A stretch of DNA of 64,000 nt from Thalia democratica. Lineage: Eukaryota. Below, in pieces: positions 1 through 64,000 of the stretch. The position numbers and the translations under genes were made by a program. The number at the start of each line of letters is the position of its first letter. Position 1 is the first letter of the stretch. The notes beneath the pieces are model-generated. The model did not search any database. It saw only the letters and a list, made by a program, of their open reading frames with translations, and had not been told where the DNA came from. Where the stretch lies: contig OZ241827.1 in assembly GCA_965202585.1 (NCBI GenBank), forward strand, positions 46,500,001 to 46,564,000, written 5' to 3'.

Positions 1-808
1 CCTTCCAAGAAGATGCTTCTAATTCATCACACTGAACTGTTTTTTTCTTTATTCCATTATGGAAGTATGAATCGGGAACATTAGCTTTAGCAAAGGATAA
101 CTGAGACTTATTAGGATTATTTTGTCTATTTTTAAATAAATTTTTTAAATAATGTCTGGTTTTACTTAATTTATTTTGAACTACTTTGTTAACAAATACA
201 TATGCCATGTGTTTAGGCATTCCTTCATTTGTTGCTAAACATTCACCATAATCGAAAGCCTTTAAAAAACTATCAGTTAAATAAACTCCGGGACCAAAAA
301 TACCAGATCCTGACGGTCTGAATCCTTCTTTCAAAATCTCTTCAACATTTTTGCTATTAGTTCCATGGAGTAAAAGTAAAGTTGAATCTTTCGAATCTTC
401 GGATTCTATCAAAACATTGTTATTAAGTGTAACTCTAAATATTTTGAACACAACACTTTTATCTTTAGACTGTTCGTACTTTCTTCCAAGACGGTCTGTG
501 AATACATCTGGTAAACAATCTAAACCAGCCGAATCTTTTAAAATCTTATAATCCGGATCCTCAACTCCCAATGGTTCAATTTTGTGCTTAAAATTTGAGT
601 TAAACCTTTCAAAGAAAAACGTTTTATGTTCAAATAACTCATTTGCTTCTTTAACAAACTTTTCTTTAGTTTTGTCCAACTCTTTACTTATAAGCTCAAT
701 TTCTTTGGTTGTTCTGTCCTTTTCGTTTTTGCAAAGATTGCGCAGTATGTCTTGAGGACCAGAATACTTTTTAATAAACTCGTCTAACTTTTGTTGACTT
801 GAATACAT
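1..808 (-). CDS. PARP-family (ART) ADP-ribosyltransferase catalytic-domain protein, 3' end outside the window
   Basis: Manual translation from ATG at 808 gives 269 codons with no stop before the window edge, which is probably why the ORF track omits it: MYSSQQKLDEFIKKY...LLLLHGTNSKNVEEILKEGFRPSGSGIFGPGVYLTDSFLKAFDYG... HGT (367-359) and FGPGVY (298-281) match the PARP donor-site motifs (H and Y of the H-Y-E triad). In-frame TGA at 835-833; candidate acceptor TTTTTGAAG ending at 831. Confidence 0.85.
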   Translation of the reverse strand, partial: MYSSQQKLDEFIKKYSGPQDILRNLCKNEKDRTTKEIELISKELDKTKEKFVKEANELFEHKTFFFERFNSNFKHKIEPLGVEDPDYKILKDSAGLDCLPDVFTDRLGRKYEQSKDKSVVFKIFRVTLNNNVLIESEDSKDSTLLLLHGTNSKNVEEILKEGFRPSGSGIFGPGVYLTDSFLKAFDYGECLATNEGMPKHMAYVFVNKVVQNKLSKTRHYLKNLFKNRQNNPNKSQLSFAKANVPDSYFHNGIKKKTVQCDELEASSWK

Positions 809-2040
809 GTTTGACTTAACTTTAAATTTACTTCAAAAATAGTATTAAAAAAATAAATAACCGTTTACTTGTATAGTTCTATCTATGTCTTAAAATATTT
901 ATATCTAAGAAAATTATTACTAAAATAAATCTAAAAAACGTTTTTCTTAGTTTTGATTGAAATTTTATATCTATAATAATCTCAACATAAACTTTTTACA
1001 AAATTTTGTTTTATATTTTTTAGCTTAAAACTTTTAAGCCGTGTAATATTTCGAATAAATTTTCTACAGCCATAAGTTTTTAAATAATTCATTTTTATTC
1101 TGAATTAAAAGCCTTTATTTATAGCTTTCAAATAAACTATTAAAAAAGCTAAAAGATAGGTAAACTAAAACTATATAAAACTCATAGAAGTTTTCTCAAA
1201 GTAAATTTGTACCTAACATATATTATCAGATGTTGTCCCAAATTTTTATATAATATTAATTTATCAAAGAAACCATAATAAACATAATTTAGATGGGATA
1301 GTTTTACTTTTAAAAGCAATTACAAATACAAACAAAAAGCACACGACTTTTTACAATTTTTTTTTAATTTTTTTATATCATTATGACACAAATTAGAAAC
1401 AAAACACTAAATAAACTTGCACTAGAATAAATGATAAATTTATATTTTATACTGTGATTAAAAGTAGGTTATTTTTATTATAAATATTAAACACTTCATG
1501 TAAAACAAATTTAGCAGTTGAATAGTTAGTTATACTAAACACATTAAGATCATATATATTGTTTATGGAACGAGGAAATACGCTCAAAATAATCTGTCCT
1601 AGGACTTGGTGAATAAAAAAACCTGTTGCTTATCGAGTGGTAGTTCTATTGGATTTTTTTAACTGAGATGCCTTTTTTTTGCTTAGAAATTATTTTGGTT
1701 GAAAATTTTTAGAAACATAAAGTCATTGTATATTGCTTTATACTTTCAAAAATTTTTAACTGCAGCAAAAAAAAAGATGTAAAATTAAACTTAGTTGTAA
1801 TTATTATTGTTATTTTATATAAACCTATCTAATAACACTTTTTTATATTTATCAATGACGTTTTTTGACTGATTTCTTAAAGCCTGGGCATCCTTAAAAA
1901 AAAAAAGGTTAGATAAATCCTTTAAGCAGTTGTTTAATCACAAACTTTACGTATCTTCATAGATTTGATCGTTTATTTTGCAAAATTTTAAATATTAATG
2001 TTGTACTTATAAAATAACAAAATGGGTGATTTTATTTATA

Positions 2041-3019
2041 CGAGGGTTGCTTTGGCTCGAATACTTTTTTTAGATCCAATTATTTTCCTTATTTTTAAAG
2101 CTAACATTTTTTTCTAGAAAACGTTTCTTTGCTTTAAATTTTAAAAAATCCTTTGGATAGGGATTGGAATTAAGCAGTGGGCTCCCTTTAAAAATTTTAC
2201 TTGTTTTTTTAATTTTTTTACTTGTTTTAGCTATTCTCCAAAAATAAAATATTTGTTTCTTAACTTACTTAATAAACTAAACTTTTTATGGTGGGAATTA
2301 TTAATTTTTTAGAAATCCCCAAATAATTTTTTCAAAATATTTAAATTTATCATCGCTTTACTGCAAATTTATAATATTTTTCAAATAACTTTTATTTTTA
2401 ATATTCTTATTTAATAAAGTTTTATATAAAGGAAATATTAATTTTTCCATTTTTTTATTATATGACCTATGCAATTTTTAAATAAATTAACATAATTCGA
2501 GGGATTTCTGGCTCAATTGCTATGAATTTATGTAAAACTTGCTTAGGTCATATAATAAAAAAAACTTGAAAAGTTAACTTTTCTTTAAAAAAAATTTTAG
2601 TTAAATAATATATTGATAATAAAAATTCTTTGAAAAAAAATTTATTTTGCAGTTAAGCCATGATAAATTAAAATATTTTGGAAAATTTTATTTGGGGATA
2701 TGTTAAAAAAAATTTAAAGGAAAGAAATATATTTTCATCATAAAAAACTTAGTTTAATAAGGAAGTTAAAAAAAAATATATTTGGAGAAAAGCTGAAATA
2801 AATATAAAAATAAAATAAAAACCTTAAATTTTTAAACGGGCCCTTACTACTAAATTCAACCCAAATCCAATGTATTTTCTTTTAATTAAAGGCAAATGAG
2901 CGTTCCGTTGAATAAAATAAATCGAAATTAGATTTAAAGATAAAGGAAATAATTAAATCTAAAGTTTGGACATTTTTATTTAAATTGCAAAAAAGCTAAA
3001 CGAGCCAAAGTAACCCTCG
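2041..3019. mobile_element. Foldback / long-palindrome MITE with Tc1/mariner-like ends
   Basis: TA|CGAGGGTTGCTTTGGCTCG at 2039-2059 versus CGAGCCAAAGTAACCCTCG at 3001-3019 (reverse complement with 1 mismatch). Imperfect inverted homology continues to the centre, e.g. TTTTTATTATATGACCTA ~2452-2469 versus TAGGTCATATAATAAAAA ~2544-2561. Confidence 0.7.
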
Positions 3020-4684
3020 TGTTATTTATTTTTAAACTCCAACATTAGTGTTAGAGAATTTCGTTATTTTAAAAAAATTGTTTTGTATTTCTTTTGCTGC
3101 TAGCTTTGTTTTGAAAATTTTTAATTGATTAATGTTTGATTTACTGGTTGTTAACTGAATTAACCTATCAATTAATGTTATACAAACAATATTTACATGT
3201 TAAAATAAGATATATTTAATATTTAGAAAATCATAATAATCCGAAATTTTAAAATTGCTTTTAAACTTGAAAGCTCAAAGTGTTTGGCTCATAAAAGAGG
3301 TAAAAAAAAAACCCTAAATATCCTTGAAGGTAGTCCTTTTAACCTAGCTTGGGTAACAATAAAATTTACAAAACAAGACAGTTTTACCATTTGCTATTGC
3401 ACTACTAGCTGTCAGCTGAAAGAGACAAATAATCAAATTTAATAGTGGGATCATAATAAATTCATATTAAAAAATATCTTTTTGTAAAAGGAAACTATTT
3501 TTTACTGAGTTGCTTAGACTTTTCAATTAAAAATACTTACATAAGTAATAAATGACAACTATGCATTAATATTTGACAAGAAATTAAAATTTTTACCAAA
3601 AAGCAATCAATGCTTATTATTTAGGTTAAACTAGAATAAGTATCGGTAGAAAAAAATAACTTTAGTGAAAACTATGTTATCAAAACTGAAGTACCTTGAA
3701 AACATAAGATTTAAAGTCTAAAACCATTTTAGAAAAATGTTTAAATTTAATAATTAAATATCTGATTCTAGTAGTTGAAATGACATATTTAGTATTTGGT
3801 GAACTACAAAAGTCAAAAATCAAAAAAAAAGATATGGTTATAAATATTTAAACTTGTGCAGGGAATTAGTTTACTGCAACCAAACTTATTAGTTGTATAA
3901 TAAAATTAAGAAAATTAAGGATGAAATAAAAATCTTTTTTTTTCAAGTCACTAAGTGAACTTGAGCTAGAGTGTCTAAAATTGATCAGTTTCGAGTTAAA
4001 TTGCAATTTCTATTATGAAAATTAAGTAAAATGTACAAATTCATTTACTTATCAGGGTGGCCACAAAACCTCAAATCATGTAATTTTGTACTAAAATTGA
4101 GTAAAAAGCTAGAAATTTTTTTTAAATTTACTTTTTTACTAAATTTTATATAACAAAATTTCTACAATTTATCACTTTTTGACTTAAAAAGTATACTACA
4201 AGTTTTAAGTAGTAGTTGACAAATTATTAGTTAAATTAATACTTTGACTAATAAAACTTCCTTTTTCATATACTTCCATTGTTTTGACTGTAATGTAAAA
4301 TCAGACAAGAAGAACTTATTTCTGACTGATGCCACTTGATAGAATTTAGATTAAGAGAAAACTAAGAGAAAGAAAAAAATAGAGCAGAGCCAAAAAAATG
4401 GCTGATGCAATGTTTTATGCCCAATTTATCTATAGCTGCTGTAATAAGCTTTAACAACTTTTGTATTATTGTTGATTATTGAACGATAAAAAAAAGCTCA
4501 AAAAGTTTGGTGTAAAGACCTGGTGTACAAAGGAACCTTTTGGTTATCGAGTCGTACACCACAACATGTAGTATAACTTACAAGTCATTAGTTTGGACTA
4601 GTTTACTCAAAATACCTATATTAAGTAAAATTTAGTTAGGTAAAATGCTTTTATTTAACTATGGTCAATAGTTTGGATTTAGAC

Positions 4685-4921
4685 CAGGGTTTCCAAAACT
4701 TTGTTTTCAAGTAGTCTTTTTAAAGAAATTAAAAAAGCTATGGCCGCATCATCTTCAAAATATCTAGTATAAGTTTAAATACACTTAGAACTTTTTATTT
4801 TGCTCATTATCATCGACTCGAGTATGTCTAGTGTAAGTTTAAAGTTATGACCTTATGGTCCCCTCCTGTGGCCACTTTGCTGCTCATGGCCTCCTATATT
4901 TCTGTCATGGCACAAACCCTG
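4685..4921. mobile_element. hAT-type MITE (237 bp)
   Basis: TIR CAGGGTTT...AAACCCTG flanked by a perfect 8-bp TSD ATTTAGAC (4677-4684 and 4922-4929). Confidence 0.85.
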
Positions 4922-6734
4922 ATTTAGACTACTATAAATTGATAAAAACTTTTTCTAAACTTAAATAATCTAATATCTTTTTGTGGTTATAAGACTTTTT
5001 GATTAAGTTTTTTTGTTACTTTTTTATGATTATTTTAAATTTTTAGCTTTATGACATCTATACATTATACACTTTAGGCTTGGTTGTTTTCTTTTTCATA
5101 AATTTTACTAGGTGAGCCAATCACTGTAAATTAACAAAATATACATCACAAGTTTATCCAAGATAAATTAAAATGATTTTTATATTTAGCAGGGTTATTT
5201 TTGAATACAAGGATTTGAAGAATCATATGAGTAGAACTTTGACAAAATTAATTGAAGATAATAGTATACAGGTTGCAATAGAATAAAATAAAGATTAAGT
5301 TTTAGTAATAATGTTTCGTAAGTAGTTTAAATCTAACATAAAAAACTTTTCAATTTAAATATAATTTTACTACTAAAAATGGTCAAAAAAGATGGACCTT
5401 CAAAAACCTGGATAAAACTCGCCAAGAATCAGTGGCCACCTAGACTTATGCTAGCATTTTCATTTGAAAAATTTATGCACTTCAATATCAGTTTTCATTT
5501 ACAAAAGGCTCACAAAAAATTTAATCTAAATTACACTGACTGTAAGAAGAGTGTAAAAAATGTAGTGTACAACCACACTAAAAACCATAAATAAATTAAA
5601 CCTAAGCTATACTAATACTAACATTAAATAATCCTCAAGTCTACTCTACATAAAACTAGGCATGACAATGAATCACTGAAAACATTAAGAAATATAATGA
5701 CCATAAAAAATATAAAAAACATTATGTTTTAGAAATTATTTTGATGTTTTTTAAACCTTTAACAACTGTTCAAAACTAAAGGAATTATATTTTGAGAATG
5801 TTTAAATTAAATTGAGCATTAACTGCTTGAAATTAAACTATGAGAAGAACATTCTTTGACAAAAAACTTAACACAAATTAATATAAATATCTATTCTTGA
5901 ATTACATGTTTACCGCAGCAAACCAAAAAGCCAAAATCTCCTCACAACTCTCTGTGGCTAATCTATATAACTCCGTTCTCAATTTTATTCAACATTTGAC
6001 AGAAATTTAATTTTTTATCTGCTCTTTATTTTCTCTTTATATTAGCTGTACTAAAACTGAATCAGTGCTTTTATCCGTTTCTTTCTGGGATTTCTCCTTA
6101 GAAACAAAACAGTTTTGAAAGCAATTTGATGTACTGTTACACTTTCTCTCCTTCCAACTTGAAGGCAATCTTCACTCTACTCCTCCTCTGCCTTTTTGTT
6201 GGAAAACAAACATTACCCTTCCTTCTAAAACAACAAAAAAGTAAAACATATAAAAAATTAATTGGTCTTAAATCTATTATTGTTTGTTTTTAAGTATTAA
6301 GGAAAATTAAAAAAAAACTAAACAGTTTTTAACAAATGGTATATTAGTTCTAGAAATTTGTTTATTTGATATTCAAAAAAAAATTGTGTTTATCAGAACT
6401 TAAACAATACTTTTTAACTTCAAAAATAATATTATGCATTACAACCTACAATAAAGAATGCAGCATTTGAAAACAAAATAAACCACTCAAATGTCATGTC
6501 TATACCCTATGATAAAATTTTCTAAAAATTTCAGCATGTTACTAGTCTTAACTGTCTTAGTAACAAATAATATTTTCTTTCTCTATTATACTATTCAAAT
6601 TTAAGAGCCTTACATAAATTTAGTATGACTTTGATTTAAAACTGGTTACCCCTTTTTATGTCTTATTTGTTCTCATATATTGTCAATACTCTTGTGAGTT
6701 ATTTTAACTTTAATTTTGTCAATTCTATTTTAAT

Positions 6735-6900
6735 TTTGTGGATTAAAAATTTAAAAGTTCTAATTTATCTTTGTGGACTTTAAATTTACTAGTTCTATTT
6801 TGACTGGTGGGCAAAAATGTTGTGGGTTCTACCTTGACTTAGTGGACTTAAAGTTTTTCAGTTCTATTTTGAATTTGTAGACTTAAATTTTGTCACCATT
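6735..6900. repeat. Degenerate ~33-34-bp minisatellite
   Basis: About 5 diverged copies of GTGGACTTAAA.TTT..AGTTCTATTTTGA(C/A)TT; boundaries approximate. Confidence 0.5.
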
Positions 6901-7471
6901 TTCTGTGACTTAACCCTTATAAACTTTGTTCAATATGACCCTCTATTGCCTGTGAGTTTTTCATAACCCCCTATTCTTAGTGGTTTAGGTTAAATCTCAA
7001 GGGCTTTTAAATGGGGCAGAAAGGAGAAGCAAGTTTTTCTTTTTGAAAATTAATTGCAAGATTTAATGTAAAATTTCTTTAAATCTACAGTTTAATAAAA
7101 TGTACTATGAAGTTAAAATGACAAAAATATAAAATGTGAGATATAAGTGTGATAGATGCTGCCTTAAAAATAAAAGGTAACATACAAATGAAGTCTGTTA
7201 GAGTAAAATACTATCTTGCTCTTATTTAACTGTTATCTAAATGACTAATGATTTTTTACCTGGAGGACGCCATGTAAAGTTATAATGCAGTGTACAACCA
7301 CACTAATAAGCATAATTAGATTATGTGTAAACAAATATAAATGCATAATATATATATGTATATATATATATATATATAGAATTAAGTTATTTAACTTAAT
7401 AAATTAAATTTTTCACACTGAGCCCACCTTGAGGGCTTTGTTAATAAAAAGGTTTATTTAAAGATGCAAAA

Positions 7472-7516
7472 CTCGAAGAACTCAAGTTTCGTGATTACTC
7501 ACTCATCAGCTTCAAA
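7472..7516 (-). ncRNA. Minimal type I hammerhead ribozyme (mirror copy in left arm)
   Basis: Exact reverse complement of 10776-10820. Confidence 0.85.
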
Positions 7517-7772
7517 ACAAGTTTAAAATAAAGCACAAAACAAAATCACTAATGAAGGTAAAAAATTTTTTGCATAAATAGATTATGACGTAATTTTGAA
7601 ACTATCAAAAATCGTGCAAAACGGCTTGTGCAAAAACTAATCTACCAACAGACAATAAACTAGCGAAAATTCATATAACTTCAGTGAGTAACTACATATT
7701 AGGACAGATAATTGGAAGAGATAAGGATAAAATTAAGATGCAAATTGAAATTTAGGTTATTTTAAGATGAAA

Positions 7773-8177
7773 TTAAAACTTGTTAAACTTTAAAAGCGAC
7801 TTTTTTATATGTCTACAAGACGATACAAACTCGCTTCTTTTGTTCAAACATCTTTTGTCTTTCAGTGCATATACAACGGCTGATGCTTCTTTGAGACACA
7901 GCCTACATATCGGGCTATTGCCGTCGGCTATAGGCTGTGCTCTTTTTATAACTTCCCAGGATATTTCGTAGTCAATGCCGCTGCGCTTTAAGCCACAAAC
8001 ATACTTCGAAAGTTCAGTGTCATTTTCATATATGCCGCCTTTAAAAGATTTTTTATGATTGGCATACCTGAATCTAAACTGAGTCGAGCACAAGCCGACA
8101 TAGAACCTCGTCTCAACGCCAGAGTTAACTGTGGCCTTGTAGACGATGTTCTCTGAACGGCAATTACCCCCTTTCAA
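7773..8177 (-). CDS. PLE GIY-YIG endonuclease, left (mirror) arm
   Basis: Protein identical to 10115..10519. Confidence 0.85.
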   Translation of the reverse strand: MKGGNCRSENIVYKATVNSGVETRFYVGLCSTQFRFRYANHKKSFKGGIYENDTELSKYVCGLKRSGIDYEISWEVIKRAQPIADGNSPICRLCLKEASAVVYALKDKRCLNKRSEFVSSCRHIKKSLLKFNKF

Positions 8178-8190
8178 ATTATATTTACAG

Positions 8191-9114
8191 CTACCAGCGC
8201 AGCCGCATTGACTCCGAATTCCTGAGTTTTGATTTAAAATTTTTTTTTTGGTTGTGTGCCTTAATGATATTCTCTAAATTTGCCGTACACGAATAACTTA
8301 TTCGCATATTATGTTTGTTGAAGATTTTAGTTAGCGGATTTTGTTTATTGAAGTGTTTCTTGACTAGATTTATAAATTTTCTTCCAATATTAGTTTTTAC
8401 AGAATTGCTAAAAGGAGGGTTATACCAGATTACATTTCTTTTTCTTTTGTGTTTTTGATTATTAGGTTGTTGCTCAGGTTTTTCGAATTTAAGTTTGTTG
8501 TCGTATACGCATTTTTTCATTATTTTTTCATATTCATCTTTAGTCTTTAAAAAATTTTCTTCTTTGCTTGATCGTTTATTTAGGCGTTGATTTATTATGT
8601 TAGGAATGTGTTTTATAATGTTTTTAGGGTGGCTTGATTGTTTGTTGACATACATAATTTTAGCGTTTTGTTTCCTGTAAGGCATAAAAGAGATATCATT
8701 TAAGTTGAGCTTCACATCTAGGAAGTCAGTTATCACTAGTGGAGATTCCACAGTGACTCTCAACCCCATAGATTTGAAGAAGGCATGGGTTTGTTTTTTT
8801 AGCTTCTCAACTTTAAAGCCAGAAGAGTTGGGCAATACAGCTAGACCATCGTCTCTGTATAGCCCAACTCTATTTAAACCAAAGATATCTTTTAACCCGT
8901 CTAACAAGAAAAGTCCAACAAGTTCGCATAGTTCTGCGCCCATGTAAGACCCCTGTGCTACGTCAAAAAGTGAGTTGGTGGTATTTACTCCCTTCCTACG
9001 CCACAGAGCTCCTTGTTCGCAGAGTACCGATTTGCAGGCATTTCTTATCAGACTTAAGTCCTCGGCAGGTACGCTAATGTAATTATTAGCAAAGTTCAGT
9101 GATTTAATCACCAA
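8191..9114 (-). CDS. PLE reverse transcriptase, left (mirror) arm
   Basis: Identical to the right-arm protein except Q>H (NIIKHIPN) and G>V (KKCVYDN). Confidence 0.85.
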   Translation of the reverse strand: MVIKSLNFANNYISVPAEDLSLIRNACKSVLCEQGALWRRKGVNTTNSLFDVAQGSYMGAELCELVGLFLLDGLKDIFGLNRVGLYRDDGLAVLPNSSGFKVEKLKKQTHAFFKSMGLRVTVESPLVITDFLDVKLNLNDISFMPYRKQNAKIMYVNKQSSHPKNIIKHIPNIINQRLNKRSSKEENFLKTKDEYEKIMKKCVYDNKLKFEKPEQQPNNQKHKRKRNVIWYNPPFSNSVKTNIGRKFINLVKKHFNKQNPLTKIFNKHNMRISYSCTANLENIIKAHNQKKNFKSKLRNSESMRLRW

Positions 9115-9144
9115 CTCTTCACTAATAGCTTTTTTAAGTTCGAT

Positions 9145-10101
9145 GTGGTCGATTATTATCCTTCTATTAGTGAAGAGTTGGTGATTAAATCACTGAACTT
9201 TGCTAATAATTACATTAGCGTACCTGCCGAGGACTTAAGTCTGATAAGAAATGCCTGCAAATCGGTACTCTGCGAACAAGGAGCTCTGTGGCGTAGGAAG
9301 GGAGTAAATACCACCAACTCACTTTTTGACGTAGCACAGGGGTCTTACATGGGCGCAGAACTATGCGAACTTGTTGGACTTTTCTTGTTAGACGGGTTAA
9401 AAGATATCTTTGGTTTAAATAGAGTTGGGCTATACAGAGACGATGGTCTAGCTGTATTGCCCAACTCTTCTGGCTTTAAAGTTGAGAAGCTAAAAAAACA
9501 AACCCATGCCTTCTTCAAATCTATGGGGTTGAGAGTCACTGTGGAATCTCCACTAGTGATAACTGACTTCCTAGATGTGAAGCTCAACTTAAATGATATC
9601 TCTTTTATGCCTTACAGGAAACAAAACGCTAAAATTATGTATGTCAACAAACAATCAAGCCACCCTAAAAACATTATAAAACAAATTCCTAACATAATAA
9701 ATCAACGCCTAAATAAACGATCAAGCAAAGAAGAAAATTTTTTAAAGACTAAAGATGAATATGAAAAAATAATGAAAAAATGCGGATACGACAACAAACT
9801 TAAATTCGAAAAACCTGAGCAACAACCTAATAATCAAAAACACAAAAGAAAAAGAAATGTAATCTGGTATAACCCTCCTTTTAGCAATTCTGTAAAAACT
9901 AATATTGGAAGAAAATTTATAAATCTAGTCAAGAAACACTTCAATAAACAAAATCCGCTAACTAAAATCTTCAACAAACATAATATGCGAATAAGTTATT
10001 CGTGTACGGCAAATTTAGAGAATATCATTAAGGCACACAACCAAAAAAAAAATTTTAAATCAAAACTCAGGAATTCGGAGTCAATGCGGCTGCGCTGGTA
10101 G
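9145..10101 (+). CDS. PLE reverse transcriptase, 5'-truncated at motif A; frameshifted at A10 run (10043-10052)
   Basis: ORF track 318 aa with YYPSI, QGSYMG, YRDD and FLDV motifs; the frame extends upstream to TNSFFKFD (9121-9144). Confidence 0.85.
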   Translation: MVDYYPSISEELVIKSLNFANNYISVPAEDLSLIRNACKSVLCEQGALWRRKGVNTTNSLFDVAQGSYMGAELCELVGLFLLDGLKDIFGLNRVGLYRDDGLAVLPNSSGFKVEKLKKQTHAFFKSMGLRVTVESPLVITDFLDVKLNLNDISFMPYRKQNAKIMYVNKQSSHPKNIIKQIPNIINQRLNKRSSKEENFLKTKDEYEKIMKKCGYDNKLKFEKPEQQPNNQKHKRKRNVIWYNPPFSNSVKTNIGRKFINLVKKHFNKQNPLTKIFNKHNMRISYSCTANLENIIKAHNQKKNFKSKLRNSESMRLRW

Positions 10102-10114
10102 CTGTAAATATAAT

Positions 10115-10519
10115 TTGAAAGGGGGTAATTGCCGTTCAGAGAACATCGTCTACAAGGCCACAGTTAACTCTGGCGTTGAGACGAGGTTCTATGTCGGCTT
10201 GTGCTCGACTCAGTTTAGATTCAGGTATGCCAATCATAAAAAATCTTTTAAAGGCGGCATATATGAAAATGACACTGAACTTTCGAAGTATGTTTGTGGC
10301 TTAAAGCGCAGCGGCATTGACTACGAAATATCCTGGGAAGTTATAAAAAGAGCACAGCCTATAGCCGACGGCAATAGCCCGATATGTAGGCTGTGTCTCA
10401 AAGAAGCATCAGCCGTTGTATATGCACTGAAAGACAAAAGATGTTTGAACAAAAGAAGCGAGTTTGTATCGTCTTGTAGACATATAAAAAAGTCGCTTTT
10501 AAAGTTTAACAAGTTTTAA
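10115..10519 (+). CDS. PLE GIY-YIG endonuclease domain (C-terminal part of the same, frameshifted ORF)
   Basis: Removing one A from the A10 run joins RT to HNQKKILNQNSGIRSQCGCAGSCKYNLKGGNCRSENIVYKA..., a Cys-rich linker followed by GIY-YIG, ending CRHIKKSLLKFNKF*. Confidence 0.85.
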   Translation: MKGGNCRSENIVYKATVNSGVETRFYVGLCSTQFRFRYANHKKSFKGGIYENDTELSKYVCGLKRSGIDYEISWEVIKRAQPIADGNSPICRLCLKEASAVVYALKDKRCLNKRSEFVSSCRHIKKSLLKFNKF

Positions 10520-10775
10520 TTTCATCTTAAAATAACCTAAATTTCAATTTGCATCTTAATTTTATCCTTATCTCTTCCAATTATCTGTCCTAATATGTAG
10601 TTACTCACTGAAGTTATATGAATTTTCGCTAGTTTATTGTCTGTTGGTAGATTAGTTTTTGCACAAGCCGTTTTGCACGATTTTTGATAGTTTCAAAATT
10701 ACGTCATAATCTATTTATGCAAAAAATTTTTTACCTTCATTAGTGATTTTGTTTTGTGCTTTATTTTAAACTTGT

Positions 10776-10820
10776 TTTGAAGCTGATGAGTGAGTAATCA
10801 CGAAACTTGAGTTCTTCGAG
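10776..10820 (+). ncRNA. Minimal type I hammerhead ribozyme in PLE 3' UTR/pLTR
   Basis: UUUGAAG [stem I] CUGAUGA GUGA-guaa-UCAC [stem II] GAAA C-uuga-G U U | CUUCGAG [stem I']. Full catalytic core; predicted cut after 10813 (GUU). Stem III region AACUUGAGUU is self-complementary with G-U pairs. Confidence 0.85.
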
Positions 10821-13800
10821 TTTTGCATCTTTAAATAAACCTTTTTATATATATATATATATATATAATAAATATTGAATATATAAAAATGTGTAGGTTC
10901 TTTGTGCACCAGGTCCTAGTACCAAATGTTTTGAGCGTTTATTTTATATTGTTCAATAAACTATACTTAGACTATATTAGATAATACCAAGGGCTACTCT
11001 ATATAAAACTAGGCATAAAAATGAATGTACATATTGTACTTTAGAAACTGCAAACAACACTAAGAAATATAATTACCATGTAAAATATAAAAAATTTGAT
11101 GCTTCAGAAACTGTTTTGAATGTTATTAAAACCTTTAAACACAATTTAATTTTAAAATAACTTTATTTTGAGAATGTATAAGTTAGAATGAGAATTAACT
11201 GCTTGAAATAAATTTTAAAAAATACTTATGAGAAAAACATTATTAAATAAAAACTTTACATCAAACAATATAAAAGTCTTTTACTGACTTACATGTTTAC
11301 AGCCATTAAATTTGAGGCGCAGCCTGTTTTTAGTTTTAGTCATTTGTTCACTGACCTTTCATTTAAAAAAATGCAAGCTAGAAGTCAAAGCAAAAGTCAA
11401 ATAATTAAATATATTCAAAAAATATCTTTCCTACAAGAGTTTCAACACTTGTGTTTAGTTTTTATTAATTATTGTAATTGTTATGGTGATGGTTATTATT
11501 AATAATACTTTTTTATTACTGTAAGTTATTTGTAATTGTTATACTGAGTAAGTATTAAAAGTAAGTAAATAACAAAAGCAAGCTTTTTTCATTTTTTAAT
11601 TAAAATATATGACTTAATATAACATTTTTTAATTTAAAAAAAGTTATATTAACTTTTTATTAATATTAGTTAAAAATCACTGTTGTTGTTTAAAAAGACA
11701 TTAAATTTCATTATGATAACTTTAGATTTAGAAATTTATTTATTATAAACGTAGTTTTAAAACTGTTATGATCACATTTGTTTATGTTTTTAATTCAGAT
11801 AGTACAAAATGTTTTTTGTATATGTGTCAATAACTAGGTTTCAATATTGCAGTTTAACTCAGAGCTTTAAAGCTGCCATTATGCCATCAGACCACACGAA
11901 AATAATAATTTTTACAGAAATTTTTGTAACACTATTGCAGGTCAGATGTGACTACTTTCACAAAAGTTTTGTAATAGGACAAATTTTCGGGAAATTTTTC
12001 TTGCAAAATTTAGAAAATTCTGTAGTAACATTTTTTTTTAACTGCAAAAAAGTTAATTAACAAATAAATTTCTAGAATTTTTTCAAGGATTTTTAATTTG
12101 AAAATTTCTAAATTCTACCTTGTACTGAAAAGTAAAATAAAAAGTGTAAAATATCTAGTTATTTTGACATATTTTTATATTTTTGTAACATTTTATTCAA
12201 ACAATTGTAGAATACCATTCCCTACTCACACAAATAACATTTATTGTTAATTTTTAATTTTTGGTGCTACTAGTTAGCTTGTTTAAAAAAAAACATCATT
12301 TTATTAAACTATTATTATAATGCTAGTGTTTATGTATTTTTAATAGAGTTAAAGTTTGTTAACCATGACTGTTTGAGTAATTGACAGCGAAAGCAAAGCA
12401 ATCAACTTTTTGAGATAATTTAAAGCTTGTAATGACTTTAAAAGTTTGTTCTGATTGTACAGAAAATTTTTTATTAGTTTGGAACAACCAGGTTTTAATA
12501 ACAAAATTGATTTGAATTTTTAATAGTTAGTATTAAATGCTAACTCTTTGTTCTAAAGTACTCAAAATATTTTGAAGATTTCATTTATTTAGCTTATAAG
12601 TCCTCTGCTAATATGGCTCATGCTTCATTTACTCATTGTCTCTCTCATTATTTGGTAATGAAAAATACAGTTTTAGATTATGTTTATGTACTTTAAACTA
12701 TGTTATGAAAAAGTACAATGACTTACAGTGAAGAAATATTGTTACATTGTATCCAACACTATCTAGTTATCAAAGATATAACTTACTAGAAAACTGTATT
12801 GTAAGACTATCTAAAACTTATGGCCGCCTTAGTTATTCTTGTAGGTTAACTGCTTTTTGTGGCTCTAAAGCTCTGGCAATCAATATACATGCTAGTTATC
12901 CCATCTATTTATAGGTTTGCTGATCCAAGATAATCTAGGCTGCGTTGGTTTATAACTTTGTTTTTTTATGTAAAACAATGTTTGAACAGAAGCATTCTGT
13001 TTTGTCACATCATCACATGTGAGAATTTCACAATTGAAAGTAATTTTTTTCAAATAACTTTATTTGTTTTTAAATAACCAGACTTATTTTCATAAAACTT
13101 TATCAATGAAAATTTATCAACTATTAGTTTAACCTCTAAAATCAAATTTTGTTACAATATACCAAATAAGGCGTTAGCTTGCTCATTATATTAACACAGG
13201 CCTGGTTTATCTGACTATAAAGTTCTATTTTTTGAAGCTAATCCTAATTAGTACCTTACTTCTAGATCCACTAAAAACTTCATGAATTTAATTGAACTTA
13301 GTTTCAAATTAAGATATTCTGTGCTAATTATAAACGTTTACAATATGTTTGCATGGTTAAGAACTTAATTTTATTTACATAAAGGAATTAACATTATACA
13401 AAAACTGCAAGTAATAACAAAACAAAATCAAAAATAAAGAACAACAGAATAGAGCTGCGCGAGCTAGAGGCTAATGAGCAATTTCTTAACGTTATCTTGA
13501 AGTAAATACACAATTTTTGCTGAATATAGCGCCTACTGGCGGATTGCCTTATAACTGAATTCACACTTCCTCGCATTTCTGTTAAACAGCAAAAACTTTA
13601 GTCTTTTTGATAATTAATAAAAAACCTATTTTTACACAGCCATTAATCAATTTTCATGGTCAGACTCAGAATCACAATGCTGATATCTCAGGCGAACATT
13701 ATCTTCAAAAAATCTCAATTTATTATTTGTAGCAGAAAATAAAGCACTTATATACATAAAAAACGACAACAGACCAAAACAAGTACCCTGAGGTATTTCA

Positions 13801-15476
13801 ACATCAATATTTCACGCTCAGAAACGATATTATTTATAACAGTAAACGGACTTCTATCTTTAAAGAGAGGAGTTTTAGAATTTTAGTTGATTTTAGAACG
13901 AAATATATAGATAAGTTAAGTAGCAACAATATTATCTATTATTTTCCATAAATGTTTACTGTTTATTTTATTTTTGTTTAAAAACCTTTTAAAATATTTT
14001 TATTAATGCATTCAATAACTTTATTAAGCATATTTTCATATTTTTTGGAAATAGTTGACATTTATTTTTTTTATGTATTTGATGGCGGAATGATATCTGC
14101 AGCGGTTAGCGTTAAATTTTATTCGTCACTCTCAACTTATTTTGTGTTATAAGCAGTCAACAACTTGTTTAGTGCGGGGTTTTTTATTATGGATTTTTGT
14201 TTTTTTTTGTCGTAACATTTTCCTAGTACAGTTAATTCATTTGTAACATTTATATTTTAGTGTTTACATTTTTTGCAATTTAATCAATCCACTAAATTTA
14301 CAGGCTCGATTTCATTCATATAAGTAATCTAATTTAACTACATTTTTATTAACTTTCTTCAGTTAATCAGTAGTATAAGTACAATTAACACTTATAAACC
14401 CATTATATTAATTAGCTAAGTCAGTCTAAACAATGGCTTAAAAACAAATCTTAAGATTAATAAATATTAGCGCGTTAATAAGTAACCGCCAGGCCCGCGT
14501 TACACATATAACCAAGCATACCTCATAAGACGTTTTAAAACAACATTTTTTCTAATTAAAACAATGATCCCTTTTGTATAAGGTTTTAATTTTAGTTTCT
14601 AATCCTTTCTTATAATTCTAATTTGACCGTGATAAAACAAACTCTGTAAATCAATTTAGGATTGTTAATTAATACAAAGAGCTATATTGTTATGTTCATT
14701 TAAATAAACTTTATTAACTCCGATTTGTTATTATTCTTATTTGCGGAGTAGTAAATTAATTTTGGTACTTTTATTAAATGTCACTAATAAACATTAACCT
14801 TAGTTTAGTTTTAATATGGAATTAATAAAAAGTTCGTTTAATATTTTACATTATTTTACATTGTTTAAATTTTTAAAGAACTGAAAATATCAATTCTATA
14901 TGGAAATTTAAATTATTACATATTTATGTAGTGTTCTTTTGTATTTTAAGCAGTAAACTAATCTTTGTACTTTAAGTAAGTTTACTAATATACATTAACT
15001 TAGGTAGAATATATACGGTACTATAGAATAAATGGTAATAAATCCATTTTACAGTGTACTTGATGTTCTAAATTAGTTTATTTATTTACTACACATACCA
15101 AAAATTTATTAGTATTTAAATTATTACTAGTTTATGTATTTTTTGTATATGCTTTTAATTTTCTCCAGTTTTTTTAAATATATAATTAGTTAATTTACTA
15201 CAGTTTATTTAATCTTAAATTAAGGTATCAAAATTGTTAGACTAACCTTTACGTTAATTCTATGTTTAATTTTCAATAAAAATAATTATTTATGTATATA
15301 TTTACAGTAAATTTTTAGCATATTTTATTTTATAAAAAAATATTTTCATCCGAAAAAACTTAAAGTCACAAGAAAAAATTTATGGTAACAAAAACACTAG
15401 ATCATACACAAGTAACATCACAGATGAAGAATTGAGAAATAACTAAAACATTCATTTAAAAAAAAAAGCTGATTAA

Positions 15477-18400
15477 CTAAAAAGCTTGAGCAAAGATTAC
15501 CTCTCCATTTTGAATTCCAAGTGACACAGGACTATCACCAGTCTAAACGAAATTGGAGCCGAAGCGGAAACATAAGCAATTCTTTCCAATATTTTCCTTC
15601 TTGCAGTACTTGGTTATCAACCTAAATTTTTTTTTGTTTAGAAAAATGCTTTCTGTAACGAGTTGTACATTACACATGAAAAATTTTACTTACCAGTTAG
15701 ACATTTATACTGTTTAAATTTAGACAATTTGCTAAGAAACTAAGGCAGTGGGCCTGTTCACGGTTACAGTAGCTGTTAAATATCATTAAAATGAAACCTT
15801 CTTAGAATGTTCAAAGTAATTGGTCATTTAAACTGTTACTAATTTATCAAACTAACTTTTCCATTTTTTGTCCCCTGTTGATTGAAAACTTTCTTTTTCT
15901 CCCTTCCTGGTTAATGATTTTCACAGAAACTCCTGAAGGCTCGATTTCTTGAGATGAATCTTTTAAACAACATTTAGCTTCATCATCTTTTACGACCATA
16001 GCTTTTGCATTGCTTCTTTCAACGGATTGATTTTCATCTCCTTTAAAACAAGAATATTCTGGTATGTTAAGCGTACCAAGCAGTGGTTTTTCATTCAATT
16101 TCATTCTCGATTGTAAGCATGTTCTGGTGGTCATGAGAATTTTATTTGTCACTAGAATCTAAACGCATAAGAAAATTTCTCTGATCTGAACAATTTAAAC
16201 CTTTCGTAGATACCGATTCAACAGAGTTAATATTTGGTTTTATTTTGTGTTCTTTTGCAGTTAGCTGCTTCGTAGGCCTAAATATAAGACCTTATATTTA
16301 TTATGCAGAAGTTTATTTAAGAACAGTGCATATTTACTTAATAAAAAAACGAGTTAAATAATCACTACTGTTTGGATACTATAATTATTTGTCTTTTCTT
16401 TTAAGTAACACACTGTTGAGTAAGTGATTTAAAAATTACCATTGGTTGCAGTTAATTCTATCTTGTGTTTCATTCCTAAATTCATTGGAATGTCGAAATC
16501 AAAAATATTTTGACCGAAATAATTAAAATAAACTTGAATCCTAAATAAATTTTTCATCATGCAGTATTTTTCGAACAACCTAAAAAAATGATACCATAAT
16601 AAGTTACAGATCACACACTGATAGTATATCTAAGTTTATAGACTGGGGTAAAGTTACCCCTGGTGATAAATTTCCTTGTTATAGGGGTAGGTTATCTTAA
16701 TTGCAAGTTATGTAAACTAACCTAAATTAATTATACGTTTTTATTTAACTGTATTTTTTTTTTAGTTAAGTGAACTCTTTAAATGTTACAACTAACTATA
16801 TTTTTTCTGGCTTTAAGCTCATAAAATATATATTCCACTAAATTAAACACTACGTAATTTACAGTCTTCACATAAGTCACACACTTAAATTTAAAAAGGG
16901 GTATATCTGGTAATAAACTGTCAAAGAAAGGTATAACTTGAAGTAATGGTTAACAAACGCTAATTTAATCATTAATATTATAACCTATGTGAAAAAATAG
17001 TTACTTTTTAAGTTTCTGGTTTGATCTTATGTTAAATTTTATTTTGTCACCACGCTCATCATCGATACGTAAAACAACTCTGTTCAAAGTGTCCATAACA
17101 GGTTTTGAATCAACTTTACTGTACACAGCTTGTTTCGAAGCCACATCTGTGTGGAATAATGCTTTTACGCCAAAAATGCTGATATTTTAATAAAGAATGC
17201 TACAACTAGTAAGTTAATTTATTTCAAAGAAAACATTAATATACTTCTCAAATACATCGATTTTATCTCCTTCCTTCATTCCAATAGACTTAGGCGTGTC
17301 TGTATCCAAAACTTCACGACCTTGAAATTGAAAATTCGTAAAATCTCTATTCAAATTTTTAATTTGGCAGTAATTCGTGAACAACCTGCAATGAAAAGTT
17401 AAAGATTGAAATATAAGTCGTTCTTGTATTTAACTTTGAACAAATTATATTTGATAACTTATCAAAATGTCTGTAAAGAACCTTTGTGATGCTGGTACTT
17501 ATTTTGTACTTCAAGTTTTCATTTTCACTTGCATTTTTGTTTAATAATTTTAGTTCTGAAGAATTGACATCTGTAACGTTTGACTGTGTTTTGTTCACTA
17601 AATTAAAAGCGTTATCCTTGCAGTTATTAACAACGTGTTCGTCATTTGAATTAAAATCATCTAAACTGACGCTTGCAACCTCGGCTTTTTCAAAACCGTG
17701 GTTTATAGGAGCATTATTTAAAATATTTTGCTTGCTGCAATCATCTGCTATTTTATTTTTTAAATTAGTAATCTGACTGCTTAGTTGCTCTGGACTTGTT
17801 TGAACTACGTTATTATCATTACTTTGCTTGGTTTGGTCGCTTTTGTCAGCACAAAGTTAATTACTCAATTTGTCCATATCTACCCTGTAAATTGTGACTT
17901 GTGAAATAAATTAGTTCCATTAAACAAAAAATTAAATATAGTTCAATTAAAAAAAAAACAATTAAAGTATTTAACAAAATGGTCAACAATACCATATTTT
18001 ATTAAAAAATAGCTTAGTTAGTTTGGACCTCTAATAAAACAGCTAGATTATGATTATTTATTTAAATTTTAAGCTATAAGTTTCTTACTTATGTTCAACA
18101 GAAAAATTTAACTACCTGTCAAAACAATCAATATCGTCTCCTTCTTTGAGACCAATAGACTCTGGTGTGTCTGATTCCGTTACTTCCAGACCATCATACA
18201 TGAAACAAACCATTTCTTTTTTAAGTCCTTTAGTTATGCAAAAATCAGCAATCAATCTAAATTAGAATGCTTTTTAAATAATTACATTTATCACAATTTA
18301 AATTAAGTTTTAAGTGAAAACTTTTGAATGTGTTTCACTAAAACTATTTATCTTTTACTGATTAATTTTTATTATTGTATAATATGTAAGAAATTTAAAA

Positions 18401-20941
18401 GTAAGCAAGTTTTAGTTAGCTATCGTATTTACTTAACAATGGTTTCTTAAATAAATTGTGTTCTACTTACTTTTGTAATTTGTCATTTTTATTAATACTG
18501 AAATGCAGTGTTCTACTATTTGTCAAAGCGTTGCTACTGATGATATTATCAGCATCATCTACCGAAGTTTTATCTTTACTACAACATGTTAAATCTGCAA
18601 AGCATTCATCATCTTAAACAGATTCATTTAAACTATTTTCAAAGCTAGAGTTTTTATCTTCATCAACAGCTTCAGGTGTTTTATTTTAATTGACTAGACG
18701 GTTAGAGCAAAGAGACTGGTCTTTCACATAAGAACTGTAGAGGCATTTTCGATCAGTGAAGGTAACTCTGTTATTATTCAATATAATTTACTTAAGTATA
18801 AAAAAGGTAGTATATGCTAAACAATGGATTTACAAATGTATTAACAACTGGGAGTTTCTATGGTAAAATAAACGTTTCTACACAACTTATATTTATCTTA
18901 CAAAAATGTTAAGATTTGAAATTGAATTCAATCTTATAAATAACCTGTATCTTAGTTCAATCACATCTCCGTTTTTTAATCTTAAAGATTTAGGTGTATC
19001 AGTGTCTCTAATGGGACGACCGCCGTAGCTAAAACAGAATTGTTCTTTTTCTAGATTCTTTTTTTCGGCAGTATTGAATCAACAAACTGAAAAATTTAAT
19101 GTACTTAGAATTATGGTTATTATGTAATGCAAGGTAAGTACTAACATAGTTAAGTTATCAGAATCAAATAAACGGAGTAACTAGTTTTTAAGACTTTCTT
19201 ATTATACCTTTCTTATAAATCTAAACAAACCTTTCCATACTATGGTTTACGTTTGTTGTCATTTGAGTTCTAATATTTTTTTTTCTGCCAATTCTCTTGA
19301 AGTAGTAGTAGATTCTTGATTATTTATATTAACAGATTTATTGTTTTTCAAATTGCCAGAATTTTCACTCTCGTTGCAAGTTGTTACCTCAACACTTTCA
19401 GGTTTTTTTAAACCGCCTTTATTTGAACAAACTTCATGTTCCGTACCAAACAACGTATTTTTATCTAAAATGTTCTCTTTGTCAGTTACATTCATTTCTC
19501 GCTGTGAAGTTGTTTGATCTTTTATCATTTTATCACCCTAATCAACTTGGTCGACAGCTTGAATAGAGTGTTGACCAACTTTTTGGCTCTCAACAAAATC
19601 CCTAAAGACGTTACTTTTACTAGTCTTTTACCATATAAAGAAAATATAAAGCAGTGTTGAACCTGATTTCTATTATAACAGAACTGTCAAATTAACTACT
19701 GCTAACGAAATACATCATATTAAAACTAGGTTACCTGTCAAAACAGTCAATATTGTCTCCTTCTTCTAGTCCAATAGACTTAGCTGTGTCTGTTTCAAAC
19801 ACCTCTTGACCATTATACAAAAAACATACGAGATCTCTTTCAAGTCCACGAGCATTACAAAACTCAGTCATAATTCTGAAAATAAAAACATATAGTAAAT
19901 TGAAATTACATTAAGACTAAAATTATTAAACAGTTGATAAGCTTTAATATAGGTTCACTGCTACTTATCCTACTTAAAAACATATTACTGTAATCAAATT
20001 GAAATAGTAATTAAACATATTTTATAAGCTCCAGGGTTCATAACATTTTACAATTTTATTTATTTATTTCATATGTTACCTTTTTAAGTTATTGTTTTTA
20101 TTAATTTTGTAGTACAGTGTTTTGCTGTTTTTCAAAGTTTTGCATTCATTTACACTACTAAAATCATCTTCAATAGTTGCATCTGTACTATTATTTGTTG
20201 AAGAGTCGACACAACTATCATTAGCTGAATCATGTTGGTTTGAACTGATTTCTAAGTTTGATTTTAAGCCTAATTTTTTTACCAGAAGTGCCTGTATATA
20301 CAGTTACATTAGCTATAGATTTTTTACACAAAGATTGCAAGCTGCTTTCATCCAAACTTGAATTTGTTTCTCTTCTATCAATATTTTCAGAAGACCTATA
20401 AAAATACAATAATTTTTCAGTAATAAACATTCGTTGATTAATGGCAAACTACATCTCTAAAACATTAGCTTCTTTAGATGATTTAAGTATTTTTATTAGT
20501 AAATAAAATACTCAAAAAACTTTTTTTACTTTTTATAAACACAAACTATATCTCCATCCTTAAAACCAATTGAAATTGGTGTGTCAGTGTCAATAACAGC
20601 CTTTCCTTTGTAAATTAATCCAACTTTGTTTTTTCCAGCATTAAATTTCTCAGAGTACTTGGCCATTATTCTAAAAAACAGAATTAATGTAAGACTCATT
20701 AAAATATTACCTACAAAACTATTTCAGTTAGTCATTTTAATGATATTTAAGTTCAACTATTTTTAAACAAGTGTTATTGCCTTTAAATAATTAAATAAAT
20801 AAACTTCATCATTAGTTGGTTGGGATGCATTTGAAACTTGCACTTGTTGCCCGTTGCATCTTGAACCTTCAGAACTACATTTTGAATAACTTTTTTACAA
20901 GGATTGAAACGGTTTAGCTCAATAAGTTTATCCTTAAACAT
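15477..20941 (-). pseudogene. Unprocessed pseudogene (or broken allele) of a protein with 7 tandem SUMO-like domains (SLDs)
   Basis: Exons with GT-AG boundaries: 20941-20805, 20670-20530, 20395-20080, 19875-19735, 19601-19231, 19086-18945, 18767-18471, 18256-18116, 17884-17459, 17385-17245, 17178-17005, 16579-16440, 16277-16201, 16158-15857, 15621-15477. The SLD C-half exons are 141, 141, 142, 141, 141, 140 and 145 (terminal) nt, e.g. IMTEFCNARGLERDLVCFLYNGQEVFETDTAKSIGLEEGDNIDCFDR and LIADFCITKGLKKEMVCFMYDGLEVTESDTPESIGLKEGDDIDCFDR, versus human SUMO2 [45 protein letters not shown]. In-frame stops at 19540, 18688, 18616, 17859, 16144 and 15545; frameshifts in exons 3, 5, 6, 12 and 14. Confidence 0.85.
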
Positions 20942-22237
20942 TTTAAACTTTTAAACCTGTGGTTTATGAATAGTAAGTTGTAGTATATTCAAATATTTTA
21001 TTGAATTTATATATTTTTAAAGTTAGTAAGTTTTAACTGAATACAACTTATTTGAATATAAACAATTATCTTTATATATAACTAATAACTAATAAGTAAG
21101 TTATTATTTTACCCAATAAATATAGGTCAAATACTATCAATCAACAGTAATATTACCTAGTTAATACTTTTAATGTAACATTGAAGTTTCAAAAAAAGCA
21201 TAACCTATGTTTAAGATTATCAAACATATAACCAAAATAAAATTTAAATGTTTAAATGAATTAGTTACATGTTAGGTAACATATCTTACAAGTCTACAAA
21301 ATTAAGCTGGGTATCAATTTTCTTTATAAAATAGCATTAAATCAGAATCATGACTGCAACTATAAGCAGCAATCTGTTTGAACTAGTGATCACTTCACTA
21401 AACTTTTTTACTGTTAATATAATTTAAATGTTTAAGTCAATCAAAGTTATGCAACTATTTCGGAAGCTATCTATATTGTCATTCTAATCAATTAAGTCTA
21501 AAACAGCTAGATTACAGTATTTAGACAAAGTAAAACATTTCAAAATAAAGAAACACGTTTTGAGCAAAACTCGTTTAGTAATAAACAATCGTTTTTTATA
21601 ACAAAACAAAAAGGCAAAATGTTATTATTTTCTTAGTAATTTTTTTTTGTTAACAATATCAACTTAAATTAGAAAAGTTATTCACAATAATTTTAAATTC
21701 ATTAAATTAAAACACAAATCATTTGTTATGTTATTGATTATAAAGGCTCGTATTAGTTTTTATATTAAAGCTTTTAAAAAAATTAAGTTTTAAAAGTAAA
21801 AAGTTGATAACTTTTGTTTAGTAAAGTTATTAATAAGTTAATTATATTAAAAATAAGATCATACTTCTTAACAATGCTCATAAATTTTCTAAAACTTAAA
21901 CTATAAATTTTTTTATTGAAATAAAGGTGTTTGTTTTAAAATAAATAAGCAGCACAAGTTCGATTAGTTCAATTTAAATAGTTTTCTAATAAGATGAATA
22001 TATTAAGGATCCAATTTTACTTCAACTTTTTTAAGGTTTACTAAACATACTTATCAACCATTTAAAAAAATAATTGATTAAAATTATTCTAGCTTAATAT
22101 TGTAAAATTCCAACTTGTATGCTGGCCAAGTTATGGAAATATAGCAAATAAACGAAGTGGAGGAAGTGATTATCAAGGAGTTAGATAATTTAGTAAATAT
22201 TAAACTATAGTTATAATCTCAACTTGATTGCCTATAA

Positions 22238-25200
22238 CAGGGTTTCCCAAACTCATTTACTAAATCGCCCCCTATTCAGTAACTTGAAAAAAAATCGCCC
22301 CCCACGATTTTTAAAAGTAGTTTTTCTTTTGAGTACAAACTTTTGAGCTAAAAAAAGTTGTGTACGAAATGTAATTTAGTCTTGTACTTCTTATGCACGC
22401 ACTTTTCAAAGTAGTTTACAGGGCTTGAGAAAATAATTTACAGTTATTTTCTTAGAAGCCCAGTAAAGTATATCAAAATACTTAATTATTAAAAAGCCTT
22501 GAGTAATCTGTAATCAATCGTGTTTAAATATGATCTGCTTTGAAACTATTGAAACTTTTACGTCAGTGGTGGACAACTTTTGTAGTCAGCAATTCATATT
22601 TACTAAAAAATATTTTCTATTTTCAACTCGTTAGAAAATGTAATTGCGGGCTGCATGATTTAGAAAAATTACAAATAAGAAAATTAAAAAACTCGAGCAA
22701 AATTGTAATAAAATGATTTAGTATTATTGTGATCTATGAAATGTTTTTGTGAACTGAAAACGAAATGAAAGCGTATATCAAAATATTAAATATCAAAAAA
22801 CTAAATTTTATTTATTTTGCACAAGTAGTTTTCAATTTACTTAGCGGGTCAAAATTCGACTGGATCTAAGCCGTACGTTACCCACCTGAAATCTTAACTT
22901 AAACCTGAAATTTTAATAATATCTCATATAACAAATTTCGGACATTTAGAAGTTAATACTAAGTAACTTATTTAAGCCGCACAAAATATTTAAATTACTT
23001 TATAAATAGGCTTTTTTTAAATATCTATACCAGAGATTAAAAAACTATAAAAGAATTAACAGTTTATTTTACACATAATGAAATAAATATTAAAACATTA
23101 TTTCTGATCTATTTAAAGGAAGTTTGACCGACTGGTTGATTATCTCACATGAAAAGTTGTTTCATCAACAGCTTCAGTTAATGCAGTAAATTTACTAATT
23201 TTAATGCTAAGATATATTGTAAGCAAGTTAGTTGTAAAGTTAAAAATTTAATTTTTAACTTTTTAAACTATTTTTTTCGTAGTAGAATACCATGAAATAG
23301 CATTTGACTTGGAATAATCTTTAGGGAACTAAACCTTAATTCTAACATTTTTTTTTCTTTATTTAAATTCAAAAAAAAAATCCAATGTTTTACAGTTAAT
23401 TCTGTGAACAGAAAGTAATCAATTAAAAAAAACTTTTAACTAGGTTTAAATTTTGTTTTGTAACTGTAGCAGTCTTTTTGATGGCTTATTTAATTCTGTT
23501 TAAAAAGTTTTTTTTTTCTAGCTATTAGCCGACAATAATTTAACAGAGGAAAATAGTGAAAAACTAAATGCTAGTGTTGAAGTAACAAAATAAACTAAGT
23601 ATATTCTAATTGCTAATATATATTGAATTCAGATAAAACAAAAAACAGTTGTATTAATAGTTTAAAACTCCTTATATTATAATAAACTTTTGAATAATAA
23701 TAAATCAAGTTAGAAAATAAAATTGTGTTTAAGAAACTTTTAAATGAAAAAGTAGAAGTCATTTCAAATAGAGACCTCAAATTTATACTCTTTTAAAACC
23801 AAAAAAATCTTTTTAGAAATAAAAACTTTAATGGTTGTCAAAATATTACAATCAGATAATAGTTTTATAGTGATATAAGTTGTATACAGATTAAACTAGT
23901 AATAACAAAAACCTGTCAAATAAAGGTCTTTCAAACAAATATTTTAATCACTATGCTATAAAAACTTTTAGTGTAATGTAAAACAACGAATATCAACTAC
24001 AAAATTAACCAGGTAAAAACAAAATTATTAAAATCTTTAAAACATAAACCATTTAATAAATATAGTAGACTTCCGCTTGAGTTCGCACTTTGAAAAAAAT
24101 CAAAAAGTGCAAACTCAAAAAATTATTACCATATTTTTTTTTCAAAATGACAAATTTCAATATGTTATATGCAATGATGTTATGAATAAACATGAAATCT
24201 ACTAAAACATAAAACAAACTTTCATTAAAAAAATAGATCTATATAAGCTATTAAATATTATATATATTTTGTTATATTAATATTTAGTTAGTAATAGACT
24301 TTACTTAGTTAAATTAAAGAAAATATAAATTTGCACTTTTTTTTGGGTAAAAAGTGCGAACTCAAGAGGAAGTCTACCGTAAATAATATTTATTAGGCAT
24401 TATGCAAACCTGTTGTAGAATAAATAGCTTAATAAAGTTGTCATTATAAAAAGACTACTTAAATACAATACAAACCAGGTTAAATAAGAAATACTTCAAA
24501 AGATCAAATAAAATTAAACAACTTCCATAAAATAATGTCTGCTACTGAAGTCTAATATAATGCGAAGGATGAGGAATATGACTGCTTGCAAGTTTTTATA
24601 ATCTAATTCTTAATTAGTAAAATACAGCTTTAAGTCACCTCCTTTATAAATATCTAGATTAGACCTTTTGCTCAAGATGTTGATAACTGAACTTAAAGCT
24701 TTTTCAACAACATAGCTAGAAGGAAAAGCTATAAACTACAATCTAAATTCCTCTAAAATGATTGGATACTTTTGCCTTAGTTTTTGTTGAGTCCAAAAGC
24801 TTTCATATCGTTCTTTGGTAGAATTTACTTTAAGTTCAGGGTCAGTTTGTAAGTCTGAGAAGGTTTCCTGTAAGTCGTTTACTTCAAAAGTATTTGCCTC
24901 GAAGGGATCCATACTTTTATCTATATGATAGCTTTTTTGTGTCAAATCTAAATTTTACTACTTAGAATGTTAAAATTGTTAAAAATTCCAGATTTTTTCC
25001 AGGTTTTTTTTTGCTTAAATTGTCAAATTCTAGGTTTTTCTAGGTTTCTAGGTAAATTGGCAACCCTGTATAGTTTTATTTCTTAGTCTAACTTAGTGAC
25101 TTTTCAAAAAGCAACTGGAAATATCATGAGGTGATGTTAGTAATAAATAACATAGATTTTTACAAACCATTTATAACCCCAAATAACATATATGTCAGGT

Positions 25201-25575
25201 TATAAAATAGTGAGAGGGATTCCAATCGTCTATGACATATGTAATTGTCAAATATGGAAATATATAAATGAAAATATAGTATTTACTTGAAAGTAGGAGT
25301 CATAATCACTAGATTTTTTCTTTTTTTTTTCATAAATAAAATAAACTTTTTTGTTTAAGTTTTACCTCAGGGTCAAATAATTAATAGCAAGCTAAAAATA
25401 GTAAAATAGCAAGAAAAAAAGTAAAAATCTTATGACAACCCAAAATTTTAAAATCGCCCCCTTTTCGCCCCCTTACTAGTTATCGCCCACCCTTTCGCCC
25501 CCTTACTAATTATCGCCCCCCAAAATACTAAAATCGCCCCCAGGGGGGCGATATCGCCCACTTTGGGAAACCCTG
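22238..25575 (-). mobile_element. Non-autonomous hAT transposon (Buster/Charlie-like) with transposase C-terminal relic and nested insertions
   Basis: TIR CAGGGTTTCCCAAA / TTTGGGAAACCCTG, perfect 8-bp TSD GCCTATAA, subterminal ATCGCCCCC repeats at both ends. The minus strand at about 24945-24560 reads ...YESFWTQQKLRQKYPIILEEFRL*FIAFPSSYVVEKALSSVINILSKRSNLDIYKGGDLKL, resembling a hAT dimerisation domain. Confidence 0.9.
24063..24379. mobile_element. Tc1/pogo-like MITE nested in the hAT element
   Basis: TA|TAGTAGACTTCCGCTTGAGTTCGCACTTT ... AAAGTGCGAACTCAAGAGGAAGTCTACCG|TA: about 29-bp imperfect TIRs with TA duplication. Confidence 0.75.
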
Positions 25576-26254
25576 GCCTATAACCATTTGTGTTTATTAA
25601 GCAGTCATAATAACAAAACACCTTTTTTATTTTTTTAAGTATCATTTTTTAGTGTTACGACGATTTGAAAAGACTTTTTATTAATGAAACTTTATGTGCT
25701 AATATAATTTACAAATTCAAACCGTGTCATGTAGTTACGTTGCTCAATAAACTTGCACGACAGAGATTTGTACTTCTTTATAATTCTTGTACATAAATTA
25801 AAAGATTTACTTATAGCTTTTAAGTTTAGTTTTCTTTATAAATTTATTTTAAATGTATCTGCTATCAAATAAGTGTAAAATTAATATCAAAGGTTGTATG
25901 TTCTTAAAGTTATAAAACAATAAACAACAATAACAAAATAAAACAACACTATATAAGAAAATCTCAATTAATTCTATCTTTTATCTTTCAATAACTTCTT
26001 ATTAAGTTTTTGGATAACTTAAGCTATTCGTAGGATTATAGTAGTTTCAAATGTTTCTTAAACTCAACTTAGAAAAAAATACATTATTTTATTTATATTT
26101 TAACCATTTCTAAAGTAAAATTTGAACTAATTTTCTTACAACATACAAACATCGAAAATACAAGTTCATCGTAAATGTATCTTTTTATCATGTCAAAAAA
26201 TAATAATTTAAACCTAATGTATACAGCTTAAAATTATTTTGTCTTAGCAAGACG

Positions 26255-27226
26255 CAGGGGCGTGTCTAGACATTTTTCAAAGGGGGTTCACAGTTTTTTT
26301 TTTGTTTTTAATTTGCCGCTTAAGTACGCATTTCTAAGGTATGCACTGCCAGTTAAGTATGCAATATTTATCCGAAAAAATATGTGTATAAAATTCTTTT
26401 TTCTGTTTAGAAATAAAAAAACATATAAGTAGTTTTAGAAAAATATTTTTTTTTATAATTTATATACTGTATAAATTTAGATGAATTAAAACTAAAAGAA
26501 CCAGAAAAAAGTTATGAACTTACAAATTGTATATCAAAATTCAAATCCGTTATCAAAAACAAATATATAACATACAGTTTATTTAATTAACGAAAATAAC
26601 GAACATTGTATTATGACTAATATAGGTAATTAAAGACCAAAACTTGCAGGTAGTCTTAGTATATTTTAATCATTAGTTTAAACTTAAAAAAAAACTTAAT
26701 AAATTTGTTGTATAATACATAACTCAATAAAAAACCTTTAGAAGTTGTCAAAATAAAATTGCAAGTCAGTTAAATAAAACAATTGAAAACATAATTTTTA
26801 CGAGCATTACCATTAGTTTTCATATTTTGTTTGGAACAGAATTAATAAAAATCACAGCTGGAATAAAATTTTCTAAGGTAAATAAAAACTTTTGAAATTT
26901 AAACAATCTAAAAATACCAGTAAAACAGAATGTAAAATCTTGATAATAAATCATTCAAAAAAGTTTCCCGGAAAATTAATGCTACTTTAAAACTTTTACC
27001 TATCGTCACGTCACAATTAAAATTTTATTTGAAATCTATTTCAGCTGAGCATTTTTTATAACGGAAACTTATAATATTTTAGTGTTATAAATTCAACATT
27101 CATTATTCAAAGTTTATCAAATAACCAAAAAAATCAATAAACAACGTTTGTAGTGATATTCTAAAAATATTTTTTTCTTTTTTTTTTTTAGGGGGTTCTC
27201 AGGAAACCAGTCAAAACACGCCCCTA
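26255..27226. mobile_element. hAT-like MITE (972 bp)
   Basis: TIR CAGGGGCGTGT / ACACGCCCCTA with perfect 8-bp TSD GCAAGACG (26247-26254, 27227-27234). Confidence 0.8.
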
Positions 27227-27849
27227 GCAAGACGTATACTTTTTGTTTATTAAAATAACGTTTATCAATAATACCTATGAATTTATTTATTAATATAAGA
27301 AAAAATATTGTTTAATTTTTTTTTACTAGAATAGTATTTATATAATACTTAACTGTTATGTGTAAGATTGTATTCTACCTAAATTACAAACAACTTAAAA
27401 CTGCTAGGATCTGGATCCGGCAGGATCCTTATTTTATTGATCCTGTAGATCACTAGTTTTAAATTTTTAGTGAATTTAAACGACACTTTTTTATTATTAT
27501 TAGACTCATTTTTTACTAATTATTATTTATTTAAAGTTATTATCTCAGTTTGTCAACTATTTAAAATACTCATTTTATTTTAAATTGTTTGTTACTTTAT
27601 TGATTTTTAATAGAGTATATTTAAAAGTTTATTTTAGTCTTTACGGTATAATACTTATAATACTATTTTTGTATTGTCTTCTTTACAGTAGAATGATAAT
27701 TAGTTACTAATTGTGTATATTTCTTAAACAGCAACAACTAAAATTTTAACTATGACCTTTATATAGTCAAGATTTATAAATAATTCGCAAATCAGTCCAG
27801 GACACAAGTCAATTGTTTTTACTAGTGATTTTTTCCCTGCATCAGTAGT

Positions 27850-28570
27850 TACAAAAAATAAATAAACGATGGTTTAAAAATCTACCAGTTTATTGCAACA
27901 TTTTGTTCAAATTAATTTCGGACAACCGTCCTTCATCAGTGAACTTTAAAACTAGTAGAACTAAACACATTCATGCAACAAAAATAAATATAAGTTAAAA
28001 AATATATTATGACGTAGTAGTTCAAAACTGTGTATAAAACTAAAATTTCAAAAGCTAGACGATTTTTTACATTGTAATGATATTTTTGTATATAAAAGTA
28101 AATTAAAATGAAATGCGTATAAAAACAAACACTTTACCGATATAAACTTTAAATTAAAACTATACATATAGTCCAACTTTATATAGTCCAACACCTAAGT
28201 TTGTTGTTTGCAAACCTTAAACAGTTTACCCAAAGATACTAAGCCCTGCTGCAGCAACGGTTAATATTAAAATCTATTGGGAACAATCTAACCACATATA
28301 GTCAACCAGACCAAGCTTAACATTTGGATGTTGAACGCTGATAATAATATTATTATTTACACTACTTTATCCTTAAAAATACGCATGAGCTTGAACAAAA
28401 ACATACGTAAGCTGTCAAGTTTCACATAAGAATATTTGTGTATTTTTTACGGATGTTACAAAACTTAATAAGCTTTTAATAAACAGGAATTTAAACACGT
28501 TTACGACGACATGAAGCCATAAACTAGCCAACAATATCTCGTTTTGTAATCAAAAGTCAAAGTTAAACTA
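27850..28570 (-). mobile_element. Old PLE 3' end / solo pLTR
   Basis: The minus strand near 28560-28490 reads ITKRDIVG*FMASCRRKR, resembling the PLE terminus NKRSEFVSSCRH. A T-rich UTR follows with TACGTCATAAT (28016-28006; also at 10700-10710 in the palindromic PLE), then a hammerhead. Boundaries approximate. Confidence 0.55.
27905..27944 (-). ncRNA. Minimal type I hammerhead ribozyme
   Basis: GUUCA [I] CUGAUGA a GGAC-gguu-GUCC [II] GAAA UUAA U U | UGAAC [I']. Perfect 5-bp stem I, 4-bp stem II, palindromic AAUUAAUU stem III, AUU cleavage triplet, one extra A after A9. Confidence 0.8.
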
Positions 28571-28800
28571 TTTTTTTAGAAACTAATTTACTAAATAACT
28601 ATTAAAACACTTGATATGAACAAGATTATTTTCATATAACGTTTTACTTAATAATGGAAAGCTAATATCACGAAACTTATAATATTATACAGCTCGTGCT
28701 TAAATAAAGACGTTATTTTAATTGTGCTCAAAAAACAAAAGGTTAGAACTGATTCTTTTTTCAATAGAATTTAAACTACTTGAGTTAATCCTGGTTTACT

Positions 28801-28994
28801 ATCATTTCTAACTCACGATCATTTCTTGCCCGATCACTTCTAACCCGATCTCTGCTTACCCGATCGTTTCTAACCCGATCATATCTAACCCGATCATTTC
28901 TAACCCAATCACTTCTAAACTAGTCACTTCTAACCCGATCACTTCTAACCCGCTCATTTCTAACCCGATCACTTCTAACTCGATCATTTTTAAC
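28801..28994 (+). repeat. 15-bp tandem repeat array (TAACCCGATCA[T/C]TTC)n, orphan transposon terminus
   Basis: About 13 degenerate units preceded by GGTTTAC(T/C)ATCATTTCTAAC, the same start as at 50448. Confidence 0.8.
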
Positions 28995-29334
28995 ATGAGC
29001 AGTGATTTTTTTTGTTTTTAAATTTATTTTAATTAGTGTTTATTTGAAACCCAAACTAATGTTAACAAAATTGTTGTTTTATTAAAATATAGTTTACTTT
29101 TTAACGAAAACTTAGTATTTATAGAGCTTTAATTAAAATAAATCTTTAATAATCAGTTTAATTTAACTTGTTGAGTTTTTCAAATGAGTATAAACTTAAA
29201 AAATACTTTGTAGTCAAAATATTTTTTTTACAAATACAGAGGTATGAAGCATAGCTTTTCTGCGTTTTTACAAATAATTTTATACATTTTTATACCCCTG
29301 TAATTATACCTAGTTTTACAATTTTAATATTAAA

Positions 29335-30706
29335 TAGTTACGTGTAATTTCAGGGGACAATAATTCAGTGGCAATTGCTAATATTGTATTGCATTTCATC
29401 ATGTTAACAGTACAGAATAAAAATAAAGTATTTTTTATTAAAATATTTATTGGTGACATTGTATTTATCTCAGAAAGCAAAGAAATTGCCAATGACATCA
29501 TCAAAGTTTAAAAGACTTATTTGAAAAACATAATCTTAAAAAAACACCTAATATGATGTCCAAAGATAATAAAATAATTACTTTTTTAGACGTAGAACAT
29601 TTACTTAATAATGATAGTAAAATCAAATATTTTAAAAGAAAATGTTTTATAAAGGAGACTGCAAAAAACACAACTTTTTTAATTTGTGTACTTTATACTT
29701 TAAAGATGACAATCAAAGTTCTCAACTTAAATAAGAGGAGAATGATCAATTATAAATTTGAAGTTTTATTAACAATACAATGTTTTACTCGCTTGAAACT
29801 AGTCAAACATTGCATTGTTAATAAAACTTAAAATTTATAATTGAACTTTTCTAAATGATACATCATAACATACACAAAGTGTGTTTAAAGGAATTATAAC
29901 AAGAGAAATCAAACACCTCAAAAGATTGAATGAAAGCGAAAATTATTTCAAGGCTAGTTTATTGAAATATGAAAAGAAATGCATAAGATCCAATTTTAAT
30001 TCCAAAATAGTCAAAATCCATTTTAAAAAAGTTAGTGAATTTTACTTAAGTGAGAGTTAAATAAACTAAAAATTCAAAATTGTAAGAATATATACTGGTC
30101 ATCTCAATATAAAAATTTGTCAAAATTCACTAAAGAAGAAAAGAAACTGTTTCCACTTGCAAACCAAGAAGTATAGGTCATTTGCTTAACACATTTAGTT
30201 GTATAGCCGAAAAGGGAAGCAACTTACCTATTATAAGATCAAAATTCAAAAACTGTGCATTATGCGGAAAATACAGCAATTATAAATACATGACAGATGA
30301 CAGTAGTAAAACCGGTTGAAAACAGAACAATAGACATAAAACCAAAATTAAACTATATAAGTTATGGAATATATTCTGCTCAGTGTTCAATATGCAAAAA
30401 AATATATATGTAGGTCAGACTAAAAATAGTTTTAATCTAAGATGGAATGCACATTAAAAAAAACTGGAAAAAATCCAAGGAAGTTTTAACTTGGTTGGTA
30501 AAGGAGACGAATCTGCCTTATTTAAACACTACTTTGAGAATCATCATACTGATATTGAAAATATAGGATTAGACAGTGCCTACAAGATAATGTTTTTAGA
30601 ACAACCTGAATTTAAAAGTTTAGACTACAAAGAAAGTGTATGGATAAAAAGACTAAATGCAAAAATTAACTTAAATAAAACAATTTCTAAAGATTTAATA
30701 TTTTAG
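29335..30706 (+). mobile_element. Degenerate Penelope-like element (RT + GIY-YIG), Naiad-like
   Basis: Relic motifs: VISGDNNSVAIANIVLHFI (29344-), FIGD in place of the xxDD motif (29446-), ITFLDVEH...FIKETA, CALCG, GIYSAQCSICKK..YVGQTKNSF..RWNAH, and DESALFKHY...LDYKESVWIKRLNAKIN (ORF 30491..30706). Multiple stops and frameshifts. The clade label comes from remembered motif style, not an alignment. Confidence 0.7.
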
Positions 30707-31285
30707 AGCTTGGTATTTATTACAATTTAAAAAAAAAGAGCATTTTTGCACATTGTGTTTTAGCTTGTTTACTTGTATGCGTTTATGAGTTATTAGTTGG
30801 TAAAATCTTAGTTTTAAAATTTATATGATAGTTAATTGTGTTTTTGTTATGGAAATGTTTTATAAATTTATATAGCCTAAAAGTGTAGTTGTTAAGTTTA
30901 ATTTTGTTTACTTTATAAATGTGTTACTAATAATTGTGTGTATACAATTTCAGCCGTTTATCACTTATAAACGAAAGTACTAGTGAAACAAAAGCGTGTA
31001 TTTGTTCATTTTTCAAAGACAGTAGAAGCAATATTGTACTTTTTACCATTATTTTGTTTTTACTTATTTATTATACTTCACTGTCTGAACAAAGGAGTTC
31101 TTATAATCATAAACACTGTAAATAAAAAACGGTTTTAATTTTAAGCACTTTATAATATTAATATCTTAAAGATTTAGTTTTACTTCAGTTCATTTAAAGT
31201 AAGTACTGCTATACAAACCAGGGACAATTTACAAATCTTATACTACCTTACTATAGTACTGTACTAAACTATAGTACTGCTATAC

Positions 31286-34200
31286 CAGGGGTCGGCAAAC
31301 TGCGGCCCGCGGGCCAATGCGGCCCTTCAAGGGTAAATCTGCGGCCCACGAGCACATTATTTTTTTGAATGGAATGCGGCCCGTGAAAGAAAATTTTGCG
31401 GCCCGCGAGCATGTAAATGTGGCCCTCTGAGCAACAATATATTTTAAGAAAAATTTCTTTGATTAATCTAGTTTTAAATCTCTCTATAATATTTTAAAAC
31501 AAATAAAATAATTTACTGATTTAGCTTAAAAATGTGAAAAAGACAGGTTAGCATTCCACCAGGTTTTTTTCTTAATTTCATAATAACTTTCTTATTACAA
31601 CAGCAAACTATTTTCTGAAAAAATGATTGCAAAAAGTGCTTTGAATTACTAAGATAATTATATAATACCTATTTAGTAAATAAACTAAATGCAAATGTTT
31701 TCCATTTTGTACAAAAGTAATGCACAGTAATTAACTAAAATGTCATTTCTTTACCGTTTATTTTTTTTTACACGTTTTTTATACCTAAGTTTCTGTTACA
31801 GATGTTTTATTACTTAATGTTATGTTTTAGTGCGCACAAAAATATTTAAAACAACATAATACTAAAAAAGTAAGGTTAATATTATTTTGGTTTTGACACC
31901 TTTAATTTTTTAGAAGTTTTCTTTGCATCTTAAATTAATTCCTATGCACACCAATGAACAAAGATGCTCAGATTTTAAACCACTTTTTATTTTATACTTA
32001 ACGAGTAAAAATTTAGTTTATGCACAATTTTTTAACATTATTGTTTCTACATGTAATATCTAAGTGTGTAAAGACACATTTAAAACAATATATATGACAT
32101 AAATTAAAAAAGTTTTTGTTAGGTATTCTTTTTATTTTTCAAACAATGTTTTTTTGGAAAAATAAGCTAATTTTTACGCGTTGCATACTAATATAAACAG
32201 TTGCTGTTTTTTAAAACAACCTATTTAATACAAATTAGATTGAGAAATGGTTATTTATTAAGCTTGTACATTTTTAATCAAAATTGTTCAAATTCGATCA
32301 AATGAACAAACAAAAATTGCCACACACTCAGACTATGACTTTTTGAAGACTTCAAATATCAGGCCAATTTAGTCATTTTACAGTTTTTGGCTTGAATTGC
32401 TTTTTGTATGCTAAAATATTAGGCTAGTTTTGGTCACTCGGACTGACTTTTTTGCTTTAAAAAGTGATAAAAAAAATTATTATGTAGGTTTTGTTTAATG
32501 CACAGTATTGGTTTAAATTAAAATATATTTCAAATTTTAAGTCTTGCAGCTGATATAATCTGACTTATTATTTATATTAGTTGTATACATTCAAGTGTGA
32601 TCAACTAGTGTTGCCAAAAAGTCCCGGGAAAGCTTGGAATTTGACATTTTTCGCTAAAGAAATCTGAAAACCCTTGAAATTGAGAATTATCGCAAAAACT
32701 TAAAATTTTAAGCAATTTTTACATGTTAAGTAATGAAGTTTTGATTTGACACAAAAATTCTAGCATATAAATAATTCTTCTTAAAATACACAATTACAGT
32801 AGCTTTACAGTACCTTTTAAATTTTTCTATATTATTTAATACATCTTTTTACCTTTAGCTTAATTTTATACTAAAAATAGAAGTAAAAAGTCGTAGTTCT
32901 AAAAACTTTATATTGGTGCATTGCACCTTTGCTTCAAAATGTCTTTACCTATTGTCGTGCTTTGTATTGGAACTAAACCTAGAAATTCTTCTAAAGTGTC
33001 AAAATTAGTAAAACCACTTGTAATAAAAATTCGAAAATAAGCAATATCTGTTGTATCAGTTCTCTCATGCTAACAGATTGATTTAAGTCCTAATTTGAAT
33101 CATGCAGCTTAATAATCTTCAGACATTTCCTTGACACGACTTCTTGTTGATATTGAAGAAATAAACAAAAATATCTTATTAGTGCCAACACAAATTATTT
33201 AAATAAGTTTTCAACTCTAAACGGTATCTTTTTTGAGCAATTACTTTTGCTACTTTATAACTTTCCTCAACAGTTTTTTTCTGATCAGTCTGTAGTTACT
33301 GAAAATAATCATGTGCGTTGTTGAAACTAACTTATACGATTTTTTTTTTTCGTTTCTTGCAATAACTCCAAACTAACGTATTATAGTTCTTATAGCTCGT
33401 CTTATAATTTACATTTCCTCTTTTTAAATGCAATATTTTTAATGCAGATAAAAAATTGCTTTAAAATAGGTTTTTCTAATTCATTGATAGCTTAATAAAT
33501 TTTTATACATTTGTTAAAAATGTTTAAAAACTGATTTGTTCATTCAAGCTAGCTGAATTGTAATTGTTTTTTTAGTTACAAACTGACTGTTAACAAACTT
33601 CAATATTATTTTATTTTGTAAACTTTGTTTTAAACAGGGTTGCCAAACAAACAGCTTAGTTTTAAAAAATTTAAAGTCAGACAAGGTTAAGCTGTTTTAG
33701 AAATTGTTATAAAACTCAGGTGTATCTGAAACTTTTATTTTTAACACTTTGAATAATTCTTCAAATTCTCAGAATAGTTTTTATGACTGTATTGTAGTTA
33801 ACTAGTTGTAGTTTTTTTGTAAATTTACATATTGTGCTTTTTATAAAAATGATACTTTAGTAATGTATTTAAGCTTGATTAATAAAAAGCTTTTAGCTAT
33901 TTTAACTTTTAGTAAACTTTTAATATAATTCAGACAATATTTCTTTTAAAGTGGCAACCGTGTAAAAGTTTAATAAGGTATTTTATTAAAGTATTCGAGT
34001 ATAAATTATGTTAAAATATTTGATTTAGCTTATTTACTGTATAAATAGGTATTAATTTTATTTTATTAACTAATTACTGAATTTTCTAAAGAGTGGTGCA
34101 AACTATTTAAGACGCAAAACTATTTTCAAAATTTGACTTTTTTTTAAATATGAAAAGGTGGTTCATAATATAAAAAATGTATAAAAGTGACCCATACATG

Positions 34201-34537
34201 TTTTTCAAGCTCGGTTTTTATAGAGAGTTAGTTCGTAATAGAAATTAAAAAAAAAACTTATTAAGTTTAATTCTTTAAGAAAATACATATTTAATTCAGA
34301 CTTAAGCATATTAAGCAATATAAATTATATCCCAATTGATATTTATATATTAAGTAGGCATTCTATGTGTAGCTAAAAGTAATTTAAAGTAATAAAATGG
34401 ATAAAAGTAAAACTATCTCTGGTGTGACCAAAACTAAAGCCAAAACATTATACAAATCTCACTAAAACTAAAACTGTGGCTCGCGAAGATTTTGAAAACT
34501 TGAAATTTGGCCCGCGAGCACCAACTGCCTGCCGACC
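31286..34537 (-). mobile_element. Deleted hAT transposon (Spin/GTF2IRD2-like) with transposase relic
   Basis: Left TIR CAGGGGTCGGCAAAC with GCGGCCC subterminal repeats; right end GGCCCGCGAG...GCCGACC, partly deleted, followed by TATAC (the left flank is TGCTATAC). The minus strand at about 33290-32930 reads ESYKVAKVIAQK... and ETDTTDIAYFRIFITSGFTNFDTLEEFLGLVPIQSTTIGKDI. Confidence 0.8.
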
Positions 34538-36477
34538 TATACAAACCAGTTTACGATTACTCATTAACTGTTCTAAAACAACTAATACCTAAAAATAATC
34601 AGTATTTTTGACTATATATTGATATTGAAAAGTAACTTGTAAGTAAATACTTTATTGACATACGGCGTTATACTGCTCATAAAGTTCGAACAGCACTATG
34701 GAGTTTTGAAAAAATTCTGTTTATGTATTAGGTGTTTTACTTTATAATCAAAAAGTACTATAATATTTCCCTTTACTTTAATTTCAGTCTTTTCTATAAA
34801 AAATATTGTAATAGAAATTCCTAATCAAAAAATTATTACAACACACTATTTATAATAAAATTGTTAAACGTTTTAATAAAGCTATGCACTCAAAAAAAGT
34901 GTTTATCAACTTTTATAGTAATAAATCAAAATTATATTTCTATTTATTTTATAAAAGCATTTTTTACTGAAGTCTTTAATCGGAATAAGAAAAACTTTCT
35001 AAAGTATGTTTAAAAATTTTTTAAATAGAACTTCTATTTTATGTTTTTATAAAAAACAAGTACATAGTTACAATACATACTTTAAATTTAACAAATAAAC
35101 TACTATTTACTAAACTACTGTTTTGCACTTTTTGATTTTTCATTAAAATATTTGAAGATTTAAATGTTTATTGATTCTTAACTCTTACATACTACTATTT
35201 TTTATTGACCTACAACTAAGACTTTATTCTTATTCTACTAAACTAAAATTTAAGTGATCAAATACTTTTTTACAAAATATCAAGGTTTTAGACGTTACTA
35301 ACTCTTAATAAATTTATATAGTTTTTATATTTTCGTTTGGTTTAGAGCTGTTATACTTTTTTATAACAAAAGTATTATCAAGGATATTTCAACAAAAATT
35401 TAACATCAACACTTAAAAAATTAGTTTACTATTACTTAGCTTTAGCAATTATACTGTACGTAAAGATTGTACTTATTTTATTGATTTAAACGAAGTTAAC
35501 AAAAATAATTTACATGCATCTTGGTATTTTAATAAACAGATCAATGAATTTTTTTGAAAACAGAATATAAAATTACAATGTCTTTTTTTGTTGATGAAAA
35601 AAATGTTTAGTTTTATTAAACTTGTGTAGAAATAAGATTCTTTTTTGTAGTTTAGAACGTAAAATTGTGAAAATTTAATATGTTTACTGTACTGTATAAC
35701 TTCTATTTGTAGTTTTTCCTTTTCTCTTCTGAAAAAATTTAAAATTAATTAAGATAAAATTAAATATTCAGAAAAAGCTTTCTAATAAACCTAAGACTAA
35801 ATAATTTAAAAAATAAACATTGAAATGTTTTAAGACTATTTAGCCTTTAAAATTAAACGTAAAACATGTGATGCAATAAAAAAATATGAATTCTATTTAT
35901 TTAAATACTCGAAAACACTTGTTTAGCTTGTTTTTAAAATTTTAGAGAAAAAATTATTATCAGTTTGATTTTACAGTTGAACTAAATTAAAAATATCAGA
36001 TTTGAATAATGGTGTTTTCTCAATAATTTCTCACGTATATTATTTTAAAAAGTATATTTTTAGAACGACTTAAACTGTGATGAGACGTTTTTTAAAAAAC
36101 TAACGTAATGAAAGTAACTGTAACAACGGTGATCGTTCTAAAATTACTAAAAAAACCATATAACTGATTCTAAACAGAACTTATTATAAATTAAATGAAC
36201 GTTTTAATAAAATGAACAAAATTTTTAAAGTCAATATTTTAATATTAATTAACGATTTATTGCTCAACTAAAAAAAAGGTATTAATTTTGTTTCGTTAAT
36301 AGTTATTGTAACACCAGTCATTTGATATTTAACAATTAAGTAAAATTTAACAGTAGAAAAAAGACTAAATGCCGCACTAGTACTTTAAGAGAAAATACTT
36401 TTATCTTATTTACACCTGATAAACATTTTAGATCCATAGAAACATTAATAATGCATATATATTTTTCACATGCTTAC

Positions 36478-39400
36478 CCAGTAAAAAACTGATCCTATTA
36501 CCAAGAGAACAACTCCTAGTACAATTGAAACTGAAACACCAACTTCGACTTTTCCTTGTTTTGCTATTTTACTCGTTTTGTCGTTTGTATTCAAACTATC
36601 CTCACAAGTTCTTTCCGTAATTGCTGATGTTTTGTTTGATTTAATGTTGACCGATAGATTTATTTTTATGCTATCTGACAAATAACGCACGTCATCATAA
36701 ACCTGATAGAATTATTTTTATTTAGATAAATACATGCAGTGGTAGACATGAACTAAAAATATAGAATTGTATTCGCTTTTTAAGCTATTTGATGTTTTAT
36801 AGCCTCTTGTAAGCATCTAAAAAAAACGAACTATGTTGTACGAAAAACTCATAAAATTATTTATTTTTACTAATACACTAACTAAAACTGTTAAGCTGTT
36901 AAGACAAATGTCACTGCTTGTTAAATACTTCCGAACATGTGGACTTAATGTAAGTTTGCCTGTTTGCGAGTTTAAATCAAGGTATTGTGAAAGTAAATTA
37001 TACTTGTTTACTTCATCTATGTCCCACATGTAGAAGTTCTTCTTTTTGTTGAAATTATTTTGGTATTTACTCTGTAGTTAAGAGTTTGTTTTAAAAGCTA
37101 ACTCTAGTAATTTTAGAAGATACGTTAAGCATATTTTTTAAAAGCTTGGCTCTTATTTATATAAGTACCTTATTTAATTGACTAACCTTTGTAAATAATA
37201 AAAAAAAACTACAAATGTACTAACTGCTAACAAATTAACTAACTTTAGTTTTTACTGTTTTGAAAATGCTAACAAGTAATCAATTATTTAACACATTGTA
37301 TACATGATAGTTTATTCAAGTACAAAAGCTTTATTAATTTTTTTGGAATTGATTATGTTTCATTATGTTTTTATAAAATAACTAAAACATACCAAAAATT
37401 TCAGCAACTAAATGATTTTATATTTTTTAACATTATTTTTAGTTTTGCTGTAGAAACTTTGTATATAAACAAACTAATTTATTAAAGTTACTAAACATTT
37501 TAAACGTGTATAAGAGGTATTTATATACAATATTTAAAAACAAATTAATTAATTTTACATTTATTAAATTCATAATACGCAAAACAAACTTTGAATTTAG
37601 CGACAAGCTGGTTCGGTTTCGCAACAACTTCAATGTTGGTTTGCATTTCATTCGGGTAGTAAAAAATGTAGGAGGTTTCCATTTCGAAGACTTTAAAAAT
37701 TACTTCAATACTATTCAGTTTTAAAGATTTGACATCAGGCTCATTTGTTGCAGTTATTGTAAGCTATTATTAGTATTTCTTATATAATGCATTTCCATAA
37801 GACAATTTACCAAAGTTATTTCGTAAACATAAATGTACAATTAAATGTCAAAGCTAATAAATTTTAATTTGTAAATCATGAATTTCAATTTAACTTTCTT
37901 AGAGAAAAATGGTTTTATTATCAAACAAGTCTAGTTTGACTTTTTTTTACTATGGTATAGAGTAAAAAACTATAACTATTAGCTTTTCTTAAACTGTAAT
38001 TATGATAGTTTTAGCTTATGATACAAAGTTTTAGTTGTAAAAAATCAATTTTACAAACTACGTGAAGTAAGAAATAAAATGTCTTTTTAGTAAGTAACCA
38101 AAATAAGTTTTAGTTTTATAGTTTAAATTGAAAAGCTGACAACTTGTATCAGATTAAATAAAATCATTTCATTTTTTAGTACACCAACGAATTTTTTTTT
38201 TAAGTGTTTATAATAATTGATCTTTAAAAACATACCCGATGTTCTTGATAACTGTCAAGTTCTTTTATAAGGTAAATAAACCCTCTATTTTTGTCAACAC
38301 TAAAGTACTTGGTTTTACTGGCTATGCTATAGTATATCTAAAAATTAATAAAATATGTTTATCAGTAAACTTTATTTAAAGTTAATCAGGTACAACTTCT
38401 AATTTATCAAATGAATAATTTTTATCAATCTGAAATTAATTTACCTCCTTTCTGCCTGCCCATTTTACTATTGCACCTACTGAGCCAACAATTTTTCCTA
38501 TTTTAACTTTTCGGTCCAATTGAATTATTTTATATTTTTTCCCAAATACTGGCAAGGTTAAAGACCGGTCAAAAGTTTGAATAAACACTCTTTTACTTTT
38601 GCATCTGAATTTTTTGAAGTTTTATAATTTTCTTAAAAAATTATACAACTTGTAAAAACATCAAACCAAGTTTTATGTATACATTTAGTTTTTAATTATT
38701 TCTGGTAATTTAATTTTGATACAACTTTTATCTAAAAGGTTTAGATTGAGCGTAAAAATCTATATTATCGTATAAAAGAAAAAATAGTAGAATTTTACAA
38801 GTTTAAAAATCATTCTTGTACTAAATTAAAAGTTTTACTCAAAAAGAAGTTTAAAAAACACGTATTACAATTTTTTTAATTTTTTAAGGTTATTAGTGTA
38901 AAAAAAAAGTTTGTTAAATTTAATAAAAATGTATAAGTTGGTATTACAAAAATATAACAACATGTTGATACCTAATACTTTCTCCATAGCAAGCAGTTAC
39001 TTCAAATTCCCATTTAAATTTACCTTCAAATGAAAAATCTTCATCGCTTACTATTGAAAAATCATCGTTGCCAACTTTCTTTAACACAAATGGTAGATAA
39101 AAGGAATAACCTAGACTGTGTATCGACAAAGTTCTTAATTTGACACCTTCTGTGTGCACTAAAACCTTTACTAAAGTTTTAGACTGTTTAGCATCTCCAT
39201 CAGCGTGCATCGGTGCTAGAACTAAAATTTCAACATTTTTATTAATTTAACTTTGAAATTAAAAAATCACATTTAAAATGATCGAGTAAAAATAGACTAA
39301 TTTGTATTTTTATAAATAAGACTACTAAAAAACTATAAAGTAGTCGAATTGTCTGCTATTGTAAACACTTTATTAGTTATTTAAAATAAACACAACATAT

Positions 39401-42400
39401 TTCTCACAAGTTCCATCATTTCCATAACCATATACAGGATCAAAAACGAAGTCAGAAACTAGAACTTCATAATTTATGTTTAAATTCCATGCCACCGACA
39501 TTTCAACAATGGTTTTGTGGACATTGTATGGACCATTATCTTGGACAAATACCATGCCTCTTTATGGAAATACAATTATAAAAAAGAAGTTAAGATTTAA
39601 CTAAAAAATATAGATTAGAATACATTGTGTTGAAGTTATTTTTGTTCGTACAACTTTTTAGCAACGAATTAATCTACTGAGTTTAAACTTTTGTACCGCA
39701 TCTATTTAACTTAAATTTAGAACAACAAAACTACATATGATTTTTTTATTCTTTTTTACTTCTATCTTTTTACCATAGTTGCCATAATGGCTACAAGCAT
39801 AAATCCAAATAATACTTTTAATAATTTTTATAAATGTGAGAATTTTACAAATAGCGGAAACTCTTATCTGTATTTGCTTTACAAAGTCTTTTAAAGTTAC
39901 ACTTCAAAAAAAATGTTGTTAAGTAAAATAAGTTTATACAAAGCGTCTTAACTTAAAAGGATGTATGTTTTTTTAAGCAGTATTTTAGTAGAAGTACAAT
40001 TTGACTATGTAGATATTTTTTTTAATTAAAAAGGGTGAAAAACTAAGTGAGTACCAAAGTTTTACCTTACTGTACTCTTAGGATACTTTCTACCATCAAA
40101 TTTTTTCAAAGCATATGGCTCATACACATCTTTCTTAAGAACTACATGTCCACTAATTGCACCGACGTCGATCAATGTAAAGAGATCATTGTTTTTAGAT
40201 GGTAGCTGAAAGTAAAAGTTGTCGTATGGTTCGGGATCGTTGTCTGACATATAGATAGTTGTTAGGTTGTCGCCGGCTTTCGCGTTTGATGCCAACAGTA
40301 CATCCATGTCATCCTGTAAACACAAGTCTAGTTATTATAAAAGCATGTAAAAATTATAATGAAAGTAAAGTTTTATTTTAATTATCAAAAACAAATTAGA
40401 TCATAATTTCAGATTATTTGTTTGGATAGTTTTGGAGATGCTCTTGCGTAATTATTTTATTTTATTTATATTCAACTTTCTTAAAAAACTAGTTGCAAAA
40501 AAAAATTTATTAGAACTTTCACTACTTTAAATTAAAGAAATTAAGTTAAATTTATTTTTAATAATACCAGCACTATAAGTAACTTTAACAAATAAATTTG
40601 TTGTCAAACACCTAAAATTAAATGAAAATTTTCAAAATACTTGAACTTTTTGAACAGGGGTTTTGTATGGTTTAACTTATACTATTTTTTTATTTATAAA
40701 CAAACTTTGTTTACAAGATCAGGAAACCAAAGATTTGATTGTAAGTTTGCTGTTATTTTACACACTCCAAATTTGTCAAGTTCGTTTATAAATGTCATAT
40801 TGAAAGATATTGAGTCATATTCAGAACTTTCTAATAAAATTTAGGTTGATTTTAAATAAAAAGTTAGGCAAATTTTATATAGTTTTGAAAAAAAAAAAAA
40901 CTTGTTATATTGTTTAGTACACTCACCTACTGGCTTTAGAAGAACTAGTTTGAAATTTCTTTCATCAATCTTTTGTACTTCAAAGTATTTTTGCTTTGGG
41001 TTTAAGAAAGATCTGAGGTTCTTAAAGTCACCTTTAGTTTGTTACTACTTTTTGTTTGTTAAACAGTACAAAAGTTTTATGAAAAATAGTTTATATTAAC
41101 TATTAGGTTTACAAAATAATTAATAATTATGAGTAAAAAAGAAAAGCTATAATATCCTTTTCGTCTAAATTACACACCAACAAAAACGTTATCAATTTTT
41201 AAACTAATCTCAATAACATTTTCTGTATTTAGAAACTATAGCAATGTTTTTTCACAATTTTTCACAATTTTTACAAATTTATAGATCTACAGAGTTTATA
41301 AACTTTTTGAAACTCGTAAAACCGTCTTGTTTTAATAACCAGAAAACGTCGTAATATTTTTTTTTACTTATTAAAACACTTGCAGTGCACAATAAACAAT
41401 CACTACTTAAACTATAACGTAAAGTAAAACTATACAACATTAAAAAAAATAATCATGAATACATATTTTGTTTAATAGATGTTTTATTCAAATAGCTACT
41501 TACTAAAAACAATACTTTAAAAGTTAAAATTGATAATATAAACCTTACAAAGTAATCATTCTTTTTTTTTTAACCTTATTTATAACCTCAAAACTTGTTT
41601 TTTTGTTAAAATTAAATTGTTTTGTGAAAGCAAGTATAAGCAACATACTTGATTTTTTAAATCTTATTACTTACCCACGCGTTTATTAAAAATAAGTTTC
41701 TATAATAAGTTATCTGTTATAAATACAAAAGCTTATTTAAAATCTTTGTATTAAGTTTGGTTTTTTTAAATAAAATACCTTTATATATGTTAAAAACTTA
41801 AAATATTAATATTCAATTTACAGAAAAATAAAAACAGTGTAAAATATGATAAGCGTTTGTTGTTTGAACTACTATAAAATTAAAAAGTGCATTTATGGCA
41901 TTAGTTTACACTATTCATATTAAATAATATTTTACTTAAACAGTTTAATTAATTAAAAAATAGTAATTTAACGTTAAAGTTTTAAAAAATATGTAACTGC
42001 TAATCAAAATGAAATATTTAAAATAGATGAGTTTTGTTTTGTAAGGTCTCTAGTTGTTATTTTATTCTTGTGTAAAATGTATAATACAAACAAATGCAAT
42101 GAATCTAGTTTTGTATCAACTTTACCTTCAATAGTGAACTGTTGGTTAATAGAAGAAGGTGGATCTGTGACATAAAAACTAAAATAATGATTGCCATTTT
42201 CACAGTTTTTAATTTTTAGAACATCTTTTGGTTGTAAATGCTTTATTTGAAGAATATATTTGTTTTTGTTTGTTTTTATCTAAAAAAAGAATTTTTTAGG
42301 GGAAATAAATTAATAATATGTACATAAAAATTTAAACATAATGTAAGCATTTTGATATTTTTTCTAACTAATTAAACTATATTAAGAACCTCAGTAATCA

Positions 42401-43564
42401 ACACGCAATCGTCACTAGTTGATGGACATTGTAAGTTGAAGTCAAACTGGTTTGTAACTACTAGCAACGAAGATTCGTCTAAAATTCGATTTTTCTTGAC
42501 AGAAACTACTTTTAAAAACGTTGACTCAACTACTTGATTGTCAACTAATGCATACTGACAAAAGCTCAAGATTTCTTTGTGCTCTTCAAACTCAAAAACT
42601 TCGTAAATTCTGCCCAAATGATAGCCTAAATACATCTTAAAATTAGTTTTTTAGAAATTTTTAAAATTATAAGGTTTTATACTAAAATTTGTATACAAAC
42701 TATATAGTATTGAACTAAAGTTCCAGCTAATACTATAATTTATTGAATACAAAAAAGAAGTTTAGACAGATTTAAAAACTTCTTTAACTACAACTTTTTG
42801 AAATTTCAAAATCGACAATGGTTGCATTTTTAAAACAAAAACTTTTCTTATAACATACCAAACTTACAATTTTTCCCAACAGATAACTAAACTACAATTT
42901 TTAAACAACTTAAAGGTTACAAATTGTATAAAGAACAACAGTTTTGTGTTTGCTAAAGTAAAAACCTCACATACAATTTGCAAAAGTTTTATTTGCAATT
43001 TATAAAAGTTTTAAAGGAATGTTCCCACGATAACTCAATTTTTATTTACTATGTTATACTTCAATAAACTTAAGGAAAAACTTTTATAAAATTGTTAATA
43101 AAATCAACTAATAAAATTTTATAAAAAAAATTTTAAATTTTTTAACATAGTTTTGTGCTACTATAATTGATAATGACAAACTACTAAACTTACGGTATTC
43201 AGCAATAACTCAACTTTTTTACCAATTTTTTTTTGTATTTTTGTTAGTTTTTGTATTTTTACATTTTTTTGGCGCAACCGTTAATAAAAGTAAATAGTAC
43301 TTAGATATTTTAGAATAACACTTTTTATGCTCTATAGTATTTGTTGTGTTTTTTTTAATTTTAATCTATAAAAAAAAATTAAAACTTACCTCCGACAAAA
43401 TTTTTGAAGTCTAGCTCTTTATTTACAAGTATATTGTTGTTATTGTTTAATATGTATCTCGATATGTCATTTTCACATTGTTTTAATCCTTTTAAAGGGA
43501 TGATTAGTAAAAACAAAAAATTAAAAGTAAAAACTAAGTTTCTGTAGCCTCCAAATAAATTCAT
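36478..43564 (-). CDS. Type I membrane protein with signal peptide, several divergent cadherin-like repeats and a TM helix; cytoplasmic tail undefined or very short
   Basis: 13 phase-compatible GT-AG exons: 43564-43390, 42625-42390, 42279-42126, 41031-40927, 40830-40706, 40313-40066, 39559-39408, 39221-38948, 38604-38445, 38337-38236, 37763-37590, 37071-36883, 36702-36478 = 2319 nt, 773 codons with no stop. Cadherin-like segments: NAKAGDNLTTIYMSDNDPEPYDNF, IYYSIASKTKYFSVDKNRGFIYLIKELD, YLDLNSQTGKLTL. TM: VGVSVSIVLGVVLLVIGSVFYW. Confidence 0.8.
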
Positions 43565-44719
43565 TTCTTTTTAAATAGGCAAAACTGTTAAACAAATAAA
43601 AAAAATGTTTTAAAAATAAATATTCATTGTTTAAGTTACTTACTAATTAATAACAGTTTATTTCAATAAAGTATTTTGGGTAAAAAATTCTAAACATTGC
43701 TAGCTACAAACATGTTTAAAATTAAAAATAATTATGTTTTCTTCAACATATGTAGAATAGAAAATAAAATTTTTTAAACAAAAATTTTCAAAATGTATAT
43801 ACAAAATTAATACTTATAATTATACAAAAGAAATGTTATAAAATAACTATTCTATTTTGTTTCGGTATTTTTTCGTAAAAGATAGCACTTGTACAAATTT
43901 TTTTAGTTTTTGATAACACTTTTTACTTAAATATATATATAAGTGTTAGTAACACTGTGTTACTATAAACTTAAAAAAAAAAAAATTCAATGGGTTGATA
44001 CAAGTTATTATTAACAATATTGTTTAAACATGCTAAAAACTTAATATTCATATTTATAAACTTAATTCTTAAGTAAATATTTGAAAAACTTTTGACAGAA
44101 TTATCAGAAAAAAAAAGTCATTTCTTTAATATTTGCTGATAGTTGTATCTAAAAATTAATAATACTACAAAAAATAAATTTCAATGTGTTTTTGCATTAA
44201 TAAAACTTAAAAAACATAAAAACTTTTTTTTTTCAGTAAGTTGACAGATATAACTAAAAGACTTTACTTATAGATTTTTTAATCTTTTTTTGAGATTAAT
44301 AAATAAAACTTTAAATATAATTGAAAGAAATAAAAGCATTGATTTCAGAAATAACTAATGCTTTTTAAAAGTGTTTAGCTTTTCTCTGCAGCTTATATCT
44401 GAGTTATTTTAAAATTACTTTTTTTTTATGTAAACTGTTATCACTTAAAAATACCATTACGCTTAAAACCTCACATAAGTTTAAGTATACTATTAAAAAA
44501 TATATATGTTTTAAAACTTTTAAAAACTTATTTTTGGTAGCCATTCATTTAAAAACGTTAAAAAATGATAAATTATATTTAAAATTGAAATAAATAAACT
44601 AAGACTAAAGTACTTAACTGGTAATTTTGTTATTCATAAACAAAAAAGCTTTAGTATGTTTTTAAAGTGCTTCATCTATTGAAAATATAATGTAAGAACA
44701 TTAAAATATATATATACAT

Positions 44720-45880
44720 ACACGACTAAATCAAAAGTTTTATAGAGTTTATTTCTTTACAATTGTTTCATGCTTTCGCAGTAATCATAAGTTAACAAGT
44801 GACAATAGACATTTGATATATATAATATTAGCATAGTAATTAGTTAATTAACTAGTCAATTAAGTATTTTTAAGTAGAATTAAAGATTACAGAGTGGGTT
44901 TAGCAGTTAAATCTGAAATAAAAAGCTAGCAACTTATTATCATCAACGTATAAAACAAAGGACAACAAAAGATAAAGTACAATAAACTAGAATATGAAAC
45001 AAATTACACAACTACGTATAAAAGCATAGTTAGGGAAATTCAAAAATTAATTTTAATTATAGAGTTTGACATATAAGACTTTAAATAATATTTTGTAAAA
45101 TGTCTGCGTTTTCTTACCAGTTTAGATATCAGATTTAGTGGATTTTTCTGTCTGCAAATAAAATTTCAAGTCTTTCTAGATTGAGGAAAGTGCATATTTT
45201 ACCAGAATTATTTTGGTTTGTGTAGTGAAGAATTTCCCATCTTATAAGTTTTTCCCAATTTATACTTTCATCTTTGATTTTGTTGATAAATCTGCTAAAC
45301 CTTGTAATTTTTTTCTTTTATTTATTCCTAAAGGATTGCATGTGTTCATAGAATCTTTGATCAAACTGTTTACCTGTGGACCCGATATATATAGTTTCCT
45401 TATTTTTATATTCTATAGTAACTATATAAATCACTCCTTTGGCATTTTCCATTAAGTTGACAGTTAATTTTTGATCTGCGATTGCAGAATTGTTAGTCAT
45501 CGTCCGTTGTTTTATATGAATTTTGAAGAACTTGTTGATTATGTTTTGATATTTCTCTTTCCAGATTAGGCATACAAGAATATGAGATTTTAATAGTTTT
45601 TTTATTGATTATAGGTCCATAGAACCCTGATTTTGGGAAGTGCTTAATTTTCAACTTAAGGAACTCCCTTTCTATGTTTGTTTTTATAGAATCGATGAAG
45701 GGCGGGTTAAAATATAATACATTTTTTTTCTTTTATCTGCTACAGCGGTGTCCATGACATACGATAATGGGGTTTTAAAACCTTTTTTTAGGCATTTTCA
45801 TAGGGAATTTTAAATTTGTCAAAAACCTCTTGAGTTTTGGATAAAGTTGATGGTCGTTATATGTGTATATACATAAAATA
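44720..45880 (-). mobile_element. Older PLE of the same broad clade as the palindromic element (thumb/linker + GIY-YIG + 3' UTR)
   Basis: Relic translation RPSTLSKTQEVFDKFKIPYENA, LYFNPPFIDSIKTNIEREF, IKISYSCMPNLEREISKHNQQ, GVIYIVTIEY...YIGSTGKQFDQRFYEH, is homologous to VIWYNPPFSNSVKTNIGRKF / ISYSCTANLENIIKAHNQ. It ends at a (TA)-rich tail near 44705-44722 and may extend to about 46400. Confidence 0.75.
44755..44791 (-). ncRNA. Decayed hammerhead ribozyme relic
   Basis: CUU [I] aUGAUuA c-UGC-gaaa-GCA-u [II] GAAA CAAUUG U A | AAG [I']. Two core substitutions, palindromic ACAAUUGU stem III, and the same position relative to the PLE tail as at 10776. Confidence 0.5.
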
Positions 45881-48800
45881 AACAAAAACTCGGATTTTGT
45901 TAAGGTCTGTTAGCTGTGCTACTTTCAATCGTACCTTTTTTGCAAAAGAACAGTAAAGTCATTAATTATTTAAATCTTGGTAATTCTATAACAATTTAAT
46001 GTGTTGTTCTAAAAAAGTGTTGTATATTTCTTAACTAATATAGAACGGTTTCTTTTTTTTTCTAAATAAAATCGCACTACTAAAAAAGCCTTTTTGTTTA
46101 AAGAAATATCTTTACATTTTTTAAGTAAAATTTATCTTTTGTTCGAAATGAATACTTCAGTTCTAGTGTACTAAATCCGCTTAAACAGCTGTTCTTCGCG
46201 ACTGTTTCTGCCCGAATAAGGCTTAATAAAGATAAAACCGATCTTATACTTTCTAAAAAAGTGTTGTTAATGTTCCTGCGGTACAATTTAGTGTATTTAT
46301 TTTTTGTATAAAGGTTAAAACATCTTAGTCTTCTAAAGTTAACAGAAAAACTGTCATTAGTTAAAAAGTTTTTAGTCACACTTTTTTCTAACTTATTACT
46401 AGTAATCCTCCGGATCTGGGTTTCCGACTTTTTTGCAAAGATCTAGATTCTTGTTTCAAAAATGTTTCAAGATGTGGTCAGATCCAATCAATTGAAAAGA
46501 ACAATGTTCATTTTTTTGTAAAAACAAAGCGTCTATAGTTTAATAAATAATAACAGTAGTACTAAATTTGTAGCAAAAAGTTCCCCAAAAAGATACAAGT
46601 AAACCATCAAGCATAAGCAAATTCACGGTTAAAAATACTTCTACAAATTTAAGTTGATGTTTGCTGCATATTTACAAAAACCTACAAGTCTTTTTTTGTT
46701 TCAATCGGAAAACATTTTTAAAAAAATTCAAGTTTTTTTTTGTAATTTAAACTTTATTTCTATATACTTTCATGATTCACATAAATACAAGCTATTTATT
46801 GATTTACCCTTAAGAATTTTACTTCCTTCTGTTAATGACAAACCAATTTTATTTTACTGTTTTAAATTTCAATGATTAATTTTCTTATGTCAATAAGTTA
46901 TTGAATACTTTTTTATTTTCTTTAACACAGCCAGCCTTCTTCTTAAGTAGATGGGCAACCTTTTGTACATAACAGGCTAGATATGATCAACATAGACTTT
47001 CGCGGGCCATGTTAAGTTTGTAAAATTTTACTAAAAAAGAGCTTTTAATTTTTTCCCTTTCATCAAATTAAGCAATGTAATCCACCACAGTTTTTTTTCA
47101 GTTTATTTAATATTAAACTTCTATATTTTACTTAAAAAGTTGTCTATCAAATTATTTATTTTGGATAGTTTTTTTTTTAATTAAAAGCTTTGTCACAGAC
47201 TGATTCTACCCAAAGGTCGTATGATGTCCAAATATATTCTAAAACTTAATTTAATGAACTAAAAATAAAATATACCAGAAACAGTTAATATAATTTGTAT
47301 TATTATTATTTAGAATATATTTATAGAAAAGAGATGGATAACTAACTTTCTGCAGGTCGGACCAAAGTTTCGGTTGGCGACGTACTTTTCATCTTTTGTA
47401 AAACAAATAAAGTTTAGCTTTTTCAAAAAAACTGTTTTTAAATACATTGTTTGTTTAATATAATTTTCTTTTAAACAATGCTAACTGAAAAACCGTTTCT
47501 ATATAGCTTTGTTTTAAATATTTTTTGAACTACTGGTAGCACGATTTTCCAAAACCACGCGGTCCGCTAATATTTATTTATTGATACCTCCAACATGCGA
47601 ACCCGATCGAAATTTGACCGGTCGGCTAGAAAAGCTGCCTACCTATGTTACAACTTTTAATCTTTTAATAAGTTAAAATTTGAAATTTGGTTAAGTATTT
47701 ATAGTTTTGAACTATTTAAATTATCTGGATACGGATTCGAACGGATCTTGATTTGAAAAAATAAGGATCCGACTCGATTCTAACTAGTAGATCCGATATA
47801 TCACTTGTAACCAAAACAATATATCACGTTTCAGGTAGTTTTTGTAACTTTAAAAATAATTGTTATTTTTTTCTTAAGTAATAGTGGTTTTTTTGATATC
47901 TATAACAAAAATATAAATAAGCCAATCCTAGAATGTTTTAGCTAACACTTTAACTAATAAAAATACTTTTACGTACACTTTTAAACTTTTTTTTAAACCT
48001 CATTTGGATATATTTTACTTTTATAGACCAGGGTTTTGCAGCCTTTTATTAGTCGATAACTAATTTCTCTACAAAAACTTTCGCGTGGAGCGCACTTTTT
48101 ACAAAAATATTTTTACGTACCACCACAGTTATTTGAAACAATTGTTCAAATAAAAATGCCAACACTATTTTAAAGACCAAATGTGATAACATTTGCATTA
48201 GTTAAACACTAGTAATGACTAATTATTAAATTAGAAGCCTAAGTGTAAGTTTTTAACACAAAAGTTTTTTAATCATTTTGAAAAGTTATTCTTATAGCTG
48301 ATAACTACACCGCAGGCCACAGTTTCCTGACTCCTATTTTGTATATTAATTATAAACACAAAACGGTTTAACTTTTATATCCATGAGTTTTCAAGCAAAA
48401 CAATCATAAGCAACTTTTTAAAATCAGTAATCAAGAACAACTACAAAAAAACTAAAAGACTGATATAGTCCTAAAAATACTTATAAACTATGTAAGTCAT
48501 CTTCCAAAAAGCTTAAACTTAATTTTATATCAAAAAAATATATAAACTTGTTTTAATTAAGTAAGACACAGTCTAACAGTGATAAAGTGAGTTCTCACTT
48601 TTAATTAGAATTTTATTTAAGTTTATTTAGGAAACCTTAATATTAAAATACTTAGCAGTTTTAACTTTTAAAACTTGTACCATGTTTTAAAAGCATTTAG
48701 GTCGTTTCAGATACTTAGTCACAATCTTAAACTCAAAAATAAATAAACTCTTCAACATTTTAAAATATGTATTATAGTTGTTTTATAGTTATTTCACAAG

Positions 48801-50447
48801 TTGTAGACTTTATTAGTGTGTGTATAAGAAGTTTTGTTCTGTAGTTTTTTTGAAAATATAAATAAAATACAAAAGTAACTGTAAGTAAATAATAACTAAA
48901 GTATAATTACTTTTCTTTAACTCATAAAACAGAGTAAGGTTTATTCAATCTCCAAGCTGATACAAATTAAGAGTAAAAAAACTTGAGCCCATTAACTTTT
49001 AGTCAATTGATACATTTGCATTGATGTTCTTTTTTACCATAATTTTTCCATAAACAAACACAGATACTTTAAACTTTGAATACAATTTTTATGAACTTTA
49101 TTACTATTTATAAGTTTGTACACTTAAGCGGGAATAAATTGATTGTGTATTCGAATGTGTGTTTCTTTAATACTAAATGAAGATATTTTATTTTAAAAAT
49201 ACAGTTTATACTTTATTGTCTTTCTTACATTGCATTTTCCGCCCTTTAAACATAGGGACGTCTTCTTATAAATTTACTCACTACTTTTTGCTCCTCTTTC
49301 CATATAAATCTATTCGCAACATAAGACCTTTTATACTATTTTAATCTTCAATTTGTAAGTTTATAATAATCCAAAGTACTTAAGTAATAGTAATTTTTAC
49401 ATGGTAATTATACCTATTATGCGAAAACAACAAAATAAAAATAAACGCTATAATTGGCTTAAATTTTACTTTTACTAAATGTTAGCTTAAATATACTTAA
49501 ATATTTTAAAGTAAAATAAATATAAAACGTATACTATCTTTTACTTCATAATTTAAACTATCTTGTTATTTTAAGAACAAAGCCATTAAAATAAACATTT
49601 TAAAAAATTTAAAACCTTATTTTTATTTCAATTAAAAAAAGCTATTTTAATCCTATTGAATTTAAGTAATACTGTATTTTTTTCGAAATATCTTTAAAAA
49701 TTTCAGTTAAGATTCACATAACAAAACTTTCCTAAAAAAATTAGAAGAGTGAGTGATTCATTTCCAAAACTTGTTTAGTGCTCATCAAGTTTTTTTGCAC
49801 TGAAAAAGTTTCTTCGCTTAAATAAAATATTAAGTAAAAATACAACTGTGTGCTTGTAATGAACACTAAAGCAAACATTATTTTAAATAAATGATTATGA
49901 TAAAATGGGATCGTGATTAAAAAATAATCAAGATTTTTATAAATCATATAATCAAAACTTCGTGTTTAGGTATTACTTAATGCCGATAGTGTGACTAAAT
50001 TTAACTTTTAATAACATTTATAAAAAAGTAATAAATGTGTTTAACTTATTTTGAAACAAATTACGATTTAAAAATTGTGATAAAATAATTTTATATCAAG
50101 TTTTTGTAACTTTTTTACTTTATTACTAAAAAATACTTCTTGATTTTTTAGTTGCTCAACACTCATTAAACCTTTATAGTTGAGAGTTTTGAAATAAATA
50201 ACAAACTATATTTTTAAACTGGCTTTTCTAAAATTCAGCTACGCTATATTACCTAAATTTGAGGATTCATTGTTTTAATATTAAACTTTAGTCATAGAGA
50301 AATTATTTGTAACAGTTATGGAAACTAAACTTTATTTTATTGTAATAGCCCTAAAACAATGCAGTATACAGAAAAACACTGAACTTTAAAATTTATTCTA
50401 AAACAAAACGCTTAAACACTAAAACTTGTTTTTTACTTTTTTGAATC

Positions 50448-53400
50448 GGTTTACCATCATTTCTAACCCGATCATTTCTAACAAAATCATTTCTAACTCA
50501 ATTATTTCTAACCCGATTTAATCCAATCATTTCTAATCCGATCATTTCAAACCCGATCGTTTCTAATCCGATCTCACCCGAAAATTTTTAACGCGGTCTG
50601 TTTTAATATGTTTATTTATTAATGTTTAAAATAAGGATTTGTTTTGAAAACAAACTACTATCAACAAAGTTGTTTTTTCTATTAAAATTTAGTTTATTTT
50701 GTTTAAAATATATATACAGAGAGCTATAGTTAGATCTTAATTTTAGATGTTTATTGCTATTGGAAGTTTGTTGTCCTACGCTAGACCCAGGCATCAAAAG
50801 TGGGCCATTGAAACTGAATGACACATAACAAGAAGACGAAAATTTATATACTTTAAAATCAAAACTACAAAAATCTAATTTTTATAGATTAACAGTAAGA
50901 GAAATCAATACTTTAGTATAATACTAATTAACATATTTGTGATTTGAAGTAGAAACTTTTATATAAATTTGGTTTAAACTTCATAATAAGCAACTTTAAC
51001 GTCAACTCTTTCATCAATCAGTGAGTTTCAACAAAACTAAACCAAGCCGCACAATCTTCTATCAGAATTAACTTCCAATATCTTTTCTACAAAAAACCTT
51101 CTCTGCAAAATTCAGCAACACATATTGAGACGATTTAGTAAATTGTTTCAATTATTTGAGTGCAACAATCAGCAAAATAGTCTGAATCACGCACTTTTAC
51201 ATTAAAATAAAGTTCAGGGTTACTTTTATAAAATTCATTTGGAACATACCAGAATTTCAGAATTCAAAAAAAATACAAAAATTCATAAATAAATTTTCTT
51301 CTTGTTCAAACATCAACCGAATATAATCATCCTGACTTTTAGAGTTAGGTTCTGCACATTTGTGCAACCGTTTGGTATTTCATTGTTTTTTTTATCAATT
51401 GTTTTTGTAGCTTTCAAAGCACAATCGATACAGTTAAAATAAACATTATTGAATTAAGGTACAGACAATTGTAAAAAAGAAATCAAAAATTTAAGTGCAT
51501 TGACTAACCACTAAATTTAAAACCTAAAGTCCAAAGCCCATTAAGAATACAGGTCAAATAAATATCTATCAAAACCATTGAAACATGGTTTATTATTTAC
51601 AGAGGAGAGGCGCTGCTAATAAAATCAAACTAAGTAATGAACAAAATCCTAAATATTTAGTCAACGGTTTATAAGTTTAAAATTTTGTAAATTATTGATA
51701 GTATTTAACATAAAGTATCTTATCTTAATTAAGTAAACTTAAATTAAAATTGCTTAATTTTTTGCAAAGATTAGATTAGTTTGAAAGCTAATTCCACATT
51801 TAAGTGAAAGATAATTATGACTGCATACATTCTTTTAAACATAATTATTTCACAGGTTTCCAAAAACACAAAAGTTTTAGATTATTTAGCGATTATTAAA
51901 TATGAGTTATAAATATAAGTTGTTAGCTTAATTTACATAACTTAAAAACTTATAACAAATTAATAAAATTTTTTTGTATTGTGAAACCTATTATATAGGT
52001 TTGAATTTCTAATGAAGCAAAAAACTCAGGAAATTTATAGAAATTTAGGGGTGCAAAAAACAACGAGAATAAAGTCAATAGACTTCAAGCTGGCTTTACT
52101 GTAATGAATAAAAAGAAAATATTTCACATGTAATAATCGTCTGAGAAATACTTGATTTAAGGAAACAAAGAACTTTATGGAGATTTTATAAGCTTATGCT
52201 CCTAGTTATACTTAATTTAAGACTAATTAGTTTATTTTTTTATTTCAAATTTATTTTCTAGTTCTTTTTTCGATTTTACTTACGTTATTTCAACTATATA
52301 ATAAAGCAAATTTTAAATGTATTTTCTAATTATAGTACTAATTTAAGTCGTAATTGAAAAATTTCGTATAATATATAAATTTAAGCGAAAATTTTGAAGA
52401 AAATTACCGAGGCGAGATTTAATTTATTATTATACAAATAAACATGTCTGTTTGAATATTAGTGACTTTTTTTGCTCTAGGACTAAGTAGGAATTTATAA
52501 ATGGTATGAAATCAAGACGATCAATCGACGTAACATATTTTTGCGGTTTGTTATATGACACAACTGTTTTAATAGCTAGGTTATATCTGAAAATCATGTT
52601 TTTTCACTTAATATAACATAAGTATTTAATTTCTCCTAATATTTGTTTGAATTCCATTATCTTAATAGGCCTATGCAAGTTCTAGAACAGTCTGTAAAAG
52701 TTATTAAGATGAAACTTAAAACTAACCTTTCTACAACTGATATAACATTAGTCAGCAATAACAAAACATTTACGTCAGACTTACAATGTAGTTATTAGAC
52801 CGGAGTATAAAAGTTTTTGTATCTGAATATTACAATTGCAGAGGTTTACTTTTTTAAAGTTGCTTATGTTAAAATTATTATAATCACGTGAATTACAATA
52901 AGATCCAACTTTTATATAGTTCTAACTGCTGACTTAAAAATCCTACAAATAAGAGTCAAAAATATTGTAAAGTAAACGATTTAGTAATTGTATATGATTA
53001 ACGAAAAACGTATGTTAAAGTAGATTGAAAAAACAAAAAAATATGAAATAATAAAAATAAATTAAAATTATTTGTAGGATGAAAATCAAAAAATGAGGTA
53101 ACATAAAATAAATAAAATTATGTTAAGTAAATACTAAAATTAAAATTTTTACTAAAAATATTTTTTACGTAATAATTAAAAACATTATGAGTTATGGTAA
53201 CAGAAAATTTAAAAATTTTTATTATTTAAATAACTTTATTAAGACTAGCTTGGTTTTGCAAAAAATCCAGATTAAATAATGAAAATAAAGTAAACAAGTA
53301 AAATCGGTTAGAAACGATCAGGCTAGAAGTGATCGGGTTAGAAATGATTAGGTTAAATCAGGTTAGAAGTGATCGGGTTAGAAATGGGTTAAATCACTTT

Positions 53401-53509
53401 AGAAATGATAAGGTTAGAAGTGATCGGGTTAGAAAATATCGGGTTAGAAATGATCGGGTTAGAAGTGATCGGGTTAGAAGTGATAGCGGGTTAAAAACGA
53501 TCGGCTCCC
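50448..53509 (+). mobile_element. MULE-like DNA transposon relic with TIRs built from 15-bp tandem repeats
   Basis: Arrays at about 50456-50580 (+) and 53303-53500 (-) of the same 15-mer are in inverted orientation. Flanks TTTGAATC / GTAGAATC are 6/8 identical. Weak relic peptides QPNIII..DF.ELG, ETW...RG and KVNRLQAGFTVMNKKK resemble a MULE transposase. Confidence 0.5.
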
Positions 53510-56500
53510 GTAGAATCATGTATCATTAGTTTAAAAATTTATGATTGAATTTTTACATTTTTATACAGTAATAAATATGTTATTAATTTTAAATTGTTTA
53601 TCATTTTTTGTTGGTTTAAAATTCTTCGATTATATTCGGGTAATAAAAATCTAAAATTTTTAAACCTTTTACTGAAGAGTATGTGTTATCTCCTAAATAT
53701 TCAAAATTTTTGTACTTTCTAAAGCCATGCACTTTTAGTGTTTTAACATTAGGCAAAATTTAATACCTTTGTACACTATAAACTATAAAGGATAATTGAT
53801 AGTATTAAGTTGTTTACCAAACATATTCTAGTTACATTTTGGTATAATTTCTCAAACGTTTCCTAAAAAAGTAGTTTTAATCCCCTAAGAATCACGATCT
53901 ATCTATCTCCAAAATGATTGACGTAAACTGAAATATTTTACAACAACCTTTGACGTTTTACCTAACAAAAAAAGTTCTGCTACACAAAAAGTCCTTAAAA
54001 CTCGTACGAAGTTTTAAAACGTGACAACATAACTTTAAAACAAATAATTCAACATATAAGAATGTGTTTAATGAGCTTTAAACACACCTTTAACAAGTTA
54101 TGCGAGAAAGACATTAAAACTATGCATATTTAAAGTATCAACAAATTATGTAATTAAGTTAATGTTCACCTAAATACTATTTTCATAATAATCAATTCTA
54201 AGATAAAAATTGATAGTTCTTAGAAATATAAAAACCGCAAGTTTTCAAATTTTGAAATATTGTATAACTTTTTAATTAACATTTTTTAAATCTTGTAAAT
54301 ACCTTATCATTCTATGTTTAACTTTCTTAACTTGTTTGAAATAATATTAAATAATATATAATATTAATTAATTTAGCTCTTTACTTTACAGTAAATTAAG
54401 CAGTTTGTATTAGTTAAGACGTACAACTATCTAAACTTATCATACAAAATATATATTATTTGTCCTATACGAAAACTATAATAAGCAAAGTATTACAAAC
54501 TTTACTATTTGTAGCGCAGTAGTTTGAAGACATATTTATTGACTAAATTGCTATTTCAAACAATTAAAATGAAAAATGTATTCTTTTTAATAATTGGAAA
54601 ACTATTTAAATTTAAAGTAAAGTCTTGTTCCAGTGTAAAAAAAATATTTTTTTTTTTCTCTTAGAAACTTAAAACAGTTGCAAAGAAAAATTAATTTTTT
54701 TTTTCTTTAATTGTTTAAATAACTTTAAAGAAAGTTTGACAAATTTGTACTATCTTTTTTTTAAGTTTTACAAGCAAAGCTTGTGTTCTAAGTTAGACAT
54801 TTTTCATAGTTATAATTTTTCTAAAAGTAGAAGATTAAATACTAGTTTTAATAAAGTTTTCATTATATAGTCATAAAAATATCAAAAACAGATATGTCCC
54901 TATTCAATCATCATTCCGTACAAACTTTTTATTTTCTAATTATTAGAAGAGTTTTAAAATCTTATGTATAACAGAACATGTTAATTATAAAACAGTTATT
55001 CAATATATAACTTTAACCCTTTAAAAGAAGTTAGTGGAATTTTAAAAAGTTTTATTCAAAATGTTTGTTTAAAGAGTAACTGTTTAAAAACAAAAAAACA
55101 GTTTATTCAAATTTTATCAAACATTTATAAAAAAACGCTAAAAACAAAATATTTTGTATCAACTGAAGCTTGTGTATAAATCAAACTTAGAGGTTTGACA
55201 TACTTAAAGATTCATGCCTTAAGTGTTTTGGATACAAATCAGAAACTTAAGTTATTGCTTTGAGTATCCTTTTTTGCGAGTTAGTAATTTGAATTTATTA
55301 CAACATAAAAAAATTTAAGATACGTATTTTTTTTTCATACTTTATGAACTTGAAATAGAGCTATCATTTAACTTAAAACTTTTAAAAACACGAAAACAAA
55401 ATAAATTTAATAGTTTTCAATAAGAAATTCAAATAATAAATATCTAACAATGATTAATTACTTTTTGAAAAAAACACTTCGTAAACAAACACGACTGAGT
55501 TAATTGAAAATATATTTCTGAGTTCGTTAAACTGCTTGTTTTTAGATCTAATCTATTATAATAAAGTAAAAAAAAAGGATAAACTGTTTAAAAATACTTA
55601 AGAAAAATAGTTTATTTCAAGGTTTAAAAAAAGTTTAATTTTGGAATAAATTACTTTTTACTCTATAAATTTACATAAGCATTATATTTTTTCTTTTTCA
55701 AGAACATAAATTAAATATTCACTTAAACGAAGGATACCTAGAAATTTACGTAATTATAAAACTAGACTTTATTTTTTTGAATGAAAACGAAAAAATATAT
55801 AGAATAATACATTTATATCATCAAGTTTTATATATACATTATATACAAAAAAATCATTTAAATAATATTTCACTCTAAAGTTTTTGAATAAGTAGTCTGT
55901 TTTAGGTTTTTGTTAATAGTTTTAGATAACTTAGTATGCGTCAGTAAAATAAAATAAATAAATAATTATTTGCATGCAATCAACGAAAGATTGTAGGAAT
56001 AAAGATATTGTAATCACATTCTAAAAGCTGATATTTATCATAAGCACTAACTTCTTTACCAAAAAATTTGAACATCTGTTACCGCGATCATGATTCTTTT
56101 AATAAATTTAACTTCCATATAGTTTTATAACTAAACTTTCATTAATATATAAGTTTGTGTTTTTGATTGACTTAATACCATATACCAATGCTAATTTTTG
56201 ATTTAGTTTACTAAGCTGTTTATTGTAGCATACTTAATTACGAAAGACAGTTACGGATCGTTTTATGAATCAACAGTACCGTTATAGATTTGTTTTTAAA
56301 GCTTTAAACAAATAACTTTGGTATATTTATGCAATTTTAAAACCATCAGACTAATATTTATAAAAGAATAACTCCGAAAAATACAAAGTATTAAAAATGT
56401 ATTTTTTGTTTAAATTCTAAAATAAGATACTTATGAATCTTGTATAAACTTAGTATATAGTAAAATTTAAAGATCATTATTTTTACAGTAATATTAAAAT

Positions 56501-57183
56501 TCAAACTAGCCTAAATTATGTGACAAACACGTGTTATCTTATTTAAGTCTAAATAACTGGCGTTGGGTAGAAAATTTAGCACGAACGGAATTTTTAATTA
56601 TCTTGACATTGTACTATCAAGATTTTATAACCACAAGTTATTTTCGCTTTCCATATAAAAGACCAATACCTGCAACCATTATCGATTAGTGTTGTATTAC
56701 GCATGTATTACTAAGAAATTATATTCTACAAAATTGTAGTAATAAGAGTTTTATAAAACTTTTATTGCTTAGTTAAAAATAAATACATTTAAATATGTAC
56801 GATATATATATATATATTTTTTTTTTAATTTATTTTTGAGATATTTAATTAATATTTTAACTCTTAAAAGTTATAAACTTTTGCTGGAACATTATTTTTA
56901 GTTTGTTTTGTTCGCACGCATTTAACTTGTTGTAAATAAAATAAGATCTTGTTCATATTTATGTTTTTCAAAGTAACTTTACTAAAAGCTAAGTTTATTG
57001 CTGGAAAAAGTTCAATATTTTCAAATATATATGATTCTTTCATTTTTTAGAGAAAAATTAAGTTTTAATAACAGTATTTACGGATAACAAGTGAAATTAA
57101 AATAGTCAAAAAACTATGAATTTAAAAATAACTAAAGCAATAAATAAATTTTCATAGAACTAACAAGTAAACTTCTAATCAAA

Positions 57184-60100
57184 ATGTTTTTGATAACTGT
57201 TGTCGTAGCATCATTAGTTTTAGGACTACCATCAACACAAGGTAAGAATTTTCTTTAGTTAAATTTTTGATTGTAAGTTTAATAAAAAAGTTTTCTTAGA
57301 TAACTCGTAAATAAATAACATTTTATTTATTATATTTTGCTTCAACATTTAATTTTAAAACATTAGTGATGTCATTTAAACTCACAGAGCTGTATTAATG
57401 TGATTTCATATTATATTTTTTGTTATAAATATTCAATTTTTGTTTTTATAAACTTATTATTATTACCATTAAGTTAATCTTTATATACTTTTTTGTAAAA
57501 ACTATTTTATGTACTTTACTTCTATAATTTTAAAACTAAATAAACGAATATATAACCATCTTATAATAAAAATAAGTCTTAGGATATAGAATCAATCAGA
57601 TATAACTTTATTTTTAAATGCACTTTTTCTATACTGTAAAATTTTCTAATAATTAAAATTAGCTTCAAAACTTTTGTTTCAAGGTTTAGATTGTTGGGAA
57701 TGTGCCAACGCTCATAACGATACTGACTGCTTGAATAAAGGAAAATTAGTAACATGCCGCTTAAATGAAGTTAGTTTCTGCTTTAAAGTAGATAAATAAT
57801 AAAAAATCTATAACTAAACATTTGTTACTTACAATACTTTTAATTCATATTAATTTGTTTAGGATTTTTAGTTAAGAACATTAAACTTTAACTAACATCT
57901 GATATTTTTTAATGTCATTGTAAAGGTACTTGTTACGTATTTAACTTTAAACAAAGCAGCATTGTCAACAGTGATTTGTTATTAAAGTTTTTTTTTAAGG
58001 AAAATTGTTTCACTGAAGTACGCAAAGTTCACAACAATCCGTTTAAAAAAAGAATATTCAGAAGATGCAAGCAAGAGGAAGCTTGTGGTAACAATCACAT
58101 TCAAGTACGTAAAAAAATGTATTTTAAACAAAAAGTTACACAATCAAATACTATTTTACCACTCATTGAAAGTTTATATAAATAAATATACTCTAAGTTA
58201 GTATAGGTATTTATACTGTTATCGTTGATCAGAATCCTCGGCCTGCATGGATGCCCACCCAGTGTAACGCAATAGACGGATCAGTTTGCAGGTGTTGCTG
58301 CTCGCATGACGGATGCAACTCAAGAGAGGAGACTTCTTGTCAGCGACCACGGAGTAAGTAACTATATGGTGTTTCTATGTAACAGAAAAATACAAAACGG
58401 TTTGAATAAACTAGTTTAGTAATCATAATAAACACTATAAATATTATATAAATATAAAGCTAATCTAATATATATCTAATGAGCTAATTATTTTATTCGG
58501 GGTGTAAATCTAGTAATTAAAGTTCTCAAAATCAGCGAATATTTACAGTTGTGACTTTGAAAATTTTTTCATTAGCAATTTTTCGCTTAATGAACTCATC
58601 AGTACAAAAAAACTATTTATTTTTGAATAACGTTAGTTTAATTATACTGGTTACTTCATTAAGCAAAGCACTTTTATGATAAAATTTTCAACAAATTAAT
58701 GAAAATAGGAATGAAATAGTTTTACATTTAAGTTTGTTACAATAATTAATAAAGCTTATACTAAAATTTACATAATTACAGTATAAGTTAAGAAGTTGTT
58801 AAATCAAAACACTTTTTGTTACTTTAGTTCGTATAAAATGATAAATTCGCTTAATATTGTACCTTTAATAGTGTATTTAAACTATTAAAAGTTTTAATTA
58901 GAAACTTTGTTTTAATTCAATGTACCAAATGTTATTTTACTCATGTAAACTATTTAATAACATCTAAAACTAGCTTTTTAGTAATTTAATTTTTCTTTGT
59001 TTTAAAGTAAGTTTTTGCTTGTTAATATTGTCTGAAAGCTACATTTATTTATAAAACTATTTCCCGATATAAGTGTCAATTATCTCAACTAGCTCGCTCT
59101 TTCGGCATCAAGTACTGCCTATGGTACTTAACTTTGTAGTAAAACTTTTTCAACTTTTTTGATTAATTATAATATAGTTCTTGAATAAAGATGTGCGAAT
59201 TAGTTATTTTGTTTACTACAAGGTTTCGGTAACAAAAAAATACGACCTTTTCAAGTGTAATAGAATAGTAAACTGCACAATGTTGTTGATCTATAATGTT
59301 ATTTAAAAATTTATTCACGCATGAAAATCTAAGCAAAAACCTTAAGTGTTACATGTTCGAATATCCAAGCTTATAACTGCATGGTTGGGTAAAATTAATA
59401 CTAATTTTGAAAAATTACTCGTAATTTTTTTGTCATCGAAACCTGGTAGTAAATAAAACATTTAATTTGCACATTTTTATTTAAATAAGCTCTTTACGTT
59501 TCAGTAAATCTAGCATCCTTTTTAAGTTAAGACAAATGACTATATAATATAGTTCTTGAAAACTCTATCATAAACTATGAAAATATTTAAAAACTGACAA
59601 GCTTTGGATAATACTTAGAGGTGTTTTGAAAATCCTCCAAAGTTTTAAAATCAGTTTTTCAAACTTCTAAGTTTAATCTAAAACACTGTAGGTTTTGTGA
59701 AAGACAAGTTAGAAACTTATTGATAAGTTACATTTGAAAATTATACAACAAAAGACCCACTAATATCATAATAAAGAAGTGCTTAAAATTGACTTTAATA
59801 ATTTAAATAGTTTCTAAAGTCGTGTCTTAATAACTTTTTAATATTTTTCTAAAGTATGATCTAAAGCTTGAATAAAGTTTAAAACATTTAATATTTAAAT
59901 AAAAATAATAAAAAAGTTTTAGTTTAGTACTGTACAGCTTCAGCTTTTAGTTTAACAATAATAACTTTAAGCTGATATAGTACTAAAAAATAATATAACC
60001 AAAAATTTATATAATCATTTACTTATTTTTAAACTTTGAAAATTTATTTTTACTTCACAGCATTTATAACGAATATCTTAAAAATTACATATTTTGTTAA

Positions 60101-63100
60101 AAAACATTTTCCAGTGCCAATACCAGACCCGAACCCATGTGTTAAAGACGAGAATCTATTGAACGGACATGGGCATTGCGATGTTTATCATGATCAAACT
60201 ATTTGTCATTATTCGTGCAAAACAGGCTAGTTTAAGTTTGCATATAATACTTTAAGTAATTTTTTAGTATACTTAGTATAAGTAAAACCTATTTTTTGCT
60301 CAAAAGTTAAAAGCTTTATTTATATACCTTTAACTGTCACAATTATTAATGCACAGTGCATGCACACTTGAAATATTTATTTTTAAACAAACTTTTTAAT
60401 CCTACAAAATAACTTTTGAATTTTAAAACTGCAAAACATTTTAATATTTTTCTCTTCAACTCAAACTTTATTAATTTTTTATAGGATTTGTTATGTTTGG
60501 AACCTCATACACAGTCTGTAAACATGCTAACCCTAGAGAAAGAACACCAAAGCCAATCTGTAAGTTGCAATATTACCAATCTAAACGCTAAACAAAATTT
60601 AGAAAAATATTCAAGGTAAAACTTTTGAAGCATTACAGTAAGTTATTTACAAAGTTTTCAATAAATTTTAACTTACTTTGATTTTATAGTAAAAGTGATT
60701 AAGTTTTCACATTTTGATTGATATAGGTCGAAGATGCTTTAAATAAGTCAAGTTTAAAGTTTGTTTGCATATAAACACAAAAACTATGTGGTTTATGTAA
60801 CTTCGTGTGCTTTGACAACAACGATTCTATCAATGTCGTGCCAGAATTTGTAATTTAAGTTGTGGTAGAAATTAGATAATACTTGTGTACATACATTAAC
60901 ACTTTAAACTTATATAACAAGTAAACTAATATACAGTACAACATAGACAATATTGTTCCATAGAACTACACTATTTTACAATTAACTTTTTTCACTAAGT
61001 CGTAAACTTTAACTTTAACACTTTATTTCTTTTGTTAAAAAATAAAAATTGAATATATAAAGAAGTTATAAATAAGTAATTAACAGTTGTGTTAAACTAT
61101 AAAGCGTTTCATGATAGAATACAAATCGAAAAATATTAATAATACAAATAGAATATTAATCAAAAAAATTATCAAACATCAAGACATATATAAGTTTTAT
61201 ACAAATAGTTAAGCTTACTTAGCTTAAGGCCATAAAAGTTTACTCTTCTCTGAAAAAGTGTTTACTGTTAAGTCAAAATTTAACAGTTTTTAAGCTTGAT
61301 AAAAAGAAGTATAAATCGTATTCTTCAATTTAGTATACGAGTTATTACAAAATAGACAACAGCTTGAAAATGAATGTTTATTTTCAACAAATATAGAAGA
61401 AATAGAACAAAAGTAGAAGGTTATTATAATAACAATTTAACTAAGTTTGTCTTAAACTACTATTTAAATAGTATATAACATTATGTTTTCAAACTTGTTT
61501 ATGAACAAATGTATTTTTAATAAACTAATTATGAGACAAACATTCTTATATGTAAGTAAAAGTTTCTTAAGTACTTAAATTAATCATTTTCGGAAACAAA
61601 TATTTTTAAGTTTAATAACTAACATATCATTTGTTTTCTTTGCTTAGTCTTTAATTGTTTAGTATGGACATTGGACATCTAAAAATTACGCACCTTAATT
61701 GTTTTTTAAGCTATTAAATGTTTACAACGGATAATTAAATCTATACCTATAAACTAAACCTACAAAGAAAAAGTTCATGTAAACAGACACACAAAACAAA
61801 AACACTTTAATTATTTTTTTTTCTTAGAAAACAAAACTATAGTTAGCCTAAATACTATCAACTTAATTATTTGAAAGTAATTACAATTAGAAATTTAGAT
61901 TACCTGTTTTTAAAAACAACTACATCAAGTAAATCTACCTACACTATAGTAATACTAGCTATTAAACGTTTTTTTCTACTAATTTAAAACATAATTAAAA
62001 TATGTTAGTAATTGCTACAGTCTATACTAGACCAATATCACTAGCACCCAATTAACATGCTCATTAAATAGTATCCTTAGACATGTATATAAGTAAACCG
62101 TGATACATATGAAAATAGTTTAATTCAACTTTTTTTCCATAAGTTTTCCATTTGATATCTTTGACATTTTTAGTCGCTTATAAACACTTACATACAAATC
62201 ATATTTACATATAAACGTTTTGCCACCTTTATCAAACAGATTCTTATTATCAAACATTATTACATCTTTTATAGGTGAGGTTCCTCCAAAAGGTAAATGC
62301 AAACAGCTGACTGCGCCAGAAAATGGAAATATGACTTGTTCTGACTCAAAAAACGAACAAGGTACCGAATGCGCATTCTCATGCGATCAAGGTATGTCAA
62401 TTTATTTATTTTGTTGATGGACTGATTACTAAATAGGCTGTTGCTTGTAATCAATTTTTTATTTAAATAGCCAAAATATAATTAACTGTTTACTAATAAT
62501 ACAATTAACTTTTGAATGTTAGTTATTAAAACAGTAATATATATTTTTTTTACTTAATCATATATATTTCTACTTGTATACTAACATTTCCCATCCACAA
62601 AAATCACACCTGCGCACAATTCCCACCTTATTTTTTCTTTGCTTTTTTTTCACTATCACTGTACCTGCAACCCTTACACTTGGTCTGTAAGCGATTCTCG
62701 GATTTGATCGGATGAAAATTGATTGCGGATGGGATTTTTGCGGTTCCCATGCCTACTAGTGTTACAAAGCACTAATTATAATAAGTTTTATAAATTAACA
62801 AGCTTTATGCTTATTCAAACTTTTACATGACATTATACACTTTGAAAAATAAACACAGGCTACAGAATGATCGGACAACCAAAGCTGACTTGCACAACAG
62901 GCAGAAGAGATAGAGAGTTGAAATGGAATTACGAAGTTCCAACGTGCATATGTAAATATTTTTCTTCAAAACCTACTTTCCAGCAAATAATTAAATAAAT
63001 CTTTTAAATGTACAAAATCACTAAAAATACTAGCTTAGCTTTCAATAAGAAACTGTTACTAAATAATCCTCTTTTTCACAGTTGTCAAATGCAAAGAACA

Positions 63101-64000
63101 AACTCACCTGCGTAGGGTGGTGAAGGACTGCACTAATTCCAACTTGTTTGGTTCAGTTTGTGAGTTTACGTGTTCGGATCCCAACTACGTACCTGAGAAG
63201 AATGACACTGTCATGACAAACTTTTGTCAGTTTAACGGAAGGTGGTCACACCCCGCCCCATGTTGCAAATGTCTGTTGATTTTTCAGCTAGTTTAGTCAA
63301 TTTAAACAAATACAAGTAAAAATTTGTCTTTTTCTCTTTTATTCTAGACACATAACAACCACGAATAATTGTTTTAATAAAAAACTTTTAGTGTACTGGA
63401 TTTTACATAAAACACACTTATTTTTTATTTAGAATCAGTACCTAAAAATTTTTTTCTTCTTCTTCTTTTAAATTCAGTTATTATTTTACAGTTCCATGCC
63501 CGCCTAAGACTATCATGGACCTGATTGTTGTTTTAGACTCATCTTCCTCAGTAGGAAAAAATAATTGGATACGAATGCAAAATTTCACAAGTGGAGTTCT
63601 TAGGTTTTGTTTTTGTTTTATCATATAGTAAATTCAATAGCTTTGATGAACTAAGTCTCTATTTAAAAACCAAAAGTGTTTGATTTAAACTCTAAAACAA
63701 TGGTAAAACAAATTTTGTAGTTTAAAAAATCATGTGTTCTTTCAACTAACTTAAAAAAAGACGGATTAGATGAAAATCTAAAAACTACTTTGATAAAATG
63801 ATAACGTCTACAATAAGTTCATCTTACAAATCATAACTGTTAAAGCGTAGCTTTTATAAATTTTTCCTAATATTGAAAGTTATCTAATAATGTTGATAAT
63901 TACAACAGTCAGTTTATATTGAGCGAAGAATTTGTTCAAGTTTTTTTGATGCGATACAACTCTGAAGTAGACGAAAAAAATCAAGTAATGTTACGAAATA
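57184..64000 (+). CDS. Secreted/extracellular protein: signal peptide - LU (Ly6/uPAR) domain - 3 CCP/sushi domains - vWA domain (continues beyond window)
   Basis: Phase-compatible exons 57184-57241, 57684-57769, 58000-58104, 58233-58353, 60115-60225, 60485-60559, 62275-62391, 62859-62951, 63082-63270, 63492-63603, 63909->64000. MFLITVVVASLVLGLPSTQ; LU: LDCWEC...CFTE...CKQEEAC...C...CRCCCSHDGCN; CCPs with C..GF/Y...G.....C and W....P.C; vWA MDLIVVLDSSSSVG with a MIDAS DxSxS motif. Confidence 0.9.

Follow-up and report, generated by a model that had tools for sequence, protein, structure and literature searches.

A pseudogene for seven predicted SUMO-like domains from what is very probably a multi-copy family in a marine plankton animal

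SUMO chains are read by proteins that carry several SUMO-interaction motifs (SIMs), and linear SUMO fusions are a laboratory tool for imitating such chains. To our knowledge, the proteins with SUMO-like domains (SLDs) that have been described in the literature have two such domains only (the RENi proteins and the plant diSUMO-like proteins). The RENi proteins (Rad60 / Esc2 / NIP45-NFATC2IP) have exactly two C-terminal SLDs behind a polar N-terminal region (PMC549199), and Esc2 and NFATC2IP bind both Ubc9 and SMC5/6 through their SLDs (PMC7849368, PMC11065178).

Within the window (the whole 64-kb stretch of DNA analysed here), positions 15477-20941 of the minus strand hold 14 exons that encode seven SUMO-fold domains. 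This locus is itself a dead copy only. We propose that it is, very probably, a decayed copy from a lineage-specific multi-copy family whose intact members have about six or seven diverged, non-conjugatable SUMO-like domains. The host of the family is a very AT-rich marine plankton animal, and members of the family are expressed. The fold is the one seen in SUMO1/2/3, but here there is no C-terminal di-Gly, each chain has seven domains with long linkers, and the genes are multi-copy and lineage-specific. As in the RENi proteins, non-conjugatable domains of the PF11976 family are an integral part of a larger protein. However, the seven-SLD architecture of the window does not match the two C-terminal SLDs of RENi: there are six or seven domains in this family, they are spread over the whole protein, and they are closer to SUMO proper. 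No orthology to RENi was seen. Nor does the locus resemble a polyubiquitin-type precursor, with abutting units that each end in G-G, as linkers are present and di-Gly is absent.

The sequence-only reading of this DNA knew of no described protein with seven diverged SLDs. We also found no paper that describes multi-SLD proteins, this family included, but public databases already contain entries, unnamed or automatically named, for dinoflagellate, fungal, and Caenorhabditis proteins with 3-11 tandem SUMO-like domains. The dinoflagellates Effrenium voratum (CAJ1429324.1) and Biecheleria have 8-11 tandem Rad60-SLD repeats, Caenorhabditis tropicalis A0A1I7TLR5 has 3-4 SLDs, and two proteins from metagenome eukaryotes (P0171 and P0034) likewise have tandem Rad60-SLD domains in one polypeptide. 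The dinoflagellate and nematode proteins also lack di-Gly, as read from their sequences. None is closely related in sequence to the present family, and their high rank among the matches comes from summed domain scores; the dinoflagellate repeats are nearly identical to each other, whereas the seven domains of the window are 24-57% identical. Fungi have head-to-tail poly-SUMO (6 repeats in Rhizophlyctis rosea KAJ3045567.1 and 4 in Cadophora KAH7381855.1), and maize diSUMO-like DSUL also has several SUMO units per open reading frame. Most of the fungal units end in Q-x-G-G and have short spacers, as in a polyubiquitin precursor, in contrast to the long linkers and missing di-Gly of the present family. 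Thus, the multi-SLD architecture is not unique, and it may have been invented recurrently across lineages.

Exon structure and fold of the domains

Each of the seven domains is encoded by a module of two exons (Table 1), which is the architecture that the sequence-only reading had proposed and which the track of open reading frames misses. In the minus-strand model, all exons have AG acceptors and all 13 of the internal donors are GT. In each domain, a phase-2 intron cuts the codon of the K, R, or S that opens the K-L/I-M helix, after the second base. This common position had been noticed before, and so had the C-half lengths, which are 141 nt or a 1-nt variant except for the last. The linker-bearing exons are 174-421 nt. 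All seven C-halves match each other by tblastn (E from 1e-3 to 1e-17), and no extra copy of a C-half was found by tblastn in the 64-kb window. The first SLD begins 19 residues past the initiator Met; that ATG is preceded, about 15 nt upstream, by an AG acceptor, and the start and its short leader are conserved in three relatives (L012, L014, and L002). The alignment of the window to L002, which is a metatranscriptome contig, breaks exactly at the first predicted junction, and at the other predicted junctions that L002 spans, the alignment breaks within a few bases of the prediction. From the second exon on, both boundaries of each exon are in phase 2, so duplication, loss, or skipping of a module leaves the frame intact. 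This fits with the differing numbers of modules between copies.

Table 1. Exons of the seven-domain locus, in order of transcription, with the lesions in the window copy (DxN and DxC are the N- and C-halves of domain x)
Exon	Coordinates	Strand	Length and features
1 (D1N)	20805..20941	-	Conserved ATG 20941-20939 and N-half of domain 1; 3' end holds two bases of the Lys codon that the intron divides; alignment to L002 stops exactly at 20805
2 (D1C)	20530..20670	-	141 nt, open; Pfam ubiquitin/Rad60-SLD positions 24-70; L002 alignment resumes at exactly 20670
3 (linker 2 + D2N)	20080..20395	-	316 nt (333-336 nt in intact copies); 17-nt deletion after 20274, frameshift
4 (D2C)	19735..19875	-	141 nt, open; Pfam Rad60-SLD 26.4 bits, above gathering score; matches P0018/P0170 at 87% amino acid identity
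5 (linker 3 + D3N)	19231..19601	-	371 nt; in-frame TAG 19540-19538 (Leu in L014); 1-nt deletion in A-run 19284-19276
6 (D3C)	18945..19086	-	142 nt (141 nt in intact copies); 1-nt insertion near 19058; open part matches Pfam ubiquitin, 29.2 bits
7 (linker 4 + D4N)	18471..18767	-	297 nt; in-frame TAA 18688-18686 (GAA in L010) and TAA 18616-18614 (TTA in L010)
8 (D4C)	18116..18256	-	141 nt, open; exon with the most public-run contigs (20 at site 18135 in run X1)
9 (linker 5 + D5N)	17482..17884	-	403 nt; in-frame TAA 17859-17857 (CAA in L010); 5-nt deletion just before the donor
10 (D5C)	17245..17385	-	141 nt, open; Pfam Rad60-SLD 26.5 bits
11 (short linker + D6N)	17005..17178	-	174 nt, open
12 (D6C)	16440..16579	-	140 nt, one base below the 141-nt norm, so that the exon-13 frame is lost; most diverged domain, no Pfam hit alone; tblastn to D5C, E 2e-7
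13 (linker 7 + D7N)	15857..16277	-	421 nt; TAA 16144-16142, possible TGA 16093-16091, and 1-nt insertion near 16086, called against L002 (alignment 68% identical, positions approximate)
14 (D7C)	15477..15621	-	145 nt including the stop; in-frame TAG 15545-15543 (CAG in L002); conserved terminal TAG 15479-15477

Taken alone, five of the window's C-halves match the Pfam models for Rad60-SLD or ubiquitin (E from 1e-4 to 8e-7, profile positions of about 26-70), and three of these exceed the gathering score. Against Rad60-SLD (PF11976), the C-halves score 20.7-26.5 bits, with two above the threshold of 23.8. The D6C and D7C pieces alone have no Pfam hit, but tblastn ties both of them to other C-halves; the N-half exons alone, which span about 25 profile positions, also have no hit. 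When the two halves are joined, as in a spliced 273-amino-acid reading frame from L002 (P0180), the domain that is homologous to D7 of the window matches positions 1-68 of the 72 in Rad60-SLD (73.8 bits, E 1e-20). The top sequence matches in the PDB are SUMO1/2/3. An AlphaFold2 model of P0180, which is an environmental homolog rather than the broken copy in the window, has pLDDT of 92-97 for both domains (97 for the D7-homologous one), with low confidence for the first strand of D5. Foldseek matches this model to SUMO1/2 with TM scores of 0.90-0.96, rmsd of 0.5-1.0 Å, and 28-32% identity. The SUMO-type signature F.F.G..I...DTP..LGM..GD.ID is also found in these domains. So, the checks by Pfam and by structure prediction that the sequence-only reading had suggested both give SUMO-like domains.

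No di-Gly follows any of the window's seven domains, as read directly and as had been noted before, nor does one follow the domains of the intact homologs. The last domain ends with AQAF-stop in the window and with EKF-stop or EKY-stop in L002/P0180. A C-terminal di-Gly that SENP processing exposes marks a conjugatable SUMO, and without it the domains are expected to be neither processed nor conjugated. From their sequences, we conclude that the seven domains are SUMO-like and predicted to be non-conjugatable. The linkers had been described as rich in D, E, S, and N. They are indeed Ser/Asn-rich, but in the intact copies they are not mainly acidic: they are near neutral (D+E 14%, K+R 13%) and Lys-rich. 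These polar linkers of 60-130 residues are probably disordered, and by eye they contain no clear SIM-like motifs.

Intact relatives and expression

Tara Oceans metagenome contigs contain collinear copies in which all of the exons are open, although this intactness is pieced together from environmental contigs of 1-3 kb, which could represent more than one paralogue or species; neither an intact gene nor a cDNA was obtained at full length. In one contig (L015), five exons in a row (336/141/363/141/273 nt) are open, with GT-AG splice sites. Another (L010) has no interruption from D3N through D5C, a span with 6 lesions in the window, and two more (L012 and L013) have D1 and D2 open. There are seven distinct open frames for the linker-2 exon, of 120-143 amino acids, and the chance that one 112-codon frame would be open at such a base composition is about 6e-5. 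Splice sites are conserved across the copies, as are the phases and lengths of the exons. (A 668-amino-acid protein in the P0028 cluster, P0173, was considered as a full-length relative, but it is a mis-clustered bacterial E1 dehydrogenase.)

Two metatranscriptome contigs (L002 and L009) are spliced at the predicted junctions. L002 itself has two stops and two frameshifts, it lacks D3, D4, and D6, and its 5' end is fused to a truncated kinase reading frame; a search for such kinase exons found none in either the window or L012. L002 may be a chimeric assembly or the transcript of another pseudogene. In public reads for this genome, each exon has several to roughly twenty related contigs. Three public runs (X1-X3) have 632-776 related contigs per run, at 88-99% identity, with peaks of depth on the C-half exons.

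Decay of the window copy and constraint on the family

Relative to L010, L014, L015, and L002, the window copy has 6-7 in-frame stops and 6 frameshifts, so the sequence-only reading, which had treated the locus as a gene whose frame needed repair, underestimated the damage. All 13 introns are kept. The exons are 87% identical to those of L010 and have 4 gap events, against 80% and 17 for the introns. The locus is a non-processed pseudogene with retained introns and relaxed constraint on its SUMO domains. It is very unlikely that this is instead a working gene and that the stops and frameshifts are errors of assembly or sequencing, for instance at homopolymers. Two of the frameshifts do coincide with or adjoin runs of A (A7 near 20280 and A9 at 19284-19276), and some public-run contigs have the restoring base in the A9 run. 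Also, the site of the exon-9 stop (first base 17859) is CAA in every public-run contig that covers it, so assembly errors, or variants confined to the assembled individual, could account for a few of the lesions. However, most contigs, and most of the contig depth, share the window's state of the A9 run; the 6-7 stops are of the substitution type; the 17-nt and 5-nt deletions are not homopolymer slips; and long transposon reading frames in the same window are intact. Finally, dN/dS for the C-halves is 0.88 between the window and its closest intact relative (L010), as compared to 0.24 in aggregate among the environmental copies. An alternative genetic code with TAA and TAG as Gln, which was raised by the first-seen stops all being TAA or TAG, was rejected: the transposon reading frames of the window are open under the standard code, the intact homologs have sense codons at the stop sites, and exon 13 has a possible TGA as well.

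If the window copy is a pseudogene, might the whole family be non-functional repeats, with a SUMO-derived module amplified in the manner of a macrosatellite or by a mobile element and with merely incidental transcription? The family is multi-copy, a block of linker 2 + D2N, D2C, and linker 3 + D3N is reused in tandem (L003-L007), there are partial copies and mosaics (L011, the upstream remnant in L014, and L017), the L002 transcript is damaged, and the DNA of the window is rich in transposons. Still, we consider this quite unlikely. Among the environmental copies, dN/dS is 0.67 for the linkers, while it ranges from 0.05 to 0.47 for the SUMO-domain exons, and four non-overlapping comparisons of C-halves give an omega of 0.27 (P = 2e-7, Fisher's exact test); these are simple Nei-Gojobori counts over exons of 42-131 codons, and pairs are not independent. 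By these counts, the SUMO-domain exons of the family are under purifying selection. Furthermore, many long exons are open at 25-28% GC, the exon structure is conserved as described above, no transposon protein or terminal repeat was found adjoining the locus, and the seven domains can be aligned only at the protein level, which implies that the architecture is old. The family is expressed, multi-copy, and subject to fast turnover, and its SUMO domains are selectively maintained. The sequence-only reading had called for a search for intact copies and for dN/dS, and had allowed that neither an intact copy nor purifying selection might exist anywhere; open copies exist and their SUMO-domain exons are constrained.

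Possible functions of the intact proteins

The SUMO fold and the aromatic-x-aliphatic motif of β2, which is equivalent to the SIM-binding site of SUMO and by eye is kept in 6 of the 7 domains, suggest that the intact proteins might be hard-wired imitations of a linear SUMO chain. As such, they would serve as a multivalent platform or decoy for SIM-containing proteins, with SIM+RING ligases among the candidates. This mechanism is plausible but tentative: the β2 motif is common to SUMO-like domains generally and so does not discriminate. If the proteins are mimics, then a natural, non-cleavable SUMO chain of 6-7 domains on flexible linkers would be the evolved counterpart of the laboratory tool.

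A more speculative extension, which we consider doubtful, is that these would be natural linear poly-SUMO mimics in an animal that coevolve with tandem clusters of SIM+RING (STUbL-like) ligases. The family would then be decoys that soak up the readers of SUMO chains, or else dedicated substrates or scaffolds of the ligases. In this view, the fast turnover of copies would stem from genetic conflict, for example over the silencing of transposons, which is SUMO-dependent in other animals. The family and the ligases would be a testable pairing for the buffering or hijacking of poly-SUMO signalling.

The intact members could instead be cofactors like Rad60/Esc2/NIP45 that hold the backside of Ubc9 and steer SUMOylation, rather than mimics that are read by SIMs. 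Both groups of proteins have SUMO-like domains that cannot be conjugated and that fall within one Pfam family, and, as mentioned above, the SLDs of Esc2 and NFATC2IP bind Ubc9 and SMC5/6. This seems unlikely to us, as there are seven domains and not two, as SUMO itself is the best match by both sequence and structure, and as chains of Rad60 or NIP45 are absent among the matches listed. Also, the position of SUMO1 Glu67, which we take to lie on the surface that contacts the Ubc9 backside, is N, D, Q, G, or K in these domains (by-eye alignment).

Exon architecture and SUMO-like identity

The poly-SLD locus lies on the minus strand and comprises 14 exons, all with an AG acceptor and with GT at the 13 internal donors. 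Two types of exon alternate: exons of variable length that encode a linker and the N-terminal half of a SUMO-like domain (SLD), and fixed-length exons that encode the C-terminal half. All introns are in phase 2 (after the second codon base), and the in-domain intron site is, in every domain, the codon of the K, R, or S that opens the first helix. The sequence-only reading had claimed seven split domains, these lengths for the C-half exons, and a phase-2 intron at one helix position, and we found the same numbers. It had also claimed that di-glycine is absent: Gly-Gly follows 0/7 domains in the window copy and, as read from sequence, none in homologues such as those on the environmental contigs L010 and L015. 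The linkers are polar (S 16%, N 12%, K 12%, D+E 14%).

The seven C-halves match each other by tblastn (E of 1e-3 to 1e-17), and no eighth copy was found in the 64-kb window. The seven-domain layout is old and not the result of recent local duplication, because the domains are only 24-57% identical as proteins, alignment at the nucleotide level is left only among the C-halves of domains 2, 4, and 5 (D2C, D4C, and D5C) and linkers 2 and 4 (66-77%), and the introns within the locus do not align to each other at all.

Five of the C-half exons, taken alone, match Pfam Rad60-SLD or ubiquitin at profile positions ~26-70, and three of these five pass a gathering threshold in this way (that of Rad60-SLD for D2C and D5C, that of ubiquitin for D3C). 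The N-half exons alone are too short to score against Pfam. For whole domains we used naturally spliced environmental sequences, not the window's own exons. The spliced ORF of the P0180 type (273 aa, D5-linker-D7) matches Rad60-SLD with 73.8 bits (E 1e-20), and its last domain spans positions 1-68 of 72. Its best solved relatives by sequence, among the matches listed, are SUMO1/2/3, and no Rad60 or NIP45 chain is among the PDB matches listed. In the AlphaFold2 model of this ORF, the last domain has a pLDDT of ~97 and D5 one of 92-97, the ~70 residues of linker between them are disordered, and Foldseek aligns the model to SUMO1/2 with a TM of 0.90-0.96 and an rmsd of 0.5-1.0 Å. So, the claim that the domains are SUMO-like is borne out by both the HMM scores and the fold of a spliced relative.

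Also, AlphaFold2 places a β-strand in the linker after D5, at residues 103-111 of P0180 (TTISIESLFL, conserved in a fragment on contig L014). D5 of P0180 has no confident model for its own first strand, and the extra strand comes just after the domain. It might complete the D5 sheet or occupy the SIM groove.

Decay of the window copy and its open relatives

Lesions in the window copy, 12-13 in all, were called by aligning each exon to intact homologues.

Features of the poly-SLD locus and its surroundings (window coordinates)
Feature	Position	Strand	Detail
poly-SLD locus	20941-15477	minus	
Linker + N-half exons		minus	137, 316, 371, 297, 403, 174, 421 nt
C-half exons		minus	141, 141, 142, 141, 141, 140, 145 nt (last including stop)
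Exon 3 lesion		minus	17-nt deletion
Exon 5 lesions	19540	minus	TAG; also 1-nt deletion in A-run
Exon 6 lesion		minus	1-nt insertion
Exon 7 lesions	18688, 18616	minus	TAA at both
Exon 9 lesions	17859	minus	TAA; also 5-nt deletion at donor
Exon 12 lesion		minus	1 base under 141 nt
Exon 13 lesions	16144, 16093	minus	TAA at 16144, perhaps TGA at 16093; also 1-nt insertion
Exon 14 lesion	15545	minus	TAG
PARP frame	2-832	minus	277-aa open frame off left end; PARP catalytic domain (PF00644, E 1e-10)
Penelope-type remains	7776-10516		head-to-head ORFs, 332 aa + 166 aa
Tandem repeat	28801-28994		15-nt unit (ATCACTTCTAACCCG), ~13 copies
Penelope-type element remains / GIY-YIG fragments	30320-31459		
GIY-YIG fragment	45321-45608		Pfam PF01541

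At the stop sites, the homologues have a sense codon that is one substitution away (GAA, TTA, CAA, or CAG); the TGA at 16093 is less certain and is two substitutions away from its reference codon, GGG. The copy in the window is dead. An alternative genetic code does not account for the stops, as the ORFs of transposons in this window follow the standard code and the relatives lack these stops. It is unlikely that the lesions are mostly errors of assembly: stops that arise by substitution and deletions of 5 and 17 nt are not homopolymer slips, and at the A-run of exon 5 the window's state is shared by most of the contig depth from public sequencing runs. However, all of the public-run contigs read CAA at 17859, so independent confirmation does not extend to every lesion.

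When we searched a profile of the C-half exons against 1.8 billion proteins, the nearest relatives came from Tara Oceans metagenomes as ORFs of one exon, each of them nearest to one particular window domain (63-87% amino acid identity to D1C through D6C). The domains thus had their order and identity before these copies split. On contig L015, five exons in a row (336/141/363/141/273 nt) are open, with GT-AG introns and lengths divisible by three. L010 runs collinear to the window over D3N-D5C, with 87% identity in exons versus 80% in introns and with 4 gap events in exons versus 17 in introns; it is open throughout, whereas the window has six lesions there. Both L012 and L013 have D1-D2 open, and L014 is open except for one 1-nt insertion. 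Seven different open ORFs of the linker-2 exon, 120-143 aa long, also came from a word search (with stops at 8.3% of codons, as in the window, the chance that a 112-codon frame stays open is ~6e-5). The poly-SLD family is alive outside this copy.

Exons of 42-131 codons, compared in overlapping pairs, give only crude dN/dS values (Nei-Gojobori); with that proviso, values among the environmental copies were 0.05-0.47 for C-half exons (aggregate 0.24) and 0.44-0.97 for linker + N-half exons (aggregate 0.67). Four non-overlapping C-half comparisons gave 0.27 (Fisher p = 2e-7). Between the window and L010, dN/dS was 0.88 for C-half exons and 0.60 for all exons, and this relaxation is as expected of a pseudogene. 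The check for intact copies and purifying selection that came with the sequence-only reading thus turned up open copies and a low aggregate for the C-halves. Because the domains are SUMO-like and the open copies are under purifying selection, both of the findings that could have overturned that reading failed to appear.

Transcripts, rearranged copies, and surroundings

Two JGI metatranscriptome contigs from different samples, L002 and L009, contain spliced copies. The alignment of L002 (2731 nt) to the window follows the exons one by one, at 67-91% identity; it breaks exactly at 20805|20670 and, elsewhere, no more than a few bases from a predicted junction. L009 has the same D5-linker-D7 ORF (P0180), 99% identical to that of L002. 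L002 includes D1, D2, a second D2-type C-half, D5, and D7, without D3, D4, or D6, and it is damaged by two stops and two frameshifts. A Ser/Thr kinase domain that is cut short (STK24-like by eye; L002:52-651 matches Pkinase with E 3e-51 at positions 1-177 of 263) occupies the 650 nt at its 5' end and runs into a stop 8 nt ahead of the conserved ATG. The poly-SLD transcript (L002:652-2607) is joined to it at an acceptor ~15 nt upstream of that ATG. Neither the window nor the 2 kb upstream in L012 has a kinase exon. The join could reflect read-through, an operon-like arrangement, or chimeric assembly. For L002 as a whole, chimeric assembly and read-through are likewise candidates, as is another damaged paralogue.

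To assess copy number, we placed the contigs of four public runs, three of them organismal, on the locus. In each of the organismal runs, 632-776 contigs match it at 88-99% identity, with up to 20 distinct contigs at single sites. Summed depth at D2C, D4C, and the exon-3 bin is 7-10x that of the D6-linker 7 part, and the depth peaks coincide with C-half exons. Among the environmental contigs, L003-L007 re-use the [linker 2 + D2N, D2C, linker 3 + D3N] block in tandem, L011 has a mosaic exon of D6C/D5C type, L017 has a copy that is truncated after exon 3 and adjoins a NUDIX ORF, and on L014 a stray piece of linker 7 (L014:15-173) lies 1.1 kb upstream of the first exon of another copy. With phase 2 at both ends of all internal exons, the frame survives rearrangements of this kind. 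In each of runs X1-X3, a single low-depth contig connects 20802 to 20666 through six other letters; some copy is rearranged or duplicated around intron 1.

The window has a GC content of 25% and is rich in transposon debris, including a Penelope-type palindrome at ~7.4-10.8 kb. The PARP frame shares the strand of the poly-SLD locus and lies 14.6 kb downstream of it; we note this as neighbourhood alone, with no link implied.

Possible function and relation to known proteins

The most economical mechanism is the one put forward by the sequence-only reading: non-conjugatable SUMO-like domains, strung on polar linkers, would form a linear multivalent mimic of a SUMO chain, which would recruit or titrate SIM-bearing proteins. 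Where SUMO2 has F32 and I34 in β2, the residues (by eye) are aromatic in 6/7 domains and aliphatic in 7/7, respectively. F32 and I34 are part of the QFI patch that is mutated to abolish SIM binding, and the pattern is compatible with SIM binding by the poly-SLD domains. It does not discriminate, because it is general to the whole Pfam family. The main functional rival to a chain mimic is a RENi-like role as a Ubc9 cofactor.

In the literature that we searched, integral SLDs are described only in pairs, in the RENi family (PMC549199) and in recent work on NIP45/NFATC2IP and Esc2; plant diSUMO-like proteins are described as well, and we found no description of four or more tandem non-cleavable SLDs. 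Databases nevertheless contain proteins with 3-11 tandem SUMO-like domains from unrelated eukaryote lineages, in entries that are unnamed or automatically named. Dinoflagellate proteins (P0002, P0006, P0007, P0162) have 8-11 near-identical SLDs without di-Gly. Among fungi (P0001, P0161), a chytrid protein strings six SUMO units head to tail and a Leotiomycete protein four, and most of the units end in GG. Caenorhabditis tropicalis (P0023) has "Rad60-SLD domain-containing" proteins with 3-4 SLDs, and several proteins of metagenomic eukaryotes also have 3-4. None of these is closely related to the poly-SLD family. Therefore, the family is not a new category; the multi-SLD architecture looks recurrent and undescribed.
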